From NCBI RefSeq assembly GCF_006345805.1, contig NC_042998.1:28706001-28770000 (forward strand): a stretch of 64,000 nucleotides of DNA, in the 5' to 3' direction. Positions within the stretch are counted from its first letter, which is position 1. The number at the start of each line of letters is the position of its first letter. Position numbers and translations under genes: made by a program. Below are positions 1 through 64,000 of the stretch, piece after piece. The DNA comes from Octopus sinensis (lineage: Eukaryota). The notes beneath the pieces are model-generated. The model was given only the letters and a program-made list of their open reading frames with translations, was not told the DNA's origin and searched no databases.

Positions 1-389
1 AGACAAAAACTGCAGAAGACAAAAATCATTATTGCAATCATGCCGCTTCGGAACTGTAATCAACAAGCTTCTCGCCCTCGATCATCTCTCACACTTCAAA
101 TAACCAACACGACTACACTTTCATGTTAAAATACTACTCGTATTCATTACTTCAGATCCATCTTCCTACTTCCTTTTTTTTTTTTTTAGTTCTTTCAGCC
201 ATTAAGTACCATGACTGCGGCCATGCTGGAGCACTGCCTTCAAGAATTTTAGCCGAAATAAATCGACCTCAGGGCTTGTCCTATCGAACCCTTTTGCCGG
301 ACCGCTAATTTACGGGGATGTCGACCCTGGTTGTCAAGCGGTGGAGGACAAACACAAAGACACATTATATATATATATATATATATATA

Positions 390-623
390 CCGGAGTAAAC
401 ACATAAATGTGAAACAAGGTGGAAAAAGAGTACTCAAATACCAGTGGTAGAGTAATATGCTTTATTTTAAGCAGCAGAAAATTCAACAAAATCTGTTACT
501 CTGAGTTTCTCGTTGCCGTTCATCAGACAGTTTTTGCTAGAATCTAGCAAAAACTGTCTGATGAACGGCAACGAGAAACTCAGAGTACAGATTTTGTTGA
601 ATTTTCTGCTGCTTAAAATAAAG
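390..623. mobile_element. Fold-back mini-element with hammerhead motif, flanked by (TA)n
   Basis: Inverted repeat 460-623 centred near 542, plus an unpaired tail at 390-459; second copy at 41680-41879. Confidence 0.85.
493..530 (-). ncRNA. Type I hammerhead ribozyme motif (mirror copy at 554-590 on +)
   Basis: CTGT-CTGATGA-ACGgcaaCGA-GAAA-CTCaGAG-TA-ACAG: stem I CTGT/ACAG, intact core, short stem III. Confidence 0.75.
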
Positions 624-650
<27 letters not shown>

Positions 651-655
<5 letters not shown>

Positions 656-846
656 TAATCCAAACATGAAAACAAAGAGAAAACACAACAGCGCGAGGAC
701 GTGGAACAAGTATAGTGTTATTGGACGCTCAGGAAAGGAAAGAAAGAAGGAGGATTTAACGTTTCGTCAGAAACATAGGAAAGGGGAAGATCCAAGGAAG
801 GGAAGACGGAGGAAAAAAAATCGCCAACAATACACACGCGGTCACA
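651..846 (-). mobile_element. (TA)n-inserted repeat family with minimal hammerhead; stem II is deleted in this copy
   Basis: Homologous to 16838-17047 (opposite orientation) and 39991-40193. Confidence 0.7.
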
Positions 847-1663
847 ATTGTTTATATATATATATATATACATACTCACACACGACGAACTACTTTCAGT
901 TTCCGTCGATCAAATCCACTCACAAGGCCTTCGTCGAGGGGAGAAGAAAATTGTCCAATGTGGGACGCAGTGGGATCGAACTCGGAACCATGTAGTTGGA
1001 AAGCAAATTCCTTACCACACAGCCACGCTTGCGCTTATGTTCATATACTTAAACTAGACAAATAAGGTAACCAGATAACAAGAAAGTTTTATACGGTAGT
1101 TGATCTGCAAGAAGAAGCAACTAAATCGCTCTCGCATCACACTCACTTTAATACCCAACAAACCAAAGAAAACAAAGAAAACTTTTCTGTAACGATGGCC
1201 TTAGTGCTTATGCTATCGAACCCTTTTGCCGGACCGCTAATTTACGGGGACGTCGACCCCGGTTGTCAAGCGGTGGAGGACAAACACACACACACACATA
1301 TATATTTAATTTGCTTTGCGGGAAGGACTGTTTCAACGAAGTCGCGTATTGTCCTTGCCTTCGAAAACGCGGAGTAGATGAAACAGGGACAACTGAAGAA
1401 GGGGAATATTCTTTTTGCTGCATGTCTCGTTTCTCTGTTTGTTTTTTTGTTGTTGTTCGAAAAAATGTTCGTTTTCTATGTTCTTGGTTTTATGTTTTCG
1501 ATTCTCATTGTGTTCAACGTTTCTTTTGTCCTGTACCCCTATATGCATGTATATATACGTATATATGTAGGTATGTACATATATGTATGTATATATGCAT
1601 ATATTTATATATTATTTATATTATTATTATATGATCGAACGCTACGCATCCTTTTCCAAGTAA

Positions 1664-1723
<60 letters not shown>

Positions 1724-1984
1724 CATACACACACACGCACTCACTCATACACGACGAACTTCTTTCAGTTTCCGTCTATCTGTACAGCAAGGAAAATTAC
1801 TTCTGTGTTAGCCACATAATATAACGTCTGCTGAAGATTTATGCTTGCAGAATAAAGATCGAAAGCCTCCGGTTGACAAGAGATCAGAAATAGAATTAAG
1901 CTGACCACAAGAATATAATAATGTAAAACGTCCTCGAGTCATGTCGAACATAAACACCTGCATCATGTAAGATATATCACGCAT

Positions 1985-2355
1985 AGGTGGCGAGCTGGAG
2001 GAATCGTTAGCACGCCGGGCGAAATGCTTAGCGGGATTTCGTCTGCGTTACGTTGTGAGTTCAAATTCCACCGAGGTCGACTTTGCTTTTCATCCTTTCG
2101 GGGTCGATAAATTAAGTACCAGTTACGCACTGGGATCGATGTAATCGACTTAATCCGTTTGTCTGTCCTTGTTTGTCCTCTCTGTGTTTAGCCCCTTTAT
2201 GGATAGTAAAGAAATAGGTATTTCGTCTGTCTTTACGTACTGAGTTCAAATTCTTCCGAGGTCGATAAATTAAGTACTAGTTGCATATTGGGGTCGATCT
2301 AATCGACTGCCCCCCTCCCGCAAAATTTTGGGCCTTGTACTTAGAATAGAAAAGA
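1985..2355 (+). mobile_element. SINE family B (Deu/Nin-like central domain)
   Basis: GGCGAGCTGG head, GAGTTCAAATTCC B-box, GTCGACTTTGC(C/T)TTTCATCCTTTCGGGGTCGATAAATTAAGTACC domain; partial tandem dimer. Confidence 0.8.
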
Positions 2356-3097
2356 ATTAGTCGTTCGTAAGAGTTGTGTATGCAAGAAAAAGAGCAATTA
2401 CTAAATTTTTAAAAGGCGTTAATTCTGCCGCACCTTTTTTATAAGAAAAAAAACGGACTAGTCCACATAAAACTCATACATGCCATGTGACTGGCGGTTT
2501 TTAATTATTTAGACAGATATATAGCATTTGTTATATATTGATTAAGTGTTCAATACACGACAGCCAGAACTAAATTTATTTGAGACCTTGTACCTAATAA
2601 AAGAAATCAGGACTAAATTTATTTTAATTCACTTCACAAAAAGACTGTACGTACTATATGTCTAATCAAAATCACGGTATGCGAAAACGAAAATGAACAG
2701 TATAGGATTTTTTATTAGAAAGACATGTTCAAATGTAGCGTAAAATGAAAAACAAAATGAACCAATACAGAAATGTTCAAAATATCTGTCCAATCACAGC
2801 AAGAAGAATACTACAAAGATTTAGAAAAAACAGTGAAAAGATAATATTTTTTCGTTGTTAAAAATTAGTTACGAGTCATTTTGGAACACTGAAGAGTTAC
2901 CCCCAATAAAAATATTAAAAGTGAATGCAATGATAGGAAAGAATGTGTCTGCCGATAACAGCGACGAAGAGAGTTCGGCGGAATTATGACGTAAGCACGT
3001 GCTAAGAACCCCCCATAACTTTTTTTTCTGTTTTTGCGAATTTCTACAAATTTTTTTTTAGATTCTGTCTTCTCCATAATGGAATTAATACTGTTAT

Positions 3098-3330
3098 AAG
3101 GCGGCGAGCTGGCAGAAACGTTAACACGCCGAGCGAAATGCTTTGCGGTATTTCGTCTGCCGTTACGTTCTGAGTTCAAATTCCGCCGAGGTCGACTTTG
3201 CCTTTCATCCTTTCGGGGTCGATAAATTAAGGACCAGTTACGCACTGGGGTCGATATAATCGACTTAATCCGTTCGTCTGTCCTTGTTTGTCCCCTCTGT
3301 GTTTACCTCCTTGTGGGTAGTAAAGAAAAA
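3098..3330 (+). mobile_element. SINE family B
   Basis: Full-length copy; GGAATTAATACT flanks both ends (TSD-like). Confidence 0.85.
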
Positions 3331-3758
3331 GGAATTAATACTATTACGCAATAAATAAATAAATAAATAAAAATCTTAAACTCTGAGAGTGCGCAGATGA
3401 CCAAATTGCGCAATCTCAGATAATTTGGTCATTGGAAGGGTGACCTCTAGTGACAAGTTTGCAATCAAATTGAAATTTGGATTGAACACCTCGGGAGCAA
3501 GTTTTGGAGTTTTACTACTTTTCGATATTACATTCGGTATGTCTTCACCGAGAGTGAAATTACTTCGGAAACTGCAAAGATATTGTTTTTGTGACTCAGC
3601 TATAACAATCTCTCCAGACTTTTATATACCCATGGAACAGTGAATCCAGGTAAAAAAAAAAGAAAAAAAAGTAGCAGGTGAAAATGTCAAAGGGGTTTTG
3701 TCCTAGCTGGGATAGTTGTCGGGATTCTATAAATTGTGACTTTTTTCCTAGGCAAAAT

Positions 3759-3852
3759 GGCGGAGATAAAGAATACGTACACCACCCGTTTTCGGTGTAA
3801 CAGAAACCCTAACCGTAAACACCAGTTGTGCGTATTCTTTACTTTCGCCGCC
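3759..3852. repeat. Small inverted-repeat (MITE-like) element with internal AACCCTAACC
   Basis: GGCGGAGATAAAGAATACGTACA...TGTGCGTATTCTTTACTTTCGCC; second copy at ~6118-6213. Confidence 0.6.
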
Positions 3853-4417
3853 AAAATTCTGACTTGTTTTCCCGTGACTTTGTTACCGGTCAGCGGAACA
3901 GTGAACCACACGTCTCATTTTGTAGATCCTGTGTCTGGTGTGTGTGTGCGAACAACGTGTAATCATCATGCTGGGCACGAATCAAACGGAGACTTAAGAA
4001 CATATGTGGTTCTAATGGAGATATACACTGGTCGCGTATGGATGAGGCCATCTACAGATGACATGAAATGTTAAAATGCTTGGGAAAACTACAAGACATT
4101 TATAAAACACACAGCAGAAATTTATTCGAAAATATTTTAAAGGTATGTTACAGATAATTTATTTTGTTGACATAATTTTCGGCATTCTTTCGATATAACT
4201 CGACAAAATCAAAAAACACTTCACCGGGTATTTCTGTGGAAGCAAATGACAGTTCGATTCTGTTTTCTGCTTGGAAATTTGCGGATTTTACATACACACA
4301 TGAAACAGGTAAGAACAAATATGCAAGGCTTTTTTTTTTCTTCAAGTTTAAAAAGAAATCTTTATTATGATCAAAATTACAAGACAAACAAGTTATATGA
4401 GTTCGAATGATCATTAT

Positions 4418-4800
4418 ACTCTTTACTCTTTTACTTGTTTCAGTCATTTGACTGCGGCCATGCTGGAGCACCGCCTTTAGTCGAGCAAATCGACCCCGGG
4501 ACTTATTCTTTGTAAGCCCAGTACTTATTCTATCGGTCTCTTTTGCCGAACCGCTAAGTGACGGGGACGTAAACACACCAGCATCGGTTGTCAAGCAATG
4601 CTAGGGGGACAAACACAGACACACAAACACACACATACATATATATATATATATACATATATACGACAGGCTTCTTTCAGTTTCCGTCTACCAAATCCAC
4701 TCACAAGGCATTGGTCGGCCCGGGGCTATAGTAGAAGACACTTGCCCAAGATGCCACGCAGTGGGACTGAACCCGGAACCACACAGCCACTCCTGCGCCT
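4418..4800 (-). mobile_element. SINE family A (tRNA head, CORE-like CTTGGGCAAGT motif, internal microsatellite)
   Basis: Near-consensus copy with CpGs intact. Confidence 0.85.
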
Positions 4801-5099
4801 ATGTTAAAAATTTACTTAAAATATTTTATATAATGATTAATTTTCCTTCAACTAGAACTTTTTTTTTTTAAAGTGAAATGTCTCGACCTTGTCGAGCTAT
4901 ATCGAAGGAATGCCTAATGTTCTGTTAATCAATGATTTTTCTCTTACACAAATACATATGGTTCTGCGCTGGTCAAATGATTTCCTCTTACGCTGCGCGC
5001 ATGCGCGATTGTTTTTAACGTTTTCAGTTTTGATTTTTGAAGTATTTAAAAAATTATTTGGAAATTATAAAGAAAAACGAATGGTAGATTCGGACTCTG

Positions 5100-5340
5100 G
5101 GTACTATTTAAGAAGAGTGGTCCCGGTGCGCGCACTCGCGTATCCGCGCTAGCCAGTCGATCCTTACTTTGTGCTTTTATATTTTATTTACTTTGTTTAG
5201 AAAAATTATTTACTTTGTGTAAAAAAATATTTTGTGTTTTATTTACTTTGCTTGGTAGTCGTTGTAGGATCGACTAGTCACGACTAGCTAGCGCAGATGC
5301 GCGAGTGCACGCACCGGGTCCATTCTTCTTAAATAGTACC
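5100..5340. mobile_element. MITE with ~65-75 bp GC-rich TIRs and AT-rich core
   Basis: GGTACTATTTAAGAAGA...TCTTCTTAAATAGTACC termini; no clear TSD. Confidence 0.75.
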
Positions 5341-6219
5341 AAAATTTCATGCACAAATATCCATTTTACTAAAAGCTATGAGGAAACAAAATCGAGAAGT
5401 GTGAATTATCCAGAACGTCTCTTCCAGAAAGTTTTTTTTACCACAAATTCCTATATAACCGTAATCTACACTGTCTGAAAAGTATTAGTCGAAAATCTAA
5501 GCAGTTTCGGAGGGACTCTTTTCTGTAGTTATACTCTAAATTTAGTAAGCGAGTTAGTATTTTTAAACGCATAAAAGATATAAAGGAAAAATATACATAA
5601 CATATTTTTTTTTTCAAATTGAGAACCAAATGTGTAAATATAATTTAGCAATTAGCAGAAAACCAGCCAGAAGGGCGGTCTTTCTGTTAGTACTAGTAAC
5701 GACACAATGCCCGTAGAAAAACATTAAAAACATACAGGGTCTTACATTCTACACCGAATTTACAAACACTGTACTCATTGAAGCACATAAATCATTTAGT
5801 ATGATTGACACACTTTGACCATAATAGAGATATTTACTCAAGCCAATAGAAGCGACTTACAAAGCTGCTCAGTCTGCTAATGTAAGCAGCTAAATTCTCT
5901 TCAAAGTTCCTTGCCGTGTTAAAGGGGGGTGAATTTACTGATTAACTTGACACGAAATTAAAAAAAATATGTCGGAAAGTAATGATTAAATGCCTAACAA
6001 CTTTTTTATCGGCACAAAATAACGGTTAAAGAATCACGTACCCTTTTCCGAAATAATTTCAAATTTTGACACAGGGTAAGTTATTTCAGGCAAAGGGATA
6101 AGTCTACTACATTGATCGGCGGAGGTAAAGAATACGTCCACCACCTGTTTTCGGCGTAACAAAAACCCGAATCCTTACCCTAAACCCCGAGTGTACGTAT
6201 TCTTTACTTTCGCTCGTTG

Positions 6220-6732
6220 ATCCCAGTGCTCAACTGGTTCTTATTTTATCGCTCCCGAAAGGGATGAAAGGCAAAAATCGACCTCAGTAGAATTTGAACC
6301 CCGAACGTAGAGACGGACAAAATGCCGTTAAGCATGTTGCTTGATGCGCTAATGATTCCTATTTCCTTATTGCCCGTATGGGGCTAAACATAGAGGGGAC
6401 AAACAAGGACATTAATTCGATTACATCGACCCCGAAAGGATGAAAGGCAAAGTCGACCTCGGCGGAATTTGAACTCAGAACGTAACGGCAGACGAAATAC
6501 CTATTTCTTTACTGCCCACAAGGGGTTACACACAGAGGGGACAAACAAGGACAGACAATAGATTAAGTCGATTATATCAACTCCAGTGCGTAACTGGTAT
6601 TTATTTAATCGACCCCGAAAAGATAAAAGGCAAAGTCAACCTCGGCGGAATTTGAACTCAGAACGTAACGGCAGACGAAATACCGCAAAGCATTTCGCCC
6701 GGCGTGTTAACGTTTCTGCCAGCTCGACGCCT
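6220..6732 (-). mobile_element. SINE family B tandem multimer
   Basis: About 3 partial or complete units. Confidence 0.8.
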
Positions 6733-7539
6733 TTGTCAAAGCCATAATCACGCAACTACAATCTAACAGCGCTGTTCAGTTAAACGTCACTTGCGTGCAC
6801 CAATTTCAGAACTCAAAACATCTATAATGGAGAAAGCTGCTTATTATTTCGTTGGAATTATATAACTTTTACTAAAAGAAAGCACTTATTAATGTCTTCG
6901 CAGTCTTCAAAACTTCTATAATTTTAAATTTTACTATATTTTTTTTATGAAAATGTGGTTTTCGAATTTCATTACTGAGGATTTCAACTACAGGCTGAAC
7001 AATACAATTGGATTCACCGTGACATGCATTTTAATACACCTCACAGTTGTATACTTTTTCTTCTACGGTTTCCTAGCAACTCCCCCCTACACCTTTGCCT
7101 ACCGCCTTTCTCTATTCTTATGATCTTTCTCACTCTTATCAGCATCATTTTTTGTTTTTAACAACTTTCTCCATTCGGTCTTCATTTGAGAAAAAATTTC
7201 ACACTACATCTATTTATCGTATCAAAATTACATAGAAATTTTATATTTCAGGTTCCATTCGGTTATGCAAAAATATGTATAGAACAATATACATACTGCG
7301 CTAAACGTTAGAATTTTTCAGTTCAACATATAATTTTCTTCTTTCCCTGCACACTCTTTCACTTCTATTTTCTCTCCTAAGGAAAATCCCTCGCTCCTCC
7401 TCCTCCTCTTTTGTCACTTGCGCCCCCTTTCCCCCCCTCTCTCTCTCGCCTTTATTCAATTGTATGGTTTTTAAAGTTTATCAATAATAAAACGGGCAAA
7501 TATATGTACATCCAAAACAGTAAAGCCGAGGAAATTTTG

Positions 7540-8460
7540 GGGTTGGCCAAAAGGTCGGGTTTTTTTTTTCAGCGAAAATAAAACAAGTTTTATACACAAA
7601 GTGATTTATTCGATCAAGGCTATAATCATCGCTTCGTTCCAGCAGCTTCTCTCTTGTGAGCAGAGCCATTATTCCTTGTTCAAAGAAGTTCCTGTTCTTA
7701 CTGACGAATACTCTTCACTGTGAGCTTTATCATCCTCTTCAGAACTGCAGATCTGTCTGTTCAATTAATTTCGAAGAGAGCAAAACGGGTGGAAATCTGA
7801 AGGCACGAAGTTTGATGAATATGAAGGATGCGGCAAAACTTCTCAGCCGACTCCAGTAAGGTTTGCAAAGAAGTGTCCAGTTTGGCATTGTCGTGATGAA
7901 AGACAATGTCCTTGCGATTAACAAGTACTGAATTACCTCTGCAGGATCGCCGCTGGTCGCAGTACACATCCAAATTGATGTTCCTGTCCGTAATGAGAAC
8001 CGCGTAAAATTCTAACGCTTTTCTAATCCCGCCAAATTGAAAGCATAACCTTTTTCGAGTGGAGTCCTGCATTGGATGTTGTTTGCGGTGATTTAAGTCG
8101 ATTATATCGACCCCAGTGCGTAACTGGTACTTAATTTATCGACCCCGAAAGGATGAAGGCAAAGTCGACCTCGGTGGAATTTGAACTCATGATCGTCTGC
8201 ACTTAACGTTGCTATAGACGATCCAGTTTGCGTCCCCTGTGAACATTCTCTTCAAATAAGTATCGTTTTCTTCACGTCTCTCCAACGAATCGCAGAAGGA
8301 AACCCATTGGGTACGGTTATCCTCATTTAATTAATGTTGACTCCATGCATCGAGCCTGCTAACCTAACCAAATTGATGCAGATAGTTTTCAGCTCTCGAC
8401 TTCAGTATTTGGAGAATATCAGAGATCATCCTTGTCGTATAACGCGGACTGGAGTCAACT
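7540..8460 (-). pseudogene. Decayed mariner transposase, interrupted by a SINE B fragment (8093-8190)
   Basis: Minus-strand remnants YLKRMFTGDANWIVY, IVFHHDNAK and PHPSYSSNFVPSDFH match mariner catalytic motifs; TIR-like GGGTTGGCCAAAAG at ~7540. Confidence 0.75.
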
Positions 8461-9059
8461 AACTCCATTTCGTCGCTCTGAAAGTAGATTCTTAGAATTT
8501 CTAGTAATGATCTGTCGGGTGTAGCTTTTTTTTGGTTGACGAGTCTAAAATGCAAACTACAGGTAGATTTTAATCAAATAGACTAACTTGATTGCTATGA
8601 ATAACTAACACTATCTTCGTTACAGCATAGAAGTGTTGTCATTGAGATTTGCAGACTCCCATAGACTACTTGAAAACCAGCATCTCTGGATGCAGAGTTA
8701 ATTTAATTTACATTATTAGAAATCAACAGTTTTAATTTATAACCAATGCTCAGAATATTCTCCTTGGAAATAAGAATAAGTACCACTTTAATTTTTGATA
8801 AAAAAAAGTTTCAAACTTCTAAACTGTCAAGTTCAAATCTTCACAAGAGTGGTGAAGTGCTTTGACTAAATAATTTCATTTGATTTTATTTTACAAACAT
8901 TTTTTTTCATTTGTATCCTTACAAGTACCTGAAAATACTGAAAGCCCATTTCTCGTTTTCCTAAGAGAGATGTAACACTTTCATTTCAGTCAACTTAAGT
9001 GTTTTATTTATTTTAATACGATGCAATCTCAAATACAAGGTGAGTTTTTACACCCAGAA

Positions 9060-9260
9060 GGCAGAAACGTTAGCACGCCGGGCGAAATGCGTAGCCGTAT
9101 TTCATCTGCCGTTACATTCTGAGTTCAAATTCCGCCGAGGTCGACTTTGCCTTTCATCCTTTCGGGGTCGATAAATTAAGGACCAGCTGGATACTGGGAT
9201 CGATCCAATGGACTGCCCCACCTCCTCCAAAATTATGGGCTTTGGCCCTGAGTAGAAAAG
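9060..9260 (+). mobile_element. SINE family B
   Basis: Matches the family consensus. Confidence 0.8.
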
Positions 9261-9385
9261 TTTTGACTCCCATGACACAAGATGAGCGTAATGATAAAAT
9301 AATACCAAAAATATAAGTAAATAAATAATAAGGTTAGGGGATGAATGATGAATTAATGTACAATTTCATAAAATATTTATAAGTA

Positions 9386-9759
9386 TCTCTCTATATATAA
9401 ACGGCAGTTTGTCTGTGTGTGTTTCTGTGTGTCTGTTTGGTTGTACCCTCACCCTGACCACTGCTTTCAACCGATTCTGATGAAACTTGACACACTCATA
9501 GCCCAATATCATAATTCAAAACTAACGCAGCGAAAATTTTGAAAAGTTCCCCCAGTTCTGAAAAAAATTGATAAATTTTACATGGGGTCGAGAATCAGAA
9601 ACACAAACCACAGACTGTCTAGGGGACGCAACTCGACCTTTTTTAACTCTCAAAAAAAATTTACCATAATTTTTTTGCTATTTTTTGGCTATAACTCTCT
9701 AAAAATGCTTTATAGTTATTTCCCTTACAAACCTGAGCAACGCCGGGCGATACTGCTAG
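9386..9759 (+). mobile_element. Non-autonomous Helitron
   Basis: 5' TC(TCTCTATATATAAA), 3' hairpin CCTGAGCAACGCCGGG then CTAG; inserted between A and T. Confidence 0.75.
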
Positions 9760-9809
9760 TTGTATATATATATATATATATATATATGTTTTATGTAGTG
9801 TGGATATAT

Positions 9810-10180
9810 ATATCCTGGGAACCAGCTCCCAAAGACGGTTCGCTTCAGTGAGATCGAGACTGGAAGTAGGCCATATGGAGGTTCAAAACTTCGTTTTCGT
9901 GATCTCCAACCGTCTCTCATTTTATGCAGTGTCCCACCCAATCGGTTGGAGGCTCTGGTCGGTTAATTGGAAGGCATAGAGGTCCGTGTGTTGGTGTAGG
10001 GCGCTTTGAAACTGAACACAGGACACTGCCTGAAGAGAGGAGACGTTGTTATCAATCCCCTGTGACTGTTGTTCAGGGTTACTTTCTGGGCTCTAAAGTG
10101 ACAGAGGATCTGCCTATCTCATATCAGTTTTATCAGCTACATCTGCTCCCATGAGAAACGATGAAACGGAGGCAGTAGAC
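9810..10180 (+). pseudogene. Decayed RTE-like LINE 3' end
   Basis: PKTVRFSEIETGSRPYGGSKLRFRD resembles the RTE ORF C-terminal PKxLLYGELxxGxRxxGRPKLRFKD motif. Confidence 0.5.
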
Positions 10181-10211
10181 GATGAATGTCATAAGCAAAT
10201 AAGCAGATATA

Positions 10212-11502
10212 CGAGGGGCGTTCAATAAGTAATGCCTCTGACCCACTTGCATTTGGTTGATCTAGCTGAAATTTGACATGTGCAATTATTTATATCTCTA
10301 TAGATTAAGTGGCAAATTACAGCTCTGAACTAATTGTGGTTTCTGATTTACAGGTGTTTGAACTGAGTCAAGTGTAAAATGGAGCCTGTTGAGTGTCGAG
10401 CAGTGATGCGGTTTTTGTATTTGAAAGGACGCACACCACGGGAGACTTTTGATGAAATGAAAGTAACTTATGGTGATGACGCCCCATCATATGACCTTGT
10501 AAAACGCTGGCATCGTGAATTCAAACATGGTCGGAACTTTGTGGAAACAGCTCCCAGATCTGGTCGCCCCCTTCTGCCATTGATGAGGCATCTGTCCGTC
10601 AAGTTGAGGCTGCTATTTTGGAAGATCGATGCATAACTATTCGCCAAACAGCCCATGAGGTCAAGATTAGTACCGGGTCTGTGGAAACTATCATTCATGA
10701 CCATTTGCATATGCAAAAGGTGTCTGCCAGATGGATTCCCAGGTTGCTCACACCTTTCCAGAAGCAAGAACGCGTCGAGTGCTCAAGGATGAATTTGGAG
10801 ATGTGCCAAGAAGATGAGTCAAAATTTTTCAAAAGACTGATTACACAGGATGAAACCTGGGTCCATCACGATGATCCAGAGACCAAAGCCCAGTCAATGC
10901 AGTGGAAGCACCGTGACTCACCCCCTCCAAAGAAGGCAAGGGTGCAGCCCTCCGCTGGCAAGGTCATGCTCACAGTCTTCTGGGACCAGGACGGAGTACT
11001 GATGACAGATTTCCTGGCAAAGGGTACCACAATTGCAGGAGCCTATTATGCTTCACTTTTGAGGAAATTAAGAGAAGCTATCAAAATCAAGAGGCGGGGC
11101 AAGATCAGCAAAGGCATCCTCCTCCTGCAGGACAACGCTCCGATCCACAACTCGCGTGTCGCCAGATCAGAAGCACAGGCGTGCGGCTATGAACTCATCC
11201 CCCATTCTCCCTACTCTCCTGACCTTGCACCCTCTGATTTTCACCTCTTCCCAGCCATGAAGTTGTTTTTGAAAGGAAAGCGTTTCCCAGATGATGCAGC
11301 CTTGATTTCTGAAGTCACGTCGTGGTTGGAGGACCAAGCTGGGGTCTTCTACAAAAACGGTCTTCAGAGCTACATCAAACGATGGGAGAAATGCGTAACT
11401 CTGGGTGGTTCCTATGTAGAAAAAGACTAATAACTGTGCCAAGTTTCGTTGCTCTACTGCTATGGGAAGTGGGTCCGGGCATTACTTATTGAACGCCCCT
11501 CG
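10212..11502 (+). mobile_element. Full-length mariner (DD34D) transposon, 1291 bp
   Basis: Perfect 25 bp TIR CGAGGGGCGTTCAATAAGTAATGCC, extending imperfectly to GACCCACTT; TA TSD at 10210-11 and 11503-04. Confidence 0.97.
10379..11430 (+). CDS. Mariner transposase, ~350 aa, with one frameshift at the C5 run 10567-10571
   Basis: HTH N-terminus, RSGRP, WIPRLLT, DETW, QDNAPIH, YSPDLAPSD; 34 residues between the second and third catalytic D. Confidence 0.92.
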
Positions 11503-11737
11503 TATGAAATATATTACCTTCCTATTGTAGTTCATTGAAATGCAAATAAAATTTCCTCGAGATAAAGATGAACGGCGTATTTTTGTCACAGATAATAAAA
11601 ACATTGTTTGTAATAAATCTATCACATTCCACAATTTCAGCTGAGTTTTTTTATTTCTCAAGAAACACTAAGTACCTTTCTTATATTTCTGATTTTTAGC
11701 AATAAAAATCTGGCATCATATTTGGTAAATTCTTATC

Positions 11738-12118
11738 TTTTTTTTTTTTTTTTGAAGCACTCCGTCGGTTACGACGATGAGGGTTCCGGTTGATCCGAAT
11801 CAACGGAACAGCCTGCTCGTGAAATTAACGTGTAAGTGGCTGAGCACTCCACAGACACGTGTACCCTTAATGTAGTTCTCGGGAAGATTCAGCATGACAG
11901 AGAGTGTGACAAGGCTGGCCCTTTGAAATACAGGTACAACAGAAACAGGAAGTGAGAGAAAGTTGTGGTGAAAGAGTACAGCAGGGATCACCACCATCCC
12001 TGCCAGAGCCTCGTGGAGCTTTAGGTGTTTTCGCTCACAACGCCCGGTCTGGGAATCGAAACCGCGATCCTATGACCGCGAGTCCGCTGCCCTAACCACT
12101 GGGCCATTGCGCCTCCAC
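11738..12118 (-). mobile_element. tRNA(Arg)-like headed SINE family D with poly(A) tail
   Basis: Head GTGGAGGCGCAATGGCCCAGTGGTTAGGGCAGCGGACTCGCGGTC...GGTTTCGATTCC; TSD TAAATTCTTA(T/C)C at 11726 and 12121. Confidence 0.85.
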
Positions 12119-12257
12119 TATAAATTCTTACCATTACAATCATCTCACAAGACAGTTATAATAGCAAGAGTATTCCCCCATCAGATTTCATTTTCGTGTT
12201 TTACTTGCTGCATTCTTGAAACAGATTTTGTATCGCACGAGGATCATTTTGCTGATA

Positions 12258-13265
12258 ATCTTTTCTACTCTAGGCACAAGGCCCGAAATTTTTGAGGAGG
12301 GGGCCCGTCGACTGGTACTTAATTTATCGATTTCGAAAGAATGAAAGGCAAAGTCGACCTCGGCGGAATTTGAACTCAGAACATAAAGACAGACAAAATA
12401 CCTATTTCTTTACTACCCACAAGGGGCTAAACACAGAGAGGACAAACAAGGACAGACAAAGGGATTAAGTCGATTATATCGAACCCAGTAACTGGTTCTT
12501 ATTTAATCGACCCCGAAAGGAGGAAAGGCAAAGTCGACCTCGGCGGAATTTGAACTCAGAACGTAATGGCAGACGAAATACGGTTACGCATTTCGCCCGG
12601 CGTGCTAACGTTTCTGCTAGCTCGCCGCCTTATAAATAAAAGATATTCTTTCCTACTCTAGGCACAAGGCCCTAAATTTTGGGGGAGGTGCAGTCGATTA
12701 GATCGACACCAGTACGTGACTGATACTTAGGTTATCGATCCTGAAAGGATGAAAGGAAAAGTCGACTTCGGCGGAATTTGAACTCAGAACGTAAAGACAG
12801 ACAAAATACCTATTTCTTTACTACCCACAAGGGGCTAAACGTAGAGGAGACAAACAAGGAAAGACAGACGGATTAAATCGATTATATCAACCCCAGTGCA
12901 TAACTAGTACTTAATTTATCGACCCCGAAAGGATGAAAGACAAAGTCGACCTTGGGGGCAATTGAACTCAGAACGTAAAGACAGACGAAATACCGCTAAG
13001 TATTTCGCCCGGCGTGCTAAGGTTTCTGCCAGCTCGCCGACTTATAAACAAAAAAATATTCTTTTCTACTCTAGGCACACGGCCCGAAATTTTGAGTGAG
13101 GGGGCAGTCGATTAGATCGACCCCAGTTCGTGACTAGTACTTAGGTTATCGATCCTGAAAGGATAAATCGACTTCAGCATAATTTGAACTCAGAACATGA
13201 AGACAGACGAAATGCCACTAAGCATTTCGCCCAACATGTTAACATTTCTGCTAGCTTGCCGCCTA
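12258..13265 (-). mobile_element. SINE family B tandem array (~5 units)
   Basis: Head-to-tail units with alternating tails. Confidence 0.85.
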
Positions 13266-14089
13266 CTGCAAACATATATTGAAACAGATTTTGTATCTTA
13301 GGAGGTTCATTTTGCTAATAACAAACACATGCACTGGCTCTATTTCACTTCTTTTATTAGTCAATTTGTTAGCATTTAACCTCTTAACTCACTGATTGTT
13401 TGATTAATTCTTCAATCGTTTTTGGTATTTTGCAAATTCTTTTCATTGCTATTCATGACATTGTCAATGATGCGCCCACTCTATTTCATGTCTGCTTCAA
13501 TCCTATCTGGATATTTCCTAGTTTAAAGATTGTATGAATGTGGGTGAGAATATATGTGAGAGAGGGCTGGACAGACACCTCAATATTATCTGGGTCACAG
13601 GGGGGACGACGAGATGACAGGGGACCGAGAATCTTGGCCATTTGCTGTGCTTCAGAAGACCTGTTGAGCTAAATAAAATCAAGGTTATCCTTGCATTCAG
13701 ACATGCTCCCTGCATGCCTCTCAATCCATGCATTCCTAATCTTGTGGGCTCATGGGTGCTGATGCCATGTAAATGCACCTGTTCTGGTGCTGTGTAGTGT
13801 TTGGCATCAGGAAAGGCATCCAGTTGTACGTAGAAACCATACCAAAACAGATATGGAGTCTTAGCAGCTCTTCAGCTGAGTAGCTCCTGTTAAACCGTCC
13901 AACTCATGCCAGCATGGAAAACAAATGTTAAAAGATGATTTTCCTTTAATTCTGCTAAGGATAGCATTATATGACTACTGTTGGAGGATAGAATTCCTTC
14001 CTGTTCTAATCTTACACAATGGACAACTGGTAGACATAGACACAAAACATCAAGTCTTCCAAATGCTTATGTAGTTTTAGAATTTGGAG

Positions 14090-14480
14090 ACTGTGCTCGA
14101 GGAGACCTATTGAGTCAAGTACATCAGCATCAAAAGGAAATTGTAGTTGTGATACCTGTGCCGGTGGGACGTAAAAAGCACCATCCAAACGTGGCCGATG
14201 CCAGCGCCGCCTTGACTGGCTTCCGTGCCAGTGGCACGTAAAAAGCACCAACAGATCGTGGCCATTGCCTGATCACCTGGCACCTGTGCTGGTGGCATGT
14301 AAAAAGTACCCATTACACTTACTGAGTGGTTGGCGTTAGGAAGGGCATCCAGCTGTAGAAACACTGCCAGATCAGACTGGAGCCTGGTGCAGCCTTCTGG
14401 TTTCCCAGACCCTGGTCAAACCATCCAACCTATGCCAGCATGGAAAATGGACGTTAAATGATGATGATGATGATGATGAT
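14090..14480 (+). mobile_element. RTE-LINE 3' UTR fragment (family C) with (GAT)n tail
   Basis: GGTTGGCGTTAGGAAGGGCATCCAGCTGTAGAAAC...GGACGTTAAATGATGATG; linked to RTE coding sequence at 28166. Other copies at ~13610-13940, 21893-22105, 24954-25220, 32444-32720, 43300-43576, 47185-47500, 51573-51865, 57722-58040, 60645-60920 and 63650-63860. Confidence 0.8.
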
Positions 14481-14979
14481 GAAGAAGAAGAAATTTGTTG
14501 TTCAGCAAAAAATAAAATAAAAGAACCTTATGTTTGCACTTTTATCCAATTTTAATGAGTATCCAAATTTCATTAAAAGTGGGAAAATTTCATTAGAAAA
14601 TGTGTCAAAAATTTATTGAGAATTCAGAAAAGAATATTTAGTGGTAATTCTTAATGCCATAAATTCATGTTAAACCCCGCAACTGCTAATTATTTTGTAT
14701 TCACTATTGAAAGCACATCAAATTTTATGTTTTGAGCTTTATTTTTTATATTAAGTGAATTTTATTGTGTATTTAGAAATCAGGAAAATTATACCTTTGT
14801 AGGAATTTTTAGATGCAAATGTGAAAATAACTTGATAAACAGGTGAATCCCAGTAGCTTTCAGAAAAAGCAGGTTTTAATATTGAAATCTCTCTGGTTTT
14901 AATGATATAAGTAAAATGCAAATGAAAATGTGAGAAAAGTTAGCTTGCATCTAGAGTATTTCAGAATTTGAATAGGTGT

Positions 14980-15753
14980 ACCTGTGTGGTAAGAAGCTTG
15001 CTTCCTAACCCCATCGTTCCAAGTTCAGTCCTATTGTGTGGCACCTTGGGCAAGTGTCTTCTACTATAGCCTCAGGCTGACCAAACCTTGTGAGTGGATT
15101 TGGTAGATGGAAACTGGAAGAAGCCTGTCATATATGTGTGTATGTGTCTGTGTTTGTCCCCTTATCACCACTTGACAACTGATGTTGGTGTGTTTATGTC
15201 TCCGTAACTTAGCGGTTCGGTAAAAGAGACAGAAAGAATAAGTACTAGGCTTGCAAAGAATAAGTCCTGGGGTCGATTTGTTTGAATAAAGGCAGTGCTC
15301 CAGCATGGTCACAGTCAAATGATTGAAAGAAGGAAAAGAATAAAAAAAGTAAGCGCAGGAGTGGCTGTGTGGTAAGTAGCTTGCTTACCAACCACATGGT
15401 TTCGGGTTCAGTCCCACTGCGTGGCACCTTGGGCAAGTGTCTTCTATTATAGCCTTGGGCCGACCAAAGCCTTGTGAGTGGATTTGGTAGACGGAAACTG
15501 AAAGAAGCCCGTCGTATATATGTATATATATATGCGTGTGTGTGTTTGTATGTCTGTGTTTGTCCCCCTAGCATTGCTTGACAACCGATGCTGGTGTGTT
15601 TATGTCCCTGTTACTTAGCGGTTCGGCAAAAGAGACCAATAGAATAAGTACTGGGCTTACAAAAGAATAAGTCCCGGGGTCGAGTTGCTCGATTAAAGGC
15701 GGTGCTCCAGCATGGCCACAGTCAAATGACTGAAACAAGTAAAAGAGTAAAGA
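14980..15753 (+). mobile_element. Two tandem SINE family A copies
   Basis: Copies at ~14980-15345 and 15352-15753. Confidence 0.85.
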
Positions 15754-16010
15754 GTATTTAAATTTCAAAAAAAAAAATTAACTGATTCAACCAATGCTGA
15801 ACTTAATGTGTTTAATCTATGGCAAATGCACTAAAATACATCCATTTAAAAAGTAATGAGAAAATCTCCTGAGGCAAAACAATTTTTAATGAAGCTCAAG
15901 ACGCTATGAAAGTTGTTATACTTAACAAATTTTATTTACACCAATTTATATCCCTAAACATAAATTTCAAAAATTTACAAATGGACTTCCAGAAACCAGA
16001 CTAGATGGAT

Positions 16011-16249
16011 ATTATCTACATTATTTACATTTGACAGATATTTGTCCTCATCTTGTTTGTTGCTAACACAACGTTTGGCTGATATACCCTTCAGTCTTCA
16101 TCAGGTGTCTTGGGGAAATTTTGAACCTGGGTTCTCATTATAAGGTATTTTTCGATGTTATGATTATTCAGGTCACTGCCTAGAATTGAACTCGGAATCT
16201 TGGGGTTGGTAATCCGTGCTCTTAACCACTATGCCATATGCCCATGGGC
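16011..16249 (-). mobile_element. tRNA-headed, hammerhead-bearing SINE-like element (family H)
   Basis: Head with A and B boxes at 16170-16249; HHR motif at ~16065-16110 has lost the G of GAAA. Confidence 0.75.
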
Positions 16250-16795
16250 AGACGAGATGGATGTTGCTCACATTTTGCCTACCCAGGTAGTGTAAGGTGA
16301 GTAGGAAGTAATAATTTTTATCTCAAGAGAGCAGTTTTACATAGTGGAAATATCCCAATCGTAGCTGTGGCCAGTGCCCCCTGACTGGCTCCTGTGCTGG
16401 TGGCATGTAAAAAGCACCATCTGAATGTGACGAATGCTAGTACTCCCTGAATGGGTCCCATGTCAGTGGCATGTAAAATGCACTGTCCAAATGAGATTGA
16501 TGCTAGGTCTGCCTGACTGGATTCCATGCCATTGGCACATAAAAATGATGATGATATGAAGAAATCGTTTACCTTCCCCTGCCTGGAACTCTTCTTTGCA
16601 CTGCATAACGAAGACATAACACGATGTAGGTAAAGACATTTGAGAAATTTGAAAAGTTAACACGAAACCGGTAATTTCTCCAAAAACTATGTTACTATAT
16701 GCAAAATTTTATAACATTTTTCTAACATAACGACTTAAATATATTCTTTAACCTTATAAAACAAGACTTCTGTAGTTTTTTCACTCTTTTCTATT

Positions 16796-16836
<41 letters not shown>

Positions 16837-16837
16837 G

Positions 16838-17047
16838 TAACCACGTGTGTATCACTGGCGACTTTTTTTTTTCTCTGTCTTCCTTTCCTCCATCTTCCTT
16901 TCCTATGTTTCTGACAAAGAGCTCTGCTCGAAAAGTTAAATCCTCCTTCATTCTTTCTTTTCCTGAGCGTCCAATAACACTATACTTGTACCACGTCCTC
17001 GCATTGTTGTGTTTTCTCTTTGTGTTTCCATGTTTGGATTAACTTTA
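16838..17047 (+). mobile_element. (TA)n-inserted element with decayed minimal hammerhead (16907-16941)
   Basis: GTTT-CTGACAA-A-GAGCtctGCTC-GAAA-AGTT-AAAT; (TA)n on both sides. Confidence 0.65.
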
Positions 17048-17076
17048 TATATATATGTATGTATATATATATATAT

Positions 17077-17095
17077 GTAAGATATATTAAAATAT

Positions 17096-17126
<31 letters not shown>

Positions 17127-17485
17127 GTTAAGATATATTAAAATATATATATATATATATGTTAAGATATATTAAAATATATATATATATATATATATTT
17201 TAAGATATATTAAAATATATATATATATATGTTAAGATATATTAAAATATATATATATATATATGTTAAGATATATTAAAATATATATATATATATATAT
17301 GTTAAGATATATTAAAATATATATATATATATATGTTAAGATATATTAAAATATATATATATATATATGTTAAGATATATTAAAATATATATATATATAT
17401 ATATATGTTAAGATATATTAAAATATATATATATATATATATATATGTTAAGATATATTAAAAAAAAATATATATATATATATAT
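17077..17485. repeat. AT-only-like minisatellite GTTAAGATATATTAAAA(TA)n
   Basis: About 11 units; one more unit at 18492, after the RTE insertion. Confidence 0.9.
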
Positions 17486-18480
17486 CATCATCATCATCAT
17501 TTAGCATCCGTTCTCCATGCTAGCATGGGTTGGACGGTTCAACTGGGGTCTGTGAAGCTGGAAGGCTTCATCAGGCCCAGTCAGATCTGGCAGTGTTTCT
17601 ACGGCTGGATGCCCTTCCTAACGCCAACCACTCCGTGAGTGTAGTGGGTGCTTTTTACGTGCCACCTGCACAGGTGCCAGACAGAGCTGGCAAACGGCCA
17701 CGAACGGATGGTGCTTTTACGTGTCACCGGCACGGGGCCAGGCGAGGCTGGCAACGGACACGAACGGATGGTGCTTTTACGTGCCACCGGCACGGGGCCA
17801 GGCGAGGCTGGCAACGGACACGAACGGATGGTGCTTTTACGTGCCACCAACACGGGGGCCAGACAGAGCTGGCAAACGGCCACGAAACGGATGGTGCTTT
17901 TACGTGTCACCAGCACGGGGGCCAGGCGAGGCTGGCAATGGGCACGAACGGATGGTGCTTTTACATGCCACCAACATGGGGGCCAGACAGGGCTGGCAAA
18001 CGGCCACGAACGGATGGTGCTTTTACGTGTCACCGGCACGGGGGCCAGGCGAGGCTGGCAACGGACACGAACGGATGGTGCTTTTACATGTCACCGACAT
18101 GGGGGCCAGACAGGGCTGGCAAACGACCACGAACGGATGGTGCTTTTACGTGTCACCGGCATGGGGGCCAGACAGAGCTGGCAAACGGCCACGAACGGAT
18201 GGTGCTTTTACGTGTCACCGGCACGGTGGCCAGACGGAGCTGGCAAATGGCCACAAACGGATGGTACTTTTACGTGTCACCGGCACGGGGGCCAGGCCAG
18301 GCTGGCAACGAACACGAACGGATGGTGCTTTTACGTGCCACCTACACGGGGGCCAGACAGGGCTGGCGAACGGCTACGAACGGATGGTACTTTTACGTTT
18401 CACCTGCACGGGGGCCCTGATGTTGATCGACCTCAATTTGGTTTGATATTGATTTTGACTGTTCTCACTGGTCTTGCCGA
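17485..18480 (-). mobile_element. RTE 3' UTR with internal ~61 bp tandem expansion (~12 units, 17650-18420)
   Basis: (CAT)n tail at 17485; unit ACGAACGGATGGTGCTTTTACGTG(T/C)CACC...GGGGCCAG with two alternating variants. Confidence 0.85.
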
Positions 18481-18594
18481 TATATATATATGTTAAGATA
18501 TATTAAAATATATATATATATATATCTTAATATGTACCAAGTAGGATATGTCGTCATCAAGGTTTTACTTCACCTGTTTATACCTGTTTAATAT

Positions 18595-18675
18595 TTTATG
18601 TGAAGATAGTGGATTTATGTTATAATGTAATCTATGAATACACCAATAAAGTTCTCCCGAAACAGCTGTCATAAA
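18595..18675 (+). ncRNA. Decayed type I hammerhead motif
   Basis: TTTAT-GTGAAGA-(long stem II)-GAAA-CAGCTG-TC-ATAAA; palindromic stem III ACAGCTGT; first core base is mutated. Confidence 0.5.
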
Positions 18676-18949
18676 TTTTAAACCCTATTTGTGTTCTGTT
18701 TTTCATACCTATGCCACACCTAGAACCAACCCTGAGTCAGATCTGGGGTGTTAGATTAGATTTAGTGCTTACATATCTACAGTATCCAACCAGTACTCGA
18801 TTCCTTCATGGTTGTGTAACCCACTGTGAACCTGATGCTATTGTACCTAGTCAGATATTGCATCCTGTGTGTTGATGGCCCTAGATTCCAATGAATCCTA
18901 TAACTAACTGTACCAAGAAAACCTATATTTTAGAAAAATATCTCTTATA

Positions 18950-19325
18950 GGTGCAGAAGTGGCTGTGTGGTAAGTAGCTTACTTAAAAACCACATGGTTC
19001 CGGGTTCAGGCCCACTGTGTGGCACCTTGGGCAAGTGTGTTCTACTATAGCCTCGGACCAACCAAAGCCTTGTGAGTGGATTTGGTAGATGCAAACTGAA
19101 AGAAGCCCGTCATATATATGTATATATACATATATATATGTATGTCTGTGTATATGTTTGTGTGTCTGTTTGTCCCCCCCCCCCAACATCACTTGACAAC
19201 TGATGCTGGTGTGTTTACGTCCCTGTAACTTAGCAGTTTGGCAAAAGAGACCGATAGAATAAGTACTAGGCTTACAAAGAATAAGTCCTGGGATCGATTT
19301 CCTTGACTAAAGGCGGTACTCCAGC
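18950..19325 (+). mobile_element. SINE family A
   Basis: Matches consensus; 3' truncated. Confidence 0.85.
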
Positions 19326-20269
19326 AACAACATCATAGGTCAAATTGCATCATGCTACTCTACCAAACTTTGTTCTCTGAAAACAAAAGAAAAAATTGCT
19401 TCATGTTTGACATTCAAAATACATGAAAAACTAGTCTTCAGTTCTTTCTAAATTCCATTCAATAATGCTGTGAAGCAATTCCATTTCCTGGTCTTTGAAA
19501 TATATTAGTAATTAGCAGACTATAATGAATTCATACAGACTTGTGTTCTTTTACATATCATGGAAACAATTATGGCAATCTTAATCCTATTCATTTCTTA
19601 GTAAAGCTTCTAATGCTTATGGCCAAGTTCAGCATAGAAATATAGTATGACTGCTCATATTTATTTAAAAGAATTTCTGTTGCCATTGAAAGCACTGTAA
19701 TTTCAATTCTTACATTCATTCTTCTCTTGACACTTGATGTAAAAGTCAGAAGTCAAAATCACTTGAAAATTCATCTGTTTGGAGTTCAAAAATGGATTCC
19801 TGAATGCATCTGCACCTGAATTATTTCAATGGCTTTTATTTTACAAAATATTAAGGTGATCACAAAAGCTTTCAAAATAGCCCTTTCTGCCAGCAGTGTC
19901 TTCTTAGCCTAAATTTATTCTTCACTCTTAAATCTATTTCCGTCATTACATATTAAAAATGTCACTCACCCTTCCAGTCTTTGACTTTTTGCATCTCTCA
20001 TTCTCAATATATTCATGAACTGTCTTCCTTCCAGAATGGCTTGAAAATTACTTTAATAAAATAATATCAGTCTTTAGCTTTCAAGGTTCTAGTAACTAGA
20101 AATGTACTTTATATGCCCAGAAATATATTTTAGGTAGAAGAGCTTGTGATTAGGAGTACAATATTGGAAAAATGTTTTTGCTAAAATAGACTGAATTTGC
20201 AAAAATTCAAGATGTATACAAACAGAAATAAAAATTCTGAAGAAATTTCATGATATAATAGGTCTTACA

Positions 20270-20620
20270 GTCCTATATTTAAGAGATGGGGAATTATGTA
20301 CATTATTTACATTAAGATTTATATTAGATTTATAAGCCCTAAAAATTCACTCCATAATTGCCCATGGGCATATGGCATAGCGATTAAGAGTGTGGGCTAC
20401 TAACCCCAAGATTCCGAGTTCAATTCCAGTGACCTGAATAGTAATAATAATAATAATAATGATAATAATAACATTGAAAAATACCTTAGGAATGAGAACC
20501 CAGGTTTGAAATTTCCCGAAGACACCTGAAGAAGGCTGGAGGGAATATCAGCTGAGAGGTTGTGTTAACAACAAACAAGATGAGCACAAATATCCGTCAA
20601 ATATGAATAATGCAAATAAT
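20270..20620 (+). mobile_element. Family H element: inverted 3'-end fragment, then full tRNA head, (TAA)n and HHR body
   Basis: Inverted terminus at 20270-20313; head 20360-20434 with B-box GAGTTCAATTCC; decayed HHR at 20521-20566. Confidence 0.75.
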
Positions 20621-20916
20621 GTAGATAATAGGTTTCGTCACCCTTTATGATTCGATTTCTGGGTTGAGCAATATTCATTTTGTATATTTAAGATACCAAC
20701 ATAACAGTGATGCAAATTTTAAAACAAGAAATCAAAAATGCAAGCGCCAAAACTGGTCTGGATCCTACCTTTTCTTAGGAACTTTTGCTGGAAAGTTTCA
20801 GAGACAAGTTTATATTCTAGGTTAGCAAAGAGAAAATTGTTCATGCGTCTTATTCCTGTAAAGCAGAGATTGATTCATCAAATAAGATTTTTTTTTTTTA
20901 AATAACTATTGTCACT

Positions 20917-21351
20917 ATATTATTTACATTTGAAAGATATTTGTCCTCATCTTGTTTGTTGTTAACACAACATTTCGATTGATATACCCATCAGCTTTCA
21001 TCAGATGTTGTGGGGAAATTTCAAACCTGGGTTCTCATTCCTGAGGTATTTTTTGATGTTAATATAATTATAATAATTATTATTATTCTGGTCACTGCCT
21101 GGAATCATACTCGGAATCTTTGGGTTAGTAGCCCATACTCTTAACCACTATGCCTGAATAACAATAGTAATAATAATAATATCGAAAACTATCTTAGGAA
21201 TGAGAAACCAGGTTCGAAATTTCCCCCAAGACACCTGATGAAGGCTGGAGGGTATATCAGCCAAAATGTGTTAACAATGAACAAGATGAGGACAAATATC
21301 TGTCAAATGTAAATAATGTACATAATTACTCCTCTCTTAAATATAGAACTG
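20917..21351. mobile_element. Family H fold-back insertion with 13 bp TSD
   Basis: AACTATTGTCACT at 20904-20916 and 21352-21364; inverted arms each carry a decayed HHR. Confidence 0.85.
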
Positions 21352-21685
21352 AACTATTGTCACTCTTTTAGATTTAGCTTATCTTTGCTTGTAACTTTAC
21401 ATACCGTGTTGTCACTGTATCTAAATTTTCTCCTGTCTTTCATATGTTCAGCCAATGCTTTCTGCATTTTTCGGTTAGTGTGTCAATTTTTCCCCCTCAG
21501 ATATTCTTCACTGCTTGGCATTTCAGTTCTTAGGTTTTGTCCTTTATAAACATCCAGATGTTCTCTTCACATTTCCTTCAAATTGCTCTTTTCAGAAAAT
21601 TCTTTGATGTTTAAATTTTGCAATGTAAGCAACACATTTTTTCTATAACAATTCTATTATAATAAAAGTCTATATTGAGTTTTCT

Positions 21686-21725
<40 letters not shown>

Positions 21726-23364
21726 GCACTAAGGCACAGGTGTGGCTGTGTGGTAAGAAGTTTGCTTATCAACCACATGGTTCTGGGTTCAGTCCCACTG
21801 TGTGGCACCTTGAGCTAGTATCTTCTACTATAGCCTTGGGCCGACCAAAGCCTTTTGAGTGGATTTGGTAGATGGAAACTGAAAGAAGCTCAACATCATC
21901 ATCATCATTTAATGTCTGCTTTCCATGCTGGCATGGGTTGGGCAGTTTGACTGAGGTCTGAAGCGCCAGCGGCTGGATCAAGCTCCAATCGGATCTGGCA
22001 ATGTTTCTACAGCTGAATGCCCTTCCTAACGCCAACGACTCAGAGAGTGTAGTGGGTGCTTTTTACGTACCACTGGCACAGGAGCCAGTCAGGCAGGCCT
22101 GGCATCAAGCATATATACATACATACATACATATATACATATATGTATGTATGTATGTGTGTATGTTTGTGTGTCTGTGTTTGTCCACCCCATCCACCCT
22201 CATTTGGCAACCAGTGTTGGTGTGTTTACGTCCCTCTAACTTAGCGGTTCGGCAAAAGAGACCAATCGAATAAGTACTAAGCATACAAAGAATAAGTCCT
22301 GGGATCGATTCGTTTGACTAAAGGCAGTGCTCCAGCATGGCTACAGTCAAATGAATGAAACCTGTAAAAGAATAAAAGAAAACCAGTAGACTTTTAAATT
22401 AATCCCTTTTAAACCAAAGTGCTTAATCACACACTGCCTGTGTGCTGATGAAATTAACACTTACCATTGTCTGTATCCACAATGAATACAGTATTTCATA
22501 ACTGCAGATAACGAGGTTTATACTTTAGTCAATTAGATTCTCAAGGCCTCTGCGTTTAGTGCTTTTGTCTTTACAGGTTTGCTGTTGTATTGAGATTTTC
22601 TTTTTTTTTTATACACTCACCTATAAAGCTACACCACTTTATATGCTGTTTTCATATGAACTAGTTGTGACTATCTGATACCCTGTTCGCTTGATCATGC
22701 ACAGTTCTCAATTAGACTAACGACATTCAGTTGAATTAACTCTAATGAACTAAATTCAAGGAAGCATTTTCAAAGCTGTTCAACTTCCTCAATTTAACTG
22801 CCAATTTGATCTCCAGCTGACTTGTTTACCTTCAAAGAAGGTAAACATTAGGAAAATATAAAAAAAAAACCTGATGGTCACAGCTAACGATTATGATTGA
22901 GTAATTTGTTTGATCAGTTGCTTCCTTCGTATCATCGAACTGTTTAAACTAACCTGGCTAAGGCTACCTGACAACTATGTATGTTCCGAGCTGACGTTTG
23001 GTAGCGAGTTTTATGGTGCTAAACAAATAAGAGAACCTGGCAAAACACTGACAACAGATTTGAAATTATGAGCCATTGATCATATTGCTTCTATTCCAAA
23101 CATAAAAACCAATTTATCGGATGCAGATGTCCACTCGGGGTTAAAAAATCACTGAAGAGATCCATGGTCCAAATGGTCCAAATGGACAGCCATGTTGAAG
23201 TGGCTATGAACATTATTTGTTAGTACAAATATTGTGTTGATCTTTTAGAGAGATTTTAGAACTAGTATTTTTTGCTTGTTGCAAAATTAGCGACTGCATG
23301 TCACTTTAAATTATATATATTGTGAGCAGAAGTGAGCTACTGCCATCTCTAGCTGACAAGGTGT

Positions 23365-23414
23365 CCAGTACTGAAGAGAGGTAGAGATAGCCTGAAACCA
23401 GGCTGGTCTGCTGA
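23365..23414 (+). ncRNA. Type I hammerhead ribozyme motif
   Basis: CCAGTA-CTGAAGA-gAGG..CCT-GAAA-CCAGgCTGG-TC-TGCTGA; GUC cleavage triplet. Confidence 0.8.
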
Positions 23415-23705
23415 TCCCATCGCTAGAAGATGGTAGGGATTTGTGCCTCTGCTCACAATCTCTTGGATGCAACTGTGCATCATTAACCAGCTAGAAGAGA
23501 TGTCCTCTTGGGGTTAAAAAGAATCACAGTAAAATCCATTGAAACAGACAGCCATGTTGAAGTGGCTATGAACATTATGTGTCAGTACAACTACTGTGTT
23601 GATCTCTTAGAAAGATTTTCGAACTAGCATATTTGCTTGTTGTGTTCACTTGAAATATATATTGTGAGCAAAGTGAGCTGCTATCATATTTAGCAGACGA
23701 GGTGT

Positions 23706-23756
23706 CCACTACTGAGGAGGGACAAAAGTAGCCCGAAACTGGGACTGGTCTACTGG
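23706..23756 (+). ncRNA. Type I hammerhead ribozyme motif (second unit)
   Basis: CCACTA-CTGAGGA-GGG..CCC-GAAA-CTGGgaCTGG-TC-TACTGG. Confidence 0.75.
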
Positions 23757-25425
23757 TCTCATCAACTGGGAGATGGTAGGGGTTTGCTCCCCTGCTTGCA
23801 ATTTTATCGGATGCAGCTGTGCGTCGTTAATCAGCTAGAGGAGATGTCCTCTTGGGGTTAAATTGCAGTAGAGTCTGTTCAAATCCTTTTTTTTTTCTTC
23901 CCCAAATTCGGAACTGATGTAAAGTAAAATTGTTTTCAGAAAGAACTTAAACTCTGATTCTCAGTAAAGCATTAAATCCTTGCATTTTTAACCAATAGCT
24001 GAAATAATCATATGGATATAGCTTTGGCCAGAGAGAATTGAACTATTCAGTGCAAATTCCATCTTGAATTCAACATAGGCCTTTTTTTTTTTATGATTTT
24101 GGACAAAAGGAATAATTCTCTGTGCTCAGTTTACTTGTCTTTTAGGAAAGGGTTATAATTGTTCAGAGAATATCTGCCATTCTCATAATTATTTTTACAT
24201 TACATTTTCTCTGCTTGCATACATTAGATGAGTCTTCTTCAGTACCAGATATTGTCACATTTCTTGACCCCTAACGCTCTTTCTCAAATTTGATCCCTCT
24301 CATCCTTCAGCGTATATCACTTGGCCCTTTCCTTTTTCACATATATCCACACCCTCCACATATATCCTGTGGCATGGGTTGAACGGTTTGACAGGAGCCA
24401 GCAAGCTGCAGAGCTGCCCCAGGCTCCAATTGTCTGTTTTGGAATGCTGTCACTTCTTATTTCTTTACTACCTACAAGGGGCTAAACACAGAGGGAACAA
24501 ACAAGGACAGACAAAGGGATTAAGTCGGTTACATCGACCCCAGTGCATAACTGGTACTTATTTAATCAACCCTGAAAGGATGAAAGGCAAAGTCGACCTC
24601 GGCAGAATTTGAACTCAGAACGTAGCGGCAGACGAAATACTGCTAAGCATTTCACCCGGCGTGCTAACTTTTCTGCCAGCTCGCCACATTAATACAGTCA
24701 CTTCTCTTATACAATTGCATCTGATTCCTCTGATACTCAGTTTTTCTCTCAGCTCATTCCTCTGTTATTCATGCCTACCAACAATACACATCCCACAGAG
24801 TCTACTCACCTCATTTCTTTCCAGTCTTCATGCATCCTCTTCACACACTTTTAGCAAGGGTTGCTAATAATGCATCATTGCATTTTATACCCGAATATCA
24901 TACAATTTACCCTTCACTCAGGGAGAGAATCTCATCATTGTCAGTAGAGGTAATCATCATCATCGTTTAACGTCCGCTTTCCATGCTAGCATGGGTTGGA
25001 CGATTTGACTGAGGGCTGGTGAATCAGATGGCTGCACCAGGCTTCAATATTGATCTGGCAGAGTTTCTACAACTGGATGCCCTTCCTAACGCCAACCACT
25101 CCGAGAGTGTAGTGGATGCTTTTACGTGCCACCAGCATGGGGGCCAGTCAGGCGATACTGGCAACGACCTCACTCAAATCTTTTACACATGCCACCGGAA
25201 CAGATGCCAGTAAGGTGATGCTACTCTCTCTCAATTTATCCACTATTTTCTTTGGTTGAATATTAAGCTTTTCGATCCCCCACTTCCACAACTAGGTCAC
25301 ATAGATAACAAAACCTACCTTCTACTTCTGTTCAGTCATCTTAGCAACATTATAGGCCCCAGGGAGAAATCCGTGCACTGGACCCTATAGTGTTTATTTA
25401 TTGACAGTAAACTATAGTCTACATA

Positions 25426-25990
25426 CGAGGGTGAGTAAAAAAGTAATGCCATTTTATTTAGGACAGGTATAATTACCAACACAGGAACATGTATCATAAG
25501 GTGGTGAGCTGGCAGAAACATTAGCACACCAGGCGAAATGCTTTGCGGTATTTTGACTGTCTTTACGTTCTAAGTTCAAATTCTGCCGAGGTCGACTTTA
25601 GCTTTCATCTTTTCGGGGTCGATAAATTAAGTACCAGTTATGCACTGGGGTCGATGTAATCGACTTAATCTCTTTGTCTGTCCTTGTTTGTCCCCTCTGT
25701 ATGTAGCCCATTGTGGGCAATAAAGAAATAAGAAACATGTATCATACATCAAAATGAAGCTGGTCCTCTGTGGATCACATCCCTACTTTTCAACATAGTC
25801 ACCATTTTGCTCAATAGCAATGTTCTACCTTCGAATGAGAGCATGTATCCCTGCCTCGTAAAATTCTGTTGACTGTTCTTTGAGCCACTTCTTCACAATA
25901 GCTTTCACTTCCTCATCACTGGAATAATTTAGCGCCTTCAGACTATCCCTCTGGCCCCATAAAAGAGGATTTGAGAGGCAAACATTATTG
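25426..25990 (-). pseudogene. Mariner 3' remnant interrupted by SINE B (25498-25731)
   Basis: TA-CGAGGGTGAGTAAAAAAGTAATGCC TIR; YSSDEEVKAIVKKWLKEQSTEFYEAGIHAL...GDYVEK; SINE TSD AACATGTATCATA; small inverted LAPSDY fragment. Confidence 0.75.
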
Positions 25991-26227
25991 AGAAAGAGAT
26001 GGGAGTTATGTCAGATATTTAACTATAACATAAGAGTACATTGATATTTAATTAATTTAATTTCATTCAGTCATGAATTTACGTCCATTCTGTATGAAAC
26101 GATCGTCTGCAAGAATTAAACTTTTTATATATTTTAACAACTCGTTTCCTCCATTTTTAACAAAATTGATGGGATTTATGAAATTTCATTCCATAAATCT
26201 CCATACACTATATATATAAATATATAT

Positions 26228-26535
26228 CGCCGTGATCACCGTGACCGACCAGGATATCAGATGTTGCTATACGTCGCTGGTCAGAATGCGCTTTGCATTG
26301 TTTTAGCCTTCAAATGAGGCCATCCCGCTGGCTAAGTGAGCAGGCCAACAGAAGAATGAGTGAGAGAAAATTGTGGTGAAAGAGTACAACAGGGATCGCC
26401 ACTACCCCCTGCCGGAGCCTCGTGGTACTTTAGGTGTTTTCGCTCAATAAACACTCACAACATCCGGTCTGGGAATCGAAATCGCGATCCTACAACCGCA
26501 AGTCCGCTGCCCTAACTACTGGGCCATTGCGCCTC

Positions 26536-26538
<3 letters not shown>
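26228..26538 (-). mobile_element. SINE family D with alternative 3' tail
   Basis: Same head and body as 11738-12118 but an unrelated tail. Confidence 0.8.
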
Positions 26539-26573
<35 letters not shown>

Positions 26574-27148
26574 TACACACACACACACATATATATGCAC
26601 ATACAGACATATGTATATATATATACACACACATATATATGCACATATACATATACACACACACACACACATATACATGCACATATATACACACACATGC
26701 ACATACACACAGATACATACATATATATATGTACACACATATACACACACATATATACACACATATATATACACATATATACACACACATATACACACAC
26801 ATATACATATATATATATACACACACACACACACGTATATATACGGACATATTTGTATATTCTCTGTTGTGTATTTGATAGGTTTCTGTTTTATTAATAT
26901 ATAATTATTCCATAACTTATATAATTACATATTCATCCTTACAGCAAAATTGATTTTGCCAAATATTATACATACGCCCTATGTTTCTATACATATAAAC
27001 GAACATATTGATCTTGTTACTGATGATACTGTCATTGTTTCTGCCGCTTGTTGTTGTTATTTTAGTCATATATATACACACACACACACATGTATATATA
27101 CACACACACATATATATACACACACACATATATGTATATATATACACG

Positions 27149-27198
<50 letters not shown>

Positions 27199-27213
27199 GA
27201 CACACATATATAT

Positions 27214-27246
<33 letters not shown>

Positions 27247-27395
27247 CACACAGACACACACACATATATATATATATACACACAGACACACACATATATA
27301 TATATATACACACAGACACACACATATATATATACACACACACATATATATATATATAGAAACACACATATATACACACACACACACACTTATAT
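26539..27395. repeat. Compound (TA)n/(CA)n microsatellites
   Basis: Tracts at 26539-26850 and 27068-27395; similar tract at 30433-30706. Confidence 0.95.
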
Positions 27396-28165
27396 ATTGC
27401 TTATTACCCAAAATCAAGAAATTCAATTATCTATATTTATCCTCAGTTACTTTGACCTAAGGAACATAGCATAAGGCAAGATGACAATATACAGGCCGTC
27501 AAATATTGTCAATTTATAGACATGTCCATTTTTTGTCTGTGTAAAACTACATTTAATGTTTAATACCAAATAACCAGAGACTTGCTTTTATCTTTTGTTC
27601 GTTCCAGTCATCAGACTGTGGCCATACTGGGGCACCACCTCGAAGAATTTTAGTCAAGTGAATTGACCTCGGTGCTTATCATTTTTTTAAACCTGATACT
27701 TAATCTATGGGTCTCTTTTGCCGAACCACTAAGTTAAAAGGATGTAAAAACACCATCACCCGTTGTCAAGTGGTGGATGTGGGCAAACACAGTCGTAGAG
27801 GTCAGAAATTGGAGAGTCTTTGATCATAGGTCTGTATCATCTGGGCTGTCTGGGCACTAAACAACAGGAACAGTAACATTGACAAATGCACATTCATTAG
27901 ACTGTGGTCATGCTGGAGCACACCTTGAATTTTAATAGAATGATTCAATCCCAGTATTTAATCTTTTTTTAAAAGTCCGGTGCTTCTCTATCAATCTCTT
28001 TTTGCCAAACTACTAAGTTATGGGAACATAAACAAACCAACACTGGTTTTCAAGTGGTGGTGGGTGACAAATACACGTATACACATACACAAAGGGCTTC
28101 TTTCAGTTTTTGTCTACCGAATCCACTCACAAAGATTTGGTTGGCCTGGAGCCATTGTAGAAGAT

Positions 28166-28862
28166 AGGAGATTATTGCAAGAGAGACATTTGCGCTGGTA
28201 TGGTCATGTACTATGGATGGATGAGGAGAGCTATGTGGAGAAGTGCCAATCCCAAACAGTTGAAGGAATCTTGGATAGAGGTAGACCCAGGAAGACATGC
28301 GATGAGGTGGTGAAACATGACCTTCAAATGTTGGGCCTCACAGAGTCAGTGACGAAAGACTGAAACCTCTGGACTGCGAAAACCTGCCAAATAAAGTCAG
28401 TTCACAGCTGTAACCTACACCAGTGTCACATTACCAGCCCCAGTACACTCAAAAGTACCTTGGATCATAGGGCAACATGCTATGCTTGAGGAGACCTGTT
28501 GTGTCAAGTACATCAAAATCAAATGGAAATTGTAGTTGTGATCCCCGTGATGGCAGTACATAAAAAGCATCATCCAAACATGGCTGATGCTAGTGCCACC
28601 TTGACTGGCTTCCATGCTGGTGGCATGTAAAAAGCACCAACCGATCGTGGTCATTGCCAGCCTCCCCTGGTACCTGTGCTGGCAGCACATAAAACAGCAC
28701 ACACTACACTCTCAGAGTGGTTGGCGTTAGAAAGGGCATCCAGCTGTAGAAATGCTGCCAGATCAGACTGGAGCCTGATGCAGCCTTCTAGCTTCCCAGG
28801 CCTCAGTCGAACCATCCAACTCATGCCAGCAAGGAAAACGGAAGTTAAACAATGACGATAAT
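28166..28862 (+). mobile_element. 5'-truncated RTE-clade LINE (ORF C-terminus plus 3' UTR), inserted in a SINE A
   Basis: ERHLRWYGHVLWMDEE...GILDRGRPRKTCDEVVKHDL, followed by the family C UTR. Confidence 0.85.
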
Positions 28863-28967
28863 GTGCCACACAGTGGGACTGAACCTAGAAGCATGAGAGC
28901 CTTAGAAACAAATTTCTTACCACACAACCACACCTGCTGCACCAATACATTTAATTATTAACATTAT

Positions 28968-29370
28968 AGGCATAGGAGTGGCTGTGTGATAAGTAGCTTG
29001 CTTACCAACCACACGGTTCCTGGTTCAGTCCCACTGCCTGGCACCTTGGGCAAGTGTTTTTTTACTATAGCCTTGGGTCGACCAAAGCCTTGTGATTGGA
29101 TTTGGTAGGCGGAAACTGAAAGAAACCCATCGTATATATATATATATGTGTGTGTATACGTTTGTGTGTCTGTGTTTGTCCACCCAACATCGCTTGACAA
29201 CTGATGCTGGTGTGTTTACGTCACCTTAACTTAGCGGTTCGGCAAAAGAGACTGATAGAATAAGTACTAGGCTTACAAAGAATATGTCCTGGGTTTGATT
29301 TGCTCGACTAAAGGCGGTGCTCCAGCATGGCCACAGTCAAATAACTGAAATAAGTAAAAGAGTAAAAGAG
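28968..29370 (+). mobile_element. SINE family A
   Basis: Full-length. Further copies at ~33516-33923, 34752-35205, 44455-44850(-), 45215-45611(-), 48295-48700, 51410-52095, 53775-54170, 56985-57690 and 58263-58760. Confidence 0.85.
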
Positions 29371-29462
29371 AATGCAATAACTGAAAAGTGTATGGGTGAT
29401 GCCAATATAATGGTCACTATTAACCATCAGAAAATATAACATTGACTGTATTCTATCTAATA

Positions 29463-30001
29463 CTAGCAGTATTACCCAGCGTTGCTTGGCTTTGTTTTGA
29501 CCCTTTAGAATTGGAATTTTTGAAAAGTGAAAAGTTTGCCTTATTTAGCTTGTTATTCTCTTTAAGTGAACATTTTTCTGGTTAAAATACACCAAAAAGT
29601 GGCGACACAGCAGTTAAAAAATTGTAAAAAATAGGGATTTTCATAGAAAAAGCACCTTTTTGATGTAAATAATTTTTGGTGTTAACATGGTCTGATTTGA
29701 ATTTTTTTCTTCTACGGAAGGAAGAGTAAGCCTTCTTCTATCATACTCTCAACTTTGGTCAACTTGTGCCACAGGGTCTCGGAGGAGATAGTGTTAGTTG
29801 AAGGCTACTAAACCTGCCATACACACAGACAACTTCAGCTTTATATAGAGAGAGATGCGTATGTATGAAGAGCAAGCCTTCTTCTATCATACTCTCAATT
29901 TTGGTCAACTTGCGCCACAGGATCTCGGAGGAGGTAGTGTTAGTTGAAGGCTACCAAACCTGCCATACACACAGACAACTTCAGCTTTATATATAGAGAG
30001 A
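29463..30001 (-). mobile_element. Non-autonomous Helitron with duplicated 5' segment
   Basis: CTAG terminus and hairpin at 29463-29490; TCTCTCTATATAAAGCTG start at ~29855, repeated in 29866-30001. Confidence 0.7.
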
Positions 30002-30589
30002 TATAGCCATTGAGATGATTCCTGATGGATAGGAAAATGAAATACAACCACCATCTCATGCTTATTCTTTCAAATCCAATGCCAATTATGTTAAGAAATT
30101 AGGAAGAAGAAATTGTAGGAAATGTCTGGCAGTTGTTGTAATGTTTATGGATATCTCGTGGAATGTTCTCTTGGAACTGTAATCTCTGTTGTGAAAACTC
30201 TTAGTAAATCAATTAAAATTACTCACTATGACAATTTAGTTCAGGAAATAGGTATACTTAATAATCAGAACATATAATATCGGTAGTTTAATGTAGACAC
30301 TAGACGTCAACTGAGACTTGAAGAATGGTAAATAATGTCAGTGGATAATTTGATAGTTAGATTATAATGACAAGCAAGCTGAGCTCTATGGTCATAATGT
30401 GAAATTTAGCTTTTCTAATGGGATGATATTTATGTGTGTGTAATACACACAAATATATACATATGTCTGTGTGTGTATGTGTGTATATATATATATATAT
30501 ACATGTCTGTGTATATGTATGTGTATATATATATATATATGTATACATATATGTGTGTTTATATATGTACATATACGTGTCTGTGTGTG

Positions 30590-30642
<53 letters not shown>

Positions 30643-31451
30643 ATACATGCCTCTGTGTGTATGTCTATATATACATATGTCTGTGTGTGTGTATATATAT
30701 ATATACAATTATCTGAATTTTATAGTATTAAGTATCCATCACGGCTGGTCTGGTTTTGTGCAAAAAATACATTGGTGTGTTAGGTAATAATCCAGTTATA
30801 TAATTACGCTCATCAGAGGTAGCTGATACGGAATGGAATATGGCGACCGCTCTCTATTGTCAGCACAATCGGTCAGTGGCTGCAGTGAAAAAGGTGGTGA
30901 AATGAAAAAGGGACCAGGGGATTAAGCTAGGAGTTACACCTCTTGGCTGGCTATGTTATGAAGCCGACAAGAGTTATCTTGAAGTGGGGAAAGTGTGTGT
31001 TATTAATGTGGTGTCCCTGCAGGGTTGGGTGTGTTGTATACTAGCACTGTCATATGCATAATTTTTTCTGGGGGTGTAGGTATATATAACCGTGCTCTTT
31101 GGTCTGTTTTCTTTCTGTAAAGGATAAAGTTGTGTGGTATATGTGTGTATATGTATCTATGTATGTATGTGTGTGTATGTATGTATGTATGTGTATTTGT
31201 GTGTGTATGTATGTATTGCAGACATGACTGAGTTTGTGTTTAATCTGTATTTTGATATTACTCTTTTTATGAAATCTAAATCTTCTCATGTCTATGAACC
31301 TTACAAGATTTTCTGATTCTTCTCATCCTGAATGATTTAGTAATACTGGTGAGTTGTTAGCACATTTTTTTAAAATATGATTTTATAGAGAATTAAGTTG
31401 TCTTAACTCTCATCTCTATACCTCCCTATCATTTTTATGTTTGAGTATTAG

Positions 31452-31792
31452 GTAGTGGGGCTCCGAAAGGTGTCTCAGGGAGTAGCGTCCCTGCCTTCCT
31501 GAGCTAGTTTTCGACCACGTTTCTTACAAATCGTGTTTGAGGCCTTGGTCTTGGGACCACTCCTGTCTAGAAACTGAGATTGGGGATAAGCAAGGGCATC
31601 CTCCCCGGAGAAAATCCAGCTCCAAAAAAGCCTCATGGTAGCAAAGGAGAATGGCCACCAGCCAACCAGCCCAAAGGTTGGGGTGGGCTGCACCTGCCTA
31701 CCTCAGTTGCTATGGCATTTAGGTAGATCAGGCCACCCCCGTTAACGGGGACAAAACCTGGATTTAAAACACTGGATGATGACGATGATGAT
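31452..31792 (+). mobile_element. Retroposon 3' end with (GAT)n tail
   Basis: GC-rich body, AAGGGCATCC motif, (GAT)n tail, TGAGTATT on both sides. Confidence 0.55.
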
Positions 31793-33289
31793 GAGTATTG
31801 TCTCAAAATTCCATTAAGCTATTCTCAAATCCTATATGATGTTAAGGATTGTCTTAGTCAATACAAAAGTGTGTGGGTGTATGCACATAGTCATTAAGGA
31901 TGCTTTTAAGGGTTCTTTTTAAGCTTACAAATGTTTCTCATCAGCAAGAAGAGATGAAAAACAGATGTGATTCTTATTTCTTTATTGCCCACAAGGGGCT
32001 AAACATACAGGGGACAAACAAGGACAGACAAACGGATTAAGTCGATTACATTGACCCCAGTGCGTAACTGGTACTTAATTTATCGACCCCAAAAGGATGA
32101 AAGGCAAAGTCGACCTCGGCAGAATTTGAACTCAGAACATAAAGACAGACGAAATACCACTAAGCATTTCGCCCGGCGTGCTAATGATTCTACCAGCTCA
32201 CTGCCCAAAACAGATGTGATTCATGGTTCTTGCAATGGCTGACCGAAAATTACTGAGAATTCCGAACGATTATCAATACAGTTCTGCACCATGGTTCTGT
32301 TAGGTTTCTCTCTCAATCATTGGGTCCAATGAGAGCTTAAACCACAAGATACACCTACTCATATATATTTAGAGTAATATATGAATGTTTGCATATACAG
32401 TTATTATTTTCTTTTATTTCAAACACACCATGAAATAACCAGTATCATCATCATCGTTTAACATCCATTTTCTTTGCTAGCACAGGTTGGATGGTTCAAC
32501 TGGGGTCTGGGAAGCCAGGAGGCTGCACCAGGCTTCAGTCTGATCTGGCAGTGCTTCTACAGCTGGATGCCCTTCCTAATGCCAACCACTCCGAGAGTGT
32601 AGTGGGTGCTTTTTACGTGCCACTGGCACAGATGCCAGGGGAGGCTGGCAGCGGCCATGATCAGTTGGTGCTTTTTACGTGCCACTGGTACAGAATCCAG
32701 TCAAGGCGGTGCTGGCAGTGTTTTAATAATTTATGCTCATGATAATAATGATGTTCATCTTCAGTAGCAGCAGCTGCACACATAATTATGGTTTCTTCCT
32801 ATCCAAAGATATGCAAGTGAACATCCCAGCCAGGAAATTTTTCAACTCAGTGTTTGGTTTTTTGTTGAATGCATCACCATAGATATATTGAAGAATAAAG
32901 GGAACTGTGAAATGTCAGCCTGCCACGAGAAATTGGTTCAATACATTACGATAGTGGGAAATTATTGTGAACAGAGATTAACATTGATTATTGATTGGCA
33001 TTCATTAAATATAAGTCATGAAGAACAAAGTCCTGTCTATCAATACAATTGCCATTTAATGAAATGAAATCCTCAGACATTATTTTATTTAACCAGCATC
33101 AATGGCATTAAATTATTTTCAATTTGATTTTCCATTAAGAAGTCCATTTATAAGACTAGTTTTTCTCTCTATCTGTCTGAATAAGTGTATATGTACACAC
33201 ACACATACACACACACTATATGTATGTTAGTATGTCTCTTCTATTTTTAATTATTATAAATTTTCCACTTAGGAGGGAGCCGGTCTCCA

Positions 33290-33990
33290 ATAAAGATACA
33301 TCTTTGAGATGTAGTTAACACAGACAAATTCACATTTGGAACTTGAGAAAAATCTTGCATATTTTTACTGTTCCACTTACAGATTGCACTTGTAATCTAC
33401 GAATCAACCGGACAGTTTCTTTTTCTGAAAATCCCAGTTTATCCAGATTCTCCTTTAAGCATTGACTAACAAAACCAAGAGCTCCAATTATTATTGGTAT
33501 GAGTATATGGTATGAGACGCAGGAGTGGCTGTGTGGTAAGTAGCTTGCTAACCAACCACATGGTTCCGGGTTCAGTCCCACTGCATGGCATCTTGGGCAA
33601 GTGTCTTCTGCTATAGCCCCGGGCCGACCAATGCCTTGTGAGTGGATTTGGTAGACAGAAACTGAAAGAAGCCTGTCGTATATATGTACATATATATATA
33701 TGTGTGTGTTTGTGTGTCTATGTTTGTCCCCCTAGCATCGCTTGACAACCGATGCTGGTGTGTTTACGTCCCCGTCACTTAGCGGTTCGGCAAAAAAGAG
33801 ACTGATAGAATAAGTACTGGGCTTACAAAGAATAAGTCCCGGGGTCGAGTTGCTCGATTAAAGGCGGTGCTCCAGCATGGCCGCAGTCAAATGACTGAAA
33901 CAAGTAAAAGAGAAAGAGAAAGAGTATAAATTCATTGTCATGATAGAGAAGCTGGAGATTTCGAAGCAGTTGTCCATAGATATCTCCTAT
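33290..33990 (-). pseudogene. C-terminus of a restriction-like-endonuclease non-LTR retrotransposon (R4/NeSL-type), split by SINE A
   Basis: IYGQLLRNLQLLYHDNEF / IPIIIGALGFVSQCLKENLDKLG...QVQSVSGTVKICKIF. Confidence 0.7.
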
Positions 33991-34897
33991 TTTTTTTTTG
34001 TGTATGTATGTGTGTATATATGTGTGTATATAATATTAGATACTTGCTCAAGGTGCCACTATGTGGCACCTTGGGCAAGTATCTTCTACTATAGTTCTGG
34101 CCCAACCAAAATTTTGTGAGTGGATTTGGTAGACAGAAACTGAAAGGAGCTCATCGTGTGTGTGTGTGTGTATGTGCATGTGTGTATGTGGAATTTAAAA
34201 TATACTTGTATGTGTGTGTGTTTGTGTCACTTTGTTGTTATATCATGTGATAGTTGTAAATTATTGTCATAGTCATAGATGGTTTTTCCTTTCCAATATT
34301 CTGCAAAGACATGTCTGGCCTTGGGGAAGTATTACCTTGCTTGGAAAAAGATGAAGATTGGCAACAGGAAAGGCATCCAGCCATAAAAAGATTTGCTTCA
34401 ATGAACTTTTTCCAATCCGTTCAAGCATGAAAAAGTGGCAGTGGGAAGGATGATGGTGGTGGTGCCTCATTCCGAAAAGCATATGATGCATAAGATCAAT
34501 AACCAATACAACAATTGATTACTTAAGAGGTCTGGAAGCAAAACAACTGTTTATTCCACAAACAATAACAGACCATCAAACTATGTTACCATGGATACAG
34601 GATAAATTCCCAAAACTCATCAATTAGACATAAAGTAAATTTCATTCCTAAGCTGAAACTCTTTTGAGTATTGCTAATCTTTTATAATAAACCCCCCAAA
34701 ACTCAGAGTAACCGTTACCTATTGAGTATAACTTTACATGATGGAATTAAGGGTGCAGGAGTGGCTGTGTGGTAAGTAGCTTGCTTACCAACCACATGCT
34801 CCTGGGTTCAGTTCCACTGCGTTGCACCTTGGGCAAGTGTCTTCTACTATAGCCAAAGCCTTGTGAGAGGATTTGGTAGATGGAAACTGGAAGAAGC

Positions 34898-34958
<61 letters not shown>

Positions 34959-35489
34959 ATATGTTTATGTGTGTGTGTGTGTATATGTTTGTGTGTGTGT
35001 GTGTGTGTATATGTTTGTGTGTCTGTGTTTGTCTCTGATGCTGGTGTGTTTACATCTCAGTAACTTAGCGGTTTGGCAAAAGAAACTGATAGAATAAGTA
35101 CTAGGCTTACAAAGAATAAGCTCTGGGATCGATTTGCTCGACTAAAGGCAGTGCTCCAGCATGGCCACAGTCAAATGACTGAAACAAATAAAAGAGTAAA
35201 AGAGAATGCAAAAGAAAATTCTAGACAGGACTACACAACCAGTATCATGCATCTCTGTTTTAACTACAAGTGATTGATTAAAAGCATCTGAGGCCTTGCT
35301 CTGCTTTACAGAATTCATTGGGGGTTACTCGTCAATAGAATATAAAAAGAAAACATAACAAGTTATACAAGATCTGTGTATTTCCTATCAGCTTTTGCAC
35401 AGCCTCTCATAAATATCTATTACTTAAACAACATTTTCTCTTAGAAAGTCTTAGTTCAAATCAAACTTTATACTTAATAAGTATGTAAT

Positions 35490-35909
35490 ATCTATTTCTT
35501 TACTACTCACAAGGGGCTAAACACAGAGGAGACAAACAAGGACAGACAGACGGATTAAGTCGATTATATCGACCCCAGTGCATAACTGGTACTTAATTTA
35601 TCGACCCTGAAAGGATGAAAGGCAAAGTCGACCTCGGCGGAATTTGAACTCAGAACGTAGCAGCAGACGAAATACCTATTTCTTTACTACCCATAAGGGG
35701 CTAAACACAGAGGAGACAAACAAGGACAGACAGATGGATTAAGTCGATTATATCGACCCCAGTGCATAACTGGTACTTAATTTATCAACCCCGAAAGGAT
35801 GAAAGGCAAAGTCGACCTCGACGGAATTTGAACTCAGAACGTAGCGGCAGACGAAATACTGCTAAGCATTTCGCCCGGTGTGCTACTGTTTCTGCCAGCT
35901 CACCACCTT
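35490..35909 (-). mobile_element. SINE family B dimer
   Basis: Two head-to-tail units. Other copies at 24455-24687, 31972-32205, 46998-47180 and 60921-61340. Confidence 0.85.
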
Positions 35910-36045
35910 ACTTAAGGAATTAATATCAACAGTATTAATACCAAACAGTGGTATTTATCACTCATTTAAATGGATGCTGTGTTAGAACACAAAATACTTT
36001 AGTGGTTAATATGAGAGGACCTCTTGCATGGACTTGTGGTGTATA

Positions 36046-36182
36046 CAGTAGTGTAGCTAGGATGTGTGCTGCTTGGAGCGACCCGTTCGTTTTCCACCCC
36101 AGACCCCACAAAAAACACATGTTGCCTACAGCAGACCCAAAAGTGTCCCCCACTACTTCCACCCGCTCCAGCTACGCTAGTG
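36046..36182. mobile_element. hAT-type MITE
   Basis: TIR CAGTAGTGTAGCTAGGA / TCCAGCTACGCTAGTG; 8 bp TSD GGTGTATA / GGTGTATT. Confidence 0.75.
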
Positions 36183-36573
36183 GGTGTATTTAGGTACTTG
36201 TGTTTATATCGCTGATGGCCAATAATTGTCTGCTGTGAATTAACATTTTTAATGCAACATTAAAATACTGATTAGGAATAATTATGCTCTGAGGAAGAAA
36301 AATATCAGTCAATGACTGATATTATTTTCTTCTGGCAAATACAGAAGAGACAACCTCTTCTGAATATGTTTCAATCCTTGACTATTCCATTTTTTTTTTT
36401 TTACCTATATTCATAAAATCTAGAACCACATTATCCAACATATTCTGTTTTAAGGCAGTGGCAAGCAATTTAGCTTCTATTTCCAGCAGGTCTAACAACT
36501 ATATAAAGGCTCTCTCATTGTTGAGTATATAAACAGTCTGGCTGCTTGTTTCTCTGGAGATTGTCAAAATGAT

Positions 36574-36629
36574 GTGGATGTCTCTGATGAGAACCCAGTA
36601 AGGTTTGAAAATTGATTAAGGATGTTCAT
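36574..36629 (+). ncRNA. Type I hammerhead motif
   Basis: GTGGATGTCT-CTGATGA-GAACCcagtaaGGTTT-GAAA-ATTGAT-TA-AGGATGTTCAT; element ends ~70 bp later in (TA)n. Confidence 0.65.
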
Positions 36630-37678
36630 CCTTTTTTCAGTCTGCAGAGAAATGGCAAAAATTTGCCCTGTTTATAATTATGCCATATGTTACGTGTATA
36701 TATATATATATATATATATGGGTGTGTGTGATTGTGTATAGAAGAATATATTAATAAAAAGAATTCCAACCTTGTCTGATTTTCACGTTTTATTTACAAT
36801 CTTATAATGATATATTATAAGATAATATATTATAATTGAATAAAATAAAATAAAATGAAATAGTAGAATGTTAAATATTCATTCTGATTGAACTAGTACT
36901 TTCATGCATTGAATTCTGCAATCTTCGGGTTCATGTAGTAGTGTTGACAGTCATGCTTCACAATTTTTGACTGTAGCAAGATGATTGATTCTGTGCTATA
37001 AATACAGCTGGGTAGGCTCCAGAGTGCTAGGTTTTGCAAACTGTATTCTGACCAATCAGTGTGTAGTATCACTCAATTACTTAAGCTGATTGGTTGGTTG
37101 AGCTGATTGGTTTAGGCATCACGCTTTGTTGGACATGTCAAAAGTCCTGTATCTTGACCCTGGCCGAAGCAGCAATTGTTGGGTTATTTTTAGAAATGTT
37201 GTAAATATCCTTTGTCAGAGATTTTTATATTTTTATATTTTTATATTTCAATTGTCATCATCATCATTGTCAGCACCTTAATTATTGTTGCTAGTGGTGA
37301 TGGTTATGGCAATAGAACTTTTAACCCTAAATAAGATAATTTTCTGCTATCTTCGTCTTGATCACCTTTAGTATTGTTGTTGTTGTTAGTGGTCATGGTC
37401 GTAGCAGTGGAAGTAATACCTCTAAGTATTATTATTATTATTATTGCTTATTTAGTTTGGGTTCGAATTTATCAATAAATTCTTTTCTCTGATTTTCCTC
37501 TCGATTTCACTTGGGCTGTGTAATTTGTAGAATGGAAATATTATATATATTTTCCGACCACATGTTGCTAGGTGGTTACTCAAAGGTATCTGACGGACCT
37601 CTGGGTCTCTAATCTGTTGCCGGTGTACACGTGAGCGTTCTAATAGTGCGTTTCCCGTCTGACCTACATATATTTCTA

Positions 37679-37909
37679 TATGTAGGTCAGACGGGAAACG
37701 CACTATTAGAACGCTCACGTGTACACCGGCAACAGATTAGAGACCCAGAGGTCCGTCAGATACCTTTGAGTAACCACCTAGCAACATGTGGTCGGAAAAT
37801 ATATATAATATTTCCATTCTACAAATTACACAGCCCAAGTGAAATCGAGAGGAAAATCAGAGAAAAGAATTTTATTGATAAATTCGAACCCAAACTAAAT
37901 AAGCAATAA
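37679..37909 (+). pseudogene. GIY-YIG endonuclease C-terminal half (PLE ORF end), mirrored on the minus strand
   Basis: YVGQTG...ERSRVHR...NHL...E.KIREKNFIDKFEPKLN matches the YIG, R..H, E and P.LN motifs. Confidence 0.85.
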
Positions 37910-38417
37910 TAATAATAATAATACTTAGAGGTATTACTTCCACTGCTACGACCATGACCACTAACAACAACAACAATACTAAAGGTGATCAAGACGAAGA
38001 TAGCAGGAAAATTATCTTATTTAGGGTTAAAAGTTCTATTGCCATAACCATCACCACTAGCAACAATAATTAAGGTGCTGACAATGATGATGATGACAAT
38101 TGAAATATAAAAATATAAAAATATAAAAATCTCTGACAAAGGATATTTACAACATTTCTAAAAATAACCCAACAATTGCTGCTTCGGCCAGGGTCAAGAT
38201 ACAGGACTTTTGACATGTCCAACAAAGCGTGATGCCTAAACCAATCAGCTCAACCAACCAATCAGCTTAAGTAATTGAGTGATACTACACACTGATTGGT
38301 CAGAATACAGTTTGCAAAACCTAGCACTCTGGAGCCTACCCAGCTGTATTTATAGCACAGAATCAATCATCTTGCTACAGTCAAAAATTGTGAAGCATGA
38401 CTGTCAACACTACTACA

Positions 38418-38462
38418 TGAACCCGAAGATTGCAGAATTCAATGCATGAAAGTACTAGTTCA
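38418..38462 (+). ncRNA. Minimal type I hammerhead in the PLE 3' region (mirror at 36889-36933 on -)
   Basis: TGAAC-CCGAAGA-tTGCAgaattcaaTGCAt-GAAA-GTAC-TA-GTTCA; palindromic stem III AGTACT; U4C core variant. Confidence 0.75.
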
Positions 38463-38620
38463 ATCAGAATGAATATTTAACATTCTACTATTTCATTTTA
38501 TTTTATTTTATTCAATTATAATATATTATCTTATAATATATCATTATAAGATTGTAAATAAAACGTGAAAATCAGACAAGGTTGGAATTCTTTTTATTAA
38601 TATATATATATATATATATA

Positions 38621-38970
38621 ATTAAAATCAAAAAGAGGGTGAAAAAATTGGATATTAATTTAATAACATCAATTTAAACACCAGTGGCCTAGCGTATAAA
38701 AGACTGAGATTCAGTAAATATTATTAATACACAACTATGAGAGAGAATCCACTATGTGGACGCTCTTATGCTAGATGTAGATACGCAAAGGGACTCAACC
38801 ACTAAGAATTGTTCTCAAGAAATAATTTAGCATGCTATGAATGTAAGCGAGCAGGACAAATGAAAAATAATTTCTTGAGAACAATTCTTAGTGGTTGAGT
38901 CTCTTTGCAGATCTATATCTAGCGTAAGAGCGTCCACATAGTGGATTCTCTCTCATAGTTGTGTATTAAT
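38621..38970. mobile_element. Fold-back mini-element in (TA)n with unpaired tail
   Basis: Inverted arms ~38721-38825 and 38870-38970; tail resembles that of 42548-42709. Confidence 0.75.
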
Positions 38971-39990
38971 ATATATATATATATATATATATGCATACAC
39001 CCTACTGTATAGAGATCCAAGCTGCTATCCCTACAAACGTTGATATGTAAAGTAGTTAAACTCAGTAGAATTTTGAACTTGTAAAGATTTCGTGATTTAT
39101 GGTATGAATCTAGTTGATGATGTTTTCGGTTTTCCCATCTATTTTATGCTTACAATGGAGCTTCCACATGCTCACTCAGTATGCTAGAAATAACACCCAA
39201 AAATCTTCTTAAATCATATATTGCCATCATAAAGGAAAAGAGGTCACACAGGGAGATATAGTTCTGGATATTCGTTTGAAGTTAAATGGTGAGAGTAGCA
39301 CAGCTGGAATGACTTTGATCAGAGGTCTGTTTGATCTGGGATGACCTGAGGCTAAGCAATGATGACAACAGCAGTGATAATTCCACAGCGACTACTGCTA
39401 GCAACAACACCAATAACAATAATGGTGATGACAAGAAGAAGAATACTGAAAATTTGGACAATATTAGTTTATTTTGATTTCATTTTGAATTAGCTTTAGT
39501 TTGGCTTTAACACAAAGTGAGGATGAAATATAAAAAGAAAGACAAAGATTGTGTGTGTGGAGTATAACTGATTGTATCAACCTCACAGTATGATTGATAT
39601 TTATTATCCTGATAAGACACAAAGCAAAAATAAAGCTTGCATGACTCCAACACTGATTCTTATAGAGGTACACAACTGAATATTGTATTGTAAGACATTT
39701 AAATTAATAACCACAACCATTTGGTTGGGGTTATAAGCTCAACGTTCTCAGAATGAAGAAAGCTTTCATCTTCCTAATTCTTTTATTATTTTGTTTGTTT
39801 CAGTCGCTTGACTGTGGCCATGATGGAGCACCGTATTTAGTCGAACAAATCAAGCTGAAGATTTATTCTTTGTAACCCTAATACTTATTGTATTGGTCTC
39901 TTAAGCTGAACTGCTAAGTTATGGGGACGTAAACACAGACACACAAACATACACATACATACGTACACACACACATATATATATATATAT

Positions 39991-40193
39991 AGTTAATCCA
40001 AACAAGAAAGCACAAAAAACACAACACGTGAGGACGTGGAACAAATATAGTATTATTGGACGCTCAGGAAAGAAGGGAAGAAGGAGGGTTTAACGTTTCG
40101 AGCGGAGCTCTTCGTCGGAAACATAGGAGAAGGAAAGATCCAGAGAAGGGAAGACAGAGGAAAAAAATCGCCAATGGTACACACGAGGTCACA
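39991..40193 (-). mobile_element. (TA)n-inserted element with minimal hammerhead at 40088-40122
   Basis: GTTT-CCGACGA-A-GAGCtccGCTC-GAAA-CG-TT-AAAC. Confidence 0.75.
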
Positions 40194-40194
40194 T

Positions 40195-40475
40195 TCTGTA
40201 AATGTAATATGTGACAATTATTCGGTAGCCACGATAAAACTCTGAGTTTTGGATGCCAGGGTGGAAATTCATGCCGCCATCTCTTCAGTTATCTGGCCAT
40301 CAGGAAAAATGCTATGAAAATGACTGTTATTCCCTTTGTATAACAGTCATTTTCATAGCATTTTTCCCGATGGCTGGATAACTGAAGAGATGGCAGCGTG
40401 GATTTCCACCTTGGCATCTGAAACTTTGAGTTGTATCATGGCTACCGAATAATTGTCACAAATTACATTTACAGA
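40195..40475. mobile_element. Fold-back mini-element with an HHR on each arm (40233-40293 on -, 40377-40437 on +)
   Basis: Consensus of the two arms: GATAA-CTGAAGA-GATG...CATC-GAAA-CTCaGAG-TT-TTATC; loop at ~40331-40339. Confidence 0.8.
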
Positions 40476-40549
40476 TAAATGCCTCTATTTATATAATATC
40501 TAGGTCTCTTTCATTCTTTTGTTGTCTTACCATTTTTATCAATATATAC

Positions 40550-40581
<32 letters not shown>

Positions 40582-41679
40582 GACAGTCTTCTTTCAGTTT
40601 TTGTCTACCAAATCCACTCACAAGGCTTTGGTTGGCTTGAGGCTACAGTAGAAGACACTTGCCATGCAATGGGACTGAACCCAGAACCATGTGGTTGGGA
40701 AGCAAGCTTCTTGCCACACAGCCACGCCTGCACCTACACTCACTAATAATCACTTCCTACACATGGTAGCATATTATTCAGTTTCTTCATTTATTTTACA
40801 TCTGTTTTTACAGTGTTGGCATGAGTCAGGTGGATACTATTTGAGATAGTATTTTATGAAAAACAACAGATTGGTGACAACCTTAGCTGCTATTGTAATA
40901 AGGAATTTTTCTTTTTATGATCATAACTCAGACAGAAAAGTTCCCTTGGAAAACCTTCATGATGATGGGAAGATGATTTAGTCACAAAATTCAAGTTAAA
41001 ATGGAAAAGAATGGAAAGAAACAAGACAGAATTGAAAGTGCATTGTGATCAGTAGTGTATAACAACACCTGATGGTCTGGCCAACATTGTGATGCTGTGA
41101 TCATGACTATTTGAAGCAGCATTCTGGACCCAGATGCCCTCCTTTGTCAACCCTTACATGTTTTCAGTGAAGGCACTTTATTCTAATGGTCTCAGCATGT
41201 GAAATCATAGAGTGGGGCATTTTGTTGTTTGTGCTTTGAACAACTGTCACTTCCATTTGAACAGTGTCTGTGAGACAAATGGACTGGCGTGTGGAAGTGA
41301 AGCCTTATGGCAGGGACATAGAGGATGTAAGTCATGGGGAGGAATATGAGAGATGTTACATGGATGGTAGTGGAACCAAGAAAGAAAGGTCAGGCTTGGC
41401 CGAACACTGGTCCCATGGAAGGAGAGGAGAGAGGTTGGGGTTAGAGGGATTGAAGAATTAGGGAGGGATAAGAAAGAGAGAAAAAAAAGGAAAGGGACAG
41501 AGTGAGGTAAGAGAGGAAGGAAAGTGATGAGAATGAAGTGAAGGCCAAGAAATGCAAGAGAGGGTGGGAGTGAGAAAAAGAAAAAGTGGAAGGAATGAAG
41601 AAAGTGTGATAGGGGCTAAAGGAAGGATTAAAAGAGGAATACAGAATTTATATTATATATATATATATATATACATACA

Positions 41680-41879
41680 CCGGAGTAAGCACATAAATGT
41701 GAAACAAGGTGGAAAAAAGACTACTCAAATACCAGAGGTAGAGTAATATGCTTTATTTAAAAGCAGCAGAAATATAACAAAAGCTGTTACTCAGTTTCAC
41801 GTTCCTGATCGTTCGACGAACGGGAAAGTGAAACTCTGAGTAACAGCTTTTGTTATATTTCTGCTGCTTTTAAATAAAG
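41680..41879. mobile_element. Second copy of the 390-623 fold-back family
   Basis: Same tail; inverted repeat 41751-41879 folds back inside the HHR core (GACGA-ACGGGAAAGT-GAAA-CTCTGAG-TA-ACAG). Confidence 0.8.
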
Positions 41880-42547
41880 TATATATACATACATACATAC
41901 ATATGTACCTACATACAGGAGACTAAAAGTGTACGTACAATAAATATATATATATATATACACACACATACAAATTCATATAAATATACATGCATATATC
42001 CATTTAACCCTTTAGAATTTAAACTAGGCATATATGGCTCAAATATCCTTACTGGTTTATGTTGAAACCAGTCAGAACTGGTTTCTCATTCTACCCTACA
42101 ATAAACAATCCCATCCTCAAAATGGTGAAGCTATGAGATGATACACGATTAATCTAAACATGTGTGTGACACTTGACAACCGGTGTTGGTGTGTTTACAT
42201 CCCAGTAACTTAGTGGTTTGGCAAAGGAGATTGATAGAATAGGTATCAGGCTTAAAAAATGCACTGGGGTCAATTTGTTCAGCTAAAATTCTTGAAGGTG
42301 GCGTCCTTGTATGGGAGCAGTCTTACAACTGAAACAAGTAAGATATACATATAGGCACAAGAGTGGCTGTGTGGTAAGTAGCTTGCTTACAAACCACATG
42401 ATTCTGGGTTCAGTTCCACTGTGTGGCACCTTGGGCAAGTGTCTTCTACTATAGCCTCGGACCAACCAAAGCCTCGTGAGTGGATTTGGTAGACAGAAAC
42501 TGAAAGAATCCCATCGTGTGTGTGTATATATATATGTATATATATAT

Positions 42548-42709
42548 AAAATTAAATAAGGGTAGAAATTAATATTAATCAATTAAAACCAGTGGCTTAG
42601 TATATTTTTAAAAAATCCGAGGATTAAAAATTGTTTTACATACAAAATTTAGAGGACTGACCACTAAAAGTGGACAGCCTTTTAGTGGTCAGTCCTCTAA
42701 ATTTTGTAT
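42548..42709. mobile_element. Short fold-back element inside the SINE A microsatellite
   Basis: TACAAAATTTAGAGGACTGACCACTAAAAG and its reverse complement at 42641-42709, plus a tail. Confidence 0.7.
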
Positions 42710-45700
42710 ACATACATATATATATAGTGGCATACGTACACTTTCTCTCTCTCTCTGTCTATATATATATATATGTGTGTGTGTGTGTGCTTGTGTGTCT
42801 GTTTTCCCCCACCATTGCTTGACAACTGATGCTGTTGTGTTTATGTTCCTTTCACTTAATGGTTCGCCAAAATAAACTGATCAAATAAGTACTAAGCTTA
42901 CAAACAATAAGTCCTTGGGGTTTATTTGTTCAACTAAAGGTGTTGCTTCAGCATGGCCACAGTCAAACGATTGAACCAAGTAAAAGAAAAAAGGTATGTA
43001 TATATTTGTGCATACACGTACACACACGTGTGTGGACATTGACACTACACCTTACATGGTATGTAAGTGTGGGTCTGTTTGAAAGTAAGTGACTTGGGAG
43101 TTGTTATTTTTTCTCCTTCACAAAAATTTGAATTTATGTTTGGTGAATGTCTAGCTTTAATCTGAATGAAAAGCTTTAGTGGCATCAATTCTGAAACAAG
43201 TCTGAATCACATTGGTGTGTAATGGGATAGGGTTTGCGTGATCAAAAATAAAAAATATTTTTTGCAATATATTAAAGATTAATATTGTGGTAACATTACC
43301 AACATCGCCTTACTGGCACCTGTGCTGGTGGCATATGTAAAAAGATTCAAGCGAGGTCATTGCCAGTACCAACTGACTGGCCCCCATGCCGATGGCACGT
43401 AAAAAGCACGTACTACACTCTCGAAGTGGTTGGCATTAGGAAGGTCATCCAGCTGTAGAAACTCTGCCAAATCAAGATTGGAGCCTGGTGCGGCCGTCTG
43501 GTTCGCCAGCCCTCAGTCAAAATCGTCCAACCCATGCTAGCATGGAAATCGGATATTAAACAATGATGATGATGATGTAACTAAAATCCTTGCCAACTCT
43601 TGGGAAAAAGAGTGGTGAGTATGAGGGTTTTAAATTCGTACAATAGGAAGCATAACATCAATGAAATACAGCCATCAGCACCTCAAGTAGCATTATGAAC
43701 AATATCTTTCAACAGCAGATATCTAATGCTTCAGTATCAAAGAACACAGCTATAATAACCGAACACACACGTTTTGAACAGCAGCCACTATGTACAAACA
43801 TTTTAGAATAGTGTAAAGAGACATACAAGTCAGTTGGGTATTGTATTGGAGGAGATTTCAATTAGATATATTAATGTTGATCTTATTCTTTTCTACGATA
43901 TTGTGATTTAACAGCATTATCCTTAAAAAGTAAATATATTTGCTCGGAGGCTCCTACTGAGGCTAGTCTGAAGCATAGAATTTGATTAACTTATTGAATC
44001 GGTTTGCTTTCCTTTCACCTAAGTATTCACCGTTTCCTAGATGTAATGAATAGCCTGGTGAGAAGTTCCAGCAGAGTGAGTCGACATACTACTACTACTA
44101 CTAATACTACTACTACTACTACTACAAAGAGAGAACTTCTCTACCAATAAACCAATGCTCCATTAAAAGCAACAGCACATTTCCATCCATCCATTCGTAT
44201 TTGTTAGCAATGGGAATCGTTGTGGTTTTATCTGTAAGTATGTTTTGTTACCGCATACCGTGACTGGTTAATGTTTTATCAATTGTCTATCTTGTGTGTT
44301 TTAGAAGGAACGATATACAAAGTAACACAAAGTAACACAAAGTAACAATCTGCATGGAAAATATGTGGTTTCTCATTATTCTATTTTGTTCGTGCATTTG
44401 CTCTTTGATGGGTTAAAGCCACTGGATGGCAGCAATGCATGGGACACGGTCTTTTATATCTTTTGGTGGTTTTAATCATTAGACTGCAGCCAAGCTGAGG
44501 CACTGCCTTAAAGTATTTTAGCCAAACAAATCGACCCCACCCCCGCCCCACCACCCAGTACATATTGTCTTCTTTTAAGCCTGGTACTTATTCTATCAGT
44601 GTCTATTGCTGAACTGCTAAGTTATGGAGGTGTGAACACTCCAACGCTAGTTGTCAAGTGATGGTCGGACACACAGATACACACATATATGACAGGCTTT
44701 TTTCAGTTATCACCGACCAAATTCGCTCGCAGGGCTTTGGTCAGCCCTAAGCTATAGAAGAAGACACTTGCCCAAGGTGCCATGCAGTAGGATTGAACCC
44801 AGAACATGTGGCTGGAAAGCAAACTTCTTACCACACAACCACACCTGAACCTATGACTCACCACACCGGTACCAACGTTCAAATGTTCTTTTGTTGATTA
44901 TAATGTCTCCAATATTTAGCTGGTACTTATTTCTTGTGAGCAAATGCATGGCTCAGTGGTTAGGGTGTTACATTCATGATCGTAAGATTGTGGTTTCAGT
45001 CCCTAGATCTGGCAATGTGTGGTGCTTTTGAGTCAAACATTTCCTTTTATAATGCTCCATCCTCTCAGTTGGCAAAAATGAGCAATTGTACGACAGACCA
45101 GCATCCCCCACTGGGTGGGGAATATACACACTACAGAATCTGAGAAACTAGCCTTTTAATTCTATGACTCAGAAAGGACCCTTGATCCTTTGATCTTTCT
45201 GATTTATTTACTCTTACTCTCTTTTTTACTCTTTTAATTGTTTCAGTCATTTGACTGCGGCCATGCTGGAGCACCGCCTTTAGTCGAGCAACTCGACCCC
45301 GGGACTTATTCTTTGTAAGCCCAGTACTTATTCTCTTGGTCTCTTTTTGCCGAACCGCTAAGTGACGGGGACATAAACACACCAGCAATGCTAGGGGGAC
45401 AGACACAGACACACAAACACGCACACACATATATATATACATATATACGACGGGCTTCTTTCAGTTTCCGTCTACCAAATCCACTCACAAGGCTTTGGTC
45501 GGCCCGAGGCTATAGTAGAAGACACTTGCCCAAGGTGCCACGCAGTGGGACTGAACCCGGAACCATGTGGTTGGTAGGCAAGCTACTTACCACACAGCCA
45601 CCCCTGCGCCTATTTGTTGGGATTCTAAGATAATTCCTGTGGTATGAGGTGCATTCCAGAAGTTTGCAAACTTTTCCAGAAGTGGCTGTTATAACTGATT

Positions 45701-45900
45701 TAAATCAGAGTAATTTTTGTATATTGTTACTAAACATCAAATAAGCTGACTTACCAAATTTTCTTACTCCAGGCTGAAGGAGATGGCTCTAGCACACACT
45801 TTGAACACACCCTACTAATCATTGCTTGTCACAGCTAACTCATTTGCAGAATGCAGTTGAAAGATTTGGAAGTGGGTTTTGCAATAAAACTGTGTGTTAA

Positions 45901-46607
45901 CCCTTTCGTTACCAATCCAACTGAAACCACCTCTGGCTCTGTATTACAAATGTCTTGTTTTCAAAAGTTCTGAATTAAAATCTTCCACCAGACCTTAGTC
46001 ACAATTTATGTACCTAAGACTAGCTTAATGATGACTAAGTTATTTTACTAAATTCTTTGTTACATTTAAAATGAATTGAAAGAAACACAGAACATCTCAA
46101 CAGAAATATGGTAACAAAAGGGTTAAAAAATGATCAATTTAAACCCTTTTGATACCAACCCACTTGAAACCACCTTAGGTTCTGTAGTACAAATGTCCTA
46201 TTTTCATAGGTTTTGAATTAAAATCTTGCACCAAACCTTAGTCACAATTTATGTTCCTGACACTAGCTTAATGATAACTAAGTTATTTTACTAAGTTCTT
46301 TGTTATATTTAAAATTAATTGAAAGAAACATTGAACATCTCAACAGAAATATGGTAACAAAAGGGTTAAAAAATGATTAATTTGACCCTTTCATTTCCAA
46401 CCCAGTTGAAACTGCTTCTGGCTCTGTAGTAGAAATGTCTTGTTTTCATAAGTCCTGAATTAAAATCTTCCACCAAACCTTAGTCGCAATTTATGTTCCT
46501 AACACTAGCTGAATGATAAATAAGTTATTTTACTAAATTCTTTGTTATACTTAAAATTAATTGAAAGAAACACAGAGCATCTCAACAGAAATATGCTAAC
46601 AAAAGGA
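45901..46607. mobile_element. Three tandem piggyBac-type MITEs (~222 bp each)
   Basis: TTAA-CCCTTTCGTTACCA...TGGTAACAAAAGGG-TTAA; copies at 45901-46122, 46144-46365 and 46386-46607. Confidence 0.85.
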
Positions 46608-46810
46608 TTAAACTGGACAAAAATGAAACAGAAACTTATGAAATGCTCCAAACTTCTCTTTGCTGGCACACGAGTTTCAAAAGTGGAAGAGAGGAGGTGA
46701 GAGATGATGAAAGGTGTGGGAAGGAGAGGCACATCAGAACATAAGAGCTGATTGAGGTAATCTGCTTTTCTGAATGAAGGCTGTTGTGTATCTTTAAAAA
46801 CAATACGCAT

Positions 46811-46998
46811 GCATTATTTACGTTATTTACATTTGACGGATATGTATCCTCATCTTGTTTGTTGTTACCACAACGTTTCAGCTGATTTACTCTCCAGCCT
46901 TCATCAGGTGTCCAGGTGGAATTTTGAACCCAACCCTGGATTCTAATTCCTAAGGTATTTTTTGCTGATGTTATTATTATTATTATTATTATTATTAT
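46811..46998 (-). mobile_element. Family H fragment with intact HHR core (46867-46912)
   Basis: GACAC-CTGATGA-AGGCTG...CAGCT-GAAA-CG-TT-GTGGT. Confidence 0.75.
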
Positions 46999-49948
46999 GG
47001 CGAGCTGGCAGAATCGGTAACACACCGGGAGAAATGCTTAGCAGTATTTTGTCTGCCTCTACATTCTGTGTTCAAATTCTGCCGAGGCTGACTTTGCCTT
47101 TCATCCTTTCGAGGATAAGTACCAGATATGCACTGGGGTTGATGTAATCGATTGAATCCCCTCCCCCATTAATTTTTCCCTGGTCTGGTGGTACGTAAAA
47201 AGCACTATCCGACTCATGGCCGATGCCAGCACCGCCTCGACTGGCTTCCGTGCTGGTGGCACATGAAATACACCAATCCGACCGTGGCCGTTGCCAGCCT
47301 CACCTGGCACCTGTGCAGGTGGCACACAAAAAGCACCCACTACACTCACGGAGTGGTTGGCGTTAGGAAGGGCATCCAGCTGTAGAAACATTGCCAGATA
47401 AGACTGGAGCCTGGTGCAGCCTTCTGGCTTCCCAGATCCCCGGTCGAACCGTCCAACCCATGCTAGCATGGAGAACGGACGTTAAACGATGATGATGATC
47501 ATCATCATCATTGCATGCTCGAAAGCGGGGTCACCATCTTGTATTTAAATGACAAGAAAACAAGAATTTGTAAGACGTTCATAAGTCATAACATATTTAT
47601 GACTGGATGTAATGCGTTAACATATAAGGTTAATTGAAGGAAAAGGTTTGTAACATCACATGAACATATTTTGCAACCATGTCTCAAAGCAAATAAGGCA
47701 AACATCGCACGTGCAGGTGTATATGTGAGTGGCATGACTCAATGCATGTCTAGCAACTGACAAGCAAGAGTGTCACGAAATTAGAAATGTGTTCTTTTAT
47801 ATAAGAGATGAACTGGAAGTCCTTGTCTTCCACGTCATCCGGAAGTTAATTGGAAGCTTCTAGAATGTTTCAGAATTTTTGAGATGATCGAGGGAGATTA
47901 CTCTCATTAGATTCCTTTTTCATTTTGCTTTCCTACTTGAATGCCAGCGGTCACTACAGGGGCCTTCATAAATTGGTTGTAGCACTACAACAAGTGTATC
48001 AAAATCAAAGGGTCCCACTTTGAAGGAGATTAGAGTTTTGTACTTCTTTGAAATTGATATCTCACCTGAAAATGTCTGGAAACTTCTGGAATGCCACTTG
48101 TAACTAAGTCTATACATTTTAGAAATAAATACACTTTAAAATGTGAATTATTGATGTCTATAAGTCTGTAGATCTGGCAATCTTGTATTGTGTGGCTGTT
48201 GCCACTGGTCAGTGAAGGACTTTGTCTTGAAACAGCACATACATAATGCTGCTTCCCATAATACCACAAAACATTTTGTCTGATAATCAACTATAGGCAT
48301 AGGAGTGGCTGTGTGGTAAGTAGCTTGCTTACGAACCACATGGTTCTGGATTCAGCCCCACAGCGTGTCACCTTGGGCAAGTGTCTTTTACTATAGCCTC
48401 AGGCCGACGAAAGCCTTGTTAGTGGATTTGGTAGATAGAAACTGGAAGAAGCCTGTCGTTTTTATGTATATATATGTATGTGTGTGTATGTTTGTGTGTT
48501 TGTGTTTGTCCCCCCAACATTGCTTGACAACCGATGCTGGTGTGTTTACGTCCTCGTAACTTAGCAGTTTGGCTAAAGAGAATAATAGAATAGGTACTAG
48601 GCTTACAAAGAATAAGTCCTGGGGTCGATTTGCTCGACTGAAGGTGGTGCTCCAGCATGGCCACAGTCAAATGACTGAAACAAGTAAAAGAATAAAAGAA
48701 TCTATTATCTTCATTTAAAACTTCCATGTTTAGATGAAAGTAGATTAGAGAATCACATAAGATTTACATAAATCACTAGGGTTAATGATCTTAGATAGCC
48801 TTTTAAATGCAAAGTACACAACCATGAATTATGAGAAGTAATTAACTTTTCTTGTAAGTAGGTTGATGTAAGAAGAGTATCCTAGAATTCTTGTAATTTT
48901 ACAACTAATTAAACTGAACTGATTAGAGACTGTTCCAGAAATACATCTTTCCAACCAAATAAATTAAAGTGGTGTTTCTAACAATGTAACACTCGTCAAT
49001 ACAGTTCCTCCTCATCTCAACGTGATAATTCAATTCCACAAAGAGGCAGATGTATTGTAATGGTAGATGACTAAATTACAGACAGTTTATTAGTTTTATG
49101 TCTAGACTCGACTGATAGATAAAATCTGACTACAAAGACTATTTTTAAAGTCTAAAACTTAAACGAAAATATCAGATCATATTAAATAGAAATATACAGT
49201 TTCTGAGCAGTTTAATATACTATTGTACATACATAGTCACACGAATGAATGCCAAGAACTTATTTTTCTAGAAACAAGCGCTCTCTTTGCAAATTATCTA
49301 TTTACCTGTGATGCAAATATGACACCAGTTTTTTTTCCCTTTTCCTCGTTAATGTTTCAAAATCAAATTAAGTATTGTATTTCTTTAAAATAATTTGTGC
49401 AATTTGAGATATTTCTTCAGGTTAACAGCTTTCTTTCTAAGTCAAAAATTATACCTTTTTTTTTTTCATAATATTTTCAGAGTCCAAAATTATTTGTTTT
49501 CAGAAGACAATGCATCAACTGAACACTTAGTTTTATTGAATATTGATGATTTATTTATAGATAGAATTAATTTTTTTTTTGATTCCTCAATTTATTTTAA
49601 CTTTTTCACCCTGAAACTATTTTCCTACAATGTCATATTTTTCTTCTTTTATTATTTCATATCTAGATTTCATTACAAGCATGGGTCTTTGCAAATTTGC
49701 AAATTCTTGCTTAGAATTTTGGAACAACAAATATTGTAGTTGTAGATTCCTACCAGTCAGCTTCAAAGTACAAACGACATCAGTTGTTAATTAATTTGTG
49801 TGTTAAGTACTTATCTTAAAATCATTGCATCATAGCTGTAATGTCTGGATTGGCTGTGTGGTAAGTAGCTAGCTTCCCAACCACAAGATCCCAGGTTCAG
49901 ATATATTTAAGATTGCCCTTAACATTTATGTATAAGTTCCATCCACAC

Positions 49949-50095
49949 TATTTACATTATTTACATTTGACGGATATTTGTCCTCATCTTGTTTGTTGTT
50001 AACACAATGTTTTGGCTGATATACCCTCCAGCTTTCATCAGATGTCTTGGAGAAATTTCGAACCTGGGTTCTCATTCCTAAGATATTTTTTGATG

Positions 50096-50136
<41 letters not shown>

Positions 50137-50327
50137 TTCATTGCCTGGAATTGAACTCGGAATCTTGGGGTTAGTAGCCCATACTCTTAACCACTATGCC
50201 ATAATAATAATATGAAGACTGGAGGGTATATCAGCTGAAATGTTATCTTAGCTACAAACAAGATGAGGACAAATACCCATCAAATGTAAATAATGTAAAT
50301 AATTCCTCATCTCTTGAATATAGAACT
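49949..50327. mobile_element. Family H fold-back insertion
   Basis: Minus-strand body and tRNA head, then a plus-strand 3' part ending TCTTGAATATAGAAC. Confidence 0.8.
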
Positions 50328-50529
50328 TGAATTCTATATCTAACTTGAATTCTAGATATTTGGTAATTGTATTGTTACCACAATGATCACATAAACAGAG
50401 GTTGTTTTAAAATACCATAATACAATACTGAACTTGATATTAAAAATTAAAATGAATTTAAGATATGTGGTGGGGGGTGGAATCATGTTATCATCCAATA
50501 ATCTTCTCTAATTCTGTTTCTGGAATCAA

Positions 50530-50952
50530 GTTCCTCTTTTCTTTATTTCCTTCCTTCCTTTCTCTCTTTCTTTCTCTCTTTTTCTTTCTTTCTTCCTTCT
50601 TTCTTTCTTCTTTCTTCTTCTTCTTCTTCCCCTCCTTCTTCCTCTCCTTCTTCTTCTTCCTCTCCTTCTTCTTCCTCTCCTTCTTCTCCCTCTCCTTCTT
50701 CTTCTTCTTCTTCTTCTCCTTCTTCTTCCGCTATTTGTCAAAATTCATTATTTGTCTCTTTCTCTATTCTTCCTTCGGACTTTGTCTTTTCAGAGGCTGT
50801 TTTATACTGAAATTCTTCCATTTGCTGCTCTGCTTGCTCACTCCACATGATCTGCTTCTTGTTATCTTCCTACATTCCTTTTACCATTTCCCCAGCTTCA
50901 CTTTCTTCCTCAAACATCACACTTCTACCTCAACTACTCATAGTCATTCTTG

Positions 50953-50998
<46 letters not shown>

Positions 50999-51016
50999 TC
51001 TCCCTCTCTCTCTCTC
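50530..51016. repeat. Polypyrimidine (CTT/CCT)n and (CT)n tracts
   Basis: Tracts at 50530-50730 and 50953-51016. Confidence 0.9.
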
Positions 51017-52940
51017 CACATCCAATTCACAACATTACATTTTCACTTTCTCTTTTCTTATTCAGTTTTCTGAAACCAGTTGCAATTAGCCTGAATGATT
51101 TTTCCTCTCTGAAGGAGTTCAAGAGTCTGAAGAATTGCATTTTTCACTCCTTGTGGTAAATCAATTCACCATAATTTGTTGCATCTAATTTTTTTTTCCT
51201 CAGCTAACTTTTCCAGATTCTGATGTTTTATTTTTGTGTTCTTTCATCTTTTATCTTTTATTGTTTACTTGTTTCTATCATTTGGCTGTGACCATACTGG
51301 GGCTTTGCCTTCAAGAATTTTTTTAGTCGAATTTATCAAACCCTATATGTATTACTTTAAGCCTGTTACTTATTCTATCAGGTTTTTTTTTCCCTGAAAT
51401 ATAAACAAGGCTCAGATGTGGCTGTATGGTAAGAAGGTTGCTTACCAACCACATGGTTCTGGGTTCAGTCCCACTGTGCAGCACCTTGAGCAAGTGTCTT
51501 CTACTATAGCCTCAGGCTGATCAAAGCCTTGTGAGTGGATTTGGTAGACAGAAACTGAAAGAAGCCTGTTGTCATCATCATCATCATCGTTTAACATCCA
51601 CTTTCCATGCTATCAAGGGTTGGACGATTTGACTGAGGACTGGTGAGCCAGATGGCTGCACCAGACTCCAATCTGATATGGCAGAGCTTCTACAGCTGGA
51701 TGCCATTCCTAATGCCAACCACTCCGAAAGTGTAGTGGGTGCTTTTACGTGCCACTGGCAGAAGAGCCAGTCAGGTGGTAGTGACAATGGCCATGTTCAA
51801 ATGGTGTTATTTACATATCACCTGCACAGTAGCCAGTCCAACGGCACTGGCAATGACCTCACTCATGTGTGTATATATATATATATGTATGTGTGTATGT
51901 GTGTCTATGTTTGTATCCTCACCATCATTTGGCAACTGATGTTGGTGAGTTTACGTGTGTGTAACTTAGCAGTTTGACAAAAGAGAATAATAGAATAAGT
52001 ACTAGGCTTACAAGGAATAAGTCTTGGGTCAACTTGTTCGACTAAAGGTTGTGCTCCAGCATGGCCATAGTCAAATGACTGAAACAAGAATAAAATAAAG
52101 AAGCCAACACTGGGTATCAAGCAGTGGTGGGGACACAGACACATGTATGACAGGCTTCTTTCAGTCTCTGTCTACAAAATCCACTGACAAGGCTTTGGTC
52201 AGCCTGAGGCTATAATGGAAGACATTTGCCCAAAGTGACATGCAGTGGGACTGAACCTGGGACCTTGTTAAGAAGTAAACTTTCTACCACACCACCACAC
52301 CTTCAAATCATCATTATCGTTTAACATCCGAGAATGTAGTGGGTACTTTTTAAGTGCATCATTAATTTTTTTTTTTTAAATGTGAATAAACAAGTGTTAC
52401 ATTTGACAGGAATCTAAAGGGTTAAAAAAAACACATTGGATTTTGTGACACTAGATTCATTGTATCCTGAAAAAATGTTAAATGGTGAAATGGTCATGGC
52501 AGGAATTCTTTTTAATCAAACAATCTGCATCGACCATGTTCGGATGGTAATTTTTACATGTCACCTGCACGGGGAGCCAGTCAGGCGGCACTGGCAATGA
52601 CCCACGCATGAATGGTGCTTATTGCATGCCACCAGCACGGGAACCAGTCAGGCAGCACTGGCATTGGCCACAACTATAATTTCCATTAGAAGAATTCATT
52701 AAAAATATTTATTAATGTGATGATGTGGAAGATCACTGCAGAGAGCTTTTTACAAATTGATTGACACAAAACCTAACTAGCTATCAAAATTTTGAAGCAT
52801 AATCAAACTTCTAATTTAATTAAAATTAAGTTTGTTTTTAATTTTCTTTCAATTGAGTAAGTACCAGTAATATAAGAAGAGTCAACAGTAGCAAGGTAAA
52901 ATCAGTCAACGCTGGTTTAAAGGCTATATAACACCATAGA

Positions 52941-53177
52941 GTTCTATAATTAAGAGATGAGGAATTATGTACGTTATTTACATTTGACGGATATTTGTCC
53001 TAATCTTGTTTGTTGTTAACACAACGTTTCAGCTGTCATACCCACCAGCCTTCATCAGGTGTCTTGGGGAAATTTTGAACCTGGGTTCCCATTCCTAAGG
53101 TATTTTTCTATGTTGTTATTATTATTATTATTATTATTGTTATTGTTATTATTATTATTATTATTCCAGGCAGTGAA

Positions 53178-53211
<34 letters not shown>

Positions 53212-53358
53212 TCGAAAAATACTTTAGGAATGAGAACTCAGGTTTGAAATTTCCTCAAGACACCTGATGAAGGCTGGAGGGTATATCAGCTGAAACGTTG
53301 TGTTAACAACAAACAAGATGAGGACAAATATCTGTCAAATGTAAATAATGTAAATAAT
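52941..53358. mobile_element. Family H fold-back with intact HHRs on both strands (53018-53063 on -, 53259-53304 on +)
   Basis: GACAC-CTGATGA-A-GGCTG..CAGCT-GAAA-CG-TT-GTGTT on each arm; unpaired tail at 52941-52963. Confidence 0.85.
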
Positions 53359-53463
53359 ACCTTATTACTAAAGCCATTTTGAGCAAGAGCAGAAACTGCT
53401 TCATGGGAGTTCATCCTGCAGAAAATAACAGCCAGTTGTCCTTGAAATCACATTTTTTTTTTT

Positions 53464-53683
53464 TATCCTTTTAGCATTTAAATTGGCCATATTAGGCCCA
53501 AATATTCAGCCTATTTTGGGTTCAAACCAACCAGATCTGGCCTCTTGCACCTACCATACAATGTAATTCTACAACTAAATAATCACATCAATAAAATCTC
53601 AAAGCTATGAGATAATGCATGATTAATTCTTTAAAAAATGTGAATAAATAAGCATTACATTTGACAGGAACCTAAAGGGTTAA
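53464..53683. mobile_element. piggyBac-like MITE, second family
   Basis: CCTTTTAG...CTAAAGGG-TTAA; related pieces at 42004-42160 (TTAACCCTTTAG) and 52370-52424. Confidence 0.6.
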
Positions 53684-56600
53684 AAAGACACATTGGATTT
53701 TGTGACACTAGATACATTGCATCCAGAAAAAAATGTTAAGTGGTGGGATGGTCATGGTAGGAATTCTCTTTAGTGGTTGTGTGGTAAGTAGTTTGCTTAC
53801 GAACCATGTGGTTCCAGGTTCAGTCCCACTGTGTGGCACCTTGGGCAAGTGTCTTCTGTTATAGCCTCGGGCCGACCAAATCCTTGTGAGTGGATTTGGT
53901 AGACGGAAACTGAAAGAAGCCTGTCGTATATATGTGTGTGTGTATATATATATTATATATATATATATGTGTGTGTGTGTGTTTGTCCCCCCAACATAGC
54001 TTGACAGCCAATGCTGGTGTGTTTATGTCCCCGTAACTTAGCAGTTCAGCCAAAGAGAATGATAGAATAAGTACTAAGCTTACAAAGAACAAGCTCTGGG
54101 GTTGATTTGCTCGACTAAAGGCGGTGCTTCAGCATGGCCACAGTCAAATGACTGAAACAAGTAAAAGAGTAATGATGCTGCTTCATCAGAACTGAGATGC
54201 TCAGCAACAGCAACAACAACAACAACAGTTCTTTCTTTTCAGAGAATCTACCATTATGTGATATGTTATAAAATTAAGATTAAAAAGAGAATTCAGTTGT
54301 AATAAAAACTGGGCACTTTTTGTTTATCTCACACATTGTATCCAGAAAAAAAATGTTAAACGGTGGGATGGTCATGGTAGGAATTCTTTTTGATCATAAT
54401 GTTGCTTTATCAGAGCTGAGATGCTCAACAGCAACAACAGCCACTCAAGAATTTGGACCTAGAGATCTCCATTTCCAGCGACTTCGAGGGTCACCCCCCA
54501 GTAGTGTCGGGCGTCAACGAAGAGCCCTCGACTACAACAAGACGACCAAAGTTTTTTTTTTTCCAAGGTCTGGGGTCTCCCACCCCTAAGACTTAGACCA
54601 TCACCTAATCACCCTTGCCCATCTTGTTGCTTAACAACAACAACAGCAACAACAACAGTTTTTCCTTTCTTTTCACAAAATCTCCTTATCTCTGGCCGAT
54701 TTACATTAATAGTTTCTACAATTATTCGCTGTTATAAAATTAAGATTAAAAAGAGCATTCCGTTGTCATAAAAACTGGGTACTTTTAGGTTTATCTCACC
54801 CCATTACAAAATTGCCATTAAAAAATTGAATTATCTCCCCACTAAAAAATTGAGTTTATGTGGCGACAAGAGATTGGATTGAAAGAGTTACATCCTTTTG
54901 ATTCAATACTTCAACATACTGTTGACGTTTGGCCTCCTCAATAGGAATGGTAGGATTTGTCATAAAAATGTTATCAGATTTAATAAGATGTTTAATTCTT
55001 TCAGTTTTGTATGATTTGTTATAAAGATCTTATCAGATTCAATATGTTTCATTGTTTCACTTTGGTTTTTTTTTTTTGTTTGATTGGGGACTGAATTCTT
55101 TTTTAAGATGAGGGAGATAACCAAAAGTACCGATATTTCTCATTAAAACTTGGGGGAGATAACCCAATCTTTTAGTGGGGATGAGATAACCTAAAAGTAC
55201 CAAAAATTGTTCCAGGAAAATGCAAATAGCTAGGTTTACAAAAGCCATCATATTTAAGCTATCATGGAAGGCACAGGAGTGACTGTGTGGTAAGTAGCTT
55301 GCTTATGAACCACATGGTTCTGGGTTCAGTCCCACTGCATGGCACCTTGAGCAAGTGTCTTCTACTATAGTGTTGGGCCGACCAAAGCCTTGTGAGTGGA
55401 TTTGGGTACAGATAAAGCAGTGAGGTTTCAGGTTCAGTCTAATGGCATGAAACCTTAGTCAAGTTACTCAGCCTTGTTACTTGGCTGGTGGTAACTGCAT
55501 GCAATCCTATTGTGTGTACATATATGTATATTATATTAAAAAAAAAAGTTTGACTCACATTTTAGCCCAACAACAGAAATTTGTTCCACAAAGATGATAC
55601 AAAGCAACCAAAATATTATATTGGCGTTCAACATCACATGTAGCATGATACCATCCATTATTAATGAAACCTATTTAAGATGCTCAATGCCTAACAGAAC
55701 AGGGTAGGGTTTGCTGTGAACCCCTTTTCTGGAAACTGTTTCATAACCTGCACATCTCATGCAGCACCTTTCAATTAAGTATATCCAATGTGCTGAGTCT
55801 CAAACTCATTGACAGCACTGACGATCAAATGTCTTCTCTGATGTTTTTTTTAATACCTGATTATCCCAAATGTTGATGTCAGTACTTTGTTTTGGGATTT
55901 GGTTTGCAAGATTCTTTATATGAGTTCGTGTGTTGAAGCATATTCTGTTGTGTCTGGGGAGAGTCATTTTCTTTTTGTGCCTTATAATGTAACACACTCA
56001 CCGATAAAATTTCCACTTATTATTCTTATTTTTATTTTCCTAAAATTTTTGTTGTGTCTTGCAACCTTTTCAATAGTCTTGACTCTGGTTTTTCTTTACT
56101 ATATCTGCCAGGCAATATTTATGTTTTCTTCCCCTGTGTGTGTGTGTGTGTATGTATGTATGCATCAGTAGTCTCTCTCTTTCCCCTGATCAACAAAATT
56201 CCAACCCACTTCATCTGGGACGGTGGAGTGACATTAATACTTCTGCTGTGGAGGATGGGTTTTCTTGACTACAACAAAGCACCAGATACCTCGGTCCTTT
56301 GTCATCTCTTCTGTAAGGTTCAGTGTCCTGAAATTGTCCTTCAGTATTTTGGCACATGTCTTCCTGGGTACCCTACTTCCATGAGTTCCATCCACTTTGT
56401 GTGATCAGAACCTCTTTATGAAGGCCGATGCTTTACAAACAAAGTCCATTGAGATATTTGCTCTACACCTAGTTACAAAGACTCCCATTATCAGAAACGC
56501 AGTGCCTTACAAATTATTTTGTTGGAAACCTGGAACCAGTGATGTTATTATTCGCATATTACGTCATAAAAAATAAAATATCTTCAGCTACACAAACCAT

Positions 56601-58418
56601 CAAAGGTGCTTCATTAAAAGATGCCAACATGCTTATTGGAAAGTCAAATTACTCTGTGTTTTGTTAATTTTGGGAACATATTTTTCAAGTTCTTAGACTA
56701 TAAGAAAATATGGCCAATAGAAATGAATGACATCTTCAGAATTGGCATATACAGCATAGGTTGTGTAAATATACAGTTGGTGTGATGCCAGAATTTACTT
56801 CTGTAGCATTGCCAAATGATGCTGTAAAGCAATGCAATCCATAAGGCAAAGAATAAAACAAGAAAATTACACTTCCATTAAGCTGATCTTTTTTTTTTTT
56901 TTACAATTTAGCTGTAGATTTTACAATTAGTTGTGGTACAACCATTTAGACTTAGTTTTATAATTTCGTGAAGTGTTTTAATATTGAGTGGCTGTGTGGT
57001 AAGTAGCTTGCTTACCAGCCACATGGTTCCGGGTTCATTTCCACTGTGTGGCACCTTGGGCATGTGTCTCCTACTATAACCTCGGGCCAACCAAAGCCTT
57101 GTGAGTGGATTTGGTAGACAGAAACTGAAAGAGGCCTGTCATATATATGTATATATATATATATATTAGAAGAAATGAGGTACTCAGAAATTCGAATGGT
57201 ATTATATTTAGAGATATTTATTTGTGTATTACATGCTTTTATACATCATATATCATATATTAGCACTTTCGTCTGTTCTTGTGAAGTTTTCAAATTGAAC
57301 TAAGTTCTTGGGGAAAATTTGACTATTTTTATAGTGTTTATTGAGTGTGTAGTGGTGGGGAGGTATATAAGATAGTACAAGAGGGCGATGAATGGGGAGA
57401 AAGTGAGAGAGAGCGTGTGTGTGTGTGTGTGTGCGTGTGTGTATATATATATGTGTGTGTGTGTGTGTGTTTATGTTTGTGTGTCTGTGTTTGTCCCCCC
57501 AACATCGCTTGACAACCGATGGTGGTGTGTTTACGTCCCCCGTAACTTACAGGTTTGACAAAAGAGACCGATAGAATAAGTACTAGGTTTACAAAGAATA
57601 AGTCCTGGGGTCGATTCGCTCAACTAAAGGCAGTGCTCCAGCATGGCTGCAGTCAAATGACTGAAACAAATAAGACAGATAAAAGAGATGTTCTTTACCA
57701 TTTAGCTCTAATTTTTGCCTCCATCATCATCATCATCATCGTTTAACGTCCGTTTTCCGCGCTAGCACGGGTTGGACTGGGGTCTGGGAAGCCAGGAGGC
57801 TGCACCAGGCTCCAGTCTGATCTGGCAGTGTTTCTACAGGTGGATGCCCTTCCTAACGCCAACCACTCTGTGAGTATCATGGGTGCTTTTTACGTGCCAC
57901 CGGCACAGGTGCTAGGGGAGTCTGGCAGTTGTCACGATCGGTTGGTGCTTTTTGCGTGCCACCGGTATGGAAGCCAGTCAAGGCAGCACTGGCATTGGCC
58001 ACGTTCGGATGGTCCTTTTTACGTGCCACCGGCACAGAAGCCACTAGACTTTATTGTTTAGCTGTACCTTTCACCATTTGAGTTCATTTTACCATTTAGC
58101 ATTATGGCATTTAACAGTCCTTTTTACAGTTTAGCTCTGTCTTTACCATTTTCCTGTGCTGTTACCATTTTGCTCTTCTCCTATTGTTCAGATATCATCT
58201 GTATCAGCCAGATGGTTTGCATCCAAAGTATTACTGTCTTTCTGTTTTTCAAAAGACTAAGAACAGGTGTGGCTGTGTGGTAAGGAGTTTGCTTCCCAAC
58301 CACATGGTCTCAGGTTCAGACCCACTATATGGCATCTGGGGCAAGCGTCTTCTAATATAATTTTGGGCCAATCAAAGCCCTATAGCTGGATTTGTTAGAC
58401 TGAAGCTGAAAGAAACCC

Positions 58419-58451
<33 letters not shown>

Positions 58452-58859
58452 ACGTGCAGGTGTGTGCATGCATGTGTGTGAGTGTGAGTGTGTGTGTGTG
58501 TGCGAGTGCATGTGTGTGCATGTGTGTGTTCTTGCATATGTTTGTGTCTGCGTTTGGTCCACACCACTTCTTGACAACCAGTATTAGTATGTTTGCCTCC
58601 GCATGACTTAGCTGTTTAGCAAAAGGGATCGACAAAATAAGCACCAGGCTTACAAAAACAAAAAAAAAACAAAAAGCTGGGGTCAATTTGATTGATTAAA
58701 ATTTCTTCAAGCCAGTGCCCCAGCATGGCCACAGTCTAAAGGCTGAAACAAGTAAAAGATAAATGATTAATGATTTGTGATTGATGATGTGTAGTACTTA
58801 ACAGAAATCCCGTCACTGGCAAAATTAATAAGCGTATGCTGCAAAAGCAGGTGCATAGA

Positions 58860-60500
58860 GTTTGTGGGTGATTGCATGTTTGTGTGTGTGAGTGCATGTG
58901 TGGGTGATTGCATGTGTGTGTGTGTGAGTGCATGTGTGTGTGAGTGCATGTGTGTGTGAGTGCATGTGTGTGTGAGTGCATGTGTGTGTGAGTGCATGTG
59001 TGTGTGAGTGCATGTGTGTGTGAGTGCATGTGTGTGTGAGTGCATGTGTGTGTGAGTGCATGTGTGTGTGAGTGCATGTGTGTGTGATTGCATGTGTGTG
59101 TGAGTGCATGTTTGTGTGTGTGAGTGCATGTGTGTGTGATTGTATGTGTGTGTGAGTGCATGTTTGCGTGTGTGAGTGCATGTGTGTGTGATTGTATGTG
59201 TGTGTGAGTGCATGTTTGCGTGTGTGAGTGCATGTGTGTGTGATTGTATGTGTGGGTGATTGCATGTGTGTGTGAGTGCATGTTTGCGTGTGTGAGTGCA
59301 TGTGTGTGTGATTGCATGTGTGTGTGAGTGCATGCGTGTATGAGTGCATGTGTGTGTGAATGCATGTGTGTGTGAATGCATGTGTGTGTGAGTGCATGTG
59401 TGTGTGAATGCATGTGTGTGTGAGTGCATGTTTGTGTGTGTGAGTGCATGTGTGTGTGATTGTATGTGTGTGTGAGTGCATGCGTGTATGAGTGCATGTG
59501 TGTGTGAATGCATGTGTGTGTGTGTGAGTGCATGTGTGTGTGAATGCATGTGTGTGTGAGTGCATGTTTGCGTGTGTGAGTGCATGTGTGTGTGAATGCA
59601 TGTGTGTGTGAATGCATGTGTGTGTGAGTGCATGTTTGCATGTGTGAGTGCATGCGTGTATGAGTGCATGTGTGTGTGAGTGCATGTTTGTGTGTGTGAG
59701 TGCATGTGTGTGTGAATGCATGTGTGTGTGTGTGAGTGCATGTGTGTGTGAATGCATGTGTGTGTGAGTGCATGTGTGTGTGAATGCATGTGTGTGTGAG
59801 TGCATGTTTGCGTGTGTGAGTGCATGCGTGTATGAGTGCATGTGTGTGTGAATGCATGTGTGTGTGTGTGAGTGCATGTGTGTGTGAATGCATGTGTGTG
59901 TGAGTGCATGTTTGCGTGTGTGAGTGCATGTGTGTGTGATTGTATGTGTGTGTGAGTGCATGTTTGTGTGTGTGAGTGCATGCGTGTATGAGTGCATGTG
60001 TGTGTGAGTGCATGTTTGTGTGTGTGAGTGCATGTGTGTGTGAATGCATGTGTGTGTGTGTGTGAGTGCATGTGTGTGTGAATGCATGTGTGTGTGAGTG
60101 CATGTTTGCGTGTGTGAGTGCATGCGTGTATGAGTGCATGTGTGTGTGAGTGCATGTTTGTGTGTGTGAGTGCATGTGTGTGTGAATGCATGTGTGTGTG
60201 TGTGAGTGCATGTGTGTGTGAATGCATGTGTGTGTGAGTGCATGTTTGTGTGTGTGAGTGCATGTGTGTGTGATTGTATGTGTGTGTGAGTGCATGCGTG
60301 TATGAGTGCATGTGTGTGTGAATGCATGTGTGTGTGTGTGAGTATGTGTGTGATTGCATGTGTGTGTGAGTGCGAGTGTGTGTGTGTGCATGTGTGTGTG
60401 AGTGTGTGTGTGTGTGTGTGTGTGAGTGCGTGTGTGTATGTATGAGTGTGTGTGTGTGTGTGAGTGCATGTGAGCGTGTGTGTATGCATGTGAGTGAGTG
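58860..60500. repeat. 16 bp-unit minisatellite (GAGTGCATGTGTGTGT)n with variants
   Basis: ~1.6 kb array; variants GAATGCAT, GATTGTAT, TTTGCG and GCGTGTAT recur in higher-order blocks. Confidence 0.95.
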
Positions 60501-61707
60501 CGTGCATTTGTTCAAATATTAGATTAGAAATTCCTTACCTGTGCAATAAAGCCTTAATATTGATGCTCATTCTCTGTCAGATAACGGACCAGAGGAGTGA
60601 TGACGATGAAATCATGATTCAAGTACATCCCTCACCTTCATCATTATCATCATCATCATTTAGCGTTCATTGTCCATGCTGTCATGGTTTGGATGGTTTA
60701 ACTGGGCCTGGCAAACTGGAAGGCTGCACCAGACTCCAGTTGTCTGATTTGGCATGGTTTTCTACAGCTGGATGCCCTTCATAACGCCAACCACTCTGTG
60801 GGTGTAATGAGTGCTTTTATGTGCTACTGGCACGGGTGGTGGCATTTGTGTGACACTGGGGTGCTTTTAATTGCCACTAACACAGGTGCCACTTTGCATA
60901 ACACCGGTATCTGTCACGACAAGGTGGCGAGCTGGCACAATCGTTGGCACGCCGGGCAAAATGCTTAGCGGTATTTCGCTTGCCGTTACGTTCTGAGTTC
61001 AAATTCCGCCGAGGTCGACTTTGCTTTTCATCCTTTCGGGGTCGATAAATTAAGTACCAGTTATGCACTGGGGTCGATATAATCGACTTAATACCTATGT
61101 CTGTCCATGTTTGTCCCCTCTATGTTTAGCCCCTTGTGGGTAATAAAGAAATAGGTATTTCGTCTGCCGTTACATTCTGAGTTTAAATTCTGCCGAGGTC
61201 GACTTTGCCTTTCTTCCTTTCGGGGTCGATAAATTAAGTACCAGTTACTCACTGGGGTTGATATAATCGACTTAATCCGTTTGTCTGTCCTTGTTTGTCC
61301 TCTCTGTGTTTAGCCCCTTGTGGGTAGTAAAGAAATAGGTATGTTGCTAAATTGGCTATGTTGCTTCATGAATAGAAGACCACACAGCAGGTGAGTTGAG
61401 CAAGGTGATAAGCAGCACTTCCTCAAGGAAAATCCAATGTGCTACTGAAATATCCATGGATGACTCAATGTGCAGACCCCCATCAACCACCACCACAACC
61501 ACCACCACCATCATCACCATTGTTCTTCTCAAGCATGACATAATGCCAAAGGTCTTGGTTGTTTTGCCTCAACAAAAATAAATGAAAGAGACCACCTGAC
61601 TGATTAGCATGAAGTTCCTCACCAAAGTATTCCATCTTCTAATCTAAAGATGTTCTGTCTGTGGAAGAGATATTCCACAGATAGAAACATCTGTGAACTT
61701 GAAAATA

Positions 61708-62208
61708 GAAATAATATATTTCTAAATCTCTCAGAGAGATTTATGCAGTAACAGCATGATAAAGTGATAGCATGTTGTCAACTTAATGTGACAGTCCCCT
61801 GAAAGGGAAGAATGCTACTGTAATTTAGCCCTAGGAAACACCGTTCCCTGTTGGACTTGACACATTTCCTGTGTTCTTATGTTTTCAAAGTGGAGACAAG
61901 CACCTCCACCCAGCAAAACCAGTATCCAGAGACTAGTTTCAGAGTCCTTGCTCATCATCAGTCTGGAGTAGCATGGCTTGCTAGCTGCCAACACCTATCC
62001 ACCCTTGAAAAGATATGTGATGAGCAGTGACTCTGAAACTAGTCTCTGGATGCTGGATTTGCTGGCTGGAGGTGCTTGTCTCCACTTTGAAAACATAAGG
62101 ATACAGGATATGTGTCAACTCCAACAGGAAACGGTGTTTCCTAGGGCTAAATAACAGTAGCATTCTTCCCTTTCATGGGACTGTCACATTAAGTTGACAA
62201 CATGCTAT
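61708..62208. mobile_element. Fold-back HHR element with ~20 bp TSD
   Basis: Arms ~61765-61957 and 62017-62210; CATCTGTGAACTTG(A/C)AAATA at 61688 and 62209. Confidence 0.85.
61925..61967 (-). ncRNA. Type I hammerhead ribozyme motif, canonical core
   Basis: TCCAGA-CTGATGA-tGAGcaaggaCTCt-GAAA-CTAG-TC-TCTGGA; perfect 6 bp stem I, palindromic stem III, GUC triplet. Confidence 0.85.
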
Positions 62209-62440
62209 CATCTGTGAACTTGCAAATACCTTGTCTATTGCTACCACAGAGGCTCCTGATTCTCAGTACTAATTAGGCCCCACTTGTGCCCATCTAGTTC
62301 ACTCATCTAATCCTTCCATTATCACCCATATTATGCCCAGTGCTAATTCTTGCAGACTTCTGAATAGCTGCTTTGCTCAGAACTTTTCCCAGAGAACGTT
62401 AACTCTCTGCGGATGCTAACATTTCTACCAGCTCGCTGCC

Positions 62441-62850
62441 TTTATTTATTTAGTTAGTTAGTTAGTTAATTTTTTTGGCTCAAAAACCAAAAAGCAAGGC
62501 TATGTAGGGGGACATGGAGTTATGTACAGGGTGGTGTTCATGCAAAGAGTTCAGGCCATTTGTGGTCAAGGGAGATTTTGAACCGAGCGATCGTCGGTAT
62601 CTTCACTATCTCGTCCGGCAACTTATTCCACGGATCCGCAACCCGGACGGAAAAAGCCCCTCTCCTTCAATTGAGATGAAATCGTCGCAGATAGAGCTTT
62701 TCGGAGTGACCCTGCAGCCGATGCTCAGGAGCAGGAGTGAAGAACAGCTCTTTATCGAGGTTACACTTTCCGCTTATGATGTTGTGAGCAAGAATGAGAT
62801 CACCACAGCGGTGGCGTTTTTCTAGAGAATAAAGGTCAAGCGTCTTCATA
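62441..62850 (-). mobile_element. CR1-group LINE 3' end with (TAAC)n/(TAAA)n tail
   Basis: LYSLEKRHRCGDLILAHNII...RLQGHSEKL...FSVRVADPWNKLPDEIV...FKISLD. Confidence 0.85.
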
Positions 62851-63588
62851 AAACATTGAGTCACCAAAGACTCGATGAGGTGCTAAGAGAAGGTCAGACT
62901 CGTTGCAGCCAAAACTTTCTGATCTATTGATTTACATTAGAATTTGCAAGTTGGAATTAGTTGCATGAATTCTTTTAGCCAAGAAACAAATACTGTGAGC
63001 TTATCATTACACTATTTCAATTTGTATTTTATTACTGGCAAATGTAAGACATAAAACAGAAAAAGAAACCATTTAATAAGAAAAATGTGTTTTTTCTCTC
63101 TGTTTTTCAGAAGATTAACTGCATTATTTGATATATTTTTTACGGTTATTCTTTTTGCTTTAGTTAAAAGTTATAATGGTTATCATATTATTTACTGACA
63201 ATTTCACGGCTGTTTTATATATTTTCCATTACTGCAGACTTGTAAATTCTTGGTTTAGATAATTTCAATATCACCACTAAAGCACTCAAAGAATTCAAAC
63301 CATGCCATAGTCAATTTTGACTTTCATGCTTATCGTGTCTAAGTACCAGTCATTTACTGGGTAAATTCTTTGCTCCTTCCTGGTTTGTCTTTTATTCTCT
63401 GATCTCTCTTCCTCCTCCTCCTCTGTTTCTTTCTCTGCATGCCTGTTTTCCTCTATTTTTCTTCAATTAGTTATGTTGCATCATGAAAAGAAGCCCTCAC
63501 AACAAGTGGGTTGAGCAAGATGACAAGCAACCCTTCCTGAAGGAAAATCCGATGTGCTACTGAAATATCCAAGGATGGTTCAATGTAC

Positions 63589-63622
<34 letters not shown>

Positions 63623-64000
63623 TCACTATCATCACCATCATCACTATCATCAACTCCAGTCATCTGTTTTAGCATGGTTTCTACAACTGGATGCCCTTCT
63701 TAACACCAACCACTTTGCAGAGTGTACTGGGTGCTTTTTACATGCTGCCAACATGGGTACATGTGGTGCCAGTACAGGGACTTTATACATGGCACCAGCA
63801 TGGGTTCCTTCTTTGTGGTGACAGCATGGGTGCTTTTTAAGTAACACCAGCATAGATGTCTTTTACACAGCACCAGCACTTGTAGGGTTTACCAAGCAGA
63901 ACAAAAATTAAGAGTACAGTAATTAAAAATGCAATAACCTCACAGTCTGTAATATTTGTTGTTATTGTTGCATGGCCCTTAGGGGCAGATCTGATTCAGC

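Follow-up and report, generated by a model that had tools for sequence, protein, structure and literature searches.

A decayed two-subtype copy of a dispersed hammerhead repeat family in Octopus sinensis and the Penelope-like footprint of its relatives

The locus at positions 23110-23884 of the 64,000-nucleotide stretch of Octopus sinensis DNA analysed here (the window) is best read as a decayed A/B mosaic of a dispersed, non-coding hammerhead family, that is, a non-LTR retrozyme, likely copied in trans by the RT-endonuclease of a Penelope-like element (PLE), and probably from self-cleaved, circularised RNA. We hold this composite reading with reasonable, though not full, confidence. Judged by its sequences, the family is a real retrozyme type with strong PLE footprints. 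PLE mobilisation of animal retrozymes has so far been argued from co-occurrence and pLTR homology; an insertion footprint and a covarying fold now point to it, and the footprint names the RNA sites that a PLE enzyme would recognise. Taken by itself, the window copy is an ordinary fossil repeat. Of live interest are two young sister families, Y and Z, which make the question of a circular versus a linear template testable.

The window sequence and a repeat search reveal ~2.1 head-to-tail units, two of them diverged and flanked by stubs, in agreement with the ~2.2 diverged tandem units proposed in a first-pass annotation of the bare sequence. The units are 78% alike, with start-to-start spacings of 341-373 nt. 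The array at 23110-23884 is absent from the output of Tandem Repeats Finder, and no ORF of at least 120 aa is present at the locus. Positions within the unit are numbered from u1, the base following GGGGTTAAA. The features of the locus are as follows.

23110-23176, forward strand: 5' stub, approximately u297-u20 in family numbering, with a 27-nt deletion
23177-23573, forward strand: subfamily-A segment (unit 1 with the beginning of unit 2), A at 18 of 20 diagnostic columns
23365-23414, forward strand: hammerhead 1, type I, core CUGAAGA at 23371, GAAA at 23394, predicted cut after 23408
23573-23680, forward strand: A-to-B switch interval, holding u61 (23580) and u119 (23638), with the ribozyme cut site outside
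23583-23884, forward strand: subfamily-B segment (remainder of unit 2 and ~25 nt of a third unit), B at 12 of 15 diagnostic columns
23706-23756, forward strand: hammerhead 2, type I, core CUGAGGA at 23712, predicted cut after 23750

The 5' stub has a messy junction with a 9-nt repeat and is B-like at two of three diagnostic columns. Unit 2 carries a 15-nt deletion directly past u119, which explains the figure of 341-345 nt obtained from the window; the family unit measures 356-359 nt, so that the ~345-bp unit of the annotation describes the spacing at this locus and not the family. The copy has neither a canonical 3' end nor an (AT)n flank.

Every core letter is intact in both hammerheads, with C3 of CUGANGA at 23371 and 23712 and the GUC triplets ending at 23408 and 23750, as annotated. 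The proper CCAG/CTGG stem III ascribed to them is found only in hammerhead 1 (ACCA/UGGU), whereas that of hammerhead 2 (ACUG/UGGU) includes two G-U pairs. Stem I of hammerhead 1 is formed by 23365-23370 and 23409-23414; its terminal pair is mismatched, stem II is closed by a U-G pair, and positions 10.1 and 11.1 are occupied by G and U. In hammerhead 2, stem I is interrupted by a C-C mismatch and stem II by an A-C mismatch. The stems of both ribozymes are damaged. A search of window positions 20000-27000 against Rfam gave no hammerhead match at E<=1.

Searching the octopus genome (2.7 Gb) with the unit revealed, among the best 40 of 1526 candidates scored, at least 119 matches, all but the window's own at 74-95% identity, and the use of unit 1 as query added further matches. 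Because matches at this identity occur at many loci, the repeat is not a chance occurrence; 77 loci were examined for the ends of their arms. Before counting, the set was cleared of twice-fetched loci (15 of L001-L070 and 8 of L144-L173), of L130, which duplicates L129, and of arms shorter than 45-60 nt. An exact 31-mer of the family occurs 41 times genome-wide and in 10 of the 96 segments in hand, and scaling by it puts the family at ~400 segments, which is probably a minimum. The majority sequence, built from 55 loci, has 359 columns, 17 of which distinguish the subfamilies A (28 loci), B (19 loci) and an intermediate C (7 loci, assigned by eye and excluded from the switch count).

Copies diverge by 7-8% at non-CpG and 24-30% at CpG positions, the youngest by 3.6%, and are mostly dispersed and partial, with a median of 0.5 unit in the motif-picked set. 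The family majority has a complete hammerhead core, and the subfamily majorities have a GC content of 0.48. Among 67 segments that cover the ribozyme, 25 keep the core and three keep the core, G10.1-C11.1 and all stem pairs. The core has changed by 6.6% against 8.0% overall (non-CpG), and the genomic copies therefore show no sign of selection. Rfam returned only a weak HH9 match in one of five family loci (21.6 bits against a gathering threshold of 52). In the loci examined there is no ORF in or continuous with the units, nor the RT and GIY-YIG ORF between pLTRs that autonomous PLEs possess. At the level of sequence, the proposed assignment to the non-LTR retrozymes stands: the unit is non-coding, 356-359 nt long and multi-locus, carries one type I hammerhead, has a GC content below 50% and is predicted to form a self-paired circle. 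Two candidate boundaries were rejected, namely GGGGTTAAA as the end of the element, which is the edge of the query, and a shared flank upstream of the units as the end of an ORF, which is a common SINE-like repeat. Several copies (L154, L164, L172) are broken or expanded at ATATATAT, which lies within the unit at u150-159.

The two window units did not arise by duplication of a single template, for they belong to different subfamilies: unit 1 is A and most of unit 2 is B. The switch is loosely mapped, with a 93% probability of falling within u54-u178 (38% for u54-64, 35% for u64-164 and 20% for u164-178), an interval that contains both 3'-end sites of the family (see below) and excludes the cut. 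The most likely cause would be the joining in register of an A-type and a B-type product, by a template switch or by re-initiation near a start site. For the mosaic only, a later event at the DNA level is a possible second explanation to which we give somewhat less credence: an A segment may have entered a B-type array by ectopic gene conversion or recombination, or an A copy may have inserted in a B copy. The B-A-B pattern in register fits such an event, as does the rarity of switches: among 26 multi-cycle arms, that of the window is the only one to show a switch, and at other loci the two arms nearly always belong to a single subfamily. Against it stand the 5' junction, which is messy and not clean, and the presence of both RT start sites inside the switch interval; this last argument is weak because the interval spans about one-third of the unit. 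The joining of two products during reverse transcription is taken as the somewhat likelier origin of the mosaic.

The ends of the copies carry the footprint. In the 77 loci, 82 of 117 arms have their 3' end at u55-68 or u107-128, windows that make up 10% of the unit (p 3e-54), with modes at u61 and u119, ~171 and ~229 nt past the cut. Loci picked only by the exact 31-mer behave similarly (23 of 38 arms), and the ends of the sister families lie at matching places (39 of 40 arms in Y, 23 of 26 in Z). An (AT)3 is found within 25 nt after 40 of 82 canonical ends in the window's family, 39 of 39 in Y and 21 of 23 in Z. Arms are often paired head-to-head, and in most such pairs one arm ends at the proximal site and its partner at the distal site (19 of 32 in the window's family, 10 of 12 in Y and 7 of 10 in Z). 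The family thus displays the features of a PLE-mobilised element, with two fixed 3' ends, an inverted 5'-truncated arm and an AT-rich or microsatellite target. In the available text of Craig et al. (PMC8557442), PLEs are described as forming partial tandems, carrying a tail of 30-40 bp at one end, being adjoined by an inverted copy with a truncated 5' end and favouring microsatellites; Frangieh et al. (PMC11167929) place the tail between two internal sites at which RT starts. The end pattern matches both descriptions, as far as these accounts extend, which counts for copying by a PLE.

At their 5' side, 83 of 117 arms read through the cut site and two start at it, with no pile-up. An apparent 5' pile-up near the cut was rejected as a product of padded realignment across inverted junctions; it disappeared with the raw boundaries. 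A clustering of 5' ends 33-52 nt beyond the cut is strong in Z (9 of 26 arms) and weak in the window's family (12 of 117, p 0.03), and Y lacks it (3 of 40); given this unevenness, it is not claimed as general. Two cut sites are crossed by 12 of 183 arms of the three families. Together, the read-through and the two-cut arms imply that the template was a circle or an uncleaved multimer, and that a cleaved linear monomer is not the usual template. Arm lengths (n=183, three families) exceed one unit in 75 cases (42 of 117 in the window's family), 1.25 units in 48, 1.5 in 18, 1.75 in four and two units in one, the chimeric window copy; no long arrays were seen, and the fall-off is steeper than free rolling on a circle might give. 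Variants are shared within arms at 18-24% and between loci at 2-8%, a difference that does not separate circle from multimer.

Two young homologous families, Y and Z, were found beside PLE loci.

L107-L131 (query L104:7008-7296): family Y, with a palindromic CUCGAG stem III and ends at y183 and y226-229 against (AT)n
L174-L188 (query L103:5764-6100, minus strand): family Z, with a U3-A8 core and A10.1-U11.1

Family Y has a 352-nt unit (2030 candidates, best copies 94-99% alike) and Z a 360-nt unit (2646 candidates, best copies 95-98% alike); they are the younger relatives whose existence the first-pass annotation had anticipated. The repeat is multi-locus and its hammerhead is kept across subfamilies and sisters; its arms have the length distribution given above and form no long arrays. 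Both sisters are 53-55% identical to the window's family and 51% to each other. The tail between the two ends measures ~58 nt in the window's family, ~45 nt in Y and ~59 nt in Z. In 14 of 16 copies of Z, the core reads UUGAUAA, equivalent to U3-A8, a covariation that is known in schistosome PLEs according to the text seen of PMC4209133. The stems III of Y and Z are short and palindromic, so that dimers would be needed. A further homologous repeat, ~73% like Y and arranged as an inverted pair (L106:4549-4944, the same as L097:97-329), is possibly a fourth family.

The predicted circular fold is conserved. Compared with 40 shuffles, it has z values of -8.0 for the A majority, -6.1 for the B majority and -7.6 for a natural Y unit. 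Of the pairs predicted from A only, Y holds 75 of 118 with 24 two-sided changes (slid controls 43-53 and 0-6), and Z holds 84 of 119 with 26 two-sided changes (slid controls 39-54 and 2-5), a covariation drawn from three families only and measured against a slid control that by construction undercounts two-sided changes. In the secondary-structure ensemble, a model that leaves tertiary contacts outside, the stems I, II and III of the active hammerhead have probabilities of 0.46, 0.01 and 0 in A, and 0.20, 0.83 and 0.14 in B.

From these data, the following cycle may be proposed. A copy longer than one unit would be transcribed, the type I hammerhead would cut after GUC, and a host ligase would close a branched circle of 356-359 nt, as predicted by analogy with the retrozymes of mussel, coral and axolotl. 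A GIY-YIG endonuclease, deduced from the footprint observed at the copies, would then nick (AT)n DNA, and reverse transcription would begin within the RNA at one of two fixed sites, ~171 or ~229 nt past the cut. The cDNA would pass the cut junction and stop at variable 5' positions, and a second, inverted arm would often start at the other site. Copies made in this way decay, and their cores show no sign of being under selection. Self-cleavage and circles are predictions for the window's family, and the secondary-structure ensemble leans against the active fold even for the subfamily majorities.

That last result would also suit a non-autonomous parasite of PLEs that is copied from linear read-through RNA left uncleaved, in which the hammerhead would be a slow or protein-dependent passenger and the circle no part of the cycle. 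The scarcity of arms above 1.75 units and the lack of long arrays agree with it. So does a lizard PLE for which, in the portion of PMC11167929 available, unprocessed RNA is reported as the main substrate in vitro and hammerhead cleavage as dispensable, as well as the cleavage of one of nine Xenopus dimers in the available text of Li, Clavereau and Pollet (2026, bioRxiv 10.64898/2026.07.22.740005). We nevertheless consider such a parasite unlikely. Three families of 51-55% pairwise identity have retained the core together with the 3-8 tertiary pair, including the U3-A8 double change, and 12 arms cross two cut sites in a genome where sources of at least two units are almost absent. The preferred template is still a self-cleaved circle.

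It may even be, although we advance this only tentatively and would not expect all of it to hold, that the three families share a single RNA-circle chassis and both Penelope-type RT start sites, and swap the style of the hammerhead (a 4-bp stem III, a palindromic minimal form, a U3-A8 core); the window mosaic would then reflect an enzyme switching between two RNA circles. If true, young families and intact PLE proteins in one genome would constitute a system to show that ribozyme-made circles template the spread of animal retrozymes.

Candidate enzymes are abundant. A GIY-YIG search of the genome gave at least 147 matches among the best 150 scored of 5029 candidates, and two young PLE families have intact RT and GIY-YIG ORFs of 775 and 781 aa with a CX4CXXC linker of the Neptune/Nematis type. 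The RVT_1 domain scores just below the cut-off in these ORFs, and GIY-YIG scores above it.

L104 and L132-L143: autonomous PLE of young age, whose RT-GIY-YIG ORF measures 775-777 aa and is preceded by an open frame of 450-467 aa
L101-L103 and L105: second young PLE family, with an ORF of 780-781 aa and an upstream frame of up to 479 aa, ending at (AT)n

The pLTR of L104 has a minimal hammerhead, CCGAAGA (U4C), with a palindromic AGUACU stem III, which reads CUGAAGA in the degraded copies L135 and L140; a 99%-identical direct repeat with a minimal hammerhead is present in L105. The unit has no sequence match in the pLTRs of these two autonomous families, which leaves the PLE partner a putative one. 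The Y copy beside the PLE ORF in L104 was considered as a pLTR and rejected, being absent from 12 other copies of that PLE.

These comparisons also bear on the view that the units are pLTR fragments of 5'-truncated autonomous PLEs and not an independent retrozyme family. The end signature is the same as that of PLEs, the Xenopus retrozymes match pLTRs in the available text of bioRxiv 10.64898/2026.07.22.740005, and the detailed comparison covers two autonomous families out of the 5029 GIY-YIG candidates. The arms, by contrast, consist of head-to-tail unit sequence over as many as 1.9 units and contain no ORF, the flank common to the units is the SINE-like repeat, and the Y copy of L104 is missing elsewhere, as noted. 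Pieces of pLTR are thus a very improbable source of the units, and an independent family remains the preferred reading.

As to the window copy itself, cleavage at both sites had been expected to release a 342-nt monomer (23409-23750) able to circularise. This expectation is not upheld. Stem I of the monomer, read from the sequence, would combine the 5' strand of hammerhead 2 with the 3' strand of hammerhead 1, with two mismatches and one wobble in six pairs. The monomer is a B/A hybrid whose circular fold is little better than that of shuffled sequences (z -1.6; family units, -6 to -8), and all window hammerhead stems, including the re-formed one, have a predicted probability of ~0 in the secondary-structure ensemble, which is weak evidence because the subfamily majorities score poorly as well. 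On these models, the predicted 342-nt circle would not re-form a hammerhead.

Contigs of related organism B span the 5' junction (22551-23205) with zero differences, and contigs of related organism D span the 3' junction (23833-24483); the insertion is therefore older than those splits. The run of related organism E enters the element by 20 nt only, too short to bridge a junction. In a run presumed to be RNA, family-like contigs lie on the unit and none on the unique flanks, and the adjoining SINE-like repeat is also heavily covered; the run is taken neither for nor against expression. The copy is probably an old, decayed two-subtype fossil that gives rise to circles no more. In favour of a locus that is active, or has been co-opted, as a source of the 342-nt circular RNA, one could cite the two intact cores and GUC sites (only 25 of 67 family segments keep the core) and an insertion common to related organisms; such a role is most improbable in view of the damaged stems, the fold and a CpG-type decay similar to that of other copies.

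The family resembles the metazoan non-LTR retrozymes described by Cervera and de la Pena (2020, PMC7229834; mussel repeats of 350-390 bp), as presented in the text available, in its 350-360-nt non-coding unit with one type I hammerhead, a GC content below 50%, a highly self-paired predicted circle and co-existing PLEs, which that paper names as candidate mobilisers. It differs from them in consisting mostly of dispersed partial copies and in being known from sequence alone. The fixed double 3' ends, the inverted arms and the (AT)n target are features of the octopus family that the accessible account in PMC7229834 does not describe, and neither octopus nor cephalopods are mentioned in the main text of that paper.

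The PLE-derived retrozymes of Xenopus (bioRxiv 10.64898/2026.07.22.740005, whose sampling, in the text available, covers 31 vertebrates, three insects and a coral) share the proposed PLE link and the dispersed monomers and dimers. In Xenopus, according to the same text, the link consists of pLTR homology and co-occurrence, whereas in the octopus it consists of the insertion footprint, with no homologous pLTR in two PLE families. Similarities to PLEs (Poseidon PAc, PMC11167929; Neptune/Naiad and the non-autonomous Chlamys, PMC8557442), as far as the portions available describe them, include two internal start sites bounding the tail, a hammerhead placed upstream of these sites, partial tandems, an inverted 5'-truncated arm and a target that is AT-rich or (TA)n. 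Unlike these PLEs, the octopus family has no ORF, its tail measures ~58 nt and not 30-40 nt, and its hammerhead departs from the minimal form through a 4-bp stem III and a long extension of stem I. Neither hammerhead nor ribozyme appears in the main text of the octopus genome repeat annotation seen (PMC13282606), and no title or abstract opening was found that describes a double-end footprint in retrozymes; supplements of papers could list such families.

Elsewhere in the window, at 10519-11430 on the forward strand, there is a 303-aa open frame that we take to resemble a mariner-type transposase. Tandem Repeats Finder located arrays at 17647-18416 (62-bp period) and 45897-46612 (243-bp period). 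Other CUGANGA...GAAA motifs that resemble minimal PLE-type hammerheads occur as inverted pairs at 485-526 (reverse strand) with 558-598 (forward), and at 53017-53058 (reverse) with 53264-53305 (forward). Further motifs of this minimal appearance are found at 20963-21004, 46866-46907 and 61915-61961 on the reverse strand and at 36584-36630 on the forward strand.

What the first reader, a model, noticed from the sequence alone, without database searches (positions are those of the whole stretch)
36746..38605. 1.86 kb near-perfect palindrome made from a Penelope GIY-YIG 3' end, with a hammerhead on both strands
Seen: ~930 bp arms with a 4 nt loop (TTTC). The fold point lies right at the YVG motif. 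I noticed only two 1 nt indels, one of which frameshifts the left ORF copy. An HHR lies ~510 nt after the stop codon. This ties the fold-back + HHR + (TA)n architecture directly to PLE coding sequence. Inference: a young insertion whose second arm arose by snap-back priming of truncated cDNA. If transcribed it would give ~930 bp of dsRNA, a strong ADAR or Dicer substrate in an animal group known for heavy A-to-I editing.
Basis: partly seen in the sequence, partly recalled or inferred. Interest (0 to 1): 0.82.

Follow-up and report, generated by a model that had tools for sequence, protein, structure and literature searches.

The report
Fold-back insertion of young Penelope retrotransposon
The 1.86 kb mirror sequence is two head-to-head copies of the tail end of a young Penelope-type jumping gene, likely made when its DNA copy folded back and copied itself during insertion; this kind of insertion is already described, and it is common in this genome.

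Summary
The palindrome is in the assembly as described: arms 36746-37672 and 37677-38605, loop TTTC, two 1-nt gaps, no substitutions. It is a 5'-truncated, head-to-head insertion of a young endonuclease-positive Penelope-like element (PLE, Neptune/Nematis type) in a (TA)n run. Only the left arm carries the PLE's optional 26-nt tail. Such inverted copies with a palindromic junction, a one-sided tail and hammerheads on opposite strands are published PLE hallmarks, and this scan found the same before in another genome (e1-7788964). Census in this genome: 31 of 84 loci of the family are head-to-head; 9 of 30 scored junctions are near-symmetric (about 1 expected). Both arms here share an 8-nt expansion seen in 0 of 94 other arms, so they come from one template. 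Snap-back on first-strand cDNA is the best mechanism (0.65), but only 1 nt of homology supports it at this junction, and four other loci need a second RNA-primed event. The fold at YVG is coincidental. The hammerhead has a variant core. No independent read across the fold was obtained. The dsRNA/ADAR idea is untested, and the element's own promoters point outward. Ordinary element, useful mechanistic data set.

The parts
36697..36719 (.). (TA)n run at the left end; inferred target and priming site of first-strand cDNA
   Evidence: sequence; (TA)n-like runs follow the 3' ends of the family copies printed
36720..36745 (-). optional PLE 'tail' (26 nt), present on the left arm only
   Evidence: 71 tailed, 38 untailed, 11 other and 2 run-off of 122 block ends
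36746..37677 (-). left arm: 3' end of the PLE (C-terminal half of GIY-YIG, 3' UTR/pLTR); follows family sequence through the loop to 37677; two single bases missing
36889..36933 (-). minimal type I hammerhead motif, left copy
   Evidence: core at 36928
36974..37004 (-). TATA box and inferred start site, left copy, facing outward (leftward)
   Evidence: mirror of the right copy
37673..37676 (.). 4-nt loop TTTC, closed by one T:A pair of microhomology (37677 with 37672)
37677..38605 (+). right arm: 3' end of the PLE without the tail; matches the family at both gap positions
37677..37909 (+). ORF remnant, 77 aa of the GIY-YIG C-terminus from YVG to the stop; lacks the LIY motif and the CxxC, so it cannot encode an active nuclease (inference)
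   Evidence: 98.7% to residues 699-775 of P0001
38103..38110 (+). extra AAATATAA unit shared by both arms and by 0 of 94 other arms
38241..38299 (+). three CCAAT-like boxes in the pLTR (two forward, one reverse); label from general knowledge
   Evidence: sequence
38347..38377 (+). TATA box (38347-38354) and inferred start site (about 38377), facing outward (rightward)
   Evidence: five separate insertions have 5' ends within 4 nt of this site, 30 nt after the TATA box
38418..38462 (+). minimal type I hammerhead motif, right copy: 5-bp stem I, variant core CCGAAGA, 4-bp stem II over a U-U mismatch, palindromic stem III; predicted cut after 38457
   Evidence: not found by Rfam; not the lowest-energy monomer fold
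38600..38619 (.). (TA)n run at the right end; a target-site duplication cannot be read inside it
   Evidence: sequence; the flank 38985-39480 beyond it has one full-length match in the assembly

Best explanation
This is a recent, 5'-truncated, head-to-head insertion of a Neptune/Nematis-type Penelope-like retrotransposon in a (TA)n run, whose second arm was likely made by the first-strand cDNA folding back and copying itself. Shown: identity of the element, the two different natural 3' ends, the 5-nt offset at the fold, one template for both arms, and an excess of near-symmetric junctions in the family. Inferred order of events: the GIY-YIG nuclease nicks the (TA)n; reverse transcription starts at the tailed start site and makes the window's + strand from 36720 to 37677; it stops inside the nuclease gene; the 3' T pairs with A37672 across a 4-nt loop; synthesis (by the element's RT or a host repair polymerase, not distinguished) copies the cDNA back to the element's own AT-rich end and joins the other target end through TA repeats, leaving the tail uncopied; the opposite strand is filled in by repair. 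The product is a dead insert: no RT, half a nuclease. Its two promoters face outward, so it would make a 930-bp hairpin RNA only by read-through, and in that hairpin the single sense hammerhead would be base-paired and unable to fold.
For: Family identity: RT plus C-terminal GIY-YIG, linker CX4CX2C, CxxC inside the nuclease core. One template: both arms share 2 substitutions (found in 1 of 28 top copies), a 5-nt expansion (0 of 101 arms in the large loci, 3 other places known) and an 8-nt expansion (0 of 94). Geometry: the right arm is a strict subset of the left arm at both ends. Family census: 31 of 84 loci are head-to-head (30, plus the older L121); 9 of 30 junctions have offsets of 50 nt or less against a permutation mean of 0.99, maximum 6, 0 of 20,000 reaching 9. 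L122 folds at a natural 5-bp stem-loop; L039 and L157, and a different PLE family in L222, carry duplicated junction segments; L063 folds at the apparent RNA 5' end. Published reading of such junction palindromes as self-priming (PMC3846280, passages).
Against: Only 1 nt of homology at this fold, and no stable hairpin is predicted until 5 more nt are added. Four loci (L115, L141, L156, L158) have an arm that cannot be a copy of the other arm's cDNA (tail contiguous on the shorter arm only), so a second RNA-primed event exists in this family and could also explain this locus. Shared rare alleles are as frequent in asymmetric inversions and in tandem units (10 of 20 and 5 of 12 loci), so they show one template, not which kind. 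The four short-armed fold-backs are all old copies (15-28 substitutions per kb) and may be decayed palindromes, not aborted snap-backs. No independent read spans the fold.
Confidence: 0.65

Rival explanations
1. Double priming: both target strands are nicked and each primes reverse transcription on the same RNA (one at the tailed, one at the untailed start site); both cDNAs stop at the same broken RNA end and are joined head to head.
For: An anole PLE protein cuts and extends both strands, starts at two adjacent RNA sites that match tailed and untailed ends, and is predicted to be a dimer (PMC11167929). The two arms here end at exactly those two kinds of end. L115, L141, L156 and L158 need such an event. 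It explains shared private variants equally well.
Against: It needs both cDNAs to stop within a few bases of each other; fold points at a native stem-loop (L122) and duplicated junction segments (L039, L157, L222) fit self-priming more simply. In this locus nothing in the right arm is missing from the left arm.
Confidence: 0.2
2. Self-priming on an antisense RNA before integration, as proposed for rotifer PLEs: an antisense transcript folds at its 3' end, is extended into a hairpin and is then integrated.
For: Proposed in PMC3846280 (passages); gives the same head-to-head geometry.
Against: 5' ends of five insertions fall at a sense start site 30 nt after a TATA box, one of them a fold-back, which points to sense RNA templates. 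No antisense transcript was examined.
Confidence: 0.05
3. Assembly artefact: a fold-back long read, possibly joined to another copy of the family, created the second arm.
For: No independent read or contig was seen across the fold or the left junction. Arms have no substitutions. Single-base losses are frequent in this assembly's copies (72 of 90 coding segments lack at least one base, median 2.8 per kb). All five long symmetric palindromes of the family are among the least diverged copies.
Against: The mirror stops at the element's ends and the flanks differ, here and at L039, L122, L157. The arms end at two different natural termini. Older fold-backs with diverged arms (76-97% identical) lie in the same window and at L121, which fold-back reads cannot produce. 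The 7 other near-perfect palindromes in about 615 kb of flank all have similar sequence in other fetched loci, most end in TA runs, and 4 carry a CUGANGA..GAAA core; none is a mirror of unique DNA.
Confidence: 0.07
4. Later rearrangement: a single truncated copy was duplicated in inverted form by replication template switching, or two older arms were homogenised by gene conversion.
For: Would also give identical arms with shared private variants.
Against: The duplication would have to end exactly at the element's untailed terminus; the same pattern recurs at many loci and in several PLE families; the arms are close to the family's commonest state.
Confidence: 0.03

Closest known systems
Canonical endonuclease-positive PLE insertion unit with an adjacent inverted 5'-truncated copy and one-sided tail (Craig et al. 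2021, PMC8557442, Fig. 2 legend and text)
   Same: Inverted truncated copy at the 5' end, tail on one end only, partial tandems in other copies, (TA)n targets, linker CX2-5CxxC and CCHH-type nuclease core.
   Different: Here both copies are truncated at nearly the same base, so the whole insert is one palindrome; the tail is 26 nt plus an AT run, against 30-40 bp quoted.
Adineta vaga Penelope elements with palindromes at the inverted junction, read as self-priming (Arkhipova et al. 2013, PMC3846280)
   Same: Head-to-head inverted copies, palindromic junction, optional tail, TATA plus initiator in the pLTR.
   Different: There the elements are low-copy and the authors favour an antisense RNA template; here a young family of about 168 exact-match sites allows counting, and 5' ends at a sense start site favour cDNA as the folded strand.
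Minimal hammerheads of metazoan PLE pLTRs, including dual motifs on opposite strands 100-700 bp apart (Cervera and De la Pena 2014, PMC4209133)
   Same: Type I layout, 5-bp stem I, palindromic stem III suited to dimer formation, motif on both strands.
   Different: Core reads CCGAAGA, not CUGANGA, and the G10.1-C11.1 pair is replaced by U-U; the motifs are 1.5 kb apart; cleavage is untested.
Anole Poseidon element PAc, in vitro (Frangieh et al. 2024, PMC11167929)
   Same: Two adjacent 3' ends (tailed, untailed), AT-rich targets, hammerhead in the pLTR.
   Different: Different clade (Penelope/Poseidon lacks the linker zinc finger); the parts read do not report fold-back products.
LINE-1 twin priming and L1-associated foldback junctions (PMC11702581, passages)
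   Same: Inversion with short microhomology; cDNA self-annealing into a hairpin is one of their models.
   Different: L1 twin priming inverts a non-overlapping 5' part; here the same segment is duplicated, and the chromosome is not rearranged beyond the insert as far as the assembly shows.

Membership tests
Canonical endonuclease-positive PLE | Telomerase-related RT with GxKF, DKG and YxDD motifs upstream of the nuclease | tested here: met
   In longer copies of the family (KGLKF, ADKG, YLDD; Pfam RVT_1 E 2.4e-06, 27.9 bits, below the 29.6 cut-off). Absent from the window copy, which is truncated.
Canonical endonuclease-positive PLE | [quoted passage not shown] | tested here: met
   LIYCIKCPNCEEIYVGQT at P0001 687-704; Pfam GIY-YIG above cut-off in 3 of 3 longer copies; window fragment alone below cut-off.
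Canonical endonuclease-positive PLE | Pseudo-LTRs from partial tandems | tested here: met
   Tandem period about 4.27 kb in L032, L033, L035, L043, L045, L048.
Canonical endonuclease-positive PLE | Optional tail at one end | tested here: met
   71 tailed and 38 untailed of 122 block ends; left arm tailed, right arm not.
Canonical endonuclease-positive PLE | Hammerhead motif in the pLTR | tested here: met
   Minimal motif with variant core at 38418-38462 and mirror; 0 hits in 18 of 20 shuffles of the window; Rfam 0. Activity not testable here.
Canonical endonuclease-positive PLE | Target-site duplication | tested here: inconclusive
   Both ends lie in (TA)n, where a duplication cannot be read.
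Neptune or Nematis clade | CX2-5CxxC linker between RT and nuclease | tested here: met
   CNDSRCGTC at P0001 650-658; present in 84 of 120 listed homologues, all 84 that hold the nuclease core. Criterion from PMC8557442.
Neptune versus Nematis | Placement in an RT tree with named references | not tested
   No clade-named reference sequences were returned by the tools.
Naiad/Chlamys or Hydra PLE | N-terminal nuclease (Naiad/Chlamys); loss of CCHH and DKT motif (Hydra) | tested here: not met
   Nuclease is C-terminal, CxxC and DKG present.
Non-LTR retrozyme | Short (150-450 bp) head-to-tail non-coding repeats with a hammerhead | tested here: not met
   Head-to-head, 930-bp arms, coding remnant; definition from PMC7229834 passages.
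MITE / foldback DNA transposon | Fixed terminal inverted repeats and a constant family structure (recalled definition) | tested here: not met
   The two ends differ, this fold occurs once in the genome, and fold points vary among copies.

The most novel reading that the evidence does not exclude
In this octopus-type genome several PLE families routinely write 0.2-7.6 kb near-perfect palindromes by cDNA snap-back with repeated slip-and-reprime steps, alongside a second, double-priming route; these fold-backs are the main source of the unusually high long-dsRNA potential and hyper-editing reported for octopus, and the longest ones are short-lived.
Probability: 0.2. Interest if true: 0.6.

Novelty: new member of a known kind. 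Interest (0 to 1): 0.3.

Why it matters
The locus itself is a dead transposon fragment of a described kind. Its value is as one of about 30 inverted insertions of a young family whose junctions can be read at base level. How PLEs make their inverted and tandem structures is stated as unresolved in PMC8557442, and this set separates a symmetric class (self-priming) from loci that need a second RNA priming, which can be tested with the in vitro system of PMC11167929. Separately, octopus has an exceptionally high share of dsRNA-forming loci and hyper-editing (PMC5625713); PLE fold-backs are a candidate source (8 fold-backs, 3,979 of 64,000 bases in this window, at least 5 with hammerhead-like cores), but nothing here shows that they are transcribed or edited.

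Tried and rejected
Independent support for the fold: 4 runs were laid on 36150-37740. The raw-read run X21 gave 0 laid reads (no test); contigs of X1, X2, X3 covered the left flank and the family but none of the listed pieces crossed the fold or the left junction, 36688-36869 was skipped as repeat, and 3,332 pieces were not shown: inconclusive. No RNA holder was on record. No second haplotype of the right flank is in the assembly, so no empty site could be seen. A truncation hotspot near the fold (5' ends at reference 3927-3938 in L018, L031, L117, L141 and here) was considered and dropped: the searches required sequence just downstream, which enriches such ends; this was judged by a rough estimate, not a formal test. 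'Inverted copies are younger than plain copies' was not supported (Mann-Whitney p 0.99; L121 was classed as plain in that call and found inverted afterwards). Short-armed fold-backs as proof of aborted snap-back: weakened, all four are old copies. The background figure (first 1,500 pairs only) was replaced by the all-pairs figure. The first palindrome control missed loci through a filter error and was repeated; it did not show palindromes confined to this family, since 7 others were found. Rfam, monomer folding of the hammerhead (z 0.3) and the bacterial promoter scan were uninformative. Paper searches for octopus + palindrome + Penelope (2 papers, both on editing), octopus + Penelope + retrotransposon and Penelope with snap-back/foldback/twin priming terms showed no paper on PLE palindromes in octopus; one search returned nothing. 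The library lacks most subscription papers, and no supplements were read; the supplements of PMC8557442 and PMC13282606 may already list this family.

Full report
Observation. The window holds a palindrome from 36746 to 38605 with a TTTC loop; the arms differ only by two single bases, both missing from the left arm. It is the longest fold-back in the window and this fold occurs once in the genome. The right arm reads as the last 77 codons of a GIY-YIG domain, stop at 37907-37909, then a 3' region with a hammerhead-like motif 514 nt later. Two things were missed: the left arm carries 26 extra nt (36720-36745) before its (TA)n, and the loop with T37677 is family sequence on the minus strand (contigs of run X1 leave the window at 37677 and go on with family sequence).

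Host. A 2.72 Gb assembly whose closest named protein relatives are from bivalves. I read it as an octopus from its size and a SINE I recall; no call names the species.

The element. A search of the own genome gave 1,511 candidates, 40 scored, at 96-100% identity; a 27-base exact pattern has 168 matches. Longer copies have a unit of about 4.27 kb in partial tandems and encode RT followed by GIY-YIG, with GxKF, DKG, YLDD, a CX4CX2C linker and CxxC in the nuclease core. By the criteria in PMC8557442 (passages) this is a canonical endonuclease-positive PLE of the Neptune or Nematis type; the two were not separated. Copies end either at TTATTAATATAT or 26 nt further at the tail, followed by TA-rich runs: 71 tailed, 38 untailed, 11 other, 2 run-off of 122 ends. 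The window's left arm has the tailed end, the right arm the untailed one. The fold cuts the nuclease between its two signature motifs, so the insert cannot make an active protein (inference).

Age and template. Against 28 best-scoring copies both arms differ from the commonest letters by the same 2 substitutions (shared with L003 only) and the same 8-nt and 5-nt repeat expansions. In the larger set the 8-nt expansion is in 0 of 94 other arms and the 5-nt one in 0 of 101, though three other places carry the latter. The arms therefore come from one template. With no substitution between arms and the calibration in PMC13282606 (JC 0.065 for 18 million years; passages), my estimate of the 95% upper age is about 0.45 million years, if no conversion occurred. 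The two left-arm gaps look like the sporadic single-base losses seen throughout these copies (72 of 90 coding segments) and may be consensus errors.

Census. The first 100 of the 168 pattern matches fall in 84 loci, all fetched. Thirty are head-to-head inversions and the older L121 is a 31st; without the window's own locus, 30 of 83. Seven further loci from the score-ranked search showed none and are not in these counts. Of the 30 scored junctions 9 have the two truncation points within 50 nt; shuffling the ends gives a mean of 0.99 and never 9 in 20,000 trials. Five of the 9 have two long arms (window, L039, L122, L129, L157; 1.9-7.6 kb) and are all young; four have a 43-102 nt second arm and are all old. 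Fold points lie all along the unit, so the position at YVG carries no meaning. Junction homology is 1-12 nt; L122 folds at a native stem-loop; L039, L157 and a different PLE family in L222 have duplicated junction segments. Opposite arms of a locus share a rare allele in 10 of 20 loci with enough overlap, against 125 of 7,896 between-locus pairs; tandem units do so in 5 of 12. Against a single mechanism: in L115, L141, L156 and L158 the shorter arm has a contiguous tail that the longer arm's cDNA could not supply, so a second priming on RNA also occurs.

Promoter and hammerhead. Among 60 partly overlapping loci examined, five separate insertions (L053, L063, L068, L078, L201) begin within 4 nt of window position 38377, 30 nt after TATTTATA and downstream of three CCAAT-like boxes; L063 folds back there with a 3-nt loop. 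I read this as the start site and as fold-back after run-off from the RNA end. In the window both copies of this promoter face away from the centre. The hammerhead has a 5-bp stem I and a palindromic stem III like the minimal PLE motifs of PMC4209133 (parts 1-2 of 4 read), but a CCGAAGA core and a U-U pair at the base of stem II; a U-U there is reported for an axolotl hammerhead with weak monomer activity (PMC7229834, passages). The scan found 6 motifs in the window against 0 in 18 of 20 shuffles. Activity is unknown.

Mechanism. Best reading (0.65): target-primed reverse transcription from the left (TA)n at the tailed site, a stop at 37677, fold-back on one T:A pair, copying to the untailed end, joining through TA repeats. 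The weak point is the single base of homology (no stable hairpin), which requires an enzyme to hold the primer. Rival (0.2): two primings on one RNA, as allowed by the in vitro behaviour of the anole element (PMC11167929, parts 1-2 of 4 read). Antisense-RNA self-priming (0.05), artefact (0.07) and later rearrangement (0.03) are less likely. On the artefact: no independent read was obtained and the right flank is single in the assembly; but the mirror stops at the element's ends, the ends are two different natural termini, and older fold-backs with arms 76-97% identical lie in the same window.

Comparison with what is known. PMC8557442 (passages) describes the adjacent inverted 5'-truncated copy, the one-sided tail and (TA)n targeting as typical. 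PMC3846280 (passages) describes palindromes at the inverted junction and reads them as self-priming. PMC4209133 notes dual hammerheads on opposite strands. PMC11702581 (passages) gives the LINE-1 twin-priming and foldback models. bioRxiv 10.64898/2026.07.22.740005 (passages) added nothing needed. Searches found no earlier notes for this genome or sequence. The finding is a new member of a known kind.

dsRNA. PMC5625713 (passages) reports an exceptionally high fraction of long dsRNA-forming loci and strong hyper-editing in octopus, and names a palindromic repeat as a cause only for the frog in the passages seen. PLE fold-backs are a plausible source, but no transcript, editing or small RNA evidence was obtained for this locus, no host exon was recognised in the window's ORF list, and the element's own promoters would not transcribe the hairpin.

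Verdict. Observation confirmed in the assembly; interpretation partly supported; interest 0.3.

Noticed in passing
window 455-628, 41746-41884: Two short fold-backs of a related repeat family, arms 97% and 89% identical; 455-628 has a hammerhead core in both arms; both have the same extra sequence on one side and a TA-rich run on the other, like a one-sided PLE tail.
   Followed up: partly
window 20916-21320, 52957-53365, 61765-62210: Older fold-backs (arms 76-87% identical) with hammerhead-like cores; the first two belong to one family.
   Followed up: partly
window 38715-38979, 40195-40475: Fold-backs with 86-88% identical arms and no hammerhead core found; the first lies 95 nt right of the finding and ends in (TA)n.
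   Followed up: no
window 36474-36693: The left flank is itself a high-depth repeat with a degenerate hammerhead core at 36584 about 110 nt before the (TA)n; the young element probably inserted into the TA run at the end of an older PLE remnant.
   Followed up: partly
window 10519-11430 (+): Open 303-codon mariner-type transposase frame (Pfam Transposase_1, E 9e-25).
   Followed up: partly
window 17524-18496: GC-rich minisatellite with long open frames on both strands.
   Followed up: no
L063/L064 (G000:C4:52929309-52929743 and ends): 445-bp perfect fold-back of the same family, folded at the apparent transcription start with a 3-nt loop.
   Followed up: yes
L222:2866-5001: At least 2.1 kb palindrome (98%) of a different PLE family with a 14-nt duplication at the fold.
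   Followed up: partly
L146:7817-9387 and L172:152-1485: 1.3-1.6 kb palindromes of one further family with a hammerhead core, (TA)n on one side and a shared extra sequence on the other.
   Followed up: partly
L180:4930-4963; L039:3667-3684; L157:4116-4137: Junction inserts made of short repeats copied from the adjacent element sequence, suggesting repeated slip-and-reprime by the RT or a repair polymerase.
   Followed up: partly
L039, L122, L129, L157, window versus L154, L167, L169, L174: All five long symmetric palindromes are young (2.2 substitutions per kb or fewer) and all four short-armed ones old (15-28 per kb); long palindromes may decay quickly. Small numbers.
   Followed up: partly

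Follow-up and report, generated by a model that had tools for sequence, protein, structure and literature searches.

A fold-back insert at 61688-62228 of the octopus window (the whole 64-kb stretch of DNA that was analyzed) appears to be made of two head-to-head, 5'-truncated retrozyme pieces, likely inserted by the RT and endonuclease of a Penelope-like element (PLE) acting in trans. We class the repeat family behind it, a high-copy, non-coding, head-to-tail unit of ~346 nt with a predicted hammerhead, as an animal non-LTR retrozyme. The locus in the window taken alone is probably an old, likely inert repeat.

The insert of ~500 bases consists of a 310-nt piece and an inverted, tail-less 193-nt piece joined head to head (Table 1). 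Its arms are 193 nt each and 94% complementary, with mismatches at 12 of 193 sites. The two ends are asymmetric: a gap of 57 nt separates the left direct repeat from the left arm, while the right direct repeat overlaps the right arm by 2 nt. The 19 identities in the 20-nt direct repeat compare with a best value of 16 and a mean of 13.35 when the right flank was shuffled 60 times. The left 310-nt piece is truncated at its 5' end at 62017, and inspection of the sequence showed that the 60-nt spacer at the junction between the two pieces is non-palindromic, with microhomology of at most 1 nt. Inverted arms of ~190 bp, an unpaired tail of ~57 bp on one side, a right arm that starts inside the hammerhead core, and a position outside a (TA)n tract had all been described in an earlier note on this DNA, and all were borne out; the flanks are not (TA)n. 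Self-BLAST found no second family copy in the 64-kb window, and none of the ten other fold-backs in the window has a comparable non-microsatellite direct repeat adjoining its arms.

Table 1. Features of the fold-back insert and its direct repeats, in window coordinates.
Feature	Position	Strand	Basis or remark
Left direct repeat (TSD, 9-20 bp)	61688..61707	+	19/20 identity with right copy; 61699-61707 doubles as family sequence continuing the tail
One-sided tail, 57 nt, AT-rich, two small hairpins	61708..61764	-	Family sequence 3' of arm end; covered by family contigs
Left arm, putative retrozyme unit body	61765..61957	- (sense)	Inverted-repeat match and family contigs
Type I hammerhead motif with distal helix I	61913..61981	-	Predicted; core and proximal stems 61967-61925
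Spacer, 60 nt: 5' half of hammerhead and upstream unit part	61958..62017	-	Family depth runs to ~62016
Right arm: inverted, 5'-truncated, tail-less second copy without a complete ribozyme	62018..62210	+	Begins at U7 of the hammerhead core
Right direct repeat (target DNA)	62209..62228	+	First 2 nt common to arm end; 62220-62228 fits family continuation at 8/9

The hammerhead motif has a 6-bp stem I, the core CUGAUGA, a 3-bp stem II with a 6-nt loop, and GAAA. Its helix III is the self-complementary ACUAGU with a UC cut site, and cleavage is predicted between 61931 and 61930 (after C61931); a distal helix I lengthens the motif to the limits given in Table 1. Canonical metazoan type I hammerheads have a helix I of ~6 bp, a short helix II, and a short (1-2 bp) palindromic helix III (Cervera & de la Pena 2014, PMC4209133), and the motif at 61967-61925 fits this form, unlike the minimal motifs at 53058 and 53264 of the window. 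The canonical minus-strand hammerhead of the earlier note therefore held up in its type I form but not at positions 10.1/11.1, where U.U stands instead of the usual G-C, a pair that is conserved in type I hammerheads (PMC4209133). The U.U is common to most of the family depth; loop 2 and positions 10.1 and 11.1 vary among family contigs.

A hammerhead descriptor found 4 motifs in the window versus 1 in total across 30 block-shuffled windows. Rfam gave 0 matches in the window at gathering scores, and of its 14 matches at E<=10, 0 were to a hammerhead family. Rfam matches to miRNA precursors were rejected because they fell far under the gathering scores and reflect the hairpin alone. Among the variant rows listed for 61745-61978 (the best 40 of 74), 0 of 31 variant positions fell in the 29 core, stem I, and helix III positions (P~0.016), a figure that the remaining rows could weaken. 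Folded alone, the 76-nt ribozyme region is unexceptional (z of -1.31). When the folded RNA covers the entire insert, each of the 17 ribozyme pairs has a predicted probability of 0.000; the arms are predicted to pair and to mask the ribozyme, which probably leaves this copy inert.

A scan of viral contigs with the ribozyme pattern gave 0 matches. Matches to the pattern in metagenomes (3 distinct loci) were rejected as family members because only ~42 nt of ribozyme are held in common. These marine-type contigs (L001:629-669, L002:314-353, L002:1041-1080, and L003:765-804) have the same helix III and stem I letters with G-C at 10.1/11.1; they contain related tandem units measuring 1021 nt in L001 and 727 nt in L002, above the 150-450 nt of animal retrozymes.

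The family was surveyed by aligning contigs of four public runs (X2, X3, X4, and X7, with four organism labels; 24 runs were listed) to 61525-62045. Family contigs were found in 4/4 runs (4917, 3325, 4675, and 4733, numbers of contigs and not of copies). Depth was high over ~61699-61990 and faded to ~62016; outside ~61699-62016, contigs piled up only on an unrelated repeat at the left edge. Since family depth extends over the tail and the spacer, both are family sequence. Single contigs spanned the unique left flank and bridged the filled left junction in X3 (0 differences) and in X4 (6 differences in 195 nt), while X2 and X7 had no cover of the flank, which is no sign of an empty site.

The unit size comes from joints at which contigs go back to an earlier position, drawn from the best 12 of 14 table rows and amounting to a few contig joints rather than a read-through array. 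Two such joints in X4 lead back to 61699, one from 62016 across 28 nt (346 nt) and the other from 62010 across 38 nt (350 nt), and one in X7 starts from 61984 and crosses 31 nt, giving a shorter, 317-nt variant unit. In three runs, 34/28/39 family contigs extend through 61699, and the consensus of the loose ends before 61699 (34/28/39 contigs) and before 61702 (29/20/37) resembles the linker of the unit. No reading frame is open throughout the unit, the longest ATG frame has 47 codons, and GC is 0.41. Folding of 318 of the ~346 nt (the linker being absent) gave -92.8 kcal/mol (z of -2.35), and 0 of 100 shuffles were as stable. The 310 nt of the window copy are less than one unit. Metazoan non-LTR retrozymes are defined as non-coding tandem units of about this size that carry a canonical type I hammerhead (PMC7229834), and the family is classed accordingly. 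Six runs recorded as RNA or guessed to be RNA, which share 7-12% of words, were rejected as evidence of expression.

Among the joints listed (the best 15 of 81), 8 of 15 switch strand, each at a different position pair (61730/61987, 61757/61870, 61780/61882, 61795/61917, 61798/61962, 61830/61900, 61845/61987, and 61877/61970), 5 skip, and 2 go back. Two table rows (from 61858 and 61922, among the best 12 of 14) share the head-to-head polarity of the window copy. Because the strand-switch points vary among copies, the family has no fixed TIRs and is not a MITE. Target-primed retrotransposition rather than cut-and-paste movement of a MITE had been proposed in the earlier note, with fixed symmetric TIRs set in advance as the observation that would count against it; what was found instead is a 57-nt asymmetry and variable points of strand switching, which supports the proposal. 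Several family copies have their 5' truncation on the 5' side of the ribozyme (at 61957 in this insert, and at 61962 and 61970 in joints or pieces), and no 5' truncation point falls at the cut site (61931) among the matches listed. The numbers are small, and stalling of the RT at the ribozyme fold is possible.

On the 3' side, the outer end of the tail (61699-61706) is a common family end: 30/36/47 contigs end at 61706 and continue into long, diverse, AT-rich flanks, in agreement with the tailed boundary of the insert. A family end at 61765 is absent from the best 24 of 1,095 loose-end rows. Three pieces in X7 that start at 61772-61776 were rejected as proof of a second 3' end, being ambiguous and open to explanation by a divergent subfamily.

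The direct repeat had been read as a TSD of ~20 bp with one mismatch. The repeat is real, but this length is probably overstated because 61699-61707 on the left is also element sequence. The single mismatch falls within this stretch, and there the left copy has the family letter. The right-hand target matches the family 9-mer at 8 of 9 positions, for which the chance is 2-4 in 10,000 per position, with the comparison chosen post hoc. The TSD is thus 9-20 bp, of which only 9 bp are unambiguous, with RNA-target homology at the tailed end. It may be 18-20 bp, the mismatch being a later mutation (plausible in view of the 6% divergence of the arms), or ~14 bp or less with the rest being cDNA. Whichever length is right, the target end could base-pair with the RNA that follows the tail. 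The best 24 of 1,095 loose-end rows include no empty site, which would be detectable only as a loose end behind 61707 (61525-62045 covered).

The signature of PLE insertion is an inverted, 5'-truncated copy with a tail on one end and a TSD (PMC3846280; PMC8557442), the tail measuring 30-40 nt (PMC8557442, PMC11167929). An inverted, 5'-truncated, head-to-head copy with variable truncation is present both in the window and in the family joints. The PLE protein of the anole, in purified form, cuts one strand and then the other and extends each; it begins copying at two internal RNA sites, the distance between them being the tail, and accepts RNA that has not been cut (PMC11167929). By analogy with these steps, the enzyme would nick the two target strands ~9-20 nt apart and expose a 3' overhang on each. 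A 310-nt cDNA would be primed by the top-strand end, which is complementary to the RNA immediately beyond the tail at 8 of 9 nt, and a 193-nt cDNA by the bottom-strand end, at a second internal start 57 nt upstream, so that the tail would be the spacing of the two start sites. Both cDNAs would pass the ribozyme cut site, stop, and then be joined head to head. Crossing of the cut site by both cDNAs would point to a template that was uncut, multimeric, or a re-closed circle.

Several observations weigh against a PLE enzyme acting on a retrozyme. The anole PLE primes without RNA-target homology and favours ATT (PMC11167929), and the site in the window fits neither behavior. The 57-nt tail of the window copy exceeds the reported 30-40 nt, U.U replaces the conserved G10.1-C11.1 pair, and in Xenopus 8 of 9 retrozyme dimers tested failed to cleave (10.64898/2026.07.22.740005). 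The filled left junctions of X3 and X4, the absence of 61765 from the listed family ends, and the small number of joints behind the tandem unit also count against it.

The unique left flank (61648-61697) contains three alternating TCTGTG(G)AA-like copies that form a DNA hairpin (-14.7 kcal/mol). In one alternative form of this hairpin, the loop edge coincides with the inferred bottom-strand nick (61688-61690), which may reflect structure-guided nicking or chance.

A more specific version of the PLE reading, which we offer tentatively, is that a single multimeric or circular retrozyme RNA serves as template for two priming events by the enzyme and that the first cDNA stalls at the second complex. 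One nicked strand would anneal just past the tail, and the other would start one unit upstream, at the second internal site. The left piece stops ~28 nt short of the end of the next unit, and we speculate from this single case that the shortfall is what a second complex at that place would leave. If this is true, the insertion would be a direct DNA record of a circular or concatemeric ribozyme RNA that was reverse-transcribed, and twin priming would explain the inverted repeats of PLEs, the tails, and the single-haplotype arms in one step.

The same element and enzyme could also have produced the insert by fold-back, if the cDNA snapped back at 62017, was copied to 61765, and was resolved by the endonuclease with the tail remaining on one side. 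The arms bear on this alternative. At the 27 arm variant sites listed, the arms agree at 20; at 6, a minority letter in the left arm faces the majority letter in the right; both arms differ from the majority at 1; and 5 arm differences lie at sites outside the listed rows. Both arms come from one haplotype, as expected from fold-back (with independent sites, a random second copy would give this at P~0.003, a figure overstated because of linkage), and self-priming with endonuclease resolution has been proposed for PLEs (PMC3846280; PMC8557442). However, a single haplotype would also follow if both primings used the same tandem or circular RNA, and self-priming of PLEs was argued from junction palindromes (PMC3846280), whereas the junction here is the non-palindromic spacer. 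We consider fold-back unlikely.

It is improbable that the pieces are truncated pseudo-LTR (pLTR) ends of an autonomous coding PLE, with the joints being partial tandems and no independent retrozyme existing. An ATG in the hammerhead core lies 25 nt before the cut site, compared with 26 bp in the anole PLE (PMC11167929), partial-tandem joints do occur (61985->61706, 61981->61701), and retrozymes and pLTRs are homologous in Xenopus (10.64898/2026.07.22.740005). Yet the ATG (61954) is lost in 24-40% of the family depth, several contigs run from the tail through a short linker into the unit again, and the ribozyme is canonical rather than of the minimal pLTR type. The frame that starts at this ATG stops after 44-47 codons, before the tail; with such a stop and a variable ATG, a vestigial PLE ORF was rejected as unproven.

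Movement of the retrozyme by a LINE-type enzyme, with the inversion produced by twin priming, has very little probability in our judgment. A long TSD and RNA-target microhomology fit the target-primed retrotransposition (TPRT) of LINEs and are to that extent compatible with the insert. LINEs have also been named as possible mobilisers of retrozymes (PMC7229834). The 3' tail, however, has neither poly(A) nor a simple repeat, and a 193-nt inverted duplication with a one-sided tail is of a kind described as unseen in non-LTR TPRT (PMC8557442). A MITE or fold-back DNA transposon with long TIRs and a chance hammerhead-like motif, or an assembly artefact, would account for long inverted arms and a direct repeat but is barely credible given the asymmetric ends, the variable inversion points, the head-to-tail unit, the conserved ribozyme positions, the 12 of 193 differences between the arms, and the single contigs of X3 and X4 that bridge the left junction.

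Other repeats in the window also carry hammerhead-like motifs. At 23125-23862, two tandem units with 76% identity and a spacing of ~340-370 nt have decayed hammerhead-like cores at 23371 and 23712 and are probably a second, older retrozyme family. A different, frequent family at 52950-53372 carries minimal-type hammerheads at 53058 (-) and 53264 (+) beside (AAT)n, often occurs as head-to-head pairs, and has related pieces at 16010-16168, 20443-21350, 46813-46998, and 49949-50327; we interpret it as putative PLE pLTR-like remnants. A near-perfect palindromic fold-back at 455-628 (related to 41731-41886) is bordered by (TA)n tracts and has a minimal hammerhead-like core in each arm, and its central palindrome is the type of junction used in arguing for self-priming. 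A very young nested inverted repeat, also between (TA)n tracts, is found at 36737-38614 (608-nt arms at 99% and 196-nt arms at 100%). An open frame of 303 aa at 10519-11430 presumably resembles a mariner-type transposase.

Which enzyme moves animal retrozymes is still an open question in the field. The published case for mobilisation by PLEs is built on co-occurrence and pLTR similarity, chiefly in vertebrates (PMC7229834; 10.64898/2026.07.22.740005). Unlike co-occurrence or pLTR similarity, a retrozyme with the PLE-specific inverted-plus-tail structure would be mechanistic footprint evidence, of modest value. In a family with this many short copies (thousands), TSD length, RT starts, RNA-target homology, and arm haplotypes could be counted, and such counting across family copies would discriminate dual priming from fold-back for PLEs generally. 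In the literature searched, which included parts of PMC8969392 and PMC11722881, we found no description of octopus retrozymes or of retrozymes with an inverted copy and a tail; an entry in a repeat library such as Repbase or Dfam is possible. The main text of PMC7229834 uses "inverted" 0 times and "octopus" 0 times, and in 10.64898/2026.07.22.740005 "tail" and "octopus" each occur 0 times and "inverted" once.

Metazoan non-LTR retrozymes are non-coding, multicopy tandem units of 150-450 nt (350-390 nt in mussel) with a GC content of <50% and, when one is present, a TSD of >4 bp (Cervera & de la Pena 2020, PMC7229834; Li, Clavereau & Pollet 2026, 10.64898/2026.07.22.740005). The family described here resembles them in unit size, a canonical type I hammerhead, GC of <50%, many copies, and a TSD of >4 bp. 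It differs from those described in the head-to-head inversion and one-sided tail of the window copy and in the U.U at 10.1/11.1. With EN+ PLEs that have inverted pLTR insertions, the insert shares a head-to-head, 5'-truncated copy, a tail on one end, a TSD, a hammerhead upstream of the 3' end, and cDNA that would run through the cut site (Arkhipova 2013, PMC3846280; Craig 2021, PMC8557442; Frangieh 2024, PMC11167929). Unlike EN+ PLEs, it has no RT or GIY-YIG ORF and no junction palindrome, and its ribozyme is canonical rather than minimal. Its TSD is up to 20 bp versus 8-10 bp in Adineta PLEs, and its RNA-target homology is 8 of 9 nt, whereas the anole enzyme needs none in vitro (PMC11167929). 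The non-autonomous head-to-tail units of Chlamys PLEs such as MRC1 likewise have PLE-type insertion structures (Craig 2021, PMC8557442); they belong to a green-algal clade that the same paper describes as having no canonical hammerheads and are set beside the octopus family by description only. The insert resembles a PLE insertion and, by every sequence feature that could be tested, is classed as a non-LTR retrozyme; it is neither an autonomous PLE, having no ORF, nor a MITE.
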